Positions 1-44,842 of a stretch of 44,842 nt of DNA are shown piece after piece; position 1 is the stretch's first letter; each line of letters starts with the position of its first letter. Under the pieces are notes generated by a model. The model made no database searches. It was not told where the DNA came from and worked only from the letters and a program-made list of their open reading frames with translations. A program made the position numbers and the translations under genes. The stretch is from an uncultured Candidatus Berkelbacteria bacterium (GTDB lineage Bacteria > Patescibacteriota > UBA1384 > UBA12157): the NCBI GenBank assembly GCA_903877885.1, contig CAIRFN010000012.1:1-44842 (forward strand), read 5' to 3'.

Positions 1-38
1 AATTAGAGTAATTTTTGTTACAATAAACTCAAGTTAAA

Positions 39-222
39 TTATTGAGAATTTTCTTCAAAAATAGTTCGAGCCTTAAAGAGAACACACCACCATTTTTCAT
101 TTTTACTGTTTTCTGCCCCTTTGCCCTCGCTTTCAGCTCGGGCATAATCGGGCAAGTTCCAGAGTAAATCATACGGTTTAGGGAAATCCAGTTGCAGTTT
201 CTTGTCCAATAAAATACGGTTC
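39..222 (-). pseudogene. Detached alternative 3' end of the serine recombinase gene (...KNEKWWCVLFKARTIFEENSQ*)
   Basis: Read in the recombinase frame, the left IR arm continues 15 sense codons beyond TGG TGG to a TAA at 41..39. Confidence 0.7.
87..222. repeat. Left arm of a perfect 136-bp inverted repeat (reverse complement of 1781..1916)
   Basis: Base-by-base comparison: CCACCATTTTTCAT...AAAATACGGTTC is the exact reverse complement of GAACCGTATTTT...ATGAAAAATGGTGG. Confidence 0.97.
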
Positions 223-407
223 CTGAGTGATAGCGAAGTAAATCTGGGAATATATTAAAATATTCCACACAATATATTTCCAGATTTTGAGCCGACGGTT
301 CTCTTGCCCTGAGGCAAGCTTGGCGAGATTTCCATTGTCGGTGGCGAAGAATAAGAAAGCATTTGATTACCAATAAAATATAAAGTTCGACGAACGAGGA
401 GGGGTTT

Positions 408-1922
408 ATGCTAAAATATTTCATCTACTGCAGAAAGTCGTCCGAGGAGGAAGAACGACAGATTTTATCAATAGAAGCCCAGCTCCAAGAGTTGCGGGAC
501 TACGCTAAACAAAACGACCTTCTGGTCATGAAGGAGTTTACCGAAAGTAGAACCGCCAAGGAGCCTGGGCGACCGATTTTCAATCAAATGCTTTCGGAAA
601 TGGAAAAAGGCAACGCTTCGGGAATTTTGGCATGGAATCCCGATCGACTAGCCAGAAACAGCATTGACGGAGGTAAGGTCATCTATCTAGTCGATGAGGG
701 CAAAATTCAAGCTTTGAAATTTCCGACCTTTTGGTTTGACACTACCCCTCAAGGAAAGTTCATGCTAAGCGTTGCCTTTGGTCAAGCCAAGTATTACACC
801 GACAATTTGAGAGAAAACATTTTGCGAGGAATCAGGCAAAAGTTAAGGCGTGGTCAATTACCGGCAAAAGCTCCGGTCGGATACTTCAATGAACCAAGGT
901 TGCGCACTATTGAGCCCGACAAAGCAACCTTTAAAAAGATGAAGAAGATTTTGGAGCTTTTTGCCATTGGAAACCACACCTTAACTCAAATCCGAGACGA
1001 AATGTTTTCTCTAGGCTTGGTGAGTAAAACGGGAGAGCCATTGCACTTAGCTTCCCTGCATGGGATTTTATCCAATCCGTTTTACTATGGTATGTTCATG
1101 TTCAAAGGCGAACTCCAACAAGGTTCGCACAAACCAATGATTTCCAAGAAACTTTTTGACAAAATTCAATCAGCTCTCTACAACAACGGCAAGCCTCGCA
1201 AAAAGAAAATTAAAGAAGAACTCATTTTTAAAAACTTTGCTGTTTGTGGAATATGCGGATACAAAATAACTGGGGAAAGGCATATCAAAAAAAGTGGCTT
1301 GGTCTTTACCTATTATCGTTGCACGAAAAAAAGCAAAGTTAAAAAATGTACCAATGCCTTTTTGCCTGAAGCCGGGCTTGCCAATCAAATTACCAATGCT
1401 TGTCAAAAAGTTTCCATTCCCGACGAGTGGAGAGACAAATATCTCGAAAGAATATCGGAGTGGGAACAAGAACAACACAACTCGTCGGGAATATTCGCTC
1501 AAAATCTGAAAGACAAACTTACCGAAATAAAAAATAAGATAGATCGTTTGTCTGACGGCTATCTGGAAGGAGCTTTCGAGCTCAAGGAATATCATGATAT
1601 TAAAAACACATTCCTTGCAGAGAAGAAAGGTCTGGAGGAAAAGTTAGACGATTTTGAGCGAAAAGGAAATCATTGGCTCGAACTCTTAAAAAGTTGGATA
1701 ATTGACGCCAACCAAGCAGGAAATCTCGCTAATACAAAAAATTTCCTCGCGATGAGAAATTTTTTGAGAACCGTCGGCTCGAACCGTATTTTATTGGACA
1801 AGAAACTGCAACTGGATTTCCCTAAACCGTATGATTTACTCTGGAACTTGCCCGATTATGCCCGAGCTGAAAGCGAGGGCAAAGGGGCAGAAAACAGTAA
1901 AAATGAAAAATGGTGGACCTGA
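408..1922 (+). CDS. Large serine recombinase (resolvase catalytic + recombinase + Zn-ribbon/coiled-coil)
   Basis: YCRKSS catalytic motif, DRLARN, APVGY, CGICG...YYRC...C zinc ribbon; GAGGAGG RBS; last codons overlap the tRNA 3' end. Confidence 0.95.
   Translation: MLKYFIYCRKSSEEEERQILSIEAQLQELRDYAKQNDLLVMKEFTESRTAKEPGRPIFNQMLSEMEKGNASGILAWNPDRLARNSIDGGKVIYLVDEGKIQALKFPTFWFDTTPQGKFMLSVAFGQAKYYTDNLRENILRGIRQKLRRGQLPAKAPVGYFNEPRLRTIEPDKATFKKMKKILELFAIGNHTLTQIRDEMFSLGLVSKTGEPLHLASLHGILSNPFYYGMFMFKGELQQGSHKPMISKKLFDKIQSALYNNGKPRKKKIKEELIFKNFAVCGICGYKITGERHIKKSGLVFTYYRCTKKSKVKKCTNAFLPEAGLANQITNACQKVSIPDEWRDKYLERISEWEQEQHNSSGIFAQNLKDKLTEIKNKIDRLSDGYLEGAFELKEYHDIKNTFLAEKKGLEEKLDDFERKGNHWLELLKSWIIDANQAGNLANTKNFLAMRNFLRTVGSNRILLDKKLQLDFPKPYDLLWNLPDYARAESEGKGAENSKNEKWWT
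1781..1916. repeat. Right arm of the 136-bp inverted repeat (3' part of recombinase gene plus last 6 nt of tRNA)
   Basis: Exact reverse complement of 87..222. Confidence 0.97.
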
Positions 1923-1987
1923 GGAGATTCGAACTCCTGACCTTCTGCGTGCCACGCAGACGCTCTAACCAGCTGAGCTACAGGCCC
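1911..1987 (-). tRNA. tRNA-Ala(GGC), CCA encoded
   Basis: GGGCCTGTAGCTCAGCTGGTTAGAGCGTCTGCGTGGCACGCAGAAGGTCAGGAGTTCGAATCTCCTCAGGTCCACCA; cloverleaf, G3:U70 Ala identity pair, A73. Confidence 0.97.
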
Positions 1988-2009
1988 TCAATGTTTTATC
2001 GATAATATT

Positions 2010-2057
2010 ATTCTAGCATAAAACCGCGTTGCTTTCAAGCAGTAAAAGTTGTACAAT
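2010..2057. promoter_or_regulatory. Overlapping divergent sigma70-type promoters for tRNA-Ala (-) and leuS (+)
   Basis: Minus: TTGAAA-N17-TAGAAT (2038..2010); plus: TTGCTT-N17-TACAAT (2029..2057). Confidence 0.65.
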
Positions 2058-2104
2058 TAATCTGTAAAGTTAAATCTAATTCAGATTAAAAAAGATAGGA
2101 TCAT

Positions 2105-5100
2105 ATGAAAGACTACGATTTTAAGGCGATTGAGGCTAAGTGGCAGAAATATTGGACTGATACAAATTACGGCATTGCCGAGGATTTTTCTGATAAACCT
2201 AAATTTTACTCCTTGATTGAATTTCCATATCCTTCCGGATCAGGCCTTCATGTTGGTCACTGTATGATGTACTCGGCTGCTGATGCCCATGCTCGAATGA
2301 TGCGGATGAAAGGTTACAATCTGATGTTTCCGATGGGCTGGGACGCTTTTGGCCTGCCAACAGAAAATTATGCGATCAAAAATAAAGTTAAACCTCAAAT
2401 TGTCACCGAACAATCGGTTAAAACTTTCAAAAAACAACAGCAATCGATTGGTTATTCTTTTGACTGGTCGCGCGAAATAAATACCACTGATCCAAACTAT
2501 TACAAATGGACTCAATGGATTTTCTTGCAATTTTACAAACATGCGGTTGTTGATGGAAAATTAATCGAAGTTACTGATGATGATACCACAACTCCTCGAC
2601 TTGCTTTTCAATCTGAAATGCCGGTTAACTGGTGTCCTTCTTGTAAAATTGTTTTAGCCAATGAAGAAGTGATCAATAATAATTGTGAGCGTTGTGGTGC
2701 GGGAAGCCAAAAACGCAAACAAAAACAGTGGATGCTTCGGATCACCGATTACGCCGACCGTCTGATTAAAGATTTGGGCACAGTCGATTATTTGGATAAA
2801 ATCAAAACCCAGCAAATCAATTGGATTGGTAAAAGCGTTGGAAGCAATATACAATTCAAAATTCAGAATTCAGAATTAAAAATTAATGTCTTTACGACTC
2901 GGGCTGATACCTTGTTTGGCTGTACCTATATTGTGATTGCACCGGAAAGTGATTATATTGCAATGGTCAAAGATCAGGTATCAAATATCAAAGAAGTCGA
3001 AGAATATATTAAAAAAGCAAAATCCAAATCTGATATTGATCGAACTGATGCTGATAAAGACAAAACCGGCGTAAAACTGGAAGGCATAAAAGCGATTAAT
3101 CCAATCAATGATGAAGAAGTTGATGTTTATGTTGCGGATTATGTTCTCGCCTCTTACGGCACTGGCGCAGTTATGGCTGTGCCTGCTCACGACGACCGCG
3201 ATTTTGCCTTTGCCAAGAAATATGGGATAGAGATTAAACAAGTTATCAATGAAAAGATTGCCACGTCGCTGTCAGCTCCTCGCAATGACGATAATCAGGC
3301 CTTTACCGATTACGGAGTTTTAGTTAACTCTGGCGAATTTAGTGGCTTAACCTCTGAAGAAGCTAAAACGAAAATTACTGAAAAATTAAAGAAAGATGAT
3401 TTAGGCGATTTCACTACTAACTTTAAATTGCGTGATTGGATTTTCTCGCGCCAACATTATTGGGGCGAGCCAATTCCGATTATTCATTGCGACAAATGTG
3501 GCATTGTCCCTGTTCCAGTCGATCAATTGCCGGTTACTTTGCCAGATGTGGAAAATTACGAACCAACCGATACTGGCGAATCGCCACTCGCCAAAATCGA
3601 TTCTTGGGTCAATGTGAAATGTCCGAAATGTAATTCTGACGCCCATCGCGAAACCGACACTATGCCAAACTGGGCCGGTTCCAGTTGGTATTTCTTAAGG
3701 TATTGCGATCCCAAAAACGATCAGTTCTTTACAAAACCCACCTTTTTCCAACCAGAAATAGAAGTAACCGAAAAAGATAAGAAATATATTGAAGAATTTA
3801 AAGCCATTTACACTGATTTAGACCAAAAAGGAATCAAAACTTGGGCTGCGAATCGATTTATGCTCAACGGCATTAATCGAAAAGTCTGGCTACCACTTCG
3901 AACAATTTCAGTCATGGGTTCTCTTAAAGATTTACCAGTTGTTGAAAAATATGTAATTGATAATAATTACAAATTAGAAACAGTCTATCCATACGGTAAG
4001 CTTTTCATTAAAGATGATATCCGATTTGAATATGTCACTTTCGAAGAAAAAGATGGAAAGCTAATCTCCTTTTCAGAAAAGGGTGCTATTCAAGAAATGT
4101 CAAAAAATGATTTACCGGAATTTCCGCTAGGTGTTATTGATGATTTCCATTATCGAGTTTGTTCACCAGAATATAATTTAAAACATTATAAATTTATTTC
4201 TAAAAATGAATCAGAAACTCGCCAAGGTTTGGGCGATGAAGAAAAAATTAAATTCTTAGAAGAATGGCTAGAAGCAAATAATAGCAAGCGATTATACTGG
4301 ACGCCGGTGGATTTGTATAATGGTGGGCCAGAGCATATTACTTTACACCTTCTTTATTCTCGTTTTTGGCATAAATTCTTGTACGATTTAGGTGTAGTAC
4401 CGACACTTGAGCCTTATCAAAAAAGAATTCAACATGGAATTATTTTAGGGCCAGACGGTCAAAAAATGAGTAAGTCCAAAGGCAATGTGGTTAATCCAGA
4501 CGAAATGGTAGAAAAATTTGGCGCAGACACACTTCGCGCTTATATGATGTTTATCGGGCCATACGATCAAGAGTCTGCCTGGAATAATGCCGGAATTATG
4601 GGTGTTCACCGTTTCTTAAAACGCGTAGTCGCCAACTCCGAAAAGGTAAATGTTACTAAGGATACGAACGACGTCTTAGTAAAATTGAATCAAACAGTCG
4701 CTGGCGTAACTGATGATTTGGAAAATTTTCAGATGAATACGGTTATTTCTAAATTAATGGAATTAAATAATCTGTTTGAAAAACAAGAAAAAATTAGCAC
4801 TGAATCATTTAAAACATTCTTGCAAATTCTTTATACGGCTTGTCCGCATATTGCTTCGGAACTTTGGTCTGAAATCGATAATACTGTTTCGATCGAACAA
4901 ACGGCTTGGCCAGTTGCCGATGAAAAGTATCTATTAACCGATGAAGTTGATATTGCTGTCCAAATTAACGGCAAAACCAGACAAATCATTAAAATCAAGC
5001 AAAATGCCAGCCAAGAAGAGGCGGAAAATTTAGCTAAGGCTGACACAAAAATCAGTGAGTTATTAAATGGCCAAAATATCAAGAAAACTGTCTATGTTAC

Positions 5101-5131
5101 TGGACGAATTCTAAATTTTGTGTTACAATAA
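2105..5131 (+). CDS. leuS: Leucyl-tRNA synthetase with a ~190-aa inserted domain
   Basis: FPYPSGSGLHVGH (HIGH), GWDAFGLP, CP1 editing GTGAVMAVPAHD, RQHYWGEPIP, KMSKS. Confidence 0.98.
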   Translation: MKDYDFKAIEAKWQKYWTDTNYGIAEDFSDKPKFYSLIEFPYPSGSGLHVGHCMMYSAADAHARMMRMKGYNLMFPMGWDAFGLPTENYAIKNKVKPQIVTEQSVKTFKKQQQSIGYSFDWSREINTTDPNYYKWTQWIFLQFYKHAVVDGKLIEVTDDDTTTPRLAFQSEMPVNWCPSCKIVLANEEVINNNCERCGAGSQKRKQKQWMLRITDYADRLIKDLGTVDYLDKIKTQQINWIGKSVGSNIQFKIQNSELKINVFTTRADTLFGCTYIVIAPESDYIAMVKDQVSNIKEVEEYIKKAKSKSDIDRTDADKDKTGVKLEGIKAINPINDEEVDVYVADYVLASYGTGAVMAVPAHDDRDFAFAKKYGIEIKQVINEKIATSLSAPRNDDNQAFTDYGVLVNSGEFSGLTSEEAKTKITEKLKKDDLGDFTTNFKLRDWIFSRQHYWGEPIPIIHCDKCGIVPVPVDQLPVTLPDVENYEPTDTGESPLAKIDSWVNVKCPKCNSDAHRETDTMPNWAGSSWYFLRYCDPKNDQFFTKPTFFQPEIEVTEKDKKYIEEFKAIYTDLDQKGIKTWAANRFMLNGINRKVWLPLRTISVMGSLKDLPVVEKYVIDNNYKLETVYPYGKLFIKDDIRFEYVTFEEKDGKLISFSEKGAIQEMSKNDLPEFPLGVIDDFHYRVCSPEYNLKHYKFISKNESETRQGLGDEEKIKFLEEWLEANNSKRLYWTPVDLYNGGPEHITLHLLYSRFWHKFLYDLGVVPTLEPYQKRIQHGIILGPDGQKMSKSKGNVVNPDEMVEKFGADTLRAYMMFIGPYDQESAWNNAGIMGVHRFLKRVVANSEKVNVTKDTNDVLVKLNQTVAGVTDDLENFQMNTVISKLMELNNLFEKQEKISTESFKTFLQILYTACPHIASELWSEIDNTVSIEQTAWPVADEKYLLTDEVDIAVQINGKTRQIIKIKQNASQEEAENLAKADTKISELLNGQNIKKTVYVTGRILNFVLQ
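3256..3289. repeat. REP-like palindromic repeat family A (GATTGC...CTCGCAATGAC), in frame inside leuS
   Basis: Same ends as copies at 23306, 23815 and 33327; translates as IATSLSAPRND. Confidence 0.8.
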
Positions 5132-5174
5132 GATTACAAAACTTCAAATAAATTATAAATAAACAAGGAAAATC

Positions 5175-5405
5175 ATGGCTGAACCAAAGAAACGACATTC
5201 ATCGACTCGCTCGGGCAACCGCCGCAGTCACTTAGCAGTTAAAGCTCAAAGTCTAGCAACTTGTCCGCAATGCAAAAAACCGGTTTTATCACATCATGTT
5301 TGTGCTAATTGCGGTTTTTACAACGGCAAAGATGTTTTAGAACTCGAAAAAAAGCAAGCAGAAAAAGAAGCTCGACGTAAAGAGGCTGAAAAAACCAATG
5401 AATAG
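5175..5405 (+). CDS. rpmF: 50S ribosomal protein L32
   Basis: MAEPKKRHS...CPQC...HHVCANCGFYNG. Confidence 0.97.
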   Translation: MAEPKKRHSSTRSGNRRSHLAVKAQSLATCPQCKKPVLSHHVCANCGFYNGKDVLELEKKQAEKEARRKEAEKTNE

Positions 5406-5856
5406 ACATCTTTCTCGCGTCATTATCATGCAAACGTTGTACGAGTGGGACTTTCGCCCAGATTGTAACATCGACGATATTAAGCAACGCAATATTGATA
5501 ATTACGAAGAAGATGCTGACGCTGATTTTATTGATCAAACTATCAAAGGCGTAATTGCAAATTGCAAAGAAGCCGACGAATTGATTATGAAAGCTGCGCC
5601 AGAATGGCCGCTTGAACAAATTTCTACTGTCGACAAAACAATTCTTCGAATTGCTGTTTATGAAATTCTACATTCCGAAGAAGTCCCACCAAAAGTGGCC
5701 ATCAACGAAGCGGTTGAACTTGGTAAAACTTTTGGCTCGGAAAATTCCAGCAAATTTATTAACGGAGTGCTCGGCACCATTTATCGAAATTCTGCTAAAT
5801 ACAATGCCGAAGAAGATAAAAAAGTGATTGAGGAGGCTGCTAATGAATCCGCCTAA
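5398..5856 (+). CDS. nusB: Transcription antitermination factor NusB
   Basis: RHLSR, LRIAVYE, PPKVAINEAVELGKTFG, FINGVL. Confidence 0.97.
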   Translation: MNRHLSRVIIMQTLYEWDFRPDCNIDDIKQRNIDNYEEDADADFIDQTIKGVIANCKEADELIMKAAPEWPLEQISTVDKTILRIAVYEILHSEEVPPKVAINEAVELGKTFGSENSSKFINGVLGTIYRNSAKYNAEEDKKVIEEAANESA

Positions 5857-6544
5857 CCTTGAAATGCTCTTGGAATTTACCAAAAAAATTGGGGTAAAAT
5901 TCAATGATAATGATCTCTTGAATCAAGTTTTTGTGCACCGCTCATATTTGAACGAAAATCCTGGTTTTAAACTAGACCATAACGAACGCTTGGAATTTTT
6001 AGGCGATGCGGTTTTGGAATTAGTTGTGACCGAAAATTTATATCGAAATTTACCAAACCCAGAGGGCGAACTCACTAATCTCCGTTCAGCTCTAGTTCGT
6101 GGTCAAACTTTGTCTGATATTGCCAGTAAACTTGGCATGAATGATTATTTGTTTCTTTCTCGCGGTGAAGCCAAATCTGAAGGTAAAGCCCGCCAACTAA
6201 TTTTAGCTAACGCTTTTGAAGCTTTGATTGGCGGAATTTATTTAGATCAAGGTTATGACGCAGCTAAAAAATTTATTGAAGAAAATATTTTGGGTCGTTT
6301 AAAATCTGTCATTGAACAAAAAACATATTTAGATCCAAAAAGCCATTTGCAAGAATTGGCTCAAGCTGAACAGAGTATCACTCCAACCTATAAAGTCATG
6401 GAAGAATCTGGCCCAGACCACGCCAAAAAATTCATTGTCGGTTGTTTCTTGTTTGACCAACAAATTGGTGAGGGTTCAGGTAGCTCCAAGCAAACCGCTG
6501 AATCTGCCGCGGCAGCTGATGCCCTTTCTCACTGGACTAAATAG
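5843..6544 (+). CDS. rnc: Ribonuclease III
   Basis: NERLEFLGDAVL signature, dsRBD (DPKSHLQE...GPDH); start moved to ATG after GAGGAGG. Confidence 0.97.
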   Translation: MNPPNLEMLLEFTKKIGVKFNDNDLLNQVFVHRSYLNENPGFKLDHNERLEFLGDAVLELVVTENLYRNLPNPEGELTNLRSALVRGQTLSDIASKLGMNDYLFLSRGEAKSEGKARQLILANAFEALIGGIYLDQGYDAAKKFIEENILGRLKSVIEQKTYLDPKSHLQELAQAEQSITPTYKVMEESGPDHAKKFIVGCFLFDQQIGEGSGSSKQTAESAAAADALSHWTK

Positions 6545-7247
6545 CGAATTTACGAAGTTTTAGATAGATCTCATTACACTTTTTCAGTGTTTCATTTTGG
6601 ATCACAAATTCCTGTGGTAATTGTGGGCCTTTTTTTAAAATTGAAGCATATTCAAAAATTAATTTCTTGGCATTAAATTGATCGCTACCAGCTTTACCCA
6701 TAGCCTTCAATGCCCGCTCAGCCTCTCGAGTAAAACGTTCTAATTCGATTTTGAGTATAGGATTATTTAAAGCTTTGTCAATAATTTGTTGATTTAAAAT
6801 TGGAGTCGATTTAACTTCAAAAAACTTGAGTTTCAGACTTAGTTCCAAATCATTATTGATTTCTTCAATTTCTTTTTCCACATTCTTTGGTGTAATCCAG
6901 ACACTCGATTGCAATAGTCCCATTCCCAGATTAGCTAATTGACGACGTAGTTTGTCGCGCAAAGCTCGATCAGTTTCCGGTATTTCAAACATAACTAAAC
7001 GCCATTTTTTATCCCAAGCTCTTGTGCTTTTGAGATAGCTTAAAACATTATCAAAATAATCTTCACCAGTTTCGGTGATTTTATAATAGAGTTCTTTATC
7101 TTTCTCAATTTTTTCAATGTGACCAAGATTCTTTAATTTAGCCAGCACTCCCCTTGCTGATCGACCCCAACGAGTTAAACGATAGTACGGCACCTCTTTT
7201 TCGTCTTCTAACAAAATGAAAATTTCTTGCATTGGACTTAACGACAT
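6537..7247 (-). CDS. PaaX-family transcriptional regulator (wHTH + Cas2-like central domain)
   Basis: YKITETG, WDKKWRLVMFEIPE..R..RDKLR...G.G.LQSSVWITP. Confidence 0.85.
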   Translation of the reverse strand: MSLSPMQEIFILLEDEKEVPYYRLTRWGRSARGVLAKLKNLGHIEKIEKDKELYYKITETGEDYFDNVLSYLKSTRAWDKKWRLVMFEIPETDRALRDKLRRQLANLGMGLLQSSVWITPKNVEKEIEEINNDLELSLKLKFFEVKSTPILNQQIIDKALNNPILKIELERFTREAERALKAMGKAGSDQFNAKKLIFEYASILKKGPQLPQEFVIQNETLKKCNEIYLKLRKFAI

Positions 7248-7259
7248 AAGTTTCCTTTC

Positions 7260-7318
7260 TGATATGTTTTCTCTTTAGATTTTCAACATATCATACTCGG
7301 CTCACGTTCGTCAAGCAA
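7260..7318 (-). promoter_or_regulatory. Promoter of the PaaX-like gene with overlapping inverted-repeat operator candidate
   Basis: TTGCTT-N17-TATGAT on minus strand; TGATATGTT-N16-AACATATCA at 7260..7293. Confidence 0.5.
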
Positions 7319-7323
7319 GTAGT

Positions 7324-8268
7324 TTACCAAGTAAAATTACCAAATCCCCATTCAAATAATTTTTTACTTTCGCCGGCGGCAGCATCAATTGAACTATCAT
7401 TTGTATTAATAATCACGGCTAATAATTGGCGATTATCTTGTTTAGCTAATGATACTAATACTCGACCAGCCTTGTCGGTGTAACCAGTTTTCCCACCGAC
7501 TATATTGGGATAATAATATTTTTCAGTTGGCACAATTAATTTATCGGTGCTAATCAATTCATGACTAATTTGACCGTTAGTTGAAGAGATTGTTTTGGTA
7601 GATGTGCTGACGATTTCTAAAAATTTCGGATTGTGTAAAGCGTAACTTGCAATAAGTGCTAAATCTTTGGCCGTAGAATAACCTTCATCATTTAAGCCGG
7701 CTGGATCTTTATATTCAGTATTTTCCAAACCGATTTCGCGAGCCTTGGCATTCATTTCGGCCACGAATTTTTCTTTACCACCAAAATATTCGGTCAAAGA
7801 ATAAGCTGCGTCATTACCAGACATAATCAACATACCGTTTAATAAATTATCCACCGTTATTTTTTCGCCAACTTTCAAACCAATCACTGATGGAATAACA
7901 TTAATCATTGGCTGGGTAATAGTCACGGTATCATTTAAACGATCCTTATAATTATCAAGTACAACCATGGCTGTAGCGATTTTGGTAGTTGAAGCAATCG
8001 GCAGTTTTTGCGTTTCATTTTGACTAAAAAGTGGTAGAGCACTATCGACGTCGATTAAATAAGCAGCTTTAGCGTTGATATTTAAAGCTGTTGCATTAGA
8101 ATTTTTCTGGGGAATTTTCGCCGGCGTAATTTTTATTTGGATTTTTTGATTTGATTGATTGGAATTTATAACATCATTTATTTTGAATGATTTTAATTGA
8201 TCCCAAAAAATAATTGATGCAACAATCAAAAATAAAATTCCACAAATTATCCCCAAAACCTTTTTCAT
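7324..8268 (-). CDS. D-alanyl-D-alanine carboxypeptidase (peptidase S11)
   Basis: N-terminal TM; STTK (SxxK), SGN, KTG motifs. Confidence 0.93.
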   Translation of the reverse strand: MKKVLGIICGILFLIVASIIFWDQLKSFKINDVINSNQSNQKIQIKITPAKIPQKNSNATALNINAKAAYLIDVDSALPLFSQNETQKLPIASTTKIATAMVVLDNYKDRLNDTVTITQPMINVIPSVIGLKVGEKITVDNLLNGMLIMSGNDAAYSLTEYFGGKEKFVAEMNAKAREIGLENTEYKDPAGLNDEGYSTAKDLALIASYALHNPKFLEIVSTSTKTISSTNGQISHELISTDKLIVPTEKYYYPNIVGGKTGYTDKAGRVLVSLAKQDNRQLLAVIINTNDSSIDAAAGESKKLFEWGFGNFTW

Positions 8269-8274
8269 TAAGAC

Positions 8275-10524
8275 CTAACTTCTTAGTTCTGCTTTAAATT
8301 CATCACTTACTTTTTGAATGATTTGTTTAAAAATAACATCGGCTTCGGCGTCGGACATAGCCCGATTTAATTCTTGTAAGTAAATATGGTAAGCCAAACT
8401 TTTTTTATTTTCGCCAAATTTGGCTGATGAAAATTCATCAAATAAATCGACGAGTAGAATATTGTCAGACACATTAAAAATCGCTTGTTTAATTTTGCAA
8501 GTTTCCACATTTTGATCAACGATGAAAGCTAGATCACGAACAACGGGTGGGTACTTAGAAACCTCTTTGTATTTTTGTTGGCTGGTAGCCTCTTGTAGCG
8601 GTTCGTTTTTCTTGATTAAATCAACTTTTTCTAAAACTTTTGATAAATCAACTTCGGCAATACAAGTCATTGGTTTTCTAATTTTATAACGGTCTAATTC
8701 ATCACGGCCTAATTCTAAAATTTCAATATCTAAATTTATATTTAACTTTTCGTTGATTTTGGAAATAGCATTAGTAAATTCATTCTTGGCATTTTTGCCA
8801 GACGCAGCTAGACCTAAATAAGTTTTTTCATCATCTTTAGTAAAGACATGGCCAATTTCAAAAATCATGACTGGATCAAACGACGGATTTTTAGCCACTG
8901 CTTTAAGTAGCGATGAAAACAAAGAACTTCGCAAAAATTTATTTTCTGGCCGAATTGGATTAGATACTTCTAGTAATTCGGCAGATGTTTGTCCGGTCAC
9001 TTTCAAATCTTGTTCGCTTAAAAAGGCATAACCAAATATTTCGGAAAAACCACAATCAACTAAAATATCTTTAATTAATTCTTTATAATAATAACCGGCG
9101 TTTTCGGGCTCGGCACTGGCTGGAATATCGGCTCGTGGAATTTTATCATAACCATAGATTCTGGCGACTTCCTCGGCCAAATCTTGCCACAAACTAATAT
9201 CGTGTCGCCACAAAGGCACCTGCGCCACGCTAGCTTCAATAATAAAACCAAGATTAACTAAAATCTGGTCGATTTCATCATTAACCAAGCCGAGGCCAGT
9301 CAAACCATTTATTTTATCATAATCAATCTTAATTTTAATTCTTTCTGTCGCTTCGCCAACCGAAACAACTTCCTTAATTTCACCACCAGCTAATTCGCTA
9401 ATCATTTTGGCAGCTTTGAGAGCATTTAAAACCACGCTACCGGAATCAATTTTTCGTTCAAAGCGGTAACTTGCTTCGGTCGACAAATTTATTTTTTTGG
9501 AAGTGGCTCGCACGCTGACAGCATCAAATTCAGCTGATTCTAAAATAATATTTTTCGTTGTATCATCAACTTGGCTATTTTCTCCGCCCATAATCCCGGC
9601 AATGGCAATCGGTTTTTGGTTATCAGCAATAACTAATGAGCCGGCTGGTAAAATATATTCTTTACTGTCTAAACCAATGATTTTTTCATTTTCACTTGAC
9701 TCACGAACAACGATTGACTTGTCGTTAATTTTGGCCGCGTCAAAGGCATGCATTGGCTGACCACAATCAAACATAATGTAGTTGGTAATATCGACAATAT
9801 TATTAATTGGCTTAACCCCAACCGCTAACAATCTTTTTTGTAACCACTCTGGCGACGGTTCGATTTTAATATTCTCAATCAAAATGCCAGTGTATTGTGG
9901 ACACAATTTTTCAGCTTCAATTTTTACCGAAAACAAATCTTTATTTTTCGGCATGAAAAATTCTTGTTGTTTAATATCGGTAATATTTTTGTTTTGTAAG
10001 GCCGCAATTTCGTGAGCTACGCCCAAATGAGAAAGTTCATCACCACGATTAGCAGTAGTTTCTAACTCAAAAACAGTATCAAGATCAATATATTTCGCTA
10101 GAGGCTGGCCAATCTCGTAAGTTTCATCGAGAATTTTAATACCAGCGTGCTCATCGGAAAGACCTAATTCGCGATCAGAGCACATCATACCAAAACTTTC
10201 GACACCACGAATTTCCGCTTTTTTAATTTCAAAATCAGCAAATTTAGTACCGATTTGGGCTAGCGGTACGATTTGCCCGACAACAATATTTGGCGCGCCA
10301 CAAACAATTTGCAAAGTTTCGCTTCCGGTAAAAACTTGGGCAATTTGTAGCTTATCCGCGTTTGGGTGCTTTGCGATTTCTTTAATTTGAGCGACAATGA
10401 TTTTTTCATCAAGCTTGGAATATGATTCCACGGCTGTGCCCGACAAACTTAAAAGATCAGCTAATTTATCGCTTTCCAAATCAAAATCAATATGTTCTTT
10501 CAACCAACTTTTTAAAACTAGCAT
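8275..10524 (-). CDS. pheT: Phenylalanyl-tRNA synthetase beta subunit
   Basis: HPNADKL OB domain, NRGD, INNIVDITNY, DLAEEVARIYGYD, C-terminal RDLAF anticodon-binding domain. Confidence 0.97.
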   Translation of the reverse strand: MLVLKSWLKEHIDFDLESDKLADLLSLSGTAVESYSKLDEKIIVAQIKEIAKHPNADKLQIAQVFTGSETLQIVCGAPNIVVGQIVPLAQIGTKFADFEIKKAEIRGVESFGMMCSDRELGLSDEHAGIKILDETYEIGQPLAKYIDLDTVFELETTANRGDELSHLGVAHEIAALQNKNITDIKQQEFFMPKNKDLFSVKIEAEKLCPQYTGILIENIKIEPSPEWLQKRLLAVGVKPINNIVDITNYIMFDCGQPMHAFDAAKINDKSIVVRESSENEKIIGLDSKEYILPAGSLVIADNQKPIAIAGIMGGENSQVDDTTKNIILESAEFDAVSVRATSKKINLSTEASYRFERKIDSGSVVLNALKAAKMISELAGGEIKEVVSVGEATERIKIKIDYDKINGLTGLGLVNDEIDQILVNLGFIIEASVAQVPLWRHDISLWQDLAEEVARIYGYDKIPRADIPASAEPENAGYYYKELIKDILVDCGFSEIFGYAFLSEQDLKVTGQTSAELLEVSNPIRPENKFLRSSLFSSLLKAVAKNPSFDPVMIFEIGHVFTKDDEKTYLGLAASGKNAKNEFTNAISKINEKLNINLDIEILELGRDELDRYKIRKPMTCIAEVDLSKVLEKVDLIKKNEPLQEATSQQKYKEVSKYPPVVRDLAFIVDQNVETCKIKQAIFNVSDNILLVDLFDEFSSAKFGENKKSLAYHIYLQELNRAMSDAEADVIFKQIIQKVSDEFKAELRS

Positions 10525-11213
10525 TTGTCACCCCCGAATTGTTTTAAGAATCGTAAATCGCCGGATCTAAACCAGCGAATGTCTTGAATACCATATTGGA
10601 CCATAATCGGTCGTTCGACACCAGGACCAAAAGCAAAACCAGAATAAACATTTGGGTCTAATCCCATATTTTCTAAAACTTTTGGATGAACCATACCAGC
10701 GCCGCCGAGCTCGAACCATTTGCCTTTAAACTTAACATGAAACTCCACACTTGGTTCGGTAAAAGGAAAATAACTTGGTTGAAATCTTAACTTCACATTT
10801 TCACCATAAGTATATTTGTAAAAATCTTCCAAAATCTTAAACAGCATGCCCATAGTCACGCCTTTATCGATATACAGACCTTCTAATTGCATAAAGGTTG
10901 TTTCGTGGCCAGAATCAGTTGATTCATTGCGATAACAAACCCCAGGAGAAACAACTTTAATCGGCGGCTGGTGCATTTTGCCATAACGAACTTGAGCATT
11001 GGAGGTTTGCGTTCTAAGAACCCGCCCATCAGTTAACCAAAATGTATCTTGAGTGTCTCTGGCCGGATGATCTTTGGCCACGTTTAAGGAATCGAAATTA
11101 TACCATTCAGTATCGACTTCCGGACCTTCAAAAACTTCAAAACCCAGTTTTTCAAAAAAACTGACAGCTTTTCTAATTGTTTGGGTCACAGGGTGCAATG
11201 TTCCTTTAATCAT
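10518..11213 (-). CDS. pheS: Phenylalanyl-tRNA synthetase alpha subunit (catalytic domain only)
   Basis: HPARDTQDTF, LRTQTS, YFPFTEPS, GAGMVHP, GFAFGPGVER. Confidence 0.97.
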   Translation of the reverse strand: MIKGTLHPVTQTIRKAVSFFEKLGFEVFEGPEVDTEWYNFDSLNVAKDHPARDTQDTFWLTDGRVLRTQTSNAQVRYGKMHQPPIKVVSPGVCYRNESTDSGHETTFMQLEGLYIDKGVTMGMLFKILEDFYKYTYGENVKLRFQPSYFPFTEPSVEFHVKFKGKWFELGGAGMVHPKVLENMGLDPNVYSGFAFGPGVERPIMVQYGIQDIRWFRSGDLRFLKQFGGDKC

Positions 11214-11581
11214 TTGCGGCTCCTAAAAAATAATTCGAATAAAATGGTGGCAAAAATTATCATCCCGGCAATCCACCAATTTAAAACTTTAATTTGTTCA
11301 AAAAATAAAAATATGGTTAAAACGAAACTTGCAAAACCAGCTTGGCGAAGCGACGGACCAATATGGGAAAAAATCACTTCGCGATTACTGGCCCAAACCT
11401 TTAAGTAATATCCAGCCAGGGCAAAAATCGCCGTCCAAATCATAAAAAAGGTTAAGTAAAACAAAAAAATAATCCAGGCTGGCGCTTGTAGCGGATTAAC
11501 GCCAAACAAGAGCAGAAACCAAAGAAAGCTGGCCAGAATTAAAGTGGTAAAAAGCCCAAAAATGTAAAGCTTAAGTGCCAC
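11210..11581 (-). CDS. Membrane protein (about 4 TM helices)
   Basis: Hydrophobic ORF coupled between rbfA and pheS; likely GTG start at 11581 after GGAGG. Confidence 0.75.
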   Translation of the reverse strand: MALKLYIFGLFTTLILASFLWFLLLFGVNPLQAPAWIIFLFYLTFFMIWTAIFALAGYYLKVWASNREVIFSHIGPSLRQAGFASFVLTIFLFFEQIKVLNWWIAGMIIFATILFELFFRSRK

Positions 11582-11909
11582 GATTAATTTCCTCCAAAAG
11601 CTCTTCGACGCGATCGATTTCATGTCGGGCGCGATCAAATTCAAAGCTTAATTTTGGTGTATTTCTAAGTTCCAATTTTTTTCCCACCACTTTTTGAAAA
11701 TTATTCGTTTTATTTTTGAGTTCAATTAAAATATCTTTTTCATAATTATCCAAAATAGCCGTAATAAAAACCTTGGCAGTTCGCAAATCCGGCGCCACCA
11801 TTGTTCTGGTCACTGTAATGATACCAAACTTTTCCGGCAATTCTGTTTGAATCAACCGGGCCATTTCCTCCCGCAATAGTTCTTCTACCTTTGATGTTCT
11901 TCTTGACAT
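11571..11909 (-). CDS. rbfA: Ribosome-binding factor A
   Basis: ITVT...PDLRTAKVF, LRNTPKLSFEFD. Confidence 0.95.
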   Translation of the reverse strand: MSRRTSKVEELLREEMARLIQTELPEKFGIITVTRTMVAPDLRTAKVFITAILDNYEKDILIELKNKTNNFQKVVGKKLELRNTPKLSFEFDRARHEIDRVEELLEEINRGT

Positions 11910-11963
11910 ACATTAAATATACCATAATTTTGCCTATAAGGCAAAATTTCCGCATCCGGAGGT

Positions 11964-12371
11964 TTAGCGAGAATTATCTGGCTTAAACTTTAGCGCAATA
12001 GAATTAATGCAATATCTTTTGTGAGTCGACGGCGGACCATCATCGAAAACGTGGCCCAAATGCGACTCGCAGCGGGCGCAAACAACTTCAGTTCGATCCA
12101 TTCCGAGCGAATTATCAGAACGCTCTTCAATATTTTCAGCGTTGATTGGCTGGAAATAACTGGGCCAGCCCGTGCCAGACTCGAATTTAGTCCTCGCATC
12201 AAAAAGTGCTAAATCGCAAGCCGCACAATGGTAAATTCCTCCTTCTTTTTGTGCCAAACTCGCCCCGCAAGTAAAAGGTGCTTCTGTATCTTTTTGTCGC
12301 ATCACTTTAAATTGCTCTGGTGTTAAAATTTTTTGCCATTCTTCTTCTGTTTTTAAAATTTTTGTAATCAT
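11964..12371 (-). CDS. msrB: Peptide-methionine (R)-S-oxide reductase
   Basis: KFESGTGWPS, HLGHVFDDGP, RYCINS. Confidence 0.97.
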   Translation of the reverse strand: MITKILKTEEEWQKILTPEQFKVMRQKDTEAPFTCGASLAQKEGGIYHCAACDLALFDARTKFESGTGWPSYFQPINAENIEERSDNSLGMDRTEVVCARCESHLGHVFDDGPPSTHKRYCINSIALKFKPDNSR

Positions 12372-12907
12372 GATTTTAATAAAGATTTAAATTTCTCTTT
12401 TAATTTATTTATTTTGGGATCGATAATCATTTGACAGTAGGGCGCGCCACGATGATTTTGAAAATATTTTTCGTGATAGTCTTCGGCTACATAAAATTTT
12501 TCTAAAGGTTTCAATTCGGTTACAACCTTAATCCCCTCTTTTTTTAAATTTTCTATAAACATTTCGGCCGTTTTTCTTTGTTCGTCAGTAGTATACAAAA
12601 TAATTGAGCGGTATTGAGTCCCGACATCCGCACCCTGGCTATTTAAAGTTGACGGATCGTGCATCGAAAAAAAGACGGACAATAGCTCGGAAAAAGAAAT
12701 GGTGTTTGGATCAAAAATGACTTTAGCCACTTCGGCATGACCGGTTTTTCCACCACAAACTTCGTCATAGGTTGGATTTTCTTTTGTACCACCAGCATAG
12801 CCAGAAATGACTTTATCCACACCCTTTAACTGATTAAAGCTTGCCTCTGTACACCAAAAACATCCGCCGCCCAAAACCACAGTTTCCATTTTCGTTTGAC
12901 TATCCAT
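12368..12907 (-). CDS. msrA: Peptide-methionine (S)-S-oxide reductase
   Basis: GGCFWC, GHAE, QGADVGTQYRS, AEDYH. Confidence 0.97.
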   Translation of the reverse strand: MDSQTKMETVVLGGGCFWCTEASFNQLKGVDKVISGYAGGTKENPTYDEVCGGKTGHAEVAKVIFDPNTISFSELLSVFFSMHDPSTLNSQGADVGTQYRSIILYTTDEQRKTAEMFIENLKKEGIKVVTELKPLEKFYVAEDYHEKYFQNHRGAPYCQMIIDPKINKLKEKFKSLLKS

Positions 12908-12943
12908 ATGCCTCCTTTCTTTAATTACATTTATTGTTAATTA

Positions 12944-13747
12944 TTATTTACCCAATATTCTCAAAAATTGTGCACCGGCGGTTTGCCACCATGGCGCACT
13001 ATAACGTGGACGCGGTTGACTTGTCGTCACCGCTTTAACTATTTGTTTTACTATTGAAACAGTACTTTTTCTTTCAAGCAACGCGAAATTTGCTTCTTCA
13101 TTTTTCTTAATCTGAACTATATTTTTAGAAAAATATGAAGAATCATTCATCCAGCTGTATTTTGTAGCCATCACTTTCTGATTAAAACCGGTATGATATG
13201 ATCCAGGCTCAATCGTAACGACATGAACATTTTTTGTAATCATTTTCAGCTCTTGTCGCATTACATCGGCGGCAGCCGATAAAGAAAATTTAGTCATACA
13301 GTATGATCCCCAAAATGCCAGTGGCAAACGTCCCGCCAAAGAACTTATGATGATAACTTTGCCAGAGTCCTTTTTCATCATTCCTTTTAGGGCAAGTTGA
13401 GAAAGTTCTAAAGTACCAAAAACATTTGTTTCGAAATTTTTTCTGACTCGCTCCATTGGTATTTCAGTCAGAGAACCCGATTCACCAATTCCGGCATTAT
13501 TTATCAAAATATCGATATCCAGATCGAGAACTTTTTTCCGATCCTCGGGATCGGTGATATCGAGTTTAAAGACCTCTAATGAAATTGCTTTTTCTTTAGA
13601 ATACGCCTTTAGCTCTTCAACTGATTCCTTGCGATGAACTGTGGCAAAAACATGGTAACCAAGATTAGCTAAGGCAATTGCTGTATCTCGACCTATCCCG
13701 CCACGACAACCAGTAATTAGGACATTTTCAACCGTTTTATTTTCCAT
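12944..13747 (-). CDS. Short-chain dehydrogenase/reductase
   Basis: TGCRGGIG, NNAG, YCMTK (YxxxK); start placed at ATG after GAGGGG. Confidence 0.93.
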   Translation of the reverse strand: MENKTVENVLITGCRGGIGRDTAIALANLGYHVFATVHRKESVEELKAYSKEKAISLEVFKLDITDPEDRKKVLDLDIDILINNAGIGESGSLTEIPMERVRKNFETNVFGTLELSQLALKGMMKKDSGKVIIISSLAGRLPLAFWGSYCMTKFSLSAAADVMRQELKMITKNVHVVTIEPGSYHTGFNQKVMATKYSWMNDSSYFSKNIVQIKKNEEANFALLERKSTVSIVKQIVKAVTTSQPRPRYSAPWWQTAGAQFLRILGK

Positions 13748-13826
13748 TTTCCCCTCCATTATTTTGCTGTTCATTCTTAATTCTGCGCTGAATTTTTAGT
13801 AGAGTCAAGGGAAAAATACATTTATT

Positions 13827-13864
13827 CACCACGGCCCACTTCGGAAGTGGGATTTAAAGGTTAA
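13827..13864. repeat. Palindromic repeat family C (CCCACTTCGGAAGTGGG), single arm
   Basis: Palindrome at 13835..13851; same family as 36143..36244 and 43378..43479. Confidence 0.85.
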
Positions 13865-13914
13865 AAAAATAGAAAATGCCTAATCTTAGTTCTAAAGAGA
13901 ACCATCCCCTATTT

Positions 13915-14178
13915 CTAATTTGTACTGAAATTTTGCAAAAGAGTACTATACATCATTGTATCTTCAGCCGAACGTTGCTCTTTAATTTCAATTTGATCAA
14001 TAGACTTAAAAATACTTTCGATGTGTCGTGGATATATGTTCGATATTTCCAGTTTTCTTTTTTTAGCCTCTTTGAGAAACATTTCCGCCATAGGAAAAGA
14101 TTCATTATAAATCGCTAACGATACTCGTTTTAGATCCATAGCCATCGATTGAATTGCATACTTTTCTAATGCGGTCAT
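13915..14178 (-). CDS. Hypothetical helical protein coupled to the DUF5674-like gene
   Basis: ATGA overlap with upstream ORF; 87 aa. Confidence 0.75.
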   Translation of the reverse strand: MTALEKYAIQSMAMDLKRVSLAIYNESFPMAEMFLKEAKKRKLEISNIYPRHIESIFKSIDQIEIKEQRSAEDTMMYSTLLQNFSTN

Positions 14179-14513
14179 AGTAGTTCCTTGAAAAACTTTT
14201 GAGTTAATTTTTCGTATATTTCTCTGATTTTTGAATCCTGAATTTCATTACTTCGATTATTCTGCTTCGGTCTTATATTAATAAATGAATTATAATCAAT
14301 GATTTTACTGCTTACATCAATACCACCGCCCCACAAATTTTCTTGCTTTGATCCATTTTTCAACAGTAATTGTTCGCAATCAAAATGACGATCGCAACCG
14401 GCGCAGCAAATTCCTTTTTCAACATCAAAAACAGTTTTAATATAAAACTCAAATTGTTCCTTCAGCTTTTCAATTTCTTCTTTTGAATAAATGTCTTCTT
14501 TAATAATAATCAT
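14175..14513 (-). CDS. DUF5674-like protein
   Basis: H.DCEQLLL..GSKQENLWG, SFINIRPKQNNRS.EIQD recalled family motifs. Confidence 0.75.
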   Translation of the reverse strand: MIIIKEDIYSKEEIEKLKEQFEFYIKTVFDVEKGICCAGCDRHFDCEQLLLKNGSKQENLWGGGIDVSSKIIDYNSFINIRPKQNNRSNEIQDSKIREIYEKLTQKFFKELL

Positions 14514-14559
14514 AATATTATTTTAACACTGTTTTAACCATAATAGCTAGTAGTAATAT

Positions 14560-15084
14560 TTATTTAATGATGCCGTAGAGGTTGGTGACGGGGTCGAGGA
14601 AAAGGAAATTTTGGATTGGGAAATAGGTAAAGAGTGAGAATTTGAGTAAGATGATGATAATTAAAACTGTGGATAACTTTTCTAAGTTATAGTCCTTGGA
14701 GCTTTTTTCAATTTGGTAACTAAAAACATGACCTAAAATTACAGCTAGCCAGAAAATAGAAATATCGTAAATTAAACTATCAGAAAAGAAAAGTTGATGA
14801 GCATAAAACAAAACAATGATTAAAATTGGCATGGAAACAAATTTAACCATCTGGGCCAAGCAAAAATTTTTAGGTTTCATTTTGACAACAAAATACGCAA
14901 TCAGCGCAAAAATAAACGCCGGCCAAAATGCCAGTTTCAAATGTTCCCAAGTGCTTTCGTTAACCGCAGCAATCAGAGCCATTGGACGCCAATTTCCCGA
15001 CCAAGCATAGGCAAAATGCAACATCGAACCAAAACCAATCGTGCCAATGGCACTCAAGATTTCAAATGTCTTAATTTTTTTCAT
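14560..15084 (-). CDS. Membrane protein, DUF6512-like
   Basis: LHFAY, VNESTWEHLKL motif; several TM helices. Confidence 0.75.
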   Translation of the reverse strand: MKKIKTFEILSAIGTIGFGSMLHFAYAWSGNWRPMALIAAVNESTWEHLKLAFWPAFIFALIAYFVVKMKPKNFCLAQMVKFVSMPILIIVLFYAHQLFFSDSLIYDISIFWLAVILGHVFSYQIEKSSKDYNLEKLSTVLIIIILLKFSLFTYFPIQNFLFLDPVTNLYGIIK

Positions 15085-15097
15085 TTATTCCCTCTCT

Positions 15098-15526
15098 TTA
15101 TTTTTCAAATAACTTAAAATAAGGTAACTTATCAAGACCAATATAATTAAACATTTTATAATTTGCGCGCCTTGCTTCCGGAGATAAAATTTTTTTCTTC
15201 AAATTATCCTTAGGAATAAAAGGATAGAATCTGATTTCTTGTTTTTGACTATCTTTTTCTTCCCAAATAAAGTTTGTAATCAACGGCGGTACCGTATAAC
15301 CAGATTTTAGAACCTTTTCCATTATATCCCAGCCGGCACCAAAAATTTCTTTTTTGGGCTTAGATTTGTTTGTTTTAACTTGCGCCCTAAACGAACAGCC
15401 AGTGCATTGCAAATCAAACAAAGGATAATTTGGTGGCAAAATCATAAGTTTTTTACCGCAATTTGGACAAGTCACTTTTTCACAAACATCCAATTCGCCA
15501 GCATCGCCATTAATTTTGTTATTCAT
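15098..15526 (-). CDS. DpnI/Dam-replacing-like Zn-finger PD-(D/E)xK nuclease domain protein
   Basis: CPNCG...P.FD..CTGC...QVK, then GAGW; RRANY..F C-terminal motif. Confidence 0.6.
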   Translation of the reverse strand: MNNKINGDAGELDVCEKVTCPNCGKKLMILPPNYPLFDLQCTGCSFRAQVKTNKSKPKKEIFGAGWDIMEKVLKSGYTVPPLITNFIWEEKDSQKQEIRFYPFIPKDNLKKKILSPEARRANYKMFNYIGLDKLPYFKLFEK

Positions 15527-15543
15527 ATTTACCTAAAATCTAT

Positions 15544-18339
15544 TTACCACTCAAAAACATCAACAATCTTTTCGATCACGCCCTTAATACGACTGATGAT
15601 TCCGTGACGTTCTCTAATAGGCGGCACACTCGGCAACATATCGGCGACATCTTGTTCACTTGGCATTTTTTGCGAATACAAATATTCGCCAATCAGCCCT
15701 TCAATTTTTTCAACAGAAATACTTTCTTTTTCGGCTAAATCTTTCAAAACATTTGATCGCTCGCTAGCCCAATATTCGGCAAACGCTTTTTCGACATCAT
15801 CGACCTTGCTCACATTTGGTAAATTTTGCTCGATAAACTTTTTGATCAAATCTTTTTTCTTGCGTAACTGAACATCGCGATCGAACAATCGAAGAATGTC
15901 CTCAGTCTTTCTTTCGCGTATTGAGTCAGAAGTAATATTTTTAAGACCAGCAATTAAAAGAATAATGTAATCAAAATTAATTACATCTCGAATCGTTAAT
16001 TCCAACTCGAAATCGATCTGATCCAATATTGATTCAGGCCCATTTCCGGGATTCTTTCGTTCCTCATAAATATCTAAATATTTACTTTGATAGTCATAAA
16101 ATTCTTGTTCGGAAATTCCTAGTTCATTAAACGAAAATTCAGCGAAAGTCTCCAGTGACGACTTAATACGTAATAAATCTCGAAATGTTTTGACAAACGA
16201 AGCCTTTTCTTCCTCACCCTGCAAAGAGTCAACGGAACTAACAGTTGGTACTTTTTCTTTAAGTTCAATTATTTTCTTCTCAAATTCTTGTTTTTGCTCT
16301 TCATACGGTTTTTTGAAAACAATTTCTTTAGCATTTTCATCACCAAACAAAGCCAGTGCTGTATCAGTCGCTTTTTTTAGATTTCTAAATGAAATAATAT
16401 TGCCATGCGGTTTGTCAGAATCCAATAATCGATTTGTTCTTGAATATGCTTGAACCAAGCCGTGATAGCGCAAATTTTTATCAATATACAAAGTGTTAAG
16501 TCGCGGACTATCAAACCCAGTTAAAAACATATTTACCACCAAGACCAAATCAACTTCTTTGTTCTTGATTCTTTTTTGTAAATCACGGTAATAGTCATAG
16601 AAACGATCGGTCGAATAATTAGTAGAATATGTTTGATTATATTCTTTAATACAATCATCTAAAAAGTCACGCGAGTGTTGATTCCCGGCCGTTCCTTCGC
16701 CGGCAAATATATCAATATCTAAATCAACACTATCATCTTCGTTAGCTTGATAAGTAAAGATTGTAGCAACTTTAAAATCTTCTGCTTTTTTAGCCTTGAA
16801 CAAACTATAATACTTTTTCAAAACATCGATATTGGAAACTGCAAAAAAAGCGTTAAACTTTCCGTTTTTCGTTTTTCTTTTCCAATCAGCCAAAATATAA
16901 TCGGTGATTTTATTTAGTCGATCATCACTTTCAAGCACTTCTCTTGAATCGATCCCGTCAACCAGTGCATCGGCAAAAATATCTTTTTCAATCGTATCGC
17001 TTTCTTTTTGCTTATACTTACCAACATACTCAACTGCAAAACCAAGCACATTATTGTCGGAAATCGCATTAGTAATAATATATTTATGAAGACAATCATG
17101 AAATACATCTTTAGTGGTCACTCCGCCAACATTATTTTCGGCAAAAATTGGCGTACCAGTAAAACCAAAAAGTTGCGCTTTTTTAAAAAATGCTTTGATC
17201 CGAGCGTGAGTCTGGCCGAATTGACTACGGTGGCACTCGTCAAAAATAATCACCACTTTTTCGTCAGTTAAATATTGCAACCCTTTCAAATATTGATCAC
17301 GACCAATGGCGATATCCAATTTCTGAATGGTTGTGACGATCAACTTCCGATTTTTATCTTCCAGTTGCGCTACCAAATTACGAGTATTGTCAGTGCCGTC
17401 TACAGAGCCATCAGAAAAAGAATTGAATTCTTTGGTCGTTTGGATATCTAAATCCTTACGGTCAACAACAAACAAGACTTTTTTGATTTCGGCAATGCGA
17501 GACAGAACCTGGCTAGTTTTGTACGAAGTCAAAGTTTTACCAGATCCAGTCGTGTGCCAAATATAACCGTTTTTGTCTGACTCTTTGACTCGTTTTTCAA
17601 TCGCTTTGACCGCATAGTACTGATAAGGCCGCAAAATCATTGGAATTTTCAGTGATTCCGCTAGAACAATATATTCGCCAATCATTTTGGAAACGGTGCA
17701 CTTTTCCAGAAATGCAGCCGTAAATTCGTCTAGTTTAGTAATTTTATTATTCTGTTCATCCGTCCAATAAAAAGTTTGTTCAAAAGATTGATTTGGATTG
17801 TTGGAAAAATACTTAGTATTGACCCCGTTGGAAATCACAAAAATCTGGACATATTCAAATAAAGTCACTGTAAACGAATGTTTATGATACCGTTGGATTT
17901 GGTTAAAAGCTTCTTTCATCTCCATACCACGGCGTTTAAGTTCAACCTGCACCAAAGGCAAACCATTAACCAAAAGTGTCACATCATAGCGATTTTCATA
18001 TCGCCCCATTTGAGTCACCTGATGCGTCACTTGATACTCATTCTTGCACCATTGATCCATATTAAAGAATCGGACGTAAATTTTAGTGTCGTCATCGCGA
18101 GCGAGGGCAAAGCGATCTCTTAAGGTTTTAGCCTTCTGAAACCGATCGCCTTTATTTAGATGGTTTAATATGCGAGAAAATTCGGCATCAGAAAAAGTAG
18201 TCTGATTAAACTTTTCCAGCTGTGTTTTTAAATTCGCAATCAATGCCGCAGTATCAGCCAGTATCACCGGCGCAAACCCCAGCCGCTTTAATTGCACCAT
18301 TAGGGTTTCTTCAAGTTGTAGTTCTGTTTGTGTTGTCAT
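15544..18339 (-). CDS. hsdR: Type I restriction endonuclease subunit R
   Basis: RYDV...QVELK nuclease, [34 protein letters not shown]. Confidence 0.97.
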
Positions 18340-18353
18340 TTTGTGACCCTGTT

Positions 18354-19100
18354 CTATTTCTTTTCTAATTTAGGAGCATATTCTTCTCGCCAAAATCCAA
18401 TTAACCACCTATACCAAGTTCGATTCTTAATTCTATAATTTCTTTCAGCATCCTCTAGCAACATTAAACATGCATGGTGCCAAAAGTGTAACCTTTGATT
18501 ATCCTCTCGTAGCTTATCTCCAATATGATTAATATGCAGACCTACGTATAGCTCTACCAACTTTAATCTAAAAATTTCAACATCCGCTTTTTCTTCATTT
18601 TTTAAAAGCCCACCAACAACTTCGACAGCATCTGGCACATTCTCACCTTTAATCTTTAAGTGTAAATAAATGTTTTTACTAGGATTTTGCGAAAATTTGA
18701 ACATTCTAATATCTTCAAGAACGGCATTAAAACTAATGATTTCTTGATTAAGTCGAGTAATTGCGTCAACTAAGTCCTTACTTAAAATCATGATCTCTGG
18801 TACCAATAAAACTTGATTGAGATTCCCAGGCGATAAATTGAAAACCAATGAAAAAGGATCGCCCCAGTCGGCATTTTTTATTAATTCATCAAACTGGTCA
18901 ACACGGTACCCGCCTTTGTTCGCTCCAGCCCAGGATCCTATTACATTAAGTTGACTTCTGAGAGCTGTTATTAAATGTATAGTTTTCTTATATTCATTAA
19001 CTGAATATTTGATTTTTTGCTCAAAATACGAAAATACAGCGGTAATAACCGAGGCAGTTGTAATAATTGATGAAATATTTGCCCAGTCTTGTAAAATCAT
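18354..19100 (-). CDS. Hypothetical protein with N-terminal TM helix, inside hsd operon
   Basis: 248 aa; ATGA overlap with hsdS stop. Confidence 0.8.
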
Positions 19101-20251
19101 AGAAACATCTGCTGAAGCAGGGACTTTTTGAAAAGTTTAGCCTGCTCCAGCTCTTTATTTATTAAATCAACTTTATTATCTAATGCCGTCAAAAACTCCG
19201 CAATTTTTTCTTGCTCTTCTATAGACGGCAGTGCAAATTTTAATTTTTCAACGGCTGGATAATTGACGTAAATCTGTGTTCCGCCCTGAGAAATTTTAAA
19301 TATCTTTTTTCTAAACTGTATTGAATTCAAATAAAGCCAAGCAAATTTGGGCAAAATACTTGAGCAACAAATTAGACGCTCTGTTCGCTGATTGTAGACA
19401 TAGGTACTATCAGCATCTATCAAGATTGTTGAGCCAATTAGGTCACCTGATGAAGTTTTATCGTTTAATACCATCAAAAGATCATTTTTACTGGGAATTT
19501 TTAGGATTGTTTTTGGAGATAAGTTGATTCTTTGTTTATTGTCTATATATTTACCATCAGTTGAATAATTTCCAATCGATATAAATTTATGAGTTCCTTC
19601 TGCAATAACCCTATCTTCTAGCGAGGTTCCGCCGACATGATTGAATACGTCGCCCAATTTCTTTTCTTCCCAATCAGAATAATTTGAGCCGTCAGATTTT
19701 TTGAAACGGATTTTTTGACTGAAAATCGCCTGCATCACGCCTTTTTTGTATTTATCAAATCCTTTTTTCTTTTCTTCCAATTTCTGAATTTTCTCATCCA
19801 CCACCGTTAGAAATGAGGCAATTTTTGATTGCTCTTTTTCTTTTGGAACGGCAACTTTTATTCTTTCAATTGTTGTTTTGGATAAACTTGGAACTCCCGA
19901 AGCCTCGTTATATTTTTGCCAATTAATTTTTTGAAAAATTGAATACAGAAATTCAGGCAAAGCACCTTTATATTTATGGGTATAAAAAAGTGTATCAACG
20001 GTCCAAAATTTACCATCTAGAAATTGTGGCTTATCTATTGTTCCTTTGCGACCGATGCAAATGCTTTTGCCATCATACAAGTGGCCATTCACATAAAGCA
20101 TTAAGCCACCCGTACCGTAAACTGGTACATTGCCAGGCTTGAGATGTTTATAATCTCGGCCATTGCCAATACTTAAAATATCACCAAGCTTTTTTTCTTG
20201 CCAATCGTCGGTAAATTCCTTAAATCTAAGTTTTGGGGTATTTGTTTTCAT
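19097..20251 (-). CDS. hsdS: Type I R-M specificity subunit
   Basis: PKLRF..F..DW, two EQ.KIA.FL conserved regions, KK.LLQQMF. Confidence 0.96.
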   Translation of the reverse strand: MKTNTPKLRFKEFTDDWQEKKLGDILSIGNGRDYKHLKPGNVPVYGTGGLMLYVNGHLYDGKSICIGRKGTIDKPQFLDGKFWTVDTLFYTHKYKGALPEFLYSIFQKINWQKYNEASGVPSLSKTTIERIKVAVPKEKEQSKIASFLTVVDEKIQKLEEKKKGFDKYKKGVMQAIFSQKIRFKKSDGSNYSDWEEKKLGDVFNHVGGTSLEDRVIAEGTHKFISIGNYSTDGKYIDNKQRINLSPKTILKIPSKNDLLMVLNDKTSSGDLIGSTILIDADSTYVYNQRTERLICCSSILPKFAWLYLNSIQFRKKIFKISQGGTQIYVNYPAVEKLKFALPSIEEQEKIAEFLTALDNKVDLINKELEQAKLFKKSLLQQMFL

Positions 20252-20745
20252 TTTATTATCCCATTCCAATGGACTTTTGTTTTTACTACAGGTAATCTAG
20301 CTATTAAATCTGTTGTTTTCTTTTGGCATGCGCCAACTTTTACTAAAAATTTTTCAATATCAGCAATACTGAATCTAGTAGTTTTTAAATGCAAATCTTT
20401 TGACTCAGGCTTTAGCACAATTTCAGATCTTTCAATTTTGCCTTCGTCAATATCAGATTCTTTAAATATCCATTGATCATGGATATATCTATTCCTTTCT
20501 TGTGATACGTCTCTCGCTGATTCTTCGATAAAATCTTTAATATCTTTAAGAACGTCCAAGTCATCAACTTCATTTGAGTCCAAGTGACCTAAATACTTAA
20601 TTTTCTCTCCCAGAGTCATTCGGCTATCGATATTTGGGTTTTTTACCAATCGGAAAATTAAAATATTTGTTAACATATCCCAAGTAGCAAAAAATACACT
20701 AATATGACCGAACAATTTAAAAAAATCTTCATTAGTATGTTTCAT
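20248..20745 (-). CDS. Putative HEPN-domain protein
   Basis: Helical 165 aa with MTLG and RNRYIH (Rx4H) motif. Confidence 0.65.
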   Translation of the reverse strand: MKHTNEDFFKLFGHISVFFATWDMLTNILIFRLVKNPNIDSRMTLGEKIKYLGHLDSNEVDDLDVLKDIKDFIEESARDVSQERNRYIHDQWIFKESDIDEGKIERSEIVLKPESKDLHLKTTRFSIADIEKFLVKVGACQKKTTDLIARLPVVKTKVHWNGIIK

Positions 20746-20751
20746 TTTATC

Positions 20752-20814
20752 TTTTTCTTGTCATCCGTCAGTAAATTCTTTAAATCTAAGTTTTGGGGTA
20801 TTAGTTTTCATTTT
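20752..20814 (-). repeat. Degenerate duplicate of the hsdS 5' end (direct repeat of 20192..20254)
   Basis: 57/63 nt identical, 560 bp apart; encodes MKTNTPKLRFKEFTDG*QEK. Confidence 0.92.
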
Positions 20815-21470
20815 TTTGGTACCCTTAAAACAATCCAGAGCAACAGTCCGATAATAATACCTATTGGTAAAAATAAAGCTGACGATTTTCCTAGTAATTG
20901 CCACCAGTCAAGAGACAAAATATCGGGATTAAATCGGATCATTTTATCTGTTGATATGACAATAACAGCAAATATTGAGACAAAAACACCGAAGATACCA
21001 ATCATCTGTCTATAAATTTCACCAACTTTCCTGTTTGTTTCTTTCTCAAATTCCGACTTCACATCATTCTGATAAATTGCAATGGCTTCAACCATTTGAT
21101 TTACATCTTCAGCCGAGACCCTTGTTCCATCCAGTAATCGCGGAATTTGAAACTGGCCAATCTTGTTGGTTAAGCAAATTGGTTCCTTGCCAGTATAATT
21201 GTATAGACATATTTTGTCTTCTTCTCGTAATATATTAAGATGAGCAAATTTTTCTAATCGTGCATTTGCATCTGGCCCTGATAGTAGTCGCTTATCTCCA
21301 ATTAGCTCTACTATTGCATTGTCGATATTATCTTGACTAATTTTATTAAAATTATTATAAATATGGGTTCTCTGTACACGATTTGGTGTCTTTGCTAGTA
21401 CATAAGCAACAATAGCTTCTTTTAAATCTGCTTGTTTAATATCTATTTGATTATTTTGTTCTTTTCTCAT
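20808..21470 (-). CDS. Hypothetical protein: possible N-terminal winged helix, coiled coil, two C-terminal TM helices
   Basis: 220 aa; ATGA overlaps at both ends; hydrophobic segments MIGIFGVFVSIFAVIVI and LFLPIGIIIGLLLWIVL. Confidence 0.8.
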   Translation of the reverse strand: MRKEQNNQIDIKQADLKEAIVAYVLAKTPNRVQRTHIYNNFNKISQDNIDNAIVELIGDKRLLSGPDANARLEKFAHLNILREEDKICLYNYTGKEPICLTNKIGQFQIPRLLDGTRVSAEDVNQMVEAIAIYQNDVKSEFEKETNRKVGEIYRQMIGIFGVFVSIFAVIVISTDKMIRFNPDILSLDWWQLLGKSSALFLPIGIIIGLLLWIVLRVPKK

Positions 21471-23056
21471 TTCTCACCTCTAAAAGGCGAATTTATTCCG
21501 AGCTCTTTACAAAACCCAGTGATTTTTTGGTCAATTTCGATTGATTCAGTGTCGATTTTTTTGATTTCTTCAACAACTTTGTCAAGATCGATTTCTTCCT
21601 CTTCTTCAAAAGTATCGACATAGCGGGGAATATTTAAATTAAAATCGTTTTCGCGAATTTCACCGATTGTGGCCTTATGAGAATACTTTTCTATTTCTTT
21701 GCGGCTTTTGTATGTTTCAAAAATCTTGGCGATGTTTTCATTGGTCAGATGGTTTTGGTTTTTGCCTTTTTCAAATTCTCGAGAAGCATCGATAAATAAT
21801 ACGTCGCCATCTTCTTTGCGACATTTCTTGAAGACCAAGACTGTCGCTGGAATTGAAGTACCGTAAAAAAGATTCGCGGGAAGACCAATAACCGCATCGA
21901 GATAATTTTGCTTTTCGATGATATATTTTCTGATAATTCCTTCAGCGCCGGAGCGAAAAAGCACGCCGTGAGGGAGCACTATCGCCATTGTGCCATTATC
22001 AGCCAAATGGTAAAGCATATGAGTGACAAAGGCATAGTCAGCGGCGCCTTTTGGCGCAAGACGGCCATACTGTGAAAAACGATCATCATGGACCAAAGCT
22101 GGATCTTTTTCGCCTTTCCATTCAGCCGAAAATGGCGGATTGGCAACAATTGCTTCAGCTTTTAAGTCTGGATGCATATCATCGGTTAAAGTATCACCCT
22201 GAAGAATTTTAAAGTGATCAAAATGGACACCATGCAAAATCATATTCATGCGGGCAAGGTTGTAGGTCGTAGGATTGAGTTCTTGACCATAATAGTCGTT
22301 AACTTCGGCATATTCCTTAAGACGGAGTAATAAAGAACCTGAACCGCAGGTCGGATCAAAAACCGAACGAATACGTTTTTTGTCTTCCGTCACAATTTGA
22401 GCCAAAAGTCGAGAAACTTGTGCCGGAGTGTAGAATTCACCACCTTTTTTACCAGCACCAGAGGCAAACTCACCGATTAAGTATTCGTAAGCGTCGCCAA
22501 GCAAATCACTTTTAGCGTCATCAAGTTTGAAATCAATGCCAGCCAGTAATGATAAAACTTCAACAATGACTTCGTTTTTCTTATTTTCGCTTGAGCCAAG
22601 TTTTGAAGAAGTTAAATCGACATCATCAAAAAGACCTTTGAAATCATCTTCGCTGGCCGTACCCATGGAGGTTTGTTCAATCGTATTTAAAACGTTCTTA
22701 AGATCTTCAAGAATGAAAATCGAGTCCTCTTTTATCTGGCCTTTCCCCTTTTTGACTAAATAGGAAAATAGTTCGGATGGTTTGAGAAAAAAACCTAGAT
22801 GTGAGATGCAAGCTGTTTTAATGTGTTCTAGAATATCTTTGCCATCTTTGGTACTTTCTTTGATTTCTGAAAATTTAAATTTTTCACTTGAAAGTAGTTT
22901 TTCATCAACATAGAGTTCGAGTTTCTCCGAAAGATATTTGTAGAAAATAAAGCCTAAAATATAGTTTTTATATTCGTCAGCGTTCATTTTGCCACGAAGA
23001 GCATTAGCCACCGCCCAAAGCTGCTTCTCGAGTAATTGTTTTTGCTCATTTGACAT
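21467..23056 (-). CDS. hsdM: Type I R-M methyltransferase subunit (m6A)
   Basis: GEFYTP, DPTCGSGSLL, NPPF, PHGVLFR. Confidence 0.97.
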   Translation of the reverse strand: MSNEQKQLLEKQLWAVANALRGKMNADEYKNYILGFIFYKYLSEKLELYVDEKLLSSEKFKFSEIKESTKDGKDILEHIKTACISHLGFFLKPSELFSYLVKKGKGQIKEDSIFILEDLKNVLNTIEQTSMGTASEDDFKGLFDDVDLTSSKLGSSENKKNEVIVEVLSLLAGIDFKLDDAKSDLLGDAYEYLIGEFASGAGKKGGEFYTPAQVSRLLAQIVTEDKKRIRSVFDPTCGSGSLLLRLKEYAEVNDYYGQELNPTTYNLARMNMILHGVHFDHFKILQGDTLTDDMHPDLKAEAIVANPPFSAEWKGEKDPALVHDDRFSQYGRLAPKGAADYAFVTHMLYHLADNGTMAIVLPHGVLFRSGAEGIIRKYIIEKQNYLDAVIGLPANLFYGTSIPATVLVFKKCRKEDGDVLFIDASREFEKGKNQNHLTNENIAKIFETYKSRKEIEKYSHKATIGEIRENDFNLNIPRYVDTFEEEEEIDLDKVVEEIKKIDTESIEIDQKITGFCKELGINSPFRGEK

Positions 23057-23092
23057 AATTTAACCTCACGATTTTCTTATTTATCCCTTTCT

Positions 23093-23121
23093 ATTGTAGC
23101 CCTTACTGGTTAAATATACAA
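23093..23121 (-). promoter_or_regulatory. sigma70-type promoter of hsd operon
   Basis: TTGTAT-N17-TACAAT; near-duplicate at 24304..24332. Confidence 0.65.
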
Positions 23122-23139
23122 GAAGGAAGAAAAGAGAAA

Positions 23140-23334
23140 GAACTGGATCCTTGATGTCGGTGTTCAACAAAGCTCACACCGGCTCGAGGATGACAAAGAG
23201 AGAATGACGAAATGGATTTGTGGTATAATGGGAAAGAAGGAAATGGAACTGGATCCTTGATGTCGGATTAACATCCGGCTCGAGGATGACAAAGAGAGAA
23301 TGATAGATTGCTTCGACTGCGGTCTCGCAATGAC
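23140..23334. repeat. Cluster of REP-like palindromes: two family B copies (GAACTGGATCCTTGATGTCGG...CCGGCTCGAGGATGAC) and one family A copy
   Basis: Copies at 23140..23194, 23246..23290 and 23306..23334. Confidence 0.9.
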
Positions 23335-23367
23335 AAACATAATAATCAAAAAATAAGGAGTAAAAAA

Positions 23368-23766
23368 ATGTCGAATTTTAGTTTGAGTTTAGTTTCCGAA
23401 AACGGAAATCGGTTGGTGGATTTTTCAAACAACACCAACAATTTTGTGGAGGTGGTGCTGGATATCGACGGGTCGGTGATTAAAGGTTATTGCTATCCGC
23501 CGTTTCATCACAAGCCGATTCGAAAATTAAGAGATGGCCGGGCCTTGCCGTTTTCTAATTCCGGCCGCGTCCGCGCCTATATTTTTTCTGGTATTGGTCA
23601 ACTTAAAAATGATGTCGACTTGGATGTGCCGCCGTGGATTCGTCGTAAACTGTATGAAAAAGGCCATATTTCAACGGATCAAATTATTCAACAACCGCAT
23701 ATTCAAAAAGTGATTTTTCGCCGAACCAGTTTAAATCCGATTGAGATGCTGGAGATACCGTACTAA
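23368..23766 (+). CDS. Hypothetical protein (132 aa)
   Basis: TAAGGAG RBS before ATG 23368; the upstream ORF extension is repeat-derived. Confidence 0.8.
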   Translation: MSNFSLSLVSENGNRLVDFSNNTNNFVEVVLDIDGSVIKGYCYPPFHHKPIRKLRDGRALPFSNSGRVRAYIFSGIGQLKNDVDLDVPPWIRRKLYEKGHISTDQIIQQPHIQKVIFRRTSLNPIEMLEIPY

Positions 23767-23814
23767 AGTTAGTATTTTGTATTTTGAAGAGTGTATTTTG
23801 TATGGGAAATGATG

Positions 23815-23877
23815 GATTGCCACGACTGCGGTCTCGCAATGACAAAGATGAAGATCCTGAAACAAGTTCAGGATGAC
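23815..23877. repeat. Two REP-like palindromes (family A; GATCCTGAAACAAGTTCAGGATGAC)
   Basis: 23815..23843 and 23853..23877 between convergent genes; all end in ATGAC. Confidence 0.85.
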
Positions 23878-23883
23878 TATTAT

Positions 23884-24279
23884 TTATTTTCTCAACATTT
23901 TTTTGAGTGCGATGAGAAAATCGGGGAAAATGTCGAGTTTGGCGATTTCATCGATGGTTAGCCAATCGTATTCAATATGTTCGTCGCTTAAAATTATTGG
24001 CTCAACTCCCGCTTCGGCTTTGACACAAATAACAATATATTGGGTTTTATATGATTCACTGTTAAGCGTAAAAATATGGACAACTTTATTCATTTTGGTA
24101 TTTTTCCAGCCAAGTTCTTCTTCAATTTCCCTGGCAAAACAATCATCAATCGATTCGCCGAGTTCAATTTTACCGCCCGGAAATTCCCACCAATTTTTAT
24201 CTTCTTTGAGAACTAAAAATTTATCGTCTTTTTGAAAAATTCCTTTGATGGAAATTTTTTGTTTTTCAATATTGGACAT
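23884..24279 (-). CDS. NUDIX hydrolase
   Basis: PGGKIELGESIDDCFAREIEEELG Nudix box. Confidence 0.95.
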   Translation of the reverse strand: MSNIEKQKISIKGIFQKDDKFLVLKEDKNWWEFPGGKIELGESIDDCFAREIEEELGWKNTKMNKVVHIFTLNSESYKTQYIVICVKAEAGVEPIILSDEHIEYDWLTIDEIAKLDIFPDFLIALKKMLRK

Positions 24280-24345
24280 TTTTACCTCGTATTATTTATC
24301 ATAATTGTAGTCTTTACTGGTTGGTTTGGCAAGAAGGAGAAACGA

Positions 24346-24488
24346 GAACTGGATCCTTGATGTCGGATTACCATCCGGCTCGAGGATGACAATAACAACA
24401 CAAAAGAAAACAGCCGGTTGGGGCTGTTTTCTTGATATCTATTATATTCTGGATCCCGGATCTAGGACGCCGTCCTGTCTGGGATGAC
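24346..24488. repeat. REP-like family B copies flanking the rpsI terminator
   Basis: 24346..24390 near-identical to 23246..23290; variant at 24449..24488. Confidence 0.85.
24404..24433 (-). terminator. Intrinsic terminator of the ribosomal operon
   Basis: AAGAAAACAGCC-loop-GGCTGTTTTCTT hairpin downstream of rpsI. Confidence 0.75.
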
Positions 24489-24496
24489 AGTAAAAA

Positions 24497-24892
24497 TTAA
24501 CGTTTGGTCCATTGAGGAGCGCGTCGGGCGCCGCGGAGACCTGGTTTCTTGCGTTCTTTCATACGAGGATCGCGAGTTAAGAAACCTTCTTTTTTAAGGG
24601 TGGTGTGCCAGTCGGAATCAAATTTGTCGAGAGCGCGAGTAATACCGAGACGAATTGCATCGAGTTGAGATACAATGCCGCCACCGATGGTTTTAGCTTC
24701 AACATTGAAAGCTTTTTCTTGTCCCAAAACTTTAAGTGGTTCTAGATAAACACGGCTTGGATTGGCAACAACTTCGCCATTGACAGTAATTGTGCCAGTG
24801 CCTTTAGTTAAACGAACTTTAGCAATCGCAGTCTTGCGGCGGCCGAGTCCATACCAGTAATCAGCGATTTTAGTTTTATTGGTTTCTTCCAT
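24497..24892 (-). CDS. rpsI: 30S ribosomal protein S9
   Basis: GRRKTAIA, LTRDPRMKERKKPGL..ARRAPQWTKR. Confidence 0.98.
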   Translation of the reverse strand: MEETNKTKIADYWYGLGRRKTAIAKVRLTKGTGTITVNGEVVANPSRVYLEPLKVLGQEKAFNVEAKTIGGGIVSQLDAIRLGITRALDKFDSDWHTTLKKEGFLTRDPRMKERKKPGLRGARRAPQWTKR

Positions 24893-24907
24893 TTTTTTAT
24901 CCTTAAA

Positions 24908-25282
24908 TTAGTTAGTAATTTCCAAATTCTTCATCCAATGTTGGCGAAGTTTGTTGTCAGGTAACATACCATAAACCGCGCGTTCAATGATGGAAGCCGG
25001 GTTGGTAGCCATCAATTCCTTGGCGGAAACGGTTTTTAGGTTACCCAAATAACCGGTGTGATGATAATATTTCTTTTCATCAATCTTGCGACCGGTTAAA
25101 ACAATTTTAGCGGCATTGATAACTTTGACTTTTTCACCCATGACTAAATTCGGGCGAAAGCCTGGTTTATCTTTACCACGTAAAACCACGGCGATTTGAG
25201 AAGCTAGACGACCTAAAACTTGGCCGGCGGCATCAAATTCGCGGGTTAAGGTTTGATTATTTGTTAGATTTTCGTTTTGCAT
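24908..25282 (-). CDS. rplM: 50S ribosomal protein L13
   Basis: DAAGQVLGRLAS, YYHHTGYLG, AVYGMLP. Confidence 0.97.
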   Translation of the reverse strand: MQNENLTNNQTLTREFDAAGQVLGRLASQIAVVLRGKDKPGFRPNLVMGEKVKVINAAKIVLTGRKIDEKKYYHHTGYLGNLKTVSAKELMATNPASIIERAVYGMLPDNKLRQHWMKNLEITN

Positions 25283-25703
25283 TGGATTTGCCTTCTACTT
25301 CTTTTTTATCTTCGGCGACTATTTCTTTTTTATCTTCGGTTTTTTCTTTACTTACTTCTTTTTTGACTTCTGGGCGAAGTTCCAAAATCATCATTTCGGC
25401 AGCATCACCTTTGCGGCGAGCAGTTTTATATGAATGAATGAAACCAGTTGGAACGTTCTCATATCTTGGCATTAAAACATCGATAGTTTTATTAACCGCA
25501 TTTTCGTCAAACAAGTAAGCCAAAAGTTTACGACGACCATTAACATCACCTGGGCGAGCTGAATTAATTAAATGTTCAGCCACTGATTTTAATTCTTTAG
25601 CTTTAGCTTCGGTGGTAGTAATTCGCTCAAACAAAATCAAACTAGTCGTAAGGTTACGCAAAGTTGATTTTCGATAATCTGTTTTTCTTGATAATGATCG
25701 CAT
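25257..25703 (-). CDS. rplQ: 50S ribosomal protein L17
   Basis: ITTTEAKAKE, RKGDAAEM. Confidence 0.97.
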   Translation of the reverse strand: MRSLSRKTDYRKSTLRNLTTSLILFERITTTEAKAKELKSVAEHLINSARPGDVNGRRKLLAYLFDENAVNKTIDVLMPRYENVPTGFIHSYKTARRKGDAAEMMILELRPEVKKEVSKEKTEDKKEIVAEDKKEVEGKSNAKRKSNK

Positions 25704-25722
25704 GTATACCTACTTTTCTTGT

Positions 25723-26556
25723 TTAGTCTTTTTTAGCTTTTTTAATGGTTTTCTTAACTTTGGCGACTTTAACTTCTTCTTCCTCTTCTTCTTCGATTTC
25801 ATCAGCAACCACTTCTTCAATTTCTTCTTTTTTAGCTTTTTTAGCTGATTTTTTTTCGACAGGAGCGAAAGCGTCGCGGATAATCCCAAAATGCTCAACA
25901 ATGATACCAGCAGCGCGGTTTAAGGCTTCTTCTGGATCAAGTGAACCATCGGTAGCAATTTCCAAAGTGATTTTATCAAAGTTGGTCATGCCGCCGACGC
26001 GGGTATTTTCGACTTCGTAATGAACTTTTTTAACTGGTGTAAAAATGGAATCAACGGCAATGGTGCCAAGTGGCATTTTTTCTTCGCCGCGTCGTTCAAC
26101 TGGAACATAACCGCGACCTTTGGCCACTGTGATTTCCATTTCCAATTTAGCGGTTTTGTCTAAGGTAGCCAAGAAAACATCTTTGTTGACCACTTCACAA
26201 GCAGAATTTGCCGAAAAATCAGCAGCGGTGACTTGTTTTGGACCTTTGACTGACATTTTCAAAACCACTGGTTCATCTTGATGAAGTTTGAAACGCAAAG
26301 TTTTCAAGTTTAAAATAATTTCTACAACATCTTCTTTGATACCAGGAACAGTGGTGAATTCGTGGGTCGCACCTTCAATTTTGATTGAAGTGATCGCCGC
26401 GCCTTCAAGACTGGAAAGCAAAACTCGGCGAAGAGCATTAGCCACAGTCACACCATATCCAGGAGAAAGTGGTTCAATGACAAAGGTGCCATTGTTGTCC
26501 AATTTTTCCATTGTTTTAATTTGTAATAAGCTGGTTTCTGGTAAAATGTAATCCAT
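25723..26556 (-). CDS. rpoA: RNA polymerase alpha subunit lacking the alpha-CTD
   Basis: EPLSPGYGVTVANALRRVLLSS, HEFTTVPG, KGRGY; start at ATG 26556 after GAGGT. Confidence 0.96.
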   Translation of the reverse strand: MDYILPETSLLQIKTMEKLDNNGTFVIEPLSPGYGVTVANALRRVLLSSLEGAAITSIKIEGATHEFTTVPGIKEDVVEIILNLKTLRFKLHQDEPVVLKMSVKGPKQVTAADFSANSACEVVNKDVFLATLDKTAKLEMEITVAKGRGYVPVERRGEEKMPLGTIAVDSIFTPVKKVHYEVENTRVGGMTNFDKITLEIATDGSLDPEEALNRAAGIIVEHFGIIRDAFAPVEKKSAKKAKKEEIEEVVADEIEEEEEEEVKVAKVKKTIKKAKKD

Positions 26557-26602
26557 TTTGACCTCTTTTTTATTAATATTGATATTAATTTGATTTACTA
26601 TA

Positions 26603-27196
26603 CTAACGGGAATAGAATTCGACGACGAGTTGTTCATCGATTGGAGTTTCAATTTCCTCTCGAGTTGGCAAACTGACAATTTCAGCTTTCAAAGCTTTTA
26701 CTTTTAACCAAGCTGGAATTTGCGCTTTTTCCACTGAAGTATTTTGAATTAATTCCGTGTTAGCTGGTTCTAAACTATCTTTAACTTTAACCTGATATGA
26801 AGGAATATCCACAACTTTGTCATTTACTTTAATATGACCATGGTTGACTAACTGTCTGGCTTGAATGCGAGAGCTAGCCCAACCAAGTCGGTAAATAACA
26901 TTGTCTAATCGGGTTTCTAATAATTTCAACATGGCATCGCCGGTGGCTTCTTCGCTATGGGCGGCTTTATCGAATGTCAAACTAAATTGACGTTCGCGAA
27001 GACCATATTCCATTTTAGCCATTTGTTTGGCTTGGAGTTGCAAACCATATTCTGACTTTTTACTCTTGCGGGCGGCGCCGTGTGAGCCTGGACCATAGGC
27101 GCGACGAACTACGCCGCATTTAGGACTATTACAACGTTCACCTTTTAAGAAAAGTTTTTCGCCGAATTTACGGCAGGTACGACATTTGTTTTCCAT
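26603..27196 (-). CDS. rpsD: 30S ribosomal protein S4
   Basis: CRTCR..GEKLFLKG, ETRLDN, ARQLVNHGH, VVEFYSR. Confidence 0.97.
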   Translation of the reverse strand: MENKCRTCRKFGEKLFLKGERCNSPKCGVVRRAYGPGSHGAARKSKKSEYGLQLQAKQMAKMEYGLRERQFSLTFDKAAHSEEATGDAMLKLLETRLDNVIYRLGWASSRIQARQLVNHGHIKVNDKVVDIPSYQVKVKDSLEPANTELIQNTSVEKAQIPAWLKVKALKAEIVSLPTREEIETPIDEQLVVEFYSR

Positions 27197-27582
27197 TAGA
27201 CACGTCTCACTTTCTTTGGCCGACATCCATTATGAGGCATTGGCGTAGTATCTTTAATTGAAGTAACTTTAATTCCTGAAGTTCCAATGGCGCGGACAGC
27301 AGATTCACGGCCAGAACCGACACCAGAAACTCGAACTTTGGCTTCTTTGATATTAAACGGAATCACATTATCCAAAGCTTTTTGCATGGTGATTTGGGCC
27401 GCATATGGAGTGGCGCGCTTAGCACCTTTAAAACCACATGAACCGGCAGAAGCCCAACCTAAAACATTACCGCCATCATCGCTGATGCTGATAATTGTAT
27501 TGTTGAAGCTGGAACTGACAGTGATAGCGGCTTTTGCCACATCCCGCAGGGTTTTCTTTTTTTTGATTACTTTTTTTGCCAT
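27196..27582 (-). CDS. rpsK: 30S ribosomal protein S11
   Basis: SFNNTI, TPYAAQ, PHNGCRP. Confidence 0.98.
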   Translation of the reverse strand: MAKKVIKKKKTLRDVAKAAITVSSSFNNTIISISDDGGNVLGWASAGSCGFKGAKRATPYAAQITMQKALDNVIPFNIKEAKVRVSGVGSGRESAVRAIGTSGIKVTSIKDTTPMPHNGCRPKKVRRV

Positions 27583-27633
27583 GTTATTCTCTGTTCTATT
27601 TATCTATTTTTCTGTTTGTCTATTTATCTAAGA

Positions 27634-28020
27634 CTAGGTTTTTTCTGCTGATTTCTTGCGGCCTGAACCAACAGTCACTTTTTTACCCCGTTTGGTGCGA
27701 GCATTGGTTTTTGTGCGTTGACCATGAACCGGAAGGTTTCTGGCGTGACGAACACCACGGTAAGCGCCAATTTCTTTTAAGCGTTTAATATTTTGGCTGA
27801 TTTCCATGCGGAGATCGCCTTCAATCTTATAATTTCGATCAATGACTTCACGAATGCGTTCGAGTTCAGCATCAGTTAAGTCTTTAACATCAGTACCCAA
27901 TTTGACATTGGCTTGTTCACAAATCTTTTTTGCGAGAGACAAACCAATACCATTAATATATGGTAGTGAATATTCAACATGTTTGTTGTCTGGAATTGTT
28001 ACACCGGCGATTCTTGCCAT
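27634..28020 (-). CDS. rpsM: 30S ribosomal protein S13
   Basis: [20 protein letters not shown]. Confidence 0.98.
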
Positions 28021-28030
28021 AATTACTCCT

Positions 28031-28144
28031 TTAACCTTGTCTTTGTTTGTGTTTAGGATTTTCGCAAATAACTAAAACTTTCCGTTTGCGGCGGATTACT
28101 TTACATTTTTGACAGATTTTTTTAACTGATGGTCTTACTTTCAT
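28031..28144 (-). CDS. rpmJ: 50S ribosomal protein L36 (absent from ORF track)
   Basis: Hand translation [37 protein letters not shown]. Confidence 0.97.
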
Positions 28145-28166
28145 ATCGGTTACTCCTATTACAAAT

Positions 28167-28379
28167 TTACAAACGTCTTGTGATACGGCCTTTGGTCAAA
28201 TCATATGGCGACATTTCCAATTGAACCCTGTCACCAGCCAGAATTTTGATGTAGTGCAAGCGAATTTTACCGGAAATATGGGCCAAAACTTGTTGACCAT
28301 TGGTTAAATCCACACGAAAAGTCGCATTAGGCAATGCTTCAGAGACGACTCCTTCTAATATGATTTTTCCGTTGTCCAA
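28167..28379 (-). CDS. infA: Translation initiation factor IF-1 (TTG start)
   Basis: [28 protein letters not shown]. Confidence 0.97.
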
Positions 28380-28485
28380 TTGCTTACCTCAACTAATCTC
28401 GTATCTTTGTATTCTCAAAGCGAAATTATAAATAATTTCGTCCTCATGAAAATGAGGATCTATGTAAATATATCTTACCACAAAC

Positions 28486-29172
28486 TTATTTGTCCGTCAA
28501 GAGTTTCCGAATATCTTTTGGCTCAATTTCAATATATTTGCTCTCTTTTATGTTTCCAAGTGTAATTTGACCGATTCGAACCCGTTGTAATTTGGTTACA
28601 TTCATGCGAAAAGCTTCGCACATGCGGCGAATTTGGCGGTTTCGGCCTTCAATAATAGTGATTTTAAAGCTTCGGTCAGATAGTTTTTGAACCTTGGCCG
28701 GTAGTACTGGAAAACCGTCGATTACGACCGTGCCATTGGAAAGTCCGGCAATGACTGCTTCGTCAAGGTTTTTATCAACCCAAACCAGATATTCCTTCTC
28801 AATTGTCTTGGCTTTCATCACTTCTTGAGCGAGTTCCCCATCATTGGTTAACAAAATCAAACCTTGAGAGTTCACATCCAAGCGGCCGATCGGGAAAATT
28901 CGGGTCGGATATTTAATATGATCGATAATATTGTTTGGTGAGTTGGGATCTGTGGTACAAATGACGCCAACTGGTTTGTGAAAAGCTAAATAAACCAGTT
29001 TTGTTACCGGTTTAATCAGTTTTCCATCAACAAAAACTTGGTCAGTTGGACCAACTTTATGAATGGGGATGGCAATTTTGTCATTAATTTTAACTTGCCC
29101 AGCTTTGATTAGTAGGTCAGCACCGCGCCGAGAAGCAATTCCGGCTTGAGCAATGTATTTATTGATATTCAT
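28486..29172 (-). CDS. rRNA pseudouridine synthase, RsuA/RluB/RluF family
   Basis: S4 domain SRRGAD, GRLD catalytic motif, EGRNRQIRRM. Confidence 0.95.
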   Translation of the reverse strand: MNINKYIAQAGIASRRGADLLIKAGQVKINDKIAIPIHKVGPTDQVFVDGKLIKPVTKLVYLAFHKPVGVICTTDPNSPNNIIDHIKYPTRIFPIGRLDVNSQGLILLTNDGELAQEVMKAKTIEKEYLVWVDKNLDEAVIAGLSNGTVVIDGFPVLPAKVQKLSDRSFKITIIEGRNRQIRRMCEAFRMNVTKLQRVRIGQITLGNIKESKYIEIEPKDIRKLLTDK

Positions 29173-29217
29173 AACTTATGATCTTTGATCTTTATAAAGA
29201 GTATACCATATATTGGC

Positions 29218-29246
29218 TTGACAATCAAGCCTTTTTGTGGTAAAAT
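29218..29246 (+). promoter_or_regulatory. Near-consensus sigma70 promoter of a small gene
   Basis: TTGACA-N17-TAAAAT with TGn extension. Confidence 0.75.
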
Positions 29247-29276
29247 TGACACATCGATTTAGTCAAAGGAGGGGTC

Positions 29277-29363
29277 ATGGAAGCATTTTTGCAAAAGTAC
29301 TTGTTCCACCTTGGAGCTGGTGCTTTCGCACTTGGAATTGCCATTTGCGAACTTTGCAAATAG
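29277..29363 (+). CDS. 28-aa small hydrophobic protein (absent from ORF track)
   Basis: MEAFLQKYLFHLGAGAFALGIAICELCK; AAGGAGG RBS, own promoter and terminator. Confidence 0.65.
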   Translation: MEAFLQKYLFHLGAGAFALGIAICELCK

Positions 29364-29375
29364 TAATCGCCCATC

Positions 29376-30011
29376 TTAGCCGCCGGTACCACCGGCGGTT
29401 TTTTCATTATAATTTTCTAAGTGTTTAGCACAATTAATTAATTTCGCCTGATGATTATTATCTTTTGAAAGTTCAAAAATCGTCACTGATGTATTTTTAA
29501 AATCATAAAGCGATTCTTCGGAAAACGGCATGTTGGTTATATAACTCATGAAAGAGTTTTTCCAGCCACCATGAGTCACCACTAAAATTGTTTCATTTGC
29601 TTGATGTGAACTAAGTAGATAATTAATGAATTTTTCAACCCGAATTTTAACATCAATAAAACTTTCGCCACCAACTGGCCTAAAATCAAATTTACCCAAA
29701 CCACTTTTTGTTCTAGCCTTATTATGTTCAGTTTGTGGGAGACCTTCAAAAATACCTTTAGCGCGTTCACGAAGAAGTGGATCATAAACTACGGGTACAC
29801 CGGGATGATATTTAATAATTTCTTTGAGCGTGTCTTTTGTGCGCCCCAAATCACTACAATAAATAAAATCGAGCTTTTCGTCTTTAAAAAGTTCACCTAA
29901 TTTTATGGATTGAATAATACCATTTGGGGTTAGCGTACCATCGATATGGCCCATGGAAATATTGTTGACATTTTCAAAAGTTTCGCCGTGACGAACAACG
30001 ATTAATTTCAA
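29376..30011 (-). CDS. Histidine phosphatase family protein
   Basis: RHGET, SDLGR, GGES, VTHGG. Confidence 0.93.
   Translation of the reverse strand: MKLIVVRHGETFENVNNISMGHIDGTLTPNGIIQSIKLGELFKDEKLDFIYCSDLGRTKDTLKEIIKYHPGVPVVYDPLLRERAKGIFEGLPQTEHNKARTKSGLGKFDFRPVGGESFIDVKIRVEKFINYLLSSHQANETILVVTHGGWKNSFMSYITNMPFSEESLYDFKNTSVTIFELSKDNNHQAKLINCAKHLENYNEKTAGGTGG
29379..29404 (+). terminator. Intrinsic terminator
   Basis: GCCGCCGGT-ACC-ACCGGCGGT followed by T run. Confidence 0.75.
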
Positions 30012-30023
30012 TTAGTTCCTTTT

Positions 30024-30347
30024 TTACTTAATAAAAACCGCGGTGACCATCGCTAGACCGGCTAGAACAAAAATCACAATGAAGGTCATCCAGAGCGCAT
30101 AAACCGCTTCGGTTCGCTCACCATCAAGATACATGGTTAGGGGTTTGCCAAAAACCAATGCAAAAACCAGAGTAGTAATTAATACCATAAAGACGAGTAA
30201 AACAATACTAGTGAAAACTGGATTGGCAGTGATTAAAAGCTGACCAGCATAAGATAGAAACATCGCCACGGCCACACCACAAATACTAGCAAGAACGCCA
30301 TTAATCGCCGCGATTTTCCATAGAGTTAGATTTTTAAAATTTTGCAT
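30024..30347 (-). CDS. Membrane protein (3 TM)
   Basis: Hydrophobic 107 aa, AAGGA RBS. Confidence 0.8.
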   Translation of the reverse strand: MQNFKNLTLWKIAAINGVLASICGVAVAMFLSYAGQLLITANPVFTSIVLLVFMVLITTLVFALVFGKPLTMYLDGERTEAVYALWMTFIVIFVLAGLAMVTAVFIK

Positions 30348-30383
30348 TTTTTCCTTTCCTTATTTTTTTCTATTATATCATAC

Positions 30384-31136
30384 TTAAAGTTTAGTTAAAA
30401 TTTCATAACCGTCTTTAGTTACCACAATTGTATGCTCAAAATGGGCTGATAAGGAGTTGTCGGCAGTGACAACTGTCCAACCATCGTCAAGCATCAAAAC
30501 ATGCCAATCGCCCATGGTACTCATTGGCTCGATCGCCAAGGTCATACCTTCTTCCAAAATTAAACCTTGACCTTTGCGACCATAATTGGCAATTGCTGGA
30601 GATTCTTGAAGTTCGCGACCGACACCGTGGCCGGTTAGGTCGCGAATGACGCCCAAGCCGCCGGTTTCTAAAGTTTTTTGAATTTCCGCTTGCGCGTCGC
30701 CCAAATAAACGCCGGCTTTAATTTTACTTAAACCGTTTTCCAAGGATTGCTTGGTTATATTGATCATTTTTTGCGCTTTTTCGCTAACTTTCCCAACTCC
30801 AACAGTCACGGCAGTATCGGTATGCAAACCTTGATAAAAAACGCCGACGTCAATCCCAACCACATCGCCATCAACTAATTTCCGATTTGAGGGAATGCCG
30901 TGGACGACTTCATTATTAACCGAAATACAAGTCGCCGCCGGATAGCCTTTAAAACCTTTGAAACTGGCAGTCGCGCCATGAGAAATAATGATTTTTTCAG
31001 CCAGATCATTTAATTCTAAAGTGGTGACCCCTGGTTTAGTTGCCTTAGATAATTCTGCCAAAACTTCGCCGGCAATTTTACCGCCAGCGCGCATTATGGC
31101 AATTTCTTTTTTAGTTTTTAGACTAATTTTACTCAT
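30384..31136 (-). CDS. map: Methionine aminopeptidase type I
   Basis: VVHGIP, GHGVG, AIEPM, SAHFEHT. Confidence 0.97.
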   Translation of the reverse strand: MSKISLKTKKEIAIMRAGGKIAGEVLAELSKATKPGVTTLELNDLAEKIIISHGATASFKGFKGYPAATCISVNNEVVHGIPSNRKLVDGDVVGIDVGVFYQGLHTDTAVTVGVGKVSEKAQKMINITKQSLENGLSKIKAGVYLGDAQAEIQKTLETGGLGVIRDLTGHGVGRELQESPAIANYGRKGQGLILEEGMTLAIEPMSTMGDWHVLMLDDGWTVVTADNSLSAHFEHTIVVTKDGYEILTKL

Positions 31137-31800
31137 TGATTTTAATTTTCTCTAGAATTTCACGTTCTACTTCTTCGATTGGCGGTTCGCCATCAATTGT
31201 AACCAATTTTCCTTGTTTGGTAAAAAAATCGATTAACGGTTTGGTTTGATGTTCGTAAACATCGAGTCGTTTTTGGACCACAGCTGGTTCGTCTTCCTGA
31301 CGTTTAAACAGCGCGCCACCGCATTTACTACAATCAGTGATATGTTGTAAATCAGCATGAAAAAATATTTTGCCGCATTCGTGACAAACTTTGCGAGTTG
31401 CCATCCGGTCAACCAAACTTTTGTCAGCCACTTCAATATCTAAAACAATAAAATCTTCGCCCGCTTCGGTAAATTTTCGTTCAAGCTGAATGGCTTGATG
31501 TAAGGTTCGCGGATAGCCGTCAAAAACGACACCTTGACCAAAATCAATTTGACTAAATTTTTCTTCGACAAATTTTTCCGTAATTTCGTCCGGAACTAGT
31601 TCGCCCTGGCCATGATCCCAGACTTGTTGAAAAATCTTACCATATTCGGTGCCATTTTTGGCTTCTTGGCGCATTAAGTCACCGGTACCAAAATAATAAA
31701 CACCCAAGTGTTCAGCTAGATTTTTGGCTTGAGTACCCTTTCCTGATCCAGGAGGCCCCATTAAAATAACGTTTTTATGACCATCGGTCTTCATATGCAT
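31129..31800 (-). CDS. adk: Adenylate kinase
   Basis: GPPGSGKGTQA, DGYPRT, Zn-binding LID (CHEC...CSKC). Confidence 0.96.
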   Translation of the reverse strand: MHMKTDGHKNVILMGPPGSGKGTQAKNLAEHLGVYYFGTGDLMRQEAKNGTEYGKIFQQVWDHGQGELVPDEITEKFVEEKFSQIDFGQGVVFDGYPRTLHQAIQLERKFTEAGEDFIVLDIEVADKSLVDRMATRKVCHECGKIFFHADLQHITDCSKCGGALFKRQEDEPAVVQKRLDVYEHQTKPLIDFFTKQGKLVTIDGEPPIEEVEREILEKIKINE

Positions 31801-31861
31801 TTTTCTTTCTGTTTTACTTTACTCAAGCAGTGTATCACAAATTTTTAATTTCGTCTATTTG

Positions 31862-32323
31862 TTATTTTGCTGGCACTTTTAGGACTTGACCAACTTTAAT
31901 ATTGTTGGCCGTGGTCGCATCGAGTCCATTGGCTTCTGCCATTGTTAACCAATTAACCCCCAAACTGGCAGCAATGCTCGACATACTATCTCCCGCTTTA
32001 ACTGTATATGTTCCCGAGGTGGCCGTAGTTGATTTTGGTGTCGGCGAAGCTATTGTAGTCGCTTTTGGCGTTGGTGTCGCTTTTGGTACGACAGTCGCTT
32101 TGACCGAAATACTCGGTGATGGCGTGACCGATGGTATAACAACTGGCGCGGATAAATCAATATCCGGCGTTTCAATAACTTTAACATTAGCCGCATTTGT
32201 GGCAGCAGTTTTTAGCTGTCCCTCTAAATTTGTCGTTTTGGCATAGAAATAACCAGTCGCTACCGCTAAAGCGCCGACGATTAAGACTAAAACCGTTGTT
32301 AGAACTTTGAATCCCCTCGTCAT
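31862..32323 (-). CDS. Membrane-anchored LysM protein with Pro/Thr-rich linker
   Basis: N-terminal TM; YTVKAGDSM...N...IKVGQVLKVP. Confidence 0.92.
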   Translation of the reverse strand: MTRGFKVLTTVLVLIVGALAVATGYFYAKTTNLEGQLKTAATNAANVKVIETPDIDLSAPVVIPSVTPSPSISVKATVVPKATPTPKATTIASPTPKSTTATSGTYTVKAGDSMSSIAASLGVNWLTMAEANGLDATTANNIKVGQVLKVPAK

Positions 32324-32357
32324 GTCTCCTCCTTTAGATTTATCTTTAGATTTTATA

Positions 32358-33314
32358 TTAAGGTAACCAAGAAATTATTTTTGAACCAGTTGAAATTTTT
32401 TGTTTATTGGCGCCATTAGAATTGATAATATAAATTGCGCCATATGGATCATCGCTAACCATATCATTGACCAAATAAGCAATTTGGTTTTTGTCGGATG
32501 AAAATGTCGGATTATAAATAATCCCACTATCTTCAGTATATAACTTTTTTGGATTCTTGCCAGTAGGGTCAAGTTGATAAAGAGAACTGGAACTAGCATC
32601 GGTAGTACCAAGACTAATCAGAAGTTTTTCATTAGAAAAATTAAGATCGTAAAGATTTTCATTAATACCAACTGAATAAAGATCAGTTTGGTCACCGGTA
32701 GCAATATCGATTTGAGCTAGTGTCGTTTTGTCGTCAATTTGCGCTTTAATAAAAACAAGTTTTTTGTCGTCGAGCCAAACTGGTGAAGATAAAATTTTAT
32801 TAGACCGAAAAATTGTTTTGGTATTTTGGCCTGTCTTGTCAGAAATATTTAAACTATAGCCATAATCTTTTTCCGCATTGGAAAAACTAATTGAAGCAAT
32901 CTTTTCACCACTAGGACTTAAACTTAAATCTTGAGCATTAAAATTTTGGTTCAAAATTTGATTCTTGCCAGTTCCATCAAGAGCGATTAGAGCGAGTTCG
33001 CCTGTACCTTCAATCACCGGAATATTTTTAGTTTGAACATTAGTTGAACCGACTTTAAGAATCTTGGCTGATTCAGTTTTATCGGTAAAAATAATTTTAT
33101 TTTGACCATTGTTCGAAAAAGAAATAATTTGATTAGCTAGATTAGTTTTGGTCGCAATAATAAGTTGACCAGAATTAATTTTTACATTAGCCACTTTTTG
33201 TTCTGTAATAGTTGTATTTGATGATTTTACAGCGTTATTTTGACTCAAAAACCAGGCCGCCCCGCCTATAATTATAAAAGCTAAAATTAAAGGAAAAATG
33301 TTTGTTTTTTTCAT
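32358..33314 (-). CDS. Exported TolB-like beta-propeller protein
   Basis: N-terminal TM; SPSGEKIA and FSSDKNQIAY repeats. Confidence 0.75.
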   Translation of the reverse strand: MKKTNIFPLILAFIIIGGAAWFLSQNNAVKSSNTTITEQKVANVKINSGQLIIATKTNLANQIISFSNNGQNKIIFTDKTESAKILKVGSTNVQTKNIPVIEGTGELALIALDGTGKNQILNQNFNAQDLSLSPSGEKIASISFSNAEKDYGYSLNISDKTGQNTKTIFRSNKILSSPVWLDDKKLVFIKAQIDDKTTLAQIDIATGDQTDLYSVGINENLYDLNFSNEKLLISLGTTDASSSSLYQLDPTGKNPKKLYTEDSGIIYNPTFSSDKNQIAYLVNDMVSDDPYGAIYIINSNGANKQKISTGSKIISWLP

Positions 33315-33326
33315 TTAGTATTGATA

Positions 33327-33355
33327 GATTGCCACGCCTGCTGGCTCGCAATGAC
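33327..33355. repeat. REP-like family A copy downstream of secY
   Basis: GATTGCCACGCCTGCTGGCTCGCAATGAC. Confidence 0.85.
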
Positions 33356-33365
33356 GAATATAATA

Positions 33366-34640
33366 TTAGTAATTATCGTATGAACGCATCGAAAGTTGAG
33401 CTTGGATTTGACGAATAGTTTCAATGATGACCGAAACCATAATCAAAATTCCGGTACCACCGATTGCCAAGGTTGAAACTTTAGTCATAGCCTGGACGAT
33501 GAATGGTAAAACTGCTACTAGTCCCAAGAAAATGGCGCCGGTTAAAGTAATTCGCGTGATAATTTTTGATAAGTAATTGGCGGTTTCACGCCCCGGACGA
33601 ATACCAGGCACAAAACCACCTTGTTTTTGTAAGTTTTCCGCCATCTGATCGGGCTTGAAAATCACACTGGTGTAAAAATAAGTAAATAAGATTACAAGCA
33701 CAAAATAGGCGGCGCCATAAAACCAGTTGTTAGCAAAAAGATTAGCCACAGTTCGAGCGCCATTAGCTAGCCATGGCGATTTGGCGGTTTCCAGGAATTT
33801 AGCAATCACACCCGGAAAAATCATTAAACTCATGGCAAAAATAATCGGAATGACCCCAGCAGAATTAACCCGAATCGGCAAATGTGTATCCACGCCGCCG
33901 TAGGATTTTAAACCGCGCATGCGTCTGGCATAGGAAACAGGGACCTGGCGTGTACCTTCATTGGCAATAATAATCAGAGCCACAGTGGCGACAGCGATAA
34001 TGGCAAAGAAAACCAAACTAATGATTCGGCTGACATCTACCACCGCAAGAGTATTGCGAATTTGCGACGGAATGCCGGCAATAATACCAAGGGCGATAAT
34101 CAAAGAAACACCATTGCCAATGCCGTTTTCAGAGATAAGTTCGCCGATCCACATTAGAAGAATAGTACCAGCGGTAATAGAAATTAAAATTGTCGCCCAT
34201 TGGAGTGGTTCAAGCGTGCCTAAAACCTGTTGGCTTTGCAAAACCCGAATCATGGCAAAAGCTTGAACTAAAGCCAGCGGTACGGTCACCAATCGAGTCC
34301 AGTGATTGATTTTTGCGCGACCCGATTCGCCTTCTTTATTTAGCTCATCAAGTTGAGGTACAACCATACCTAAAAGTTGAAAAATAATCGAAGCGGTAAT
34401 ATAGGGACCGACGCCCATCATAATAATGGAAAAGTTTTGCATGGCGCCGCCAGAGAACATATTGAGCATGCCAAAAATTTGGTTGCGATCAAAAAAAGCC
34501 CGCATTGCTTCAAGATTAACACCCGGCAACGGAACATGAGCTAAAATTCGAGTTACAACTAAAAGCGCTAGACAATAAAGTATTTTATTGCGCAAATCCG
34601 GCATAGTAAAAATTTGTTTCAGAGTATTTAAAAATCGCAT
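33366..34640 (-). CDS. secY: Preprotein translocase subunit SecY
   Basis: GVGPYITASII, GIGNGVSL, AGVIPIIFA, PGIRPG, GGTGILI. Confidence 0.98.
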   Translation of the reverse strand: MRFLNTLKQIFTMPDLRNKILYCLALLVVTRILAHVPLPGVNLEAMRAFFDRNQIFGMLNMFSGGAMQNFSIIMMGVGPYITASIIFQLLGMVVPQLDELNKEGESGRAKINHWTRLVTVPLALVQAFAMIRVLQSQQVLGTLEPLQWATILISITAGTILLMWIGELISENGIGNGVSLIIALGIIAGIPSQIRNTLAVVDVSRIISLVFFAIIAVATVALIIIANEGTRQVPVSYARRMRGLKSYGGVDTHLPIRVNSAGVIPIIFAMSLMIFPGVIAKFLETAKSPWLANGARTVANLFANNWFYGAAYFVLVILFTYFYTSVIFKPDQMAENLQKQGGFVPGIRPGRETANYLSKIITRITLTGAIFLGLVAVLPFIVQAMTKVSTLAIGGTGILIMVSVIIETIRQIQAQLSMRSYDNY

Positions 34641-34778
34641 CTGGCCCTTTCATTAACTTGTATTAATTGTATCATTTTTAGAATCAGAGTCAATGGAAGT
34701 ATGTGAATATTGACTTTTGATAAGTTTGGTGATAATATAATTTCAATCTTGCACATTTCAAGATAAGGAGTACTAACT

Positions 34779-35114
34779 ATGACGGAGCCGAAGTATGATT
34801 TTAAACAAACGGCAGTAGTCAACTATGTCGACCTTGATGGCATGAATCACAGATTTGTTATCACAACTATACCAGAATCGCAAATCGGTTCAATTATGGC
34901 CAAGAAAAACGCTATAAATGCTGTTGTTAATCTAGTTAGACACGGCAATCAAAAACAAGAATTACTCCCTGATCAAAGTTTAGCTGATGAAATGCTGCAT
35001 TATTTGGCCACTGACCGTTTTCAAGTCGATCTTGGCGATGAAATACCAACTCAAAAAAACGAACATTATCACCATAATCAAAAGCTTGATAAAGATACTT
35101 TAGAGCTTTTTTAA
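34779..35114 (+). CDS. Hypothetical protein
   Basis: TAAGGAG RBS; 111 aa. Confidence 0.7.
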   Translation: MTEPKYDFKQTAVVNYVDLDGMNHRFVITTIPESQIGSIMAKKNAINAVVNLVRHGNQKQELLPDQSLADEMLHYLATDRFQVDLGDEIPTQKNEHYHHNQKLDKDTLELF

Positions 35115-35121
35115 CTTCCCG

Positions 35122-35355
35122 CTATCCAACGGGATTTTTTAATACCTCAAAAACTTTTTGCTTAGAACTTAGTCCTGAAACAATTTGAATATTGGATTTG
35201 GCAGTGTCAAAATACTCGGCTAGAAGTTCAATAATCGCTAAATTGGCCCGACTATTAATCGGTAGTTCTTTAGTTTTAACCTCAAAATGCGTGTCGTCAA
35301 TTTTTATAACTTCATCGATTCGGGCATTGGCTTTGGCTTTAACAAATATTTTCAT
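35122..35355 (-). CDS. DUF167/YggU-family protein
   Basis: P...RANLAIIELLAEYF...I.IVSG.SS..K. Confidence 0.88.
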   Translation of the reverse strand: MKIFVKAKANARIDEVIKIDDTHFEVKTKELPINSRANLAIIELLAEYFDTAKSNIQIVSGLSSKQKVFEVLKNPVG

Positions 35356-35356
35356 C

Positions 35357-36061
35357 TTAAAACGGCTCTGATTCTGATTCTTCCAGGTTCATGGCTAGTT
35401 GTTTGACACTGCCTAAATGAGCCATATTTTCACCCAAATGACGATATTGGCACCACTTACAATTAGCATCTTCTTCTGGCAGTGGACCGTCTAATAAAAC
35501 GTCAACTTCACGAGCAAAATTTAAAAAGCCAGCATCATCGATCGGAATTTCCAACCATTTTGGTGGAAAAGTTAAAGTCGCGGCGCCATCTTTAAAATCG
35601 ACTTGGTCAGGATAAAAAATCAGTAAACCAATTTTAGTAATTTTAATTGGTTCACCTTGAGCCGGATTTTCCAGGGCAAATTTATAGGCGCCAAGTTGCG
35701 TTTTATATTTATCAATTTTACTCTCGTCCGGCTGACTAATTTTTAAATCCACCAAGGTGTAGGTGTCATCAGAATTTTTAACTAAAAGATCGTATTTACC
35801 TTTGATAAAAACTTTGGTTTGGGGAATCACCTTTGATTCAACCCAACCTTCTTGGTTCACAACTTGACCATCAGGCAAATTATCAGCCAAAACTTTTAGA
35901 TTTTTACCAACTAAATTACCTTGTAAACGAGTATTGATCGCACTAAAAACACCAGGCATCGGCATACTGGGTTGATAAATTCCTTCCTTAACTTTTAGGC
36001 AGTAGCAGAGTTTGCATTCTTCATAAAGATAGGCAAAATCACTAGGTGAAAGTTTATACAT
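35357..36061 (-). CDS. PD-(D/E)xK nuclease (AddB/Cas4-like)
   Basis: LSPS...C..C, GKYD...VDLK, QL..Y, C-terminal CKWC. Confidence 0.88.
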   Translation of the reverse strand: MYKLSPSDFAYLYEECKLCYCLKVKEGIYQPSMPMPGVFSAINTRLQGNLVGKNLKVLADNLPDGQVVNQEGWVESKVIPQTKVFIKGKYDLLVKNSDDTYTLVDLKISQPDESKIDKYKTQLGAYKFALENPAQGEPIKITKIGLLIFYPDQVDFKDGAATLTFPPKWLEIPIDDAGFLNFAREVDVLLDGPLPEEDANCKWCQYRHLGENMAHLGSVKQLAMNLEESESEPF

Positions 36062-36142
36062 AATTTTCCTTTAATTAAATTATTTTTTATTTTATATTCT
36101 AATTCTGCGCCAGTAATTCACATCAGTCAAGAAATTCCACCA

Positions 36143-36244
36143 CAGCCCACTTCCGAAGTGGGATATATGGTTAACATATTATTATAATACTTAATAGTTG
36201 ATATCTCAAACCTTGAAAGTCCACTTCGGAAGTGGGCTATGGTT
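36143..36244. mobile_element. 102-bp composite element: two inverted family C palindromic arms around a 33-bp promoter-bearing core
   Basis: Arms match 43378..43479; mobility inferred only from dispersed copies. Confidence 0.6.
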
Positions 36245-36293
36245 GACTTTGTTTTAGAAACCATATACTCTCAATTTAAAAGGGAGGTGTACC

Positions 36294-36560
36294 ATGTTCG
36301 TACTAGCGCTAGTCGGAATCGTTGTGATTCTGATACTTCTGAATCGCATCCTTTCGTTTGACGACTGTCCGTTTTGCAAGAGATTTGCCTTCGACAGTCT
36401 GCCGGAATTAGAACAAATTAGTTCGACAAAAAAACAAACTTTGTTTAAATTGACAAAAAAGTGCCGCTTATGTGGCCACACTGAAACGCAATATCTGGTT
36501 AGAACTTATGATGCACATGGAATGCCAATCGACAACTATACTCAAATCGAACCAGTCTAA
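36294..36560 (+). CDS. Small membrane-anchored Zn-ribbon protein
   Basis: GGAGGT RBS, N-terminal TM, CPFC...CRLC. Confidence 0.75.
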   Translation: MFVLALVGIVVILILLNRILSFDDCPFCKRFAFDSLPELEQISSTKKQTLFKLTKKCRLCGHTETQYLVRTYDAHGMPIDNYTQIEPV

Positions 36561-36567
36561 AACCAAC

Positions 36568-36593
36568 AATCGGCTATTGCTAGCCGATTTTTT
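36568..36593 (+). terminator. Intrinsic terminator
   Basis: AATCGGCTA-TTGC-TAGCCGATT then T run. Confidence 0.7.
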
Positions 36594-36637
36594 AAAACTC
36601 TAAATGACGCTATATTGATTATGATCGTCAGATCTTC

Positions 36638-36802
36638 CTATGCGCGATCGTATTTTTCCACGAATGCTTTGATGGCGTCGATATTTTCCAAAATCAGTTT
36701 GGCTTTTTTAACACCAAATTGAAAAGGAAATTGATCTTCTTCGCTGTTTTTCAACACAATCATTTTGTTACCTTTGAATTCAGATTCAGATACGATAGAC
36801 AT
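36638..36802 (-). CDS. 54-aa small protein (absent from ORF track)
   Basis: MSIVSESEFKGNKMIVLKNSEEDQFPFQFGVKKAKLILENIDAIKAFVEKYDRA; GGAGG RBS. Confidence 0.8.
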   Translation of the reverse strand: MSIVSESEFKGNKMIVLKNSEEDQFPFQFGVKKAKLILENIDAIKAFVEKYDRA

Positions 36803-36902
36803 TTTTGCCTCCACGATTTATTTTTTATTAATTTCATCATAGCAAAATATTTATTTTTATAACAGAGCGGACTGAAAAACCCAGATTGCTCTGGGTATAA
36901 AG

Positions 36903-37379
36903 TTACTTGTTTTCGTCAGTTGGCTCAACATTAGCGAATCTGGAACTATCATCTTCCATGGGTGTTTCAATTTCTGGCGCTGATTCTTGCAATTTTTCTA
37001 GACTAAGATAATTTGAGGCGCCAATTATTCCGGCAATGATGGAAATAATAATCCAGCCTAAAAAAAGATAAACAATCCAATTTGGCTGAAATATTCCAAT
37101 AATTAAAGCAAAAACTCCACAACCGCATAGCCATTTGTAAAAAATACACCAACTACCTTCAGTTTCTTCCCAATCATTGAAAAACCAATAACAAAGATAG
37201 CAAATAAAAGTCAAATAAAAACAGGAAAAAAGAAATGGATTGATTGGCTGGGTTTCCATATTCTGACTAATTAGTCGTAAATTATAGTTAAATGCCGGGG
37301 AGTAGTAAGAAAAAATTCCTACCAAAACCATGGAGATAGCAAAGCAAAGCACTATTGACGCAAAAATACGACGGCCCAT
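36903..37379 (-). CDS. Membrane protein (about 4 TM, acidic tail)
   Basis: Hydrophobic segments; GGGGG RBS. Confidence 0.75.
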   Translation of the reverse strand: MGRRIFASIVLCFAISMVLVGIFSYYSPAFNYNLRLISQNMETQPINPFLFSCFYLTFICYLCYWFFNDWEETEGSWCIFYKWLCGCGVFALIIGIFQPNWIVYLFLGWIIISIIAGIIGASNYLSLEKLQESAPEIETPMEDDSSRFANVEPTDENK

Positions 37380-37460
37380 TTTACACCCCCTGTTAATAAA
37401 GATTGCCTTCGAATAAAGTATAGGCTTGTAAATTAAATTTGCAATTTCGTCAAGAGATTG

Positions 37461-37763
37461 CTATTTTTCTGCTTTAAAACCGATTTGTCGTTCGGCTTCG
37501 TCCTTCATTTTAGTCGTCAATTTTATTTCACCAAAATTGCTTTCGTATTGTTTAATTTGATTAGCTAAAATTTCGGAAAAAACTTTGGCATGTTGCGGAC
37601 TCATGGCAATCCGCGATAAAACTCGAGTAGTTTTCATCTGCGGTAAAATCTGCATAAAATCAAAAGTTAAACCAAACGGACCGAAGTTGGTTAAAACTTG
37701 ATCGCAAAACTTGGCATCAATTTTATCTTGGTCAATATTCACATTCATTTGATCTTGATTCAT
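37461..37763 (-). CDS. DUF3467-like protein
   Basis: FDF.Q..P, SRIAMSPQHAK, YE..FG.I. Confidence 0.8.
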   Translation of the reverse strand: MNQDQMNVNIDQDKIDAKFCDQVLTNFGPFGLTFDFMQILPQMKTTRVLSRIAMSPQHAKVFSEILANQIKQYESNFGEIKLTTKMKDEAERQIGFKAEK

Positions 37764-37861
37764 TTTTTATCCTTGATTTTATCTTTAAATTTATCTTACC
37801 ACAAATATTTTGTATTAAAAAAGGACCGGAGTGAACCGATCCTTGAATTTGGATGTTTGTA

Positions 37862-38878
37862 TTATTGGAGGGCGATGTAGCCCATCAGATCTTTTGCGCT
37901 GGCGCAACCATCATCAGTCAGATATTGTGAGAAAAGATCAACGCAATTTTTTCGAGTGATAATATTGCGCAGATACATTTCCTGTAAAACCGCAAAAGTT
38001 GGATTAAAAGTTTCGCTAGGCGCAAAAGTCGGATCCAGTCCAATAATTTGGCAAGACTTTGGACTAGTGATATTAATCGCTAGAGCCGGTGTGTGCCAAC
38101 TCATTGGATAATATGTCGGAATTAGATAGAGATTGTCATATTGACCAGGATAAATCGATTTGATTTCCTGTGAGACTATCACCATAAAATCAACATAATG
38201 GCGACAAACGACTTCGTGATAACCAGTGATAAGCTTATCAGCCGAGATGCCATCAACCGAAACAAAACCTTCTTTGAATTTTTTAGTATCGCCAAGACAG
38301 AAATGGAAATCACCGGTGATTGGCTCATAGTGTTGCCAGGTTAAACTTGCTCGACTATAAACCAAATGATGATTTACGATTTTCTGGCAAATATTTACAA
38401 ATTCGGTCTGCCGATTATTATGTTTTACATTTACTAAATATTGGTCGACTTCACATTTAATTACATTCCGAAAATGTATTGGGCAAAGTGGCGCGCTAAC
38501 CCAAGTTAGCCCTGGACTTTTAAGCGCCTTCAGCAGATTGCTATCGATCTTAATTTTCTGATCAATATAATCCGAACTGAATTTTGCCAATGTAACAATA
38601 CATGTTTGACCAACCTTAATTTTACTACCATTTACTTGCTTCACGATCGTGAGCTTACTACTCGTAAATTGATTGTTATTTTCAACTCTAACTTTTGTCT
38701 TTATTTGCCGAGCTACAACATTATAATTAAACCAAGAACAATGAATCAAGCAATTATTTATAAGTAGAATAATGATAATAAAACTAATAATCACTGAAAT
38801 AAACAAATGAAATAATCTGACATATGTTTTATTAAATGTCTGACGAAAATCAACTGCTTGCGTGTCTAGTAAATACAT
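37862..38878 (-). CDS. Membrane-anchored protein with possible transglutaminase-like Cys-His-Asp domain
   Basis: TM near N-terminus; VCRHY...WHT...LDPT; start at ATG after GGAGGT. Confidence 0.6.
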   Translation of the reverse strand: MYLLDTQAVDFRQTFNKTYVRLFHLFISVIISFIIIILLINNCLIHCSWFNYNVVARQIKTKVRVENNNQFTSSKLTIVKQVNGSKIKVGQTCIVTLAKFSSDYIDQKIKIDSNLLKALKSPGLTWVSAPLCPIHFRNVIKCEVDQYLVNVKHNNRQTEFVNICQKIVNHHLVYSRASLTWQHYEPITGDFHFCLGDTKKFKEGFVSVDGISADKLITGYHEVVCRHYVDFMVIVSQEIKSIYPGQYDNLYLIPTYYPMSWHTPALAINITSPKSCQIIGLDPTFAPSETFNPTFAVLQEMYLRNIITRKNCVDLFSQYLTDDGCASAKDLMGYIALQ

Positions 38879-39079
38879 AATGCACCTCCAATTTTTCAAG
38901 TTCATTCGCCTAAGGCGAACGATTAACCATACCATATAAATCGACTTTAGTCAAGAGAAAATTGCGCAATAAATTGGGTTTTCTCTTTTAAATTTGACAA
39001 AATATTGTTATTTGATAAAGATTAAATTATCTCGTTCTTGAACAATCAAAAGATCGCGCAGATCAAAAGGAGGAAGGTC

Positions 39080-40138
39080 ATGAAAACCATCCGTTTAGTT
39101 TTAATAACTCTGGTTTTGTTTCCTCTTTCAGGATTAACAAAGCCGTCTGTCAAACCGCCAATAGTACCATCCGCTTTTGAAGAAGTTAAAACCGTTAAAA
39201 TGATTTCTTCGAGCTCGCCAAGATTTTCCGATGAATATGGCTATTTGCAAACCAAAATTATATTCACCCTTGTTTCTGGGAAAATTGAATTTCAATTTGC
39301 AACCGATTTATATTGCGAAAAAAATCCGTTAGCTTTTCAAGTTAATAATTCGCCAATTGTTCAATTCGTTTTTCTAGATAAAATCAAAAATATGACCAAA
39401 CAACCGGACGGTCTGTGGCAAATAAATCTTAATGACAGTTCAAATTTTTCTGGCTCATGGCGGCTGAATCAGCCTTTGTCGTTTATTCGCGACAATGATA
39501 GCCCGCATGTTTTTCAAATCGGACCAAATAAAAAAAGTTCAGTCATTATGATTAGTGATATTTTATCAATTGATTTTTCGGTAGCAAAAATTGCACCGCA
39601 AAAACCATTTGATTATTTATATCACGGTGGACCAATAACAATTCTTCTTAAAGATAATACGACTTTAAAAACAGATGAAGGCCATATTGTTGATTTCTGT
39701 GATTTGCGGAAAGACCCAAGCATTCCAAAAATCGAAAAACCCAAAAAATATAGGCGAAGACCAATTGAATATATTAGACAATTTAGCAGTCTAGTAAATA
39801 AAAACGATGGCCTTGACTGGAGTTTTAAAACCCTACCAAACTTCACTCATATAAATACAAGCTTCTTTGAATTAGTTCCTTGTTATATGATAGATTCGAT
39901 CGAATTTACGGGAAATTATAGCCATTTATGGAAAAATTCTCGGGAGATTATTCTAAAATACCGTTTCGATGATAAGAAAGTTGTCAAAACAAATCTCTAT
40001 TTGGAAAGTGACAGCATGCAAGACTTTCTAAATTCTAGCCGCAATCCAGCTAACGATCTATTGGTTGGTCAAACTTCCTATGGCCAGTTTGCTGTTAGAC
40101 TCGACAATGTTAAAAAAATTACTTTCGAACTACCCTAA
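39080..40138 (+). CDS. Hypothetical exported protein
   Basis: AAGGAGG RBS; signal-peptide-like MKTIRLVLITLVLFPLSGL. Confidence 0.8.
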   Translation: MKTIRLVLITLVLFPLSGLTKPSVKPPIVPSAFEEVKTVKMISSSSPRFSDEYGYLQTKIIFTLVSGKIEFQFATDLYCEKNPLAFQVNNSPIVQFVFLDKIKNMTKQPDGLWQINLNDSSNFSGSWRLNQPLSFIRDNDSPHVFQIGPNKKSSVIMISDILSIDFSVAKIAPQKPFDYLYHGGPITILLKDNTTLKTDEGHIVDFCDLRKDPSIPKIEKPKKYRRRPIEYIRQFSSLVNKNDGLDWSFKTLPNFTHINTSFFELVPCYMIDSIEFTGNYSHLWKNSREIILKYRFDDKKVVKTNLYLESDSMQDFLNSSRNPANDLLVGQTSYGQFAVRLDNVKKITFELP

Positions 40139-40141
40139 CTT

Positions 40142-40197
40142 CCCGCCTCGCCGGCGGGTTTTTTATATAAAAAAGCCCCGTTTAGTAAAACGAGGCT
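40142..40197. terminator. Back-to-back terminators of convergent genes
   Basis: CCCGCC-TCGCC-GGCGGG-TTTTTT (+) and AAAAAGCCCCGTTT...AAACGAGGCT (-). Confidence 0.7.
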
Positions 40198-40214
40198 GTG
40201 GATATCTTTGATAG

Positions 40215-41531
40215 TTAGATTTTTGGAATACCTTGATGGTAACGAAAACCACCATAAAGTAATCCTAATTTATACAAAATATTTTTGGCGCGCATTGAGC
40301 GAGCAAAAACATGATCCAGACGAGTAAAATCAACGTAAGCTTTACGCCATAATTGACGCCGAACTTCCGGTGATAAATTATGAATAAGCGTCGGGTGAGC
40401 GCCATCATAATTTTCCCAGTTTTCAAAACCTTGGTCGATTATTCGATTTTCGCGTAAGGCTTTTTTACGCATCGTGCAACCCGGAAGAGCGGCCACCAAA
40501 GAAAATTGGGCAAAATCGAGCCATTCGGTAGCCCAAGCAATCATTTCTTCGGTTTCCTCAATTGTTTCGTCGCCAAAGGCATCGATAATTAATGCGCCAA
40601 TAGTAATAATCCCAACTCGGCGACATTCTTTAATCGCAATCTCGGCAATTGCCCGACTACTTTTATCGGCACTCACTCTTCGAGTTACACTTTCGAGACC
40701 AAAATATAGTAGTCGACAACCGGCTCTAGCCATTTGACCGATCAGTGGTTCGCCAACTTCTAGCCCCAAAGCATCGGCCACAGAAATTTCTGTACCCCAA
40801 TGTTTATTCGTTCGAGTATAAAGAGGCAAAACAGTTTCAATTACATAATCACGATTTCCGGCAAAGGAATCAGCCGTGTCTAAGTAAAATGACCCATGAA
40901 TCTGATTAAGATCTTCTTCTAAGACGGCTGGTTCTTTAAAATAGTAACCGCGACCACCAACTGTACACCACGGACAATTTAAATTGCAGCCTTCAGAGCT
41001 GCGTAAAGTGTTGCCGGCAAAGTACCGACTTGGTTCGATTAAATCCCGCTTTGGCAGAATCAGTTGTGATGATTCAGTTGGCGGCAGTATATAATTGGCT
41101 TTTAAATTTTTTGATTCGGCATCAGCCAATATTTCCGCCATTAAATTTACATTTAGAGTTGTGGTGCAAACAGACGGAAAATTCTCATGAATCTGACTTA
41201 AACCATTTTCTTCACGAGCCCAACCAATAATATCACGACCACCGGCAACAAATGGCACTCCAACTACTTGCGCCGTTCTAGCAATATCGATTGCCCTGTA
41301 ACGCGACGGCGTTAAAAATGTCAGAGCCAGCAAATCAGAACATTGAATTAATCCCAAAGGAATTTCACCTTGAACTGATTCATCCCAAGCGATGATTTCA
41401 CATTTAGGATTTGCGATTTTAATCATCGCGCCAATCTCCGTTAAAGCGCCCGGCGCCATCCATGGTTTATGAATATGAGCAAGCTCGCTTTTTACTACTG
41501 AACTCACGATCGTGATTCGAGTCATAACCAA
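40215..41531 (-). CDS. B12-binding-domain radical SAM protein
   Basis: N-terminal Rossmann-like domain (VAGG), GCNLNCPWC, FGLES, LPG, YDG. Confidence 0.88.
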   Translation of the reverse strand: MVMTRITIVSSVVKSELAHIHKPWMAPGALTEIGAMIKIANPKCEIIAWDESVQGEIPLGLIQCSDLLALTFLTPSRYRAIDIARTAQVVGVPFVAGGRDIIGWAREENGLSQIHENFPSVCTTTLNVNLMAEILADAESKNLKANYILPPTESSQLILPKRDLIEPSRYFAGNTLRSSEGCNLNCPWCTVGGRGYYFKEPAVLEEDLNQIHGSFYLDTADSFAGNRDYVIETVLPLYTRTNKHWGTEISVADALGLEVGEPLIGQMARAGCRLLYFGLESVTRRVSADKSSRAIAEIAIKECRRVGIITIGALIIDAFGDETIEETEEMIAWATEWLDFAQFSLVAALPGCTMRKKALRENRIIDQGFENWENYDGAHPTLIHNLSPEVRRQLWRKAYVDFTRLDHVFARSMRAKNILYKLGLLYGGFRYHQGIPKI

Positions 41532-41662
41532 CCAACCTTTCTCTAGAAATATCTAGAAGACGACCAAACTATGACGTTTGGTAAAGTTTTGAAGTTGCGT
41601 TTCAATGTATTGATTTTACTCCTGATAGAAGTTAATGTCAATCAGAATTTGAGTTCAAATAT

Positions 41663-43072
41663 TTAGTGTTTAAAACTTTTTTTATGTTTTTTTGGTTTTA
41701 ATTCCAGTGTTCGCAAGACACCGCCACAAAAAATCAGAAAACTGTCGTGCATTTTTTTAAGTTCAATTTTAGAAATATTAGCAAATAATTTTTGCACCGC
41801 TTGTGAATCATTCCGAAGTTCTAAATCTTTTTTCAAAACTTCTTCGTCAACTTTAAAAGCGCGATCATTCCAACCTAAAATATAGATTCCGGCTAAGCGC
41901 CGTACTCGCGATAAAGCCACATAGCCTTGACCGAATTCAAAAACTTTAGATAAATCGATCACTGCCTCATCCAAACTAATCCCCTGACTTTTGTGAACTG
42001 TTATTGCCCAAGCTAACCGTAAGGGTAATTGGGTTAAACGGCCTTTAACTTTCCCATCTTCTTCCACTGTCCAATCGGCTTCGCTGACTGTAATTTTTCG
42101 ACCATTGCGCAATTTGACAATTGGCAGTTCGGTATCATTATCAAAGCCTTCGACTATTCCCAAAGTGCCATTAACATAACCTTCTTTGGCATTATTTTTG
42201 GTAAACATGATTGATGCGCCAATTTTTAAAAATAAACTTTCTGGGCTTAAACAACCTTTTTTCATCACCGCCACAAGCGCTTCGTGACCACGTGTTGTCA
42301 TGGGAAAAAAGTGCGCTTCTTGATCAATTTTGCTAAGTTCACGATCATTAACTTGGTCAACATCAAAGTTGTGCGAATAAAGTTTTGGTGCTTGTGCTGG
42401 CGCTAACGAAATATCCATTTGTCTTTTTTTGATATGCGATAGCGACAAATCGTCAAAACTATTGCTGCGAATTTTATTTAACAATTTTAAAAAATCTGGG
42501 TCGTCTTGTCGATGTTGTTCGGTTAAATAACAGGTCGCAAATTCGGCCTGGCGCCACGTGGCCGATTCATAGGCAAATTTCCCCGGCGCTTCCTCAAATA
42601 AATTTTCTTGCGAATATTCCTGTGTTACTCGTTTTTTAACCGGCGGTAATTGAAAAAAATCACCAACTAAAACAACTTGCAAACCGCCGAACGGTTGTTT
42701 AGCTTTTTTTATTTCTCGGCAAATCGAATCAATCATTTGTAGAGTTTCCGGCGGTAACATTGAAATTTCATCAATAATTAAAACTTTAGCTTTACCTACA
42801 CGTTTGCTTACATAGTCGTTGTTCGTAATGTTGCTTAACTCTGCTTTCGACAATCGGTTTTTAATGCCAATACCACTCCACGAATGGACGGTCATACCAC
42901 CAATGTGAGTGGCGGCAATACCGGTCGAAGCAGTAATAGCCGGTTCGATACCATGAGAATGTAAATAAGACACATACTGATTAATTGTATATGTTTTACC
43001 ACTGCCCGGTTCGCCAGTTAAAAAAACATTGGCCCCGGTTTTTAAAATATCGAGCGCTTCATTTTGAGTCAT
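41663..43072 (-). CDS. PIF1-family DNA helicase
   Basis: GEPGSGKT, DEISM, GDFFQLPPV, LAWAITVHKSQG, YVALSR. Confidence 0.95.
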   Translation of the reverse strand: MTQNEALDILKTGANVFLTGEPGSGKTYTINQYVSYLHSHGIEPAITASTGIAATHIGGMTVHSWSGIGIKNRLSKAELSNITNNDYVSKRVGKAKVLIIDEISMLPPETLQMIDSICREIKKAKQPFGGLQVVLVGDFFQLPPVKKRVTQEYSQENLFEEAPGKFAYESATWRQAEFATCYLTEQHRQDDPDFLKLLNKIRSNSFDDLSLSHIKKRQMDISLAPAQAPKLYSHNFDVDQVNDRELSKIDQEAHFFPMTTRGHEALVAVMKKGCLSPESLFLKIGASIMFTKNNAKEGYVNGTLGIVEGFDNDTELPIVKLRNGRKITVSEADWTVEEDGKVKGRLTQLPLRLAWAITVHKSQGISLDEAVIDLSKVFEFGQGYVALSRVRRLAGIYILGWNDRAFKVDEEVLKKDLELRNDSQAVQKLFANISKIELKKMHDSFLIFCGGVLRTLELKPKKHKKSFKH

Positions 43073-43088
43073 TTTTAAATTTTAGTTT

Positions 43089-43343
43089 CTATTTATCACC
43101 AAGTTTTAAATATATCAATAAAATCGCGCCAAGTAAATTAATAGCATTGGCAATAATTACCGCCCAATCATGAATATGAATTCCATAAATAAGCCATATC
43201 AAACAACCCAAAGCAACTAGTAGAGCAAAGCCAAACGACAAGTCACGAACTTTTTTTGTTTTAAATGATTGATAAACTTGCGGAAAAAGTTGCACCGCAG
43301 TGAGTACTACGGCAAAGCCAGCCACAATTGTCCAAATATCCAA
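43089..43343 (-). CDS. SemiSWEET/PQ-loop family transporter
   Basis: FPQ...DLS, WLIYG, IIAN; 3 TM. Confidence 0.9.
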   Translation of the reverse strand: MDIWTIVAGFAVVLTAVQLFPQVYQSFKTKKVRDLSFGFALLVALGCLIWLIYGIHIHDWAVIIANAINLLGAILLIYLKLGDK

Positions 43344-43377
43344 TTTTTCTCCTAATTAGATTTATTTATTTTACCTA

Positions 43378-43479
43378 CAGCCCACTTCGGAAGTGGGATA
43401 TATGGTTCATAAATAATATTATCTTTATGATTCAATACAGTCAAACCTTAAAAGTACACTTCCGAAGTGGGCTATGGTT
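43378..43479. mobile_element. Second 102-bp family C composite element
   Basis: Same arms and 33-bp core length as 36143..36244, different core sequence. Confidence 0.6.
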
Positions 43480-43956
43480 TATCATTAGCCGCATTAGATA
43501 GGTGTCTTTAAAACCATTATAATGCTTCTTTGCGATTTTACAAAACCCAACTTTTTCATAGCAACGAATCGCTCGAGGATTATCGGTATTTACTTCCAAT
43601 TCCAAAGCTTCTTCATCAGGATGATTTTTCGTAAACCACTCAACTGCCAAATTAAGGGCAATTGTACCAATACCTTTGCCCCAATAATCTTTTTCACCAA
43701 TGGCTGTGTCAATCATAAAATAGCGCTTACGATTATTTTCTTTAATCCGAATATGACCAATCGGCTTACAATCCACTTCAATAATAAATTCGGCATTATT
43801 TTGGTCAACTAAATTTTCGGCGATCATTTCGTCAATTTCTTTATTTGTCAAAATTTCCGTCACTTGAGCGGTCAATGCCCGAATTTCCAAATCATTCCAC
43901 CAAGCGTAAAATAAGTTTTTGTCAGCCAAAGTTAGCGGTCGAATAGTAATATTCAT
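43441..43956 (-). CDS. GNAT acetyltransferase (RimJ/RimL-like)
   Basis: YWGKGIGT, NPRAIRCYEKVGF; start likely ATG 43956 just after TTGCTA-N17-TAGAAT. Confidence 0.9.
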   Translation of the reverse strand: MNITIRPLTLADKNLFYAWWNDLEIRALTAQVTEILTNKEIDEMIAENLVDQNNAEFIIEVDCKPIGHIRIKENNRKRYFMIDTAIGEKDYWGKGIGTIALNLAVEWFTKNHPDEEALELEVNTDNPRAIRCYEKVGFCKIAKKHYNGFKDTYLMRLMINHSPLRKCTFKV

Positions 43957-44064
43957 TGAGTTCATTCTACTCGCTAAATATTTATTTAGCAAAGATTAAA
44001 TTTATTTTCACTAAAACGTTGTTCGTGAGTTAATTAAAAACCACCTTTTTACAGGTGGTAGAAG

Positions 44065-44625
44065 TTAGTTCACAGGCAAGTTATCAGAATTAATTAGAAT
44101 TTCGAAAGTTTGCTTCATTGTTTTATCTGAAGTTAATTTTATTCCCAATTCCAATTCTCTCATTTTCTTTAAAAATTCTTCTTTAAATTCTTCTAAAACA
44201 TCAGGATAATTTAAATCGTAAACAATAATACAAAACTTATCATTACTTTCACCCACCCAAACAGACCATTTATGCCCCACAGCATTAAATTCATTGACTA
44301 AGTTGGTGATATATTTTTTAAACTCGTTAAACGAAGTAAATTCTTCACCAACTTGATTTCTAAGAAAATCGATAAAATCATCTGGCCAACATTGTCCATA
44401 ACGAGTGAATGTTTTAGCGATTTTTCTGATTAGACGATCATGTTTTTCGGCAGAAAGTTGCAAATCTAAATCAGAATAATAAGCTAGACGATCAGTTAAA
44501 TCGTCTAATTGTCCATAGATTTGCTCGGATAATGATTCTTCATCATTAACTTTGATCTTCAGTAAATCGGTTGCAATTAAATCCAACCAATCAGCCGGTG
44601 TGCGAAGTTTGTATTCCGGAAGCAT
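44065..44625 (-). CDS. Hypothetical protein
   Basis: AAGGAGG RBS; acidic, helical; followed by ACCACCT/AGGTGGT hairpin with T run. Confidence 0.75.
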   Translation of the reverse strand: MLPEYKLRTPADWLDLIATDLLKIKVNDEESLSEQIYGQLDDLTDRLAYYSDLDLQLSAEKHDRLIRKIAKTFTRYGQCWPDDFIDFLRNQVGEEFTSFNEFKKYITNLVNEFNAVGHKWSVWVGESNDKFCIIVYDLNYPDVLEEFKEEFLKKMRELELGIKLTSDKTMKQTFEILINSDNLPVN

Positions 44626-44842
44626 CATTGAAGTTCCTCCTTAAATTGTCAAAGTAATTCTGATTATACCAGCTTACTTTAAACAAATCAAGGTTCGACT
44701 ATGCAGAAGTTGAGATACATCGGTAATACCCCTAATATTATATTTGAGGTATCCGATGAACAAAAAACTTCCAGCTAGCCTGCTTCATTATTTTAGATCC
44801 AAGCCAATTATTCTAATGAATAAATACGAGCGGTGGAAAAAG

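What the first reader, a model, noticed from the sequence alone, without database searches (positions are those of the whole stretch)
39..1987. Serine recombinase inside a tRNA-anchored 136-bp inverted repeat: candidate self-inverting switch with two alternative C-termini
Seen: 87..222 is the exact reverse complement of 1781..1916, and both arms end in CCACCA, the tRNA-Ala 3' end. As assembled, the ORF runs head-on into the tRNA and stops at WWT*. Beyond the left arm the same frame continues WWCVLFKARTIFEENSQ* and contains GGCTCGAAC, resembling the tRNA T-loop strand (ATTCGAAC). Known: integrases whose attP lies in their own 3' end get their C-terminus swapped on integration, but att sites normally flank an element as short direct repeats. 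Inference: inversion would leave the tRNA intact, restore a 518-aa protein and make the gene co-directional with and downstream of the tRNA promoter, giving an ON/OFF state with no other cargo. An inverted intact attP left by an unusual integration is an alternative reading.
Basis: partly seen in the sequence, partly recalled or inferred. Interest (0 to 1): 0.85.

Follow-up and report, generated by a model that had tools for sequence, protein, structure and literature searches.

The report
Integrase element with spare inverted site
The perfect inverted repeat is real and marks the integrase end of a small mobile element inserted at a tRNA-Ala gene, one member of a large and apparently undescribed family in ultra-small bacteria that keeps a back-to-front spare copy of its own attachment site.

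Summary
Confirmed: 87-222 is the exact reverse complement of 1781-1916. Three lake metagenomes hold both inner junctions and show the repeat at twice the depth, so it is not a fold-back artefact. It is not a cargo-free switch. The 504-aa large serine recombinase carries its attachment site in its own last codons, and integration at the tRNA-Ala 3' end replaced a conserved 15-aa tail with 'T*'. The left arm plus its flank is an intact, inverted attP copy that still encodes that tail. The other element end (attR) lies on contig C9 next to plasmid-like cargo. The layout recurs in relatives: 107 of 120 judgeable loci have the repeat, 64 of 70 show the 5-bp attP/attB half-site offset, and 58 of 67 keep an RTxF tail. 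Orientation is nearly fixed: 100 head-on against 4 flipped, and the flipped ones occur only on contigs that stop in the repeat. Active switching is therefore unproven, although near-identical arms in diverged elements show that the arms recombine. This scan has noted the same family before on other DNA (93 notes). In print I found only the Dehalococcoides DsiB islands, which share the self-truncating integrase but have no inverted spare. I rate it a new variant of a known kind.

The parts
1..86 (-). Outer flank X. On the minus strand (86 down to 39) it encodes the native 15-aa tail CVLFKARTIFEENSQ* of the recombinase. On the plus strand it is the P-type half-site of an intact attP, with a T-loop-like GTTCG starting at base 64, 23 nt before the arm.
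   Evidence: Homologous to the flank of L029. Bases 1-77 are not found in runs X1-X3.
87..222 (.). Outer arm of the inverted repeat: a spare, inverted copy of the last 136 nt of the recombinase gene. Its first six bases (87-92, CCACCA) are the shared core where the crossover must lie.
62..112 (.). Inferred intact internal attP (P half-site, core, P' half-site), inverted relative to the junction at the tRNA. The extent is approximate.
   Evidence: Geometry. The 5-bp rule is from PMC3783163 (passages). The extent is inference.
223..407 (+). Upstream region of the recombinase gene, with a promoter-like site at 227-256.
   Evidence: consensus match only
408..1922 (+). Large serine recombinase gene, 504 aa as assembled: Resolvase 5-150, Recombinase 177-257, zinc ribbon 274-332. 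It ends WWT* inside the tRNA gene.
1781..1916 (.). Inner arm of the inverted repeat: the real 3' end of the gene, coding aa 459-503.
1891..1935 (.). Inferred attL: the tRNA T-arm/acceptor as B-type half-site (GTTCG 18 nt from the arm), the core, and the P' half-site in the gene end. The extent is approximate.
   Evidence: inference
1911..1987 (-). tRNA-Ala(GGC), intact. Its last six bases are supplied by the arm.
2010..2038 (-). Promoter-like site upstream of the tRNA gene (TTGAAA-17-TAGAAT with TG).
   Evidence: consensus match only

Best explanation
The window's left end is the integrase end of a small mobile element inserted at the 3' end of tRNA-Ala(GGC).

Shown: the element's large serine recombinase has its attachment site (attP) inside its own last codons. 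The half of attP beyond the crossover imitates a tRNA T-arm and also encodes a conserved 15-16-aa tail. Recombination with the tRNA end (attB) at the shared six bases left the tRNA whole, fused the gene to the tRNA (WWT*), and sent the tail-coding half to the far end of the element. That far end (attR) lies on contig C9. The element also carries, just upstream of the recombinase promoter, a second intact attP in inverted orientation. This copy comprises the last 136 nt of the gene, the core and the tail. The 136-nt inverted repeat is the overlap between this intact copy and the gene end at the tRNA. In complete relatives the other half of the intact copy forms a second inverted pair with attR around the cargo.

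Inferred: the free form is a circle with two unique segments (recombinase; cargo) separated by two inverted attP-bearing repeats. The arms are kept identical by recombination or gene conversion between them. A crossover between the arms would flip the recombinase segment, give back the full-length 518-aa enzyme and place it downstream of the tRNA promoter. In assemblies the head-on, truncated form is the resting state. I put about 0.25-0.3 on such a flip being a working switch for reactivation or excision. What the spare copy is for is otherwise open.
For: Domains: Resolvase, Recombinase and Zn_ribbon_recom. The closest solved chains are SPbeta and A118 integrases.

Reality of the repeat: unitig depths and junctions in 3 samples.

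Same design in relatives:
- G007, 45% identical and at tRNA-Pro, has a 162-nt perfect repeat that overlaps the tRNA by the same 6 positions.
- Across 158 non-redundant loci, the repeat is present in 107 of 120 judgeable ones. It is 100% identical in 56 of 122 and at least 97% identical in 94 of 122.

attP/attB geometry:
- The GT[TC]C motif lies 5 bp further from the arm in the outer flank than in the tRNA in 64 of 70 loci; 52 of them read 23 against 18.
- This is the zinc-ribbon-motif shift published for serine integrases (PMC3783163, passages).
- The core six bases co-vary with the target tRNA.

Tail:
- RTxF in 58 of 67 loci, and all 67 frames are closed by a stop. Arg codons are CGA 30, AGA 15, CGG 13.
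- An AlphaFold model of a natural full-length relative puts the WW and the tail in one C-terminal helix (491-511, pLDDT about 85), in an otherwise poor model.

attR of this element:
- G000:C9 at about 72215-72250 has a P-type flank with an RTxF tail, then CCACCA, then non-element DNA.
- The same 30 bases are joined to the window's arm in runs X1-X3.
- The cargo beside it is Replic_Relax, DUF3768 and an RT.

Complete relatives: in L076 (a complete genome) the second inverted pair 3628-3897/5505-5772 overlaps the outer arm by 9 nt. A second pair is found in 19 elements.

Concerted evolution: the arms are more alike within a locus (median 99.2%) than to the nearest other locus (93.3%) in 84 of 96 loci.

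Genes stay open: 89 of 97 head-on loci.
Against: - The element is not closed. C9 ends in a repeated RT gene and C12 starts 86 nt beyond the arm, with no overlap between them.
- The flank in window 1-77 differs from the C9 copy (39 nt at 85%) and is absent from X1-X3. No second copy of C9's flank exists in the bin. The second inverted pair is therefore not shown for this genome.
- No empty site was found in the two nearest genomes.
- 13 of 120 judgeable relatives lack the repeat.
- No excised circle was seen as DNA.
- No read here spans an arm, so the orientation in the population rests on the assembly alone.
- If both attP copies were equal, integration should give both orientations. The 100:4 bias needs an added assumption, either selection or use of one copy only.
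Confidence: 0.85

Rival explanations
1. Working switch inside the mobile element. The recombinase itself, or RecA acting on the 136-nt arms, flips the recombinase segment between a truncated head-on form (off, or changed in directionality) and the full-length co-directional form. This controls excision.
For: - Flipped loci exist: L031, L051, L072 and L104, that is 4 of 104 with a tRNA call. Two of them carry k141 contig names and have arms shorter than 141 nt.
- The tail is under protein-level selection, and truncation cuts a predicted helix.
- The arms evolve in concert.
- 20 of the 120 nearest protein clusters end in the native tail.
- Tandem arrays imply recombination of attP with a hybrid site, the same pairing that a flip would need.
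Against: - 100 of 104 loci are head-on.
- All 3 flipped loci that have a repeat stop in the distal arm, whereas 69 of 86 head-on loci read through it.
- Cargo orientation is fixed in 35 of 36 pairs, and the HTH gene is on the same strand in 36 of 37 loci.
- Serine integrases are reported not to recombine pairings other than attP x attB, or attL x attR with a factor (PMC3783163 abstract).
- The native-tail proteins could come from excised circles or tandem arrays instead.
Confidence: 0.27
2. The spare attP has a role other than inversion and the segment never flips in normal life. It could be a recombinase-binding operator or insulator between the divergent HTH and recombinase genes, a second site for integration, or a site for exchanging cargo modules.
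For: - The intact copy lies between an XRE-type HTH gene and the recombinase gene in 37 of 62 loci, and the two genes are divergent in 36.
- Orientation is nearly fixed.
- The flank differs between populations of the same element (window version against X1-X3/C9 version), as module exchange would produce.
Against: - A binding site needs about 50 bp, not 300-500 nt of identity.
- It does not explain why the spare keeps an open, conserved tail frame.
Confidence: 0.3
3. One reading: a cargo-free, domesticated self-inverting recombinase cassette at the tRNA.
For: Within the window nothing but the recombinase lies between the arms.
Against: - The attR junction with cargo is on C9.
- Complete relatives are 3.5-10 kb elements with cargo.
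- The family sits at many different tRNAs: Ala, Gln, Gly, Asn, Ser, Pro, Leu, Glu, Val, as a mobile element would.
Confidence: 0.04
4. Assembly fold-back or chimera at a contig end.
For: The arm (136 nt) is just shorter than the 141-nt overlaps between this bin's contigs, and it lies 86 nt from a contig end without a partner.
Against: - Both inner junctions, and double depth of the arm, appear in three samples.
- The same design occurs in 122 other loci from many assemblers and studies.
Confidence: 0.01
5. Insertion sequence with 136-bp terminal inverted repeats that uses a serine transposase.
For: One gene between perfect terminal repeats, with the gene running into the right repeat.
Against: - There is one copy in the genome.
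- The DNA outside the left repeat continues the conserved reading frame and the attP half-site.
- There is no target duplication, and the ends of complete elements are direct, not inverted.
Confidence: 0.01

Closest known systems
Dehalococcoides ssrA-specific genomic islands with the large serine recombinase DsiB (McMurdie et al. 2011, PMC3146451; passages read)
   Same: [quoted passage not shown]
- Insertion is in the T-loop region of a tRNA-like gene end.
- The islands form tandem arrays.
- The authors suggest that the gene may be fully functional only on the circle or beside a neighbour that supplies the 3' fragment.
   Different: - The target is tmRNA in Chloroflexi, and a second small recombinase (DsiA) is present.
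- The paper describes no inverted internal copy of the attachment site; the word 'inverted' does not occur in its main text. I could not see its supplements.
- I did not test sequence relatedness to DsiB.
Phage-type large serine integrases (A118/LI, SPbeta SprA/YokA, Bxb1, phiC31)
   Same: - Same three-domain build. These are the best solved matches (9dxh, 4kis).
- Short sites, with the zinc-ribbon motif 5 bp further out in attP than in attB (against PMC3783163).
   Different: - Those elements have one attP that is not inside the integrase gene, they do not target tRNA ends, and their directionality is set by a separate factor.
- Identity to them is low (E 3e-6 to 3e-4).
Integrases whose attP lies inside their own gene (myxophage Mx8 intP/intX; SSV1), recalled and not checked in a call
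   Same: Integration changes or splits the integrase gene's 3' end.
   Different: Those are tyrosine recombinases, and they carry no spare inverted copy of the lost end.
Hin/Gin/Cin invertible segments and the yeast 2-micron FLP/FRT plasmid, recalled and not checked in a call
   Same: A recombinase gene associated with inverted repeats that hold its sites. The 2-micron circle has two unique segments between two inverted repeats, as inferred here for the free form.
   Different: - Hin-type enzymes are about 190-aa small serine recombinases with 26-bp sites and an enhancer. FLP is a tyrosine recombinase.
- In those systems both orientations are common in populations. Here one dominates.
Engineered inverted-attP cassettes for recombinase-mediated cassette exchange (MiMIC and similar; search listing only)
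   Same: Two inverted attP sites of a serine integrase flank a segment.
   Different: They are man-made. I found no natural counterpart in that search.

Membership tests
Large serine recombinase (serine integrase) | N-terminal resolvase-type catalytic domain with the serine nucleophile | tested here: met
   PF00239, E 1.2e-20, residues 5-150. R9, K10 and S11 are invariant in alignments A1 and A2.
Large serine recombinase (serine integrase) | Recombinase domain plus zinc ribbon domain after the catalytic domain | tested here: met
   PF07508 at 177-257 and PF13408 at 274-332
Large serine recombinase (serine integrase) | Coiled-coil inserted in the zinc ribbon domain | tested here: inconclusive
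   Long helices at 339-386 and 392-443 in the model of relative P0017 (model pTM 0.40). The alignment to SPbeta/A118 chains reaches residue 414-422.
Large serine recombinase (serine integrase) | attP and attB half-sites share a motif that sits 5 bp nearer the centre in attB | tested here: met
   64 of 70 loci; the window reads 23 against 18. The rule is from PMC3783163.
Large serine recombinase (serine integrase) | Catalyses attP x attB, and the reverse reaction only with a directionality factor | not testable with these tools
   Needs an assay. No factor was identified.
Integrative (mobilizable) element at a tRNA gene | The two ends carry the same core in direct orientation, and the tRNA is restored | tested here: met
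   The core CCACCA is at the tRNA (window 1911-1916) and at G000:C9 about 72215-72250, in the matching sense. The tRNA is intact. Physical linkage of the two contigs is not shown.
Integrative (mobilizable) element at a tRNA gene | Cargo between the ends, and presence or absence among relatives | tested here: inconclusive
   The cargo is Replic_Relax, DUF3768 and an RT. The same-family genome G011 has no match to this recombinase at E 1e-20 or better. No empty site was recovered.
Integrative (mobilizable) element at a tRNA gene | Excised circular form | not testable with these tools
   Only indirect. 20 of 120 protein clusters have the native tail, and 12 of those 20 are on contigs of 2.6 kb or less.
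Hin/Gin-type DNA invertase switch | Small (about 190 aa) serine recombinase with a C-terminal HTH (recalled) | tested here: not met
   504 aa with Recombinase and zinc ribbon domains
Hin/Gin-type DNA invertase switch | Both orientations present in populations | tested here: inconclusive
   100 head-on against 4 flipped among assemblies. The reads could not tell.
Insertion sequence with terminal inverted repeats | The repeats are the element's ends, with several copies or target duplications | tested here: not met
   Single copy. The conserved frame and half-site continue beyond the left repeat.
DsiB-type ssrA islands | The serine recombinase gene's 3' end overlaps attL at a tRNA-like gene end | tested here: met
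   The window gene ends inside the tRNA. The feature is as described in PMC3146451.
DsiB-type ssrA islands | Sequence relatedness to DsiB, and a six-gene integration module with DsiA | not tested
   No DsiB sequence was compared. No second small recombinase was seen in window 1-2100 or in the C9 cargo.

The most novel reading that the evidence does not exclude
The recombinase edits its own gene as a directionality device. Integration removes a conserved C-terminal helix and locks the element in. A rare flip of the recombinase segment between the junction at the tRNA and the spare inverted attP then restores the full-length enzyme behind the tRNA promoter and licenses excision. The flip would be made by the enzyme on a non-canonical attP x attL pairing, or by homologous recombination across the perfect arms. 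This would be a natural, factor-free, two-state memory built from a large serine integrase.
Probability: 0.22. Interest if true: 0.85.

Novelty: new variant of a known kind. Interest (0 to 1): 0.6.

Why it matters
Serine integrases are valued tools because they need only two short sites and act in one direction. In this very large natural family (5843 proteins at E 1e-40 or better among the 8000 scored) the attachment site does three jobs at once. It imitates a tRNA arm, it encodes the enzyme's own C-terminal helix, and it is kept twice, in opposite orientations, inside the element. If the spare copy serves to flip or re-arm the integrase, that would be a new way of controlling directionality without a separate factor. 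It would also give a ready-made design for reversible genetic memory. Even if it does not, these elements appear to be a main vehicle for moving small cargo, including restriction-modification genes, between tRNA genes of Patescibacteria. Their repeats also explain why many assemblies of these genomes break at such genes.

Tried and rejected
- Assembly artefact: rejected.
- Insertion sequence with long terminal repeats: rejected.
- A tRNA or other known RNA in the left flank: ARAGORN and Rfam find only the tRNA-Ala. A group II intron match at 1614-1701 is far below threshold (21 bits against 32, E 0.18) and is taken as chance.
- Orientation from reads: the one read-laying run gave only k=31 contigs, which cannot span a 136-nt repeat. 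It therefore says nothing about inversion. Run X5 (peat) holds only diverged relatives.
- Empty site: the host protein next to the C9 junction has no match in G010 or G011, so synteny could not be used.
- attR of G007 within 10 kb: a fuzzy search for the tRNA-Pro end found nothing. The second pair was then found by self-BLAST at 6 kb.
- Phage origin: the viral-contig scan gave 6 relatives, none close over the full length.
- Other recombinase paralogues of this genome (C1, C5, C11): no such repeat in 3 of 3, so the design belongs to this clade only.
- Circularity of L179: no terminal overlap. It is a tandem array instead.
- Terminator role of the arm next to the tRNA: the scan found no terminator-like site there.
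- Literature: six searches found no natural element with an internal inverted attP.
- I did not run complex prediction, fold search or the search of protein representatives.
Full report
OBSERVATION

The window is the whole contig G000:C12 of a 1.0-Mb, 13-contig genome, 99% complete. Bases 87-222 are the exact reverse complement of 1781-1916: 136 nt, 100%, 1558 nt apart. The next-best inverted pair in the first 4 kb is 27 nt at 74%. tRNA-Ala(GGC) lies at 1911-1987 on the minus strand. Its last six bases, CCACCA, are the outer six bases of the right arm, and the left arm begins with the same six. The ORF 408-1922 (504 aa) has Resolvase, Recombinase and zinc-ribbon domains and ends ...KWWT* inside the tRNA. 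The minus-strand frame leaving the left arm reads ...KWWCVLFKARTIFEENSQ*.

IS IT AN ARTEFACT?

The contigs of this bin overlap each other by 141 nt. The arm is 136 nt and lies 86 nt from a contig end that has no partner, so I took the worry seriously. In Logan contigs (k=31) of three lake-water samples of one study:
- one unitig runs 193-1810 and so covers both inner junctions;
- the arm is a separate 136-nt unitig at depth 52, 29 and 42, where the inner part has 25, 13-26 and 14;
- the tRNA side has 21, 14 and 15.

The repeat therefore exists twice per genome in real reads. These contigs cannot tell the orientation, because inversion changes no junction shorter than the arm.

One oddity remains. 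Window 1-77 has no cover in those three runs. There the arm is joined to a different version of the flank, with loose letters AGTTCGAGCCCCAGC before base 78.

THE SAME DESIGN ELSEWHERE

The closest homologue in the order is G007 (45% identity, at tRNA-Pro). It has a 162-nt perfect inverted repeat placed in the same way, overlapping the tRNA by the same six positions (there CGACCA). Its outer flank encodes ...WSNLLNEVRTFFEQKSSQ*.

Scans of species-representative genomes and of metagenome contigs found 519 relatives among 600 candidates and 487 among 594. The best 80 of each were kept. With the window and G007, and after dropping 4 duplicates, that makes 158 loci.

- Presence: a repeat of at least 40 nt flanks the gene in 107 of the 120 loci that hold at least 200 nt upstream and the gene's 3' end, and in 15 of the other 38. 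Thirteen judgeable loci lack it.
- Identity: of the 122 repeats, 56 are 100% identical, 94 are at least 97%, and 7 are below 90%.
- Length: uncut lengths run 45-233 nt, median 124.
- Targets: tRNA-Ala (three anticodons), Gln, Gly, Asn, Ser, Pro, Leu, Glu and Val.
- Specificity: the three other recombinase paralogues of this genome have no such repeat.

WHAT THE TWO ARMS ARE

Outside the right arm lies the tRNA T-arm. Outside the left arm lies a T-loop-like GT[TC]C motif. In 64 of 70 head-on loci with both flanks, that motif lies exactly 5 bp further from the arm than in the tRNA. The reading is 23 against 18 in 52 loci, including the window. This is the published difference between attP and attB half-sites of serine integrases: 'shifted by 5 bp toward the center', PMC3783163, passages read. 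The six-base core co-varies with the target tRNA. So:
- the left arm plus flank is an intact attP (P half, core, P' half);
- the right arm plus tRNA is attL (B half, core, P' half).

The outer flank is also coding. Its frame carries RTxF in 58 of 67 loci and is closed by a stop in all 67, with a median of 16 residues. The arginine is written CGA 30, AGA 15 and CGG 13 times, which is selection on the protein and not only on the DNA motif. A model of a natural full-length relative (P0017) is poor overall (mean pLDDT 65, pTM 0.40). It does place the WW and the tail in one C-terminal helix, 491-511, with block pLDDT of about 85. Integration therefore cuts that predicted helix.

THE REST OF THE ELEMENT

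In the complete genome L076 a second inverted pair (3628-3897 / 5505-5772) overlaps the outer arm (5764-5896) by 9 nt and encloses 1.6 kb of small genes. Read in the tRNA's sense, the order is:

tRNA, core, gene end (inverted), gene body, [gene end, core, tail flank], cargo, tail flank, core, host.

The distal junction is an ordinary attR in direct orientation to attL. The bracketed middle piece is an intact attP in inverted orientation. Nineteen elements show this second pair, with cargo of 1.0-6.0 kb.

I reached this model, before looking at earlier notes of the scan.

For the window's own element the attR junction is in the same bin. At G000:C9 about 72215-72250 there is a P-type flank (tail WWCVLAGARTFFERGGL*), then CCACCA, then unrelated DNA. 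Its 30 bases are the very ones joined to the window's arm in runs X1-X3. Beside it lie a Replic_Relax protein, a DUF3768 protein and a reverse transcriptase. The reverse transcriptase is repeated on C8 and C4, and that repeat ends the contig. The gap between C9 and C12 is not closed. The window's own 1-77 is a different flank version, homologous to that of L029. I leave that unexplained.

DOES IT FLIP?

Evidence for:
- Four loci (L031, L051, L072, L104) have the tRNA on the gene's strand just upstream of the outer arm. That is the flipped state.
- The arms are more alike within a locus (median 99.2%) than to the nearest other locus (93.3%) in 84 of 96 loci. Because the design is ancestral to the family, this means the arms keep recombining.
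- 20 of the 120 nearest protein clusters end in the native tail. The regex gave 21, and one (P0109) is a tRNA read-through by eye. Twelve of the 20 are on contigs of 2.6 kb or less, against about 24 of the other 100 by my count from the table.
- Tandem arrays such as L179 give the inner recombinase a native-type tail from the neighbour's flank. They imply recombination of attP with a hybrid site.

Evidence against:
- 100 of 104 loci with a tRNA call are head-on.
- 69 of the 86 head-on loci with a repeat read through the distal arm, while all 3 flipped loci with a repeat stop in it.
- Cargo orientation relative to the recombinase is the same in 35 of 36 homologous pairs.
- An XRE-type HTH gene lies within 1 kb of the outer arm in 37 of 62 loci, and it is divergent in 36.
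- Only 2 of 130 closed gene ends in my DNA loci carry the native tail.
- The native-tail proteins could equally come from excised circles.
- 89 of 97 head-on genes are open, so the truncated gene is kept.

My reading: the head-on, truncated form is the resting state. Flipping is possible and probably happens on evolutionary time. A regulatory switch is unproven, and I put it at about 0.25.

WHAT IS KNOWN

Six literature searches found no natural element with an internal inverted attP. Only engineered cassette-exchange constructs turned up (listing).

The closest published system came as a lead from earlier notes of this scan, and I then read passages of the paper myself. It is the Dehalococcoides ssrA islands. 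[quoted passage not shown] The islands insert in the tmRNA T-loop and form tandem arrays. The authors suggest that dsiB may be fully functional only on the circle or beside a neighbour supplying the 3' fragment (PMC3146451). The word 'inverted' does not occur in its main text. I could not see its supplements.

The self-truncating, tRNA-end-targeting serine integrase is thus known in kind. The constant spare inverted attP, with the two-module layout it creates, appears to be new.

The scan itself has met this family often: 93 notes in at least 86 genomes and look-alikes of this protein in 55 windows. Those follow-up agents reached the same structural reading and likewise left the purpose of the spare open. 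Those are unchecked AI notes, and my counts above are my own.

VERDICT

This is a real, partly assembled member of a widespread element family, and a new variant of a known kind. Interest 0.6. The design would surprise specialists in site-specific recombination and is directly testable. This window is an incomplete example, and the switch itself is not shown.

Noticed in passing
window 1-77; G000:C9 about 72215-72290: The flank beyond the left arm exists in two versions. The window's version (homologous to L029) has depth 0 in runs X1-X3. There the arm is joined to the version found at the C9 junction. This could reflect strain mixing, module exchange or a minority tip. Not resolved.
   Followed up: partly
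L179 1-7487; also L084, L105, L184: Tandem arrays. A second related recombinase gene starts near L179 6285. The inverted pair 1745-1862/5886-6003 belongs to that second element, so the first recombinase gets a native-type tail from its neighbour's flank. This implies recombination of attP with an already hybrid site.
   Followed up: partly
proteins P0011-P0119 (table): 20 of the 120 nearest protein clusters carry the native tail, and 12 of them are on contigs of 2.6 kb or less. One cluster (P0059) has 105 member sequences. Such a contig is about the size of the recombinase segment plus both repeats, as expected from an excised circle. The DNA could not be fetched.
   Followed up: partly
G000:C9 75141-75487, C8 1-308, C4 1302-1594: A reverse-transcriptase gene (RVT_1) is repeated at 83-91% identity on three contigs and ends contig C9 inside the element's cargo. 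It may be a group II intron or retron-type element. Not examined.
   Followed up: no
G000:C1 16110-17441, C5 8137-9141, C11 33609-35048: Three more large serine recombinase genes (28-35% identical) each run head-on towards a tRNA gene (Ser, Ser, Asn), but without any inverted repeat.
   Followed up: partly
loci L035, L037, L040, L042, L073, L078, L085 and others, 0.1-0.6 kb left of the outer arm: A small XRE-type HTH gene is transcribed divergently from the recombinase, with the intact spare attP between them, in 37 of 62 loci. This part of the window's own element lies in the unassembled gap.
   Followed up: partly
G000:C9 72615-72973 and C3 2054-2411: A 363-nt stretch of the cargo is 81.5% identical to a place on contig C3. 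Possibly a piece of another related element.
   Followed up: no
L010 3713-4433 and L027 822-4720 (G007): The cargo of the G007 element starts with an HTH gene, followed by ORFs of 569 aa and 730 aa that look like a DNA methyltransferase and a helicase-type restriction enzyme. That reading is from their sequence motifs by eye. No family search was run on them.
   Followed up: no
L044, L054, L096, L161, L164, L178: Several loci scored 'no tRNA' by ARAGORN show a clear T-arm and acceptor end at the junction. The head-on count of 100 is therefore an undercount.
   Followed up: partly
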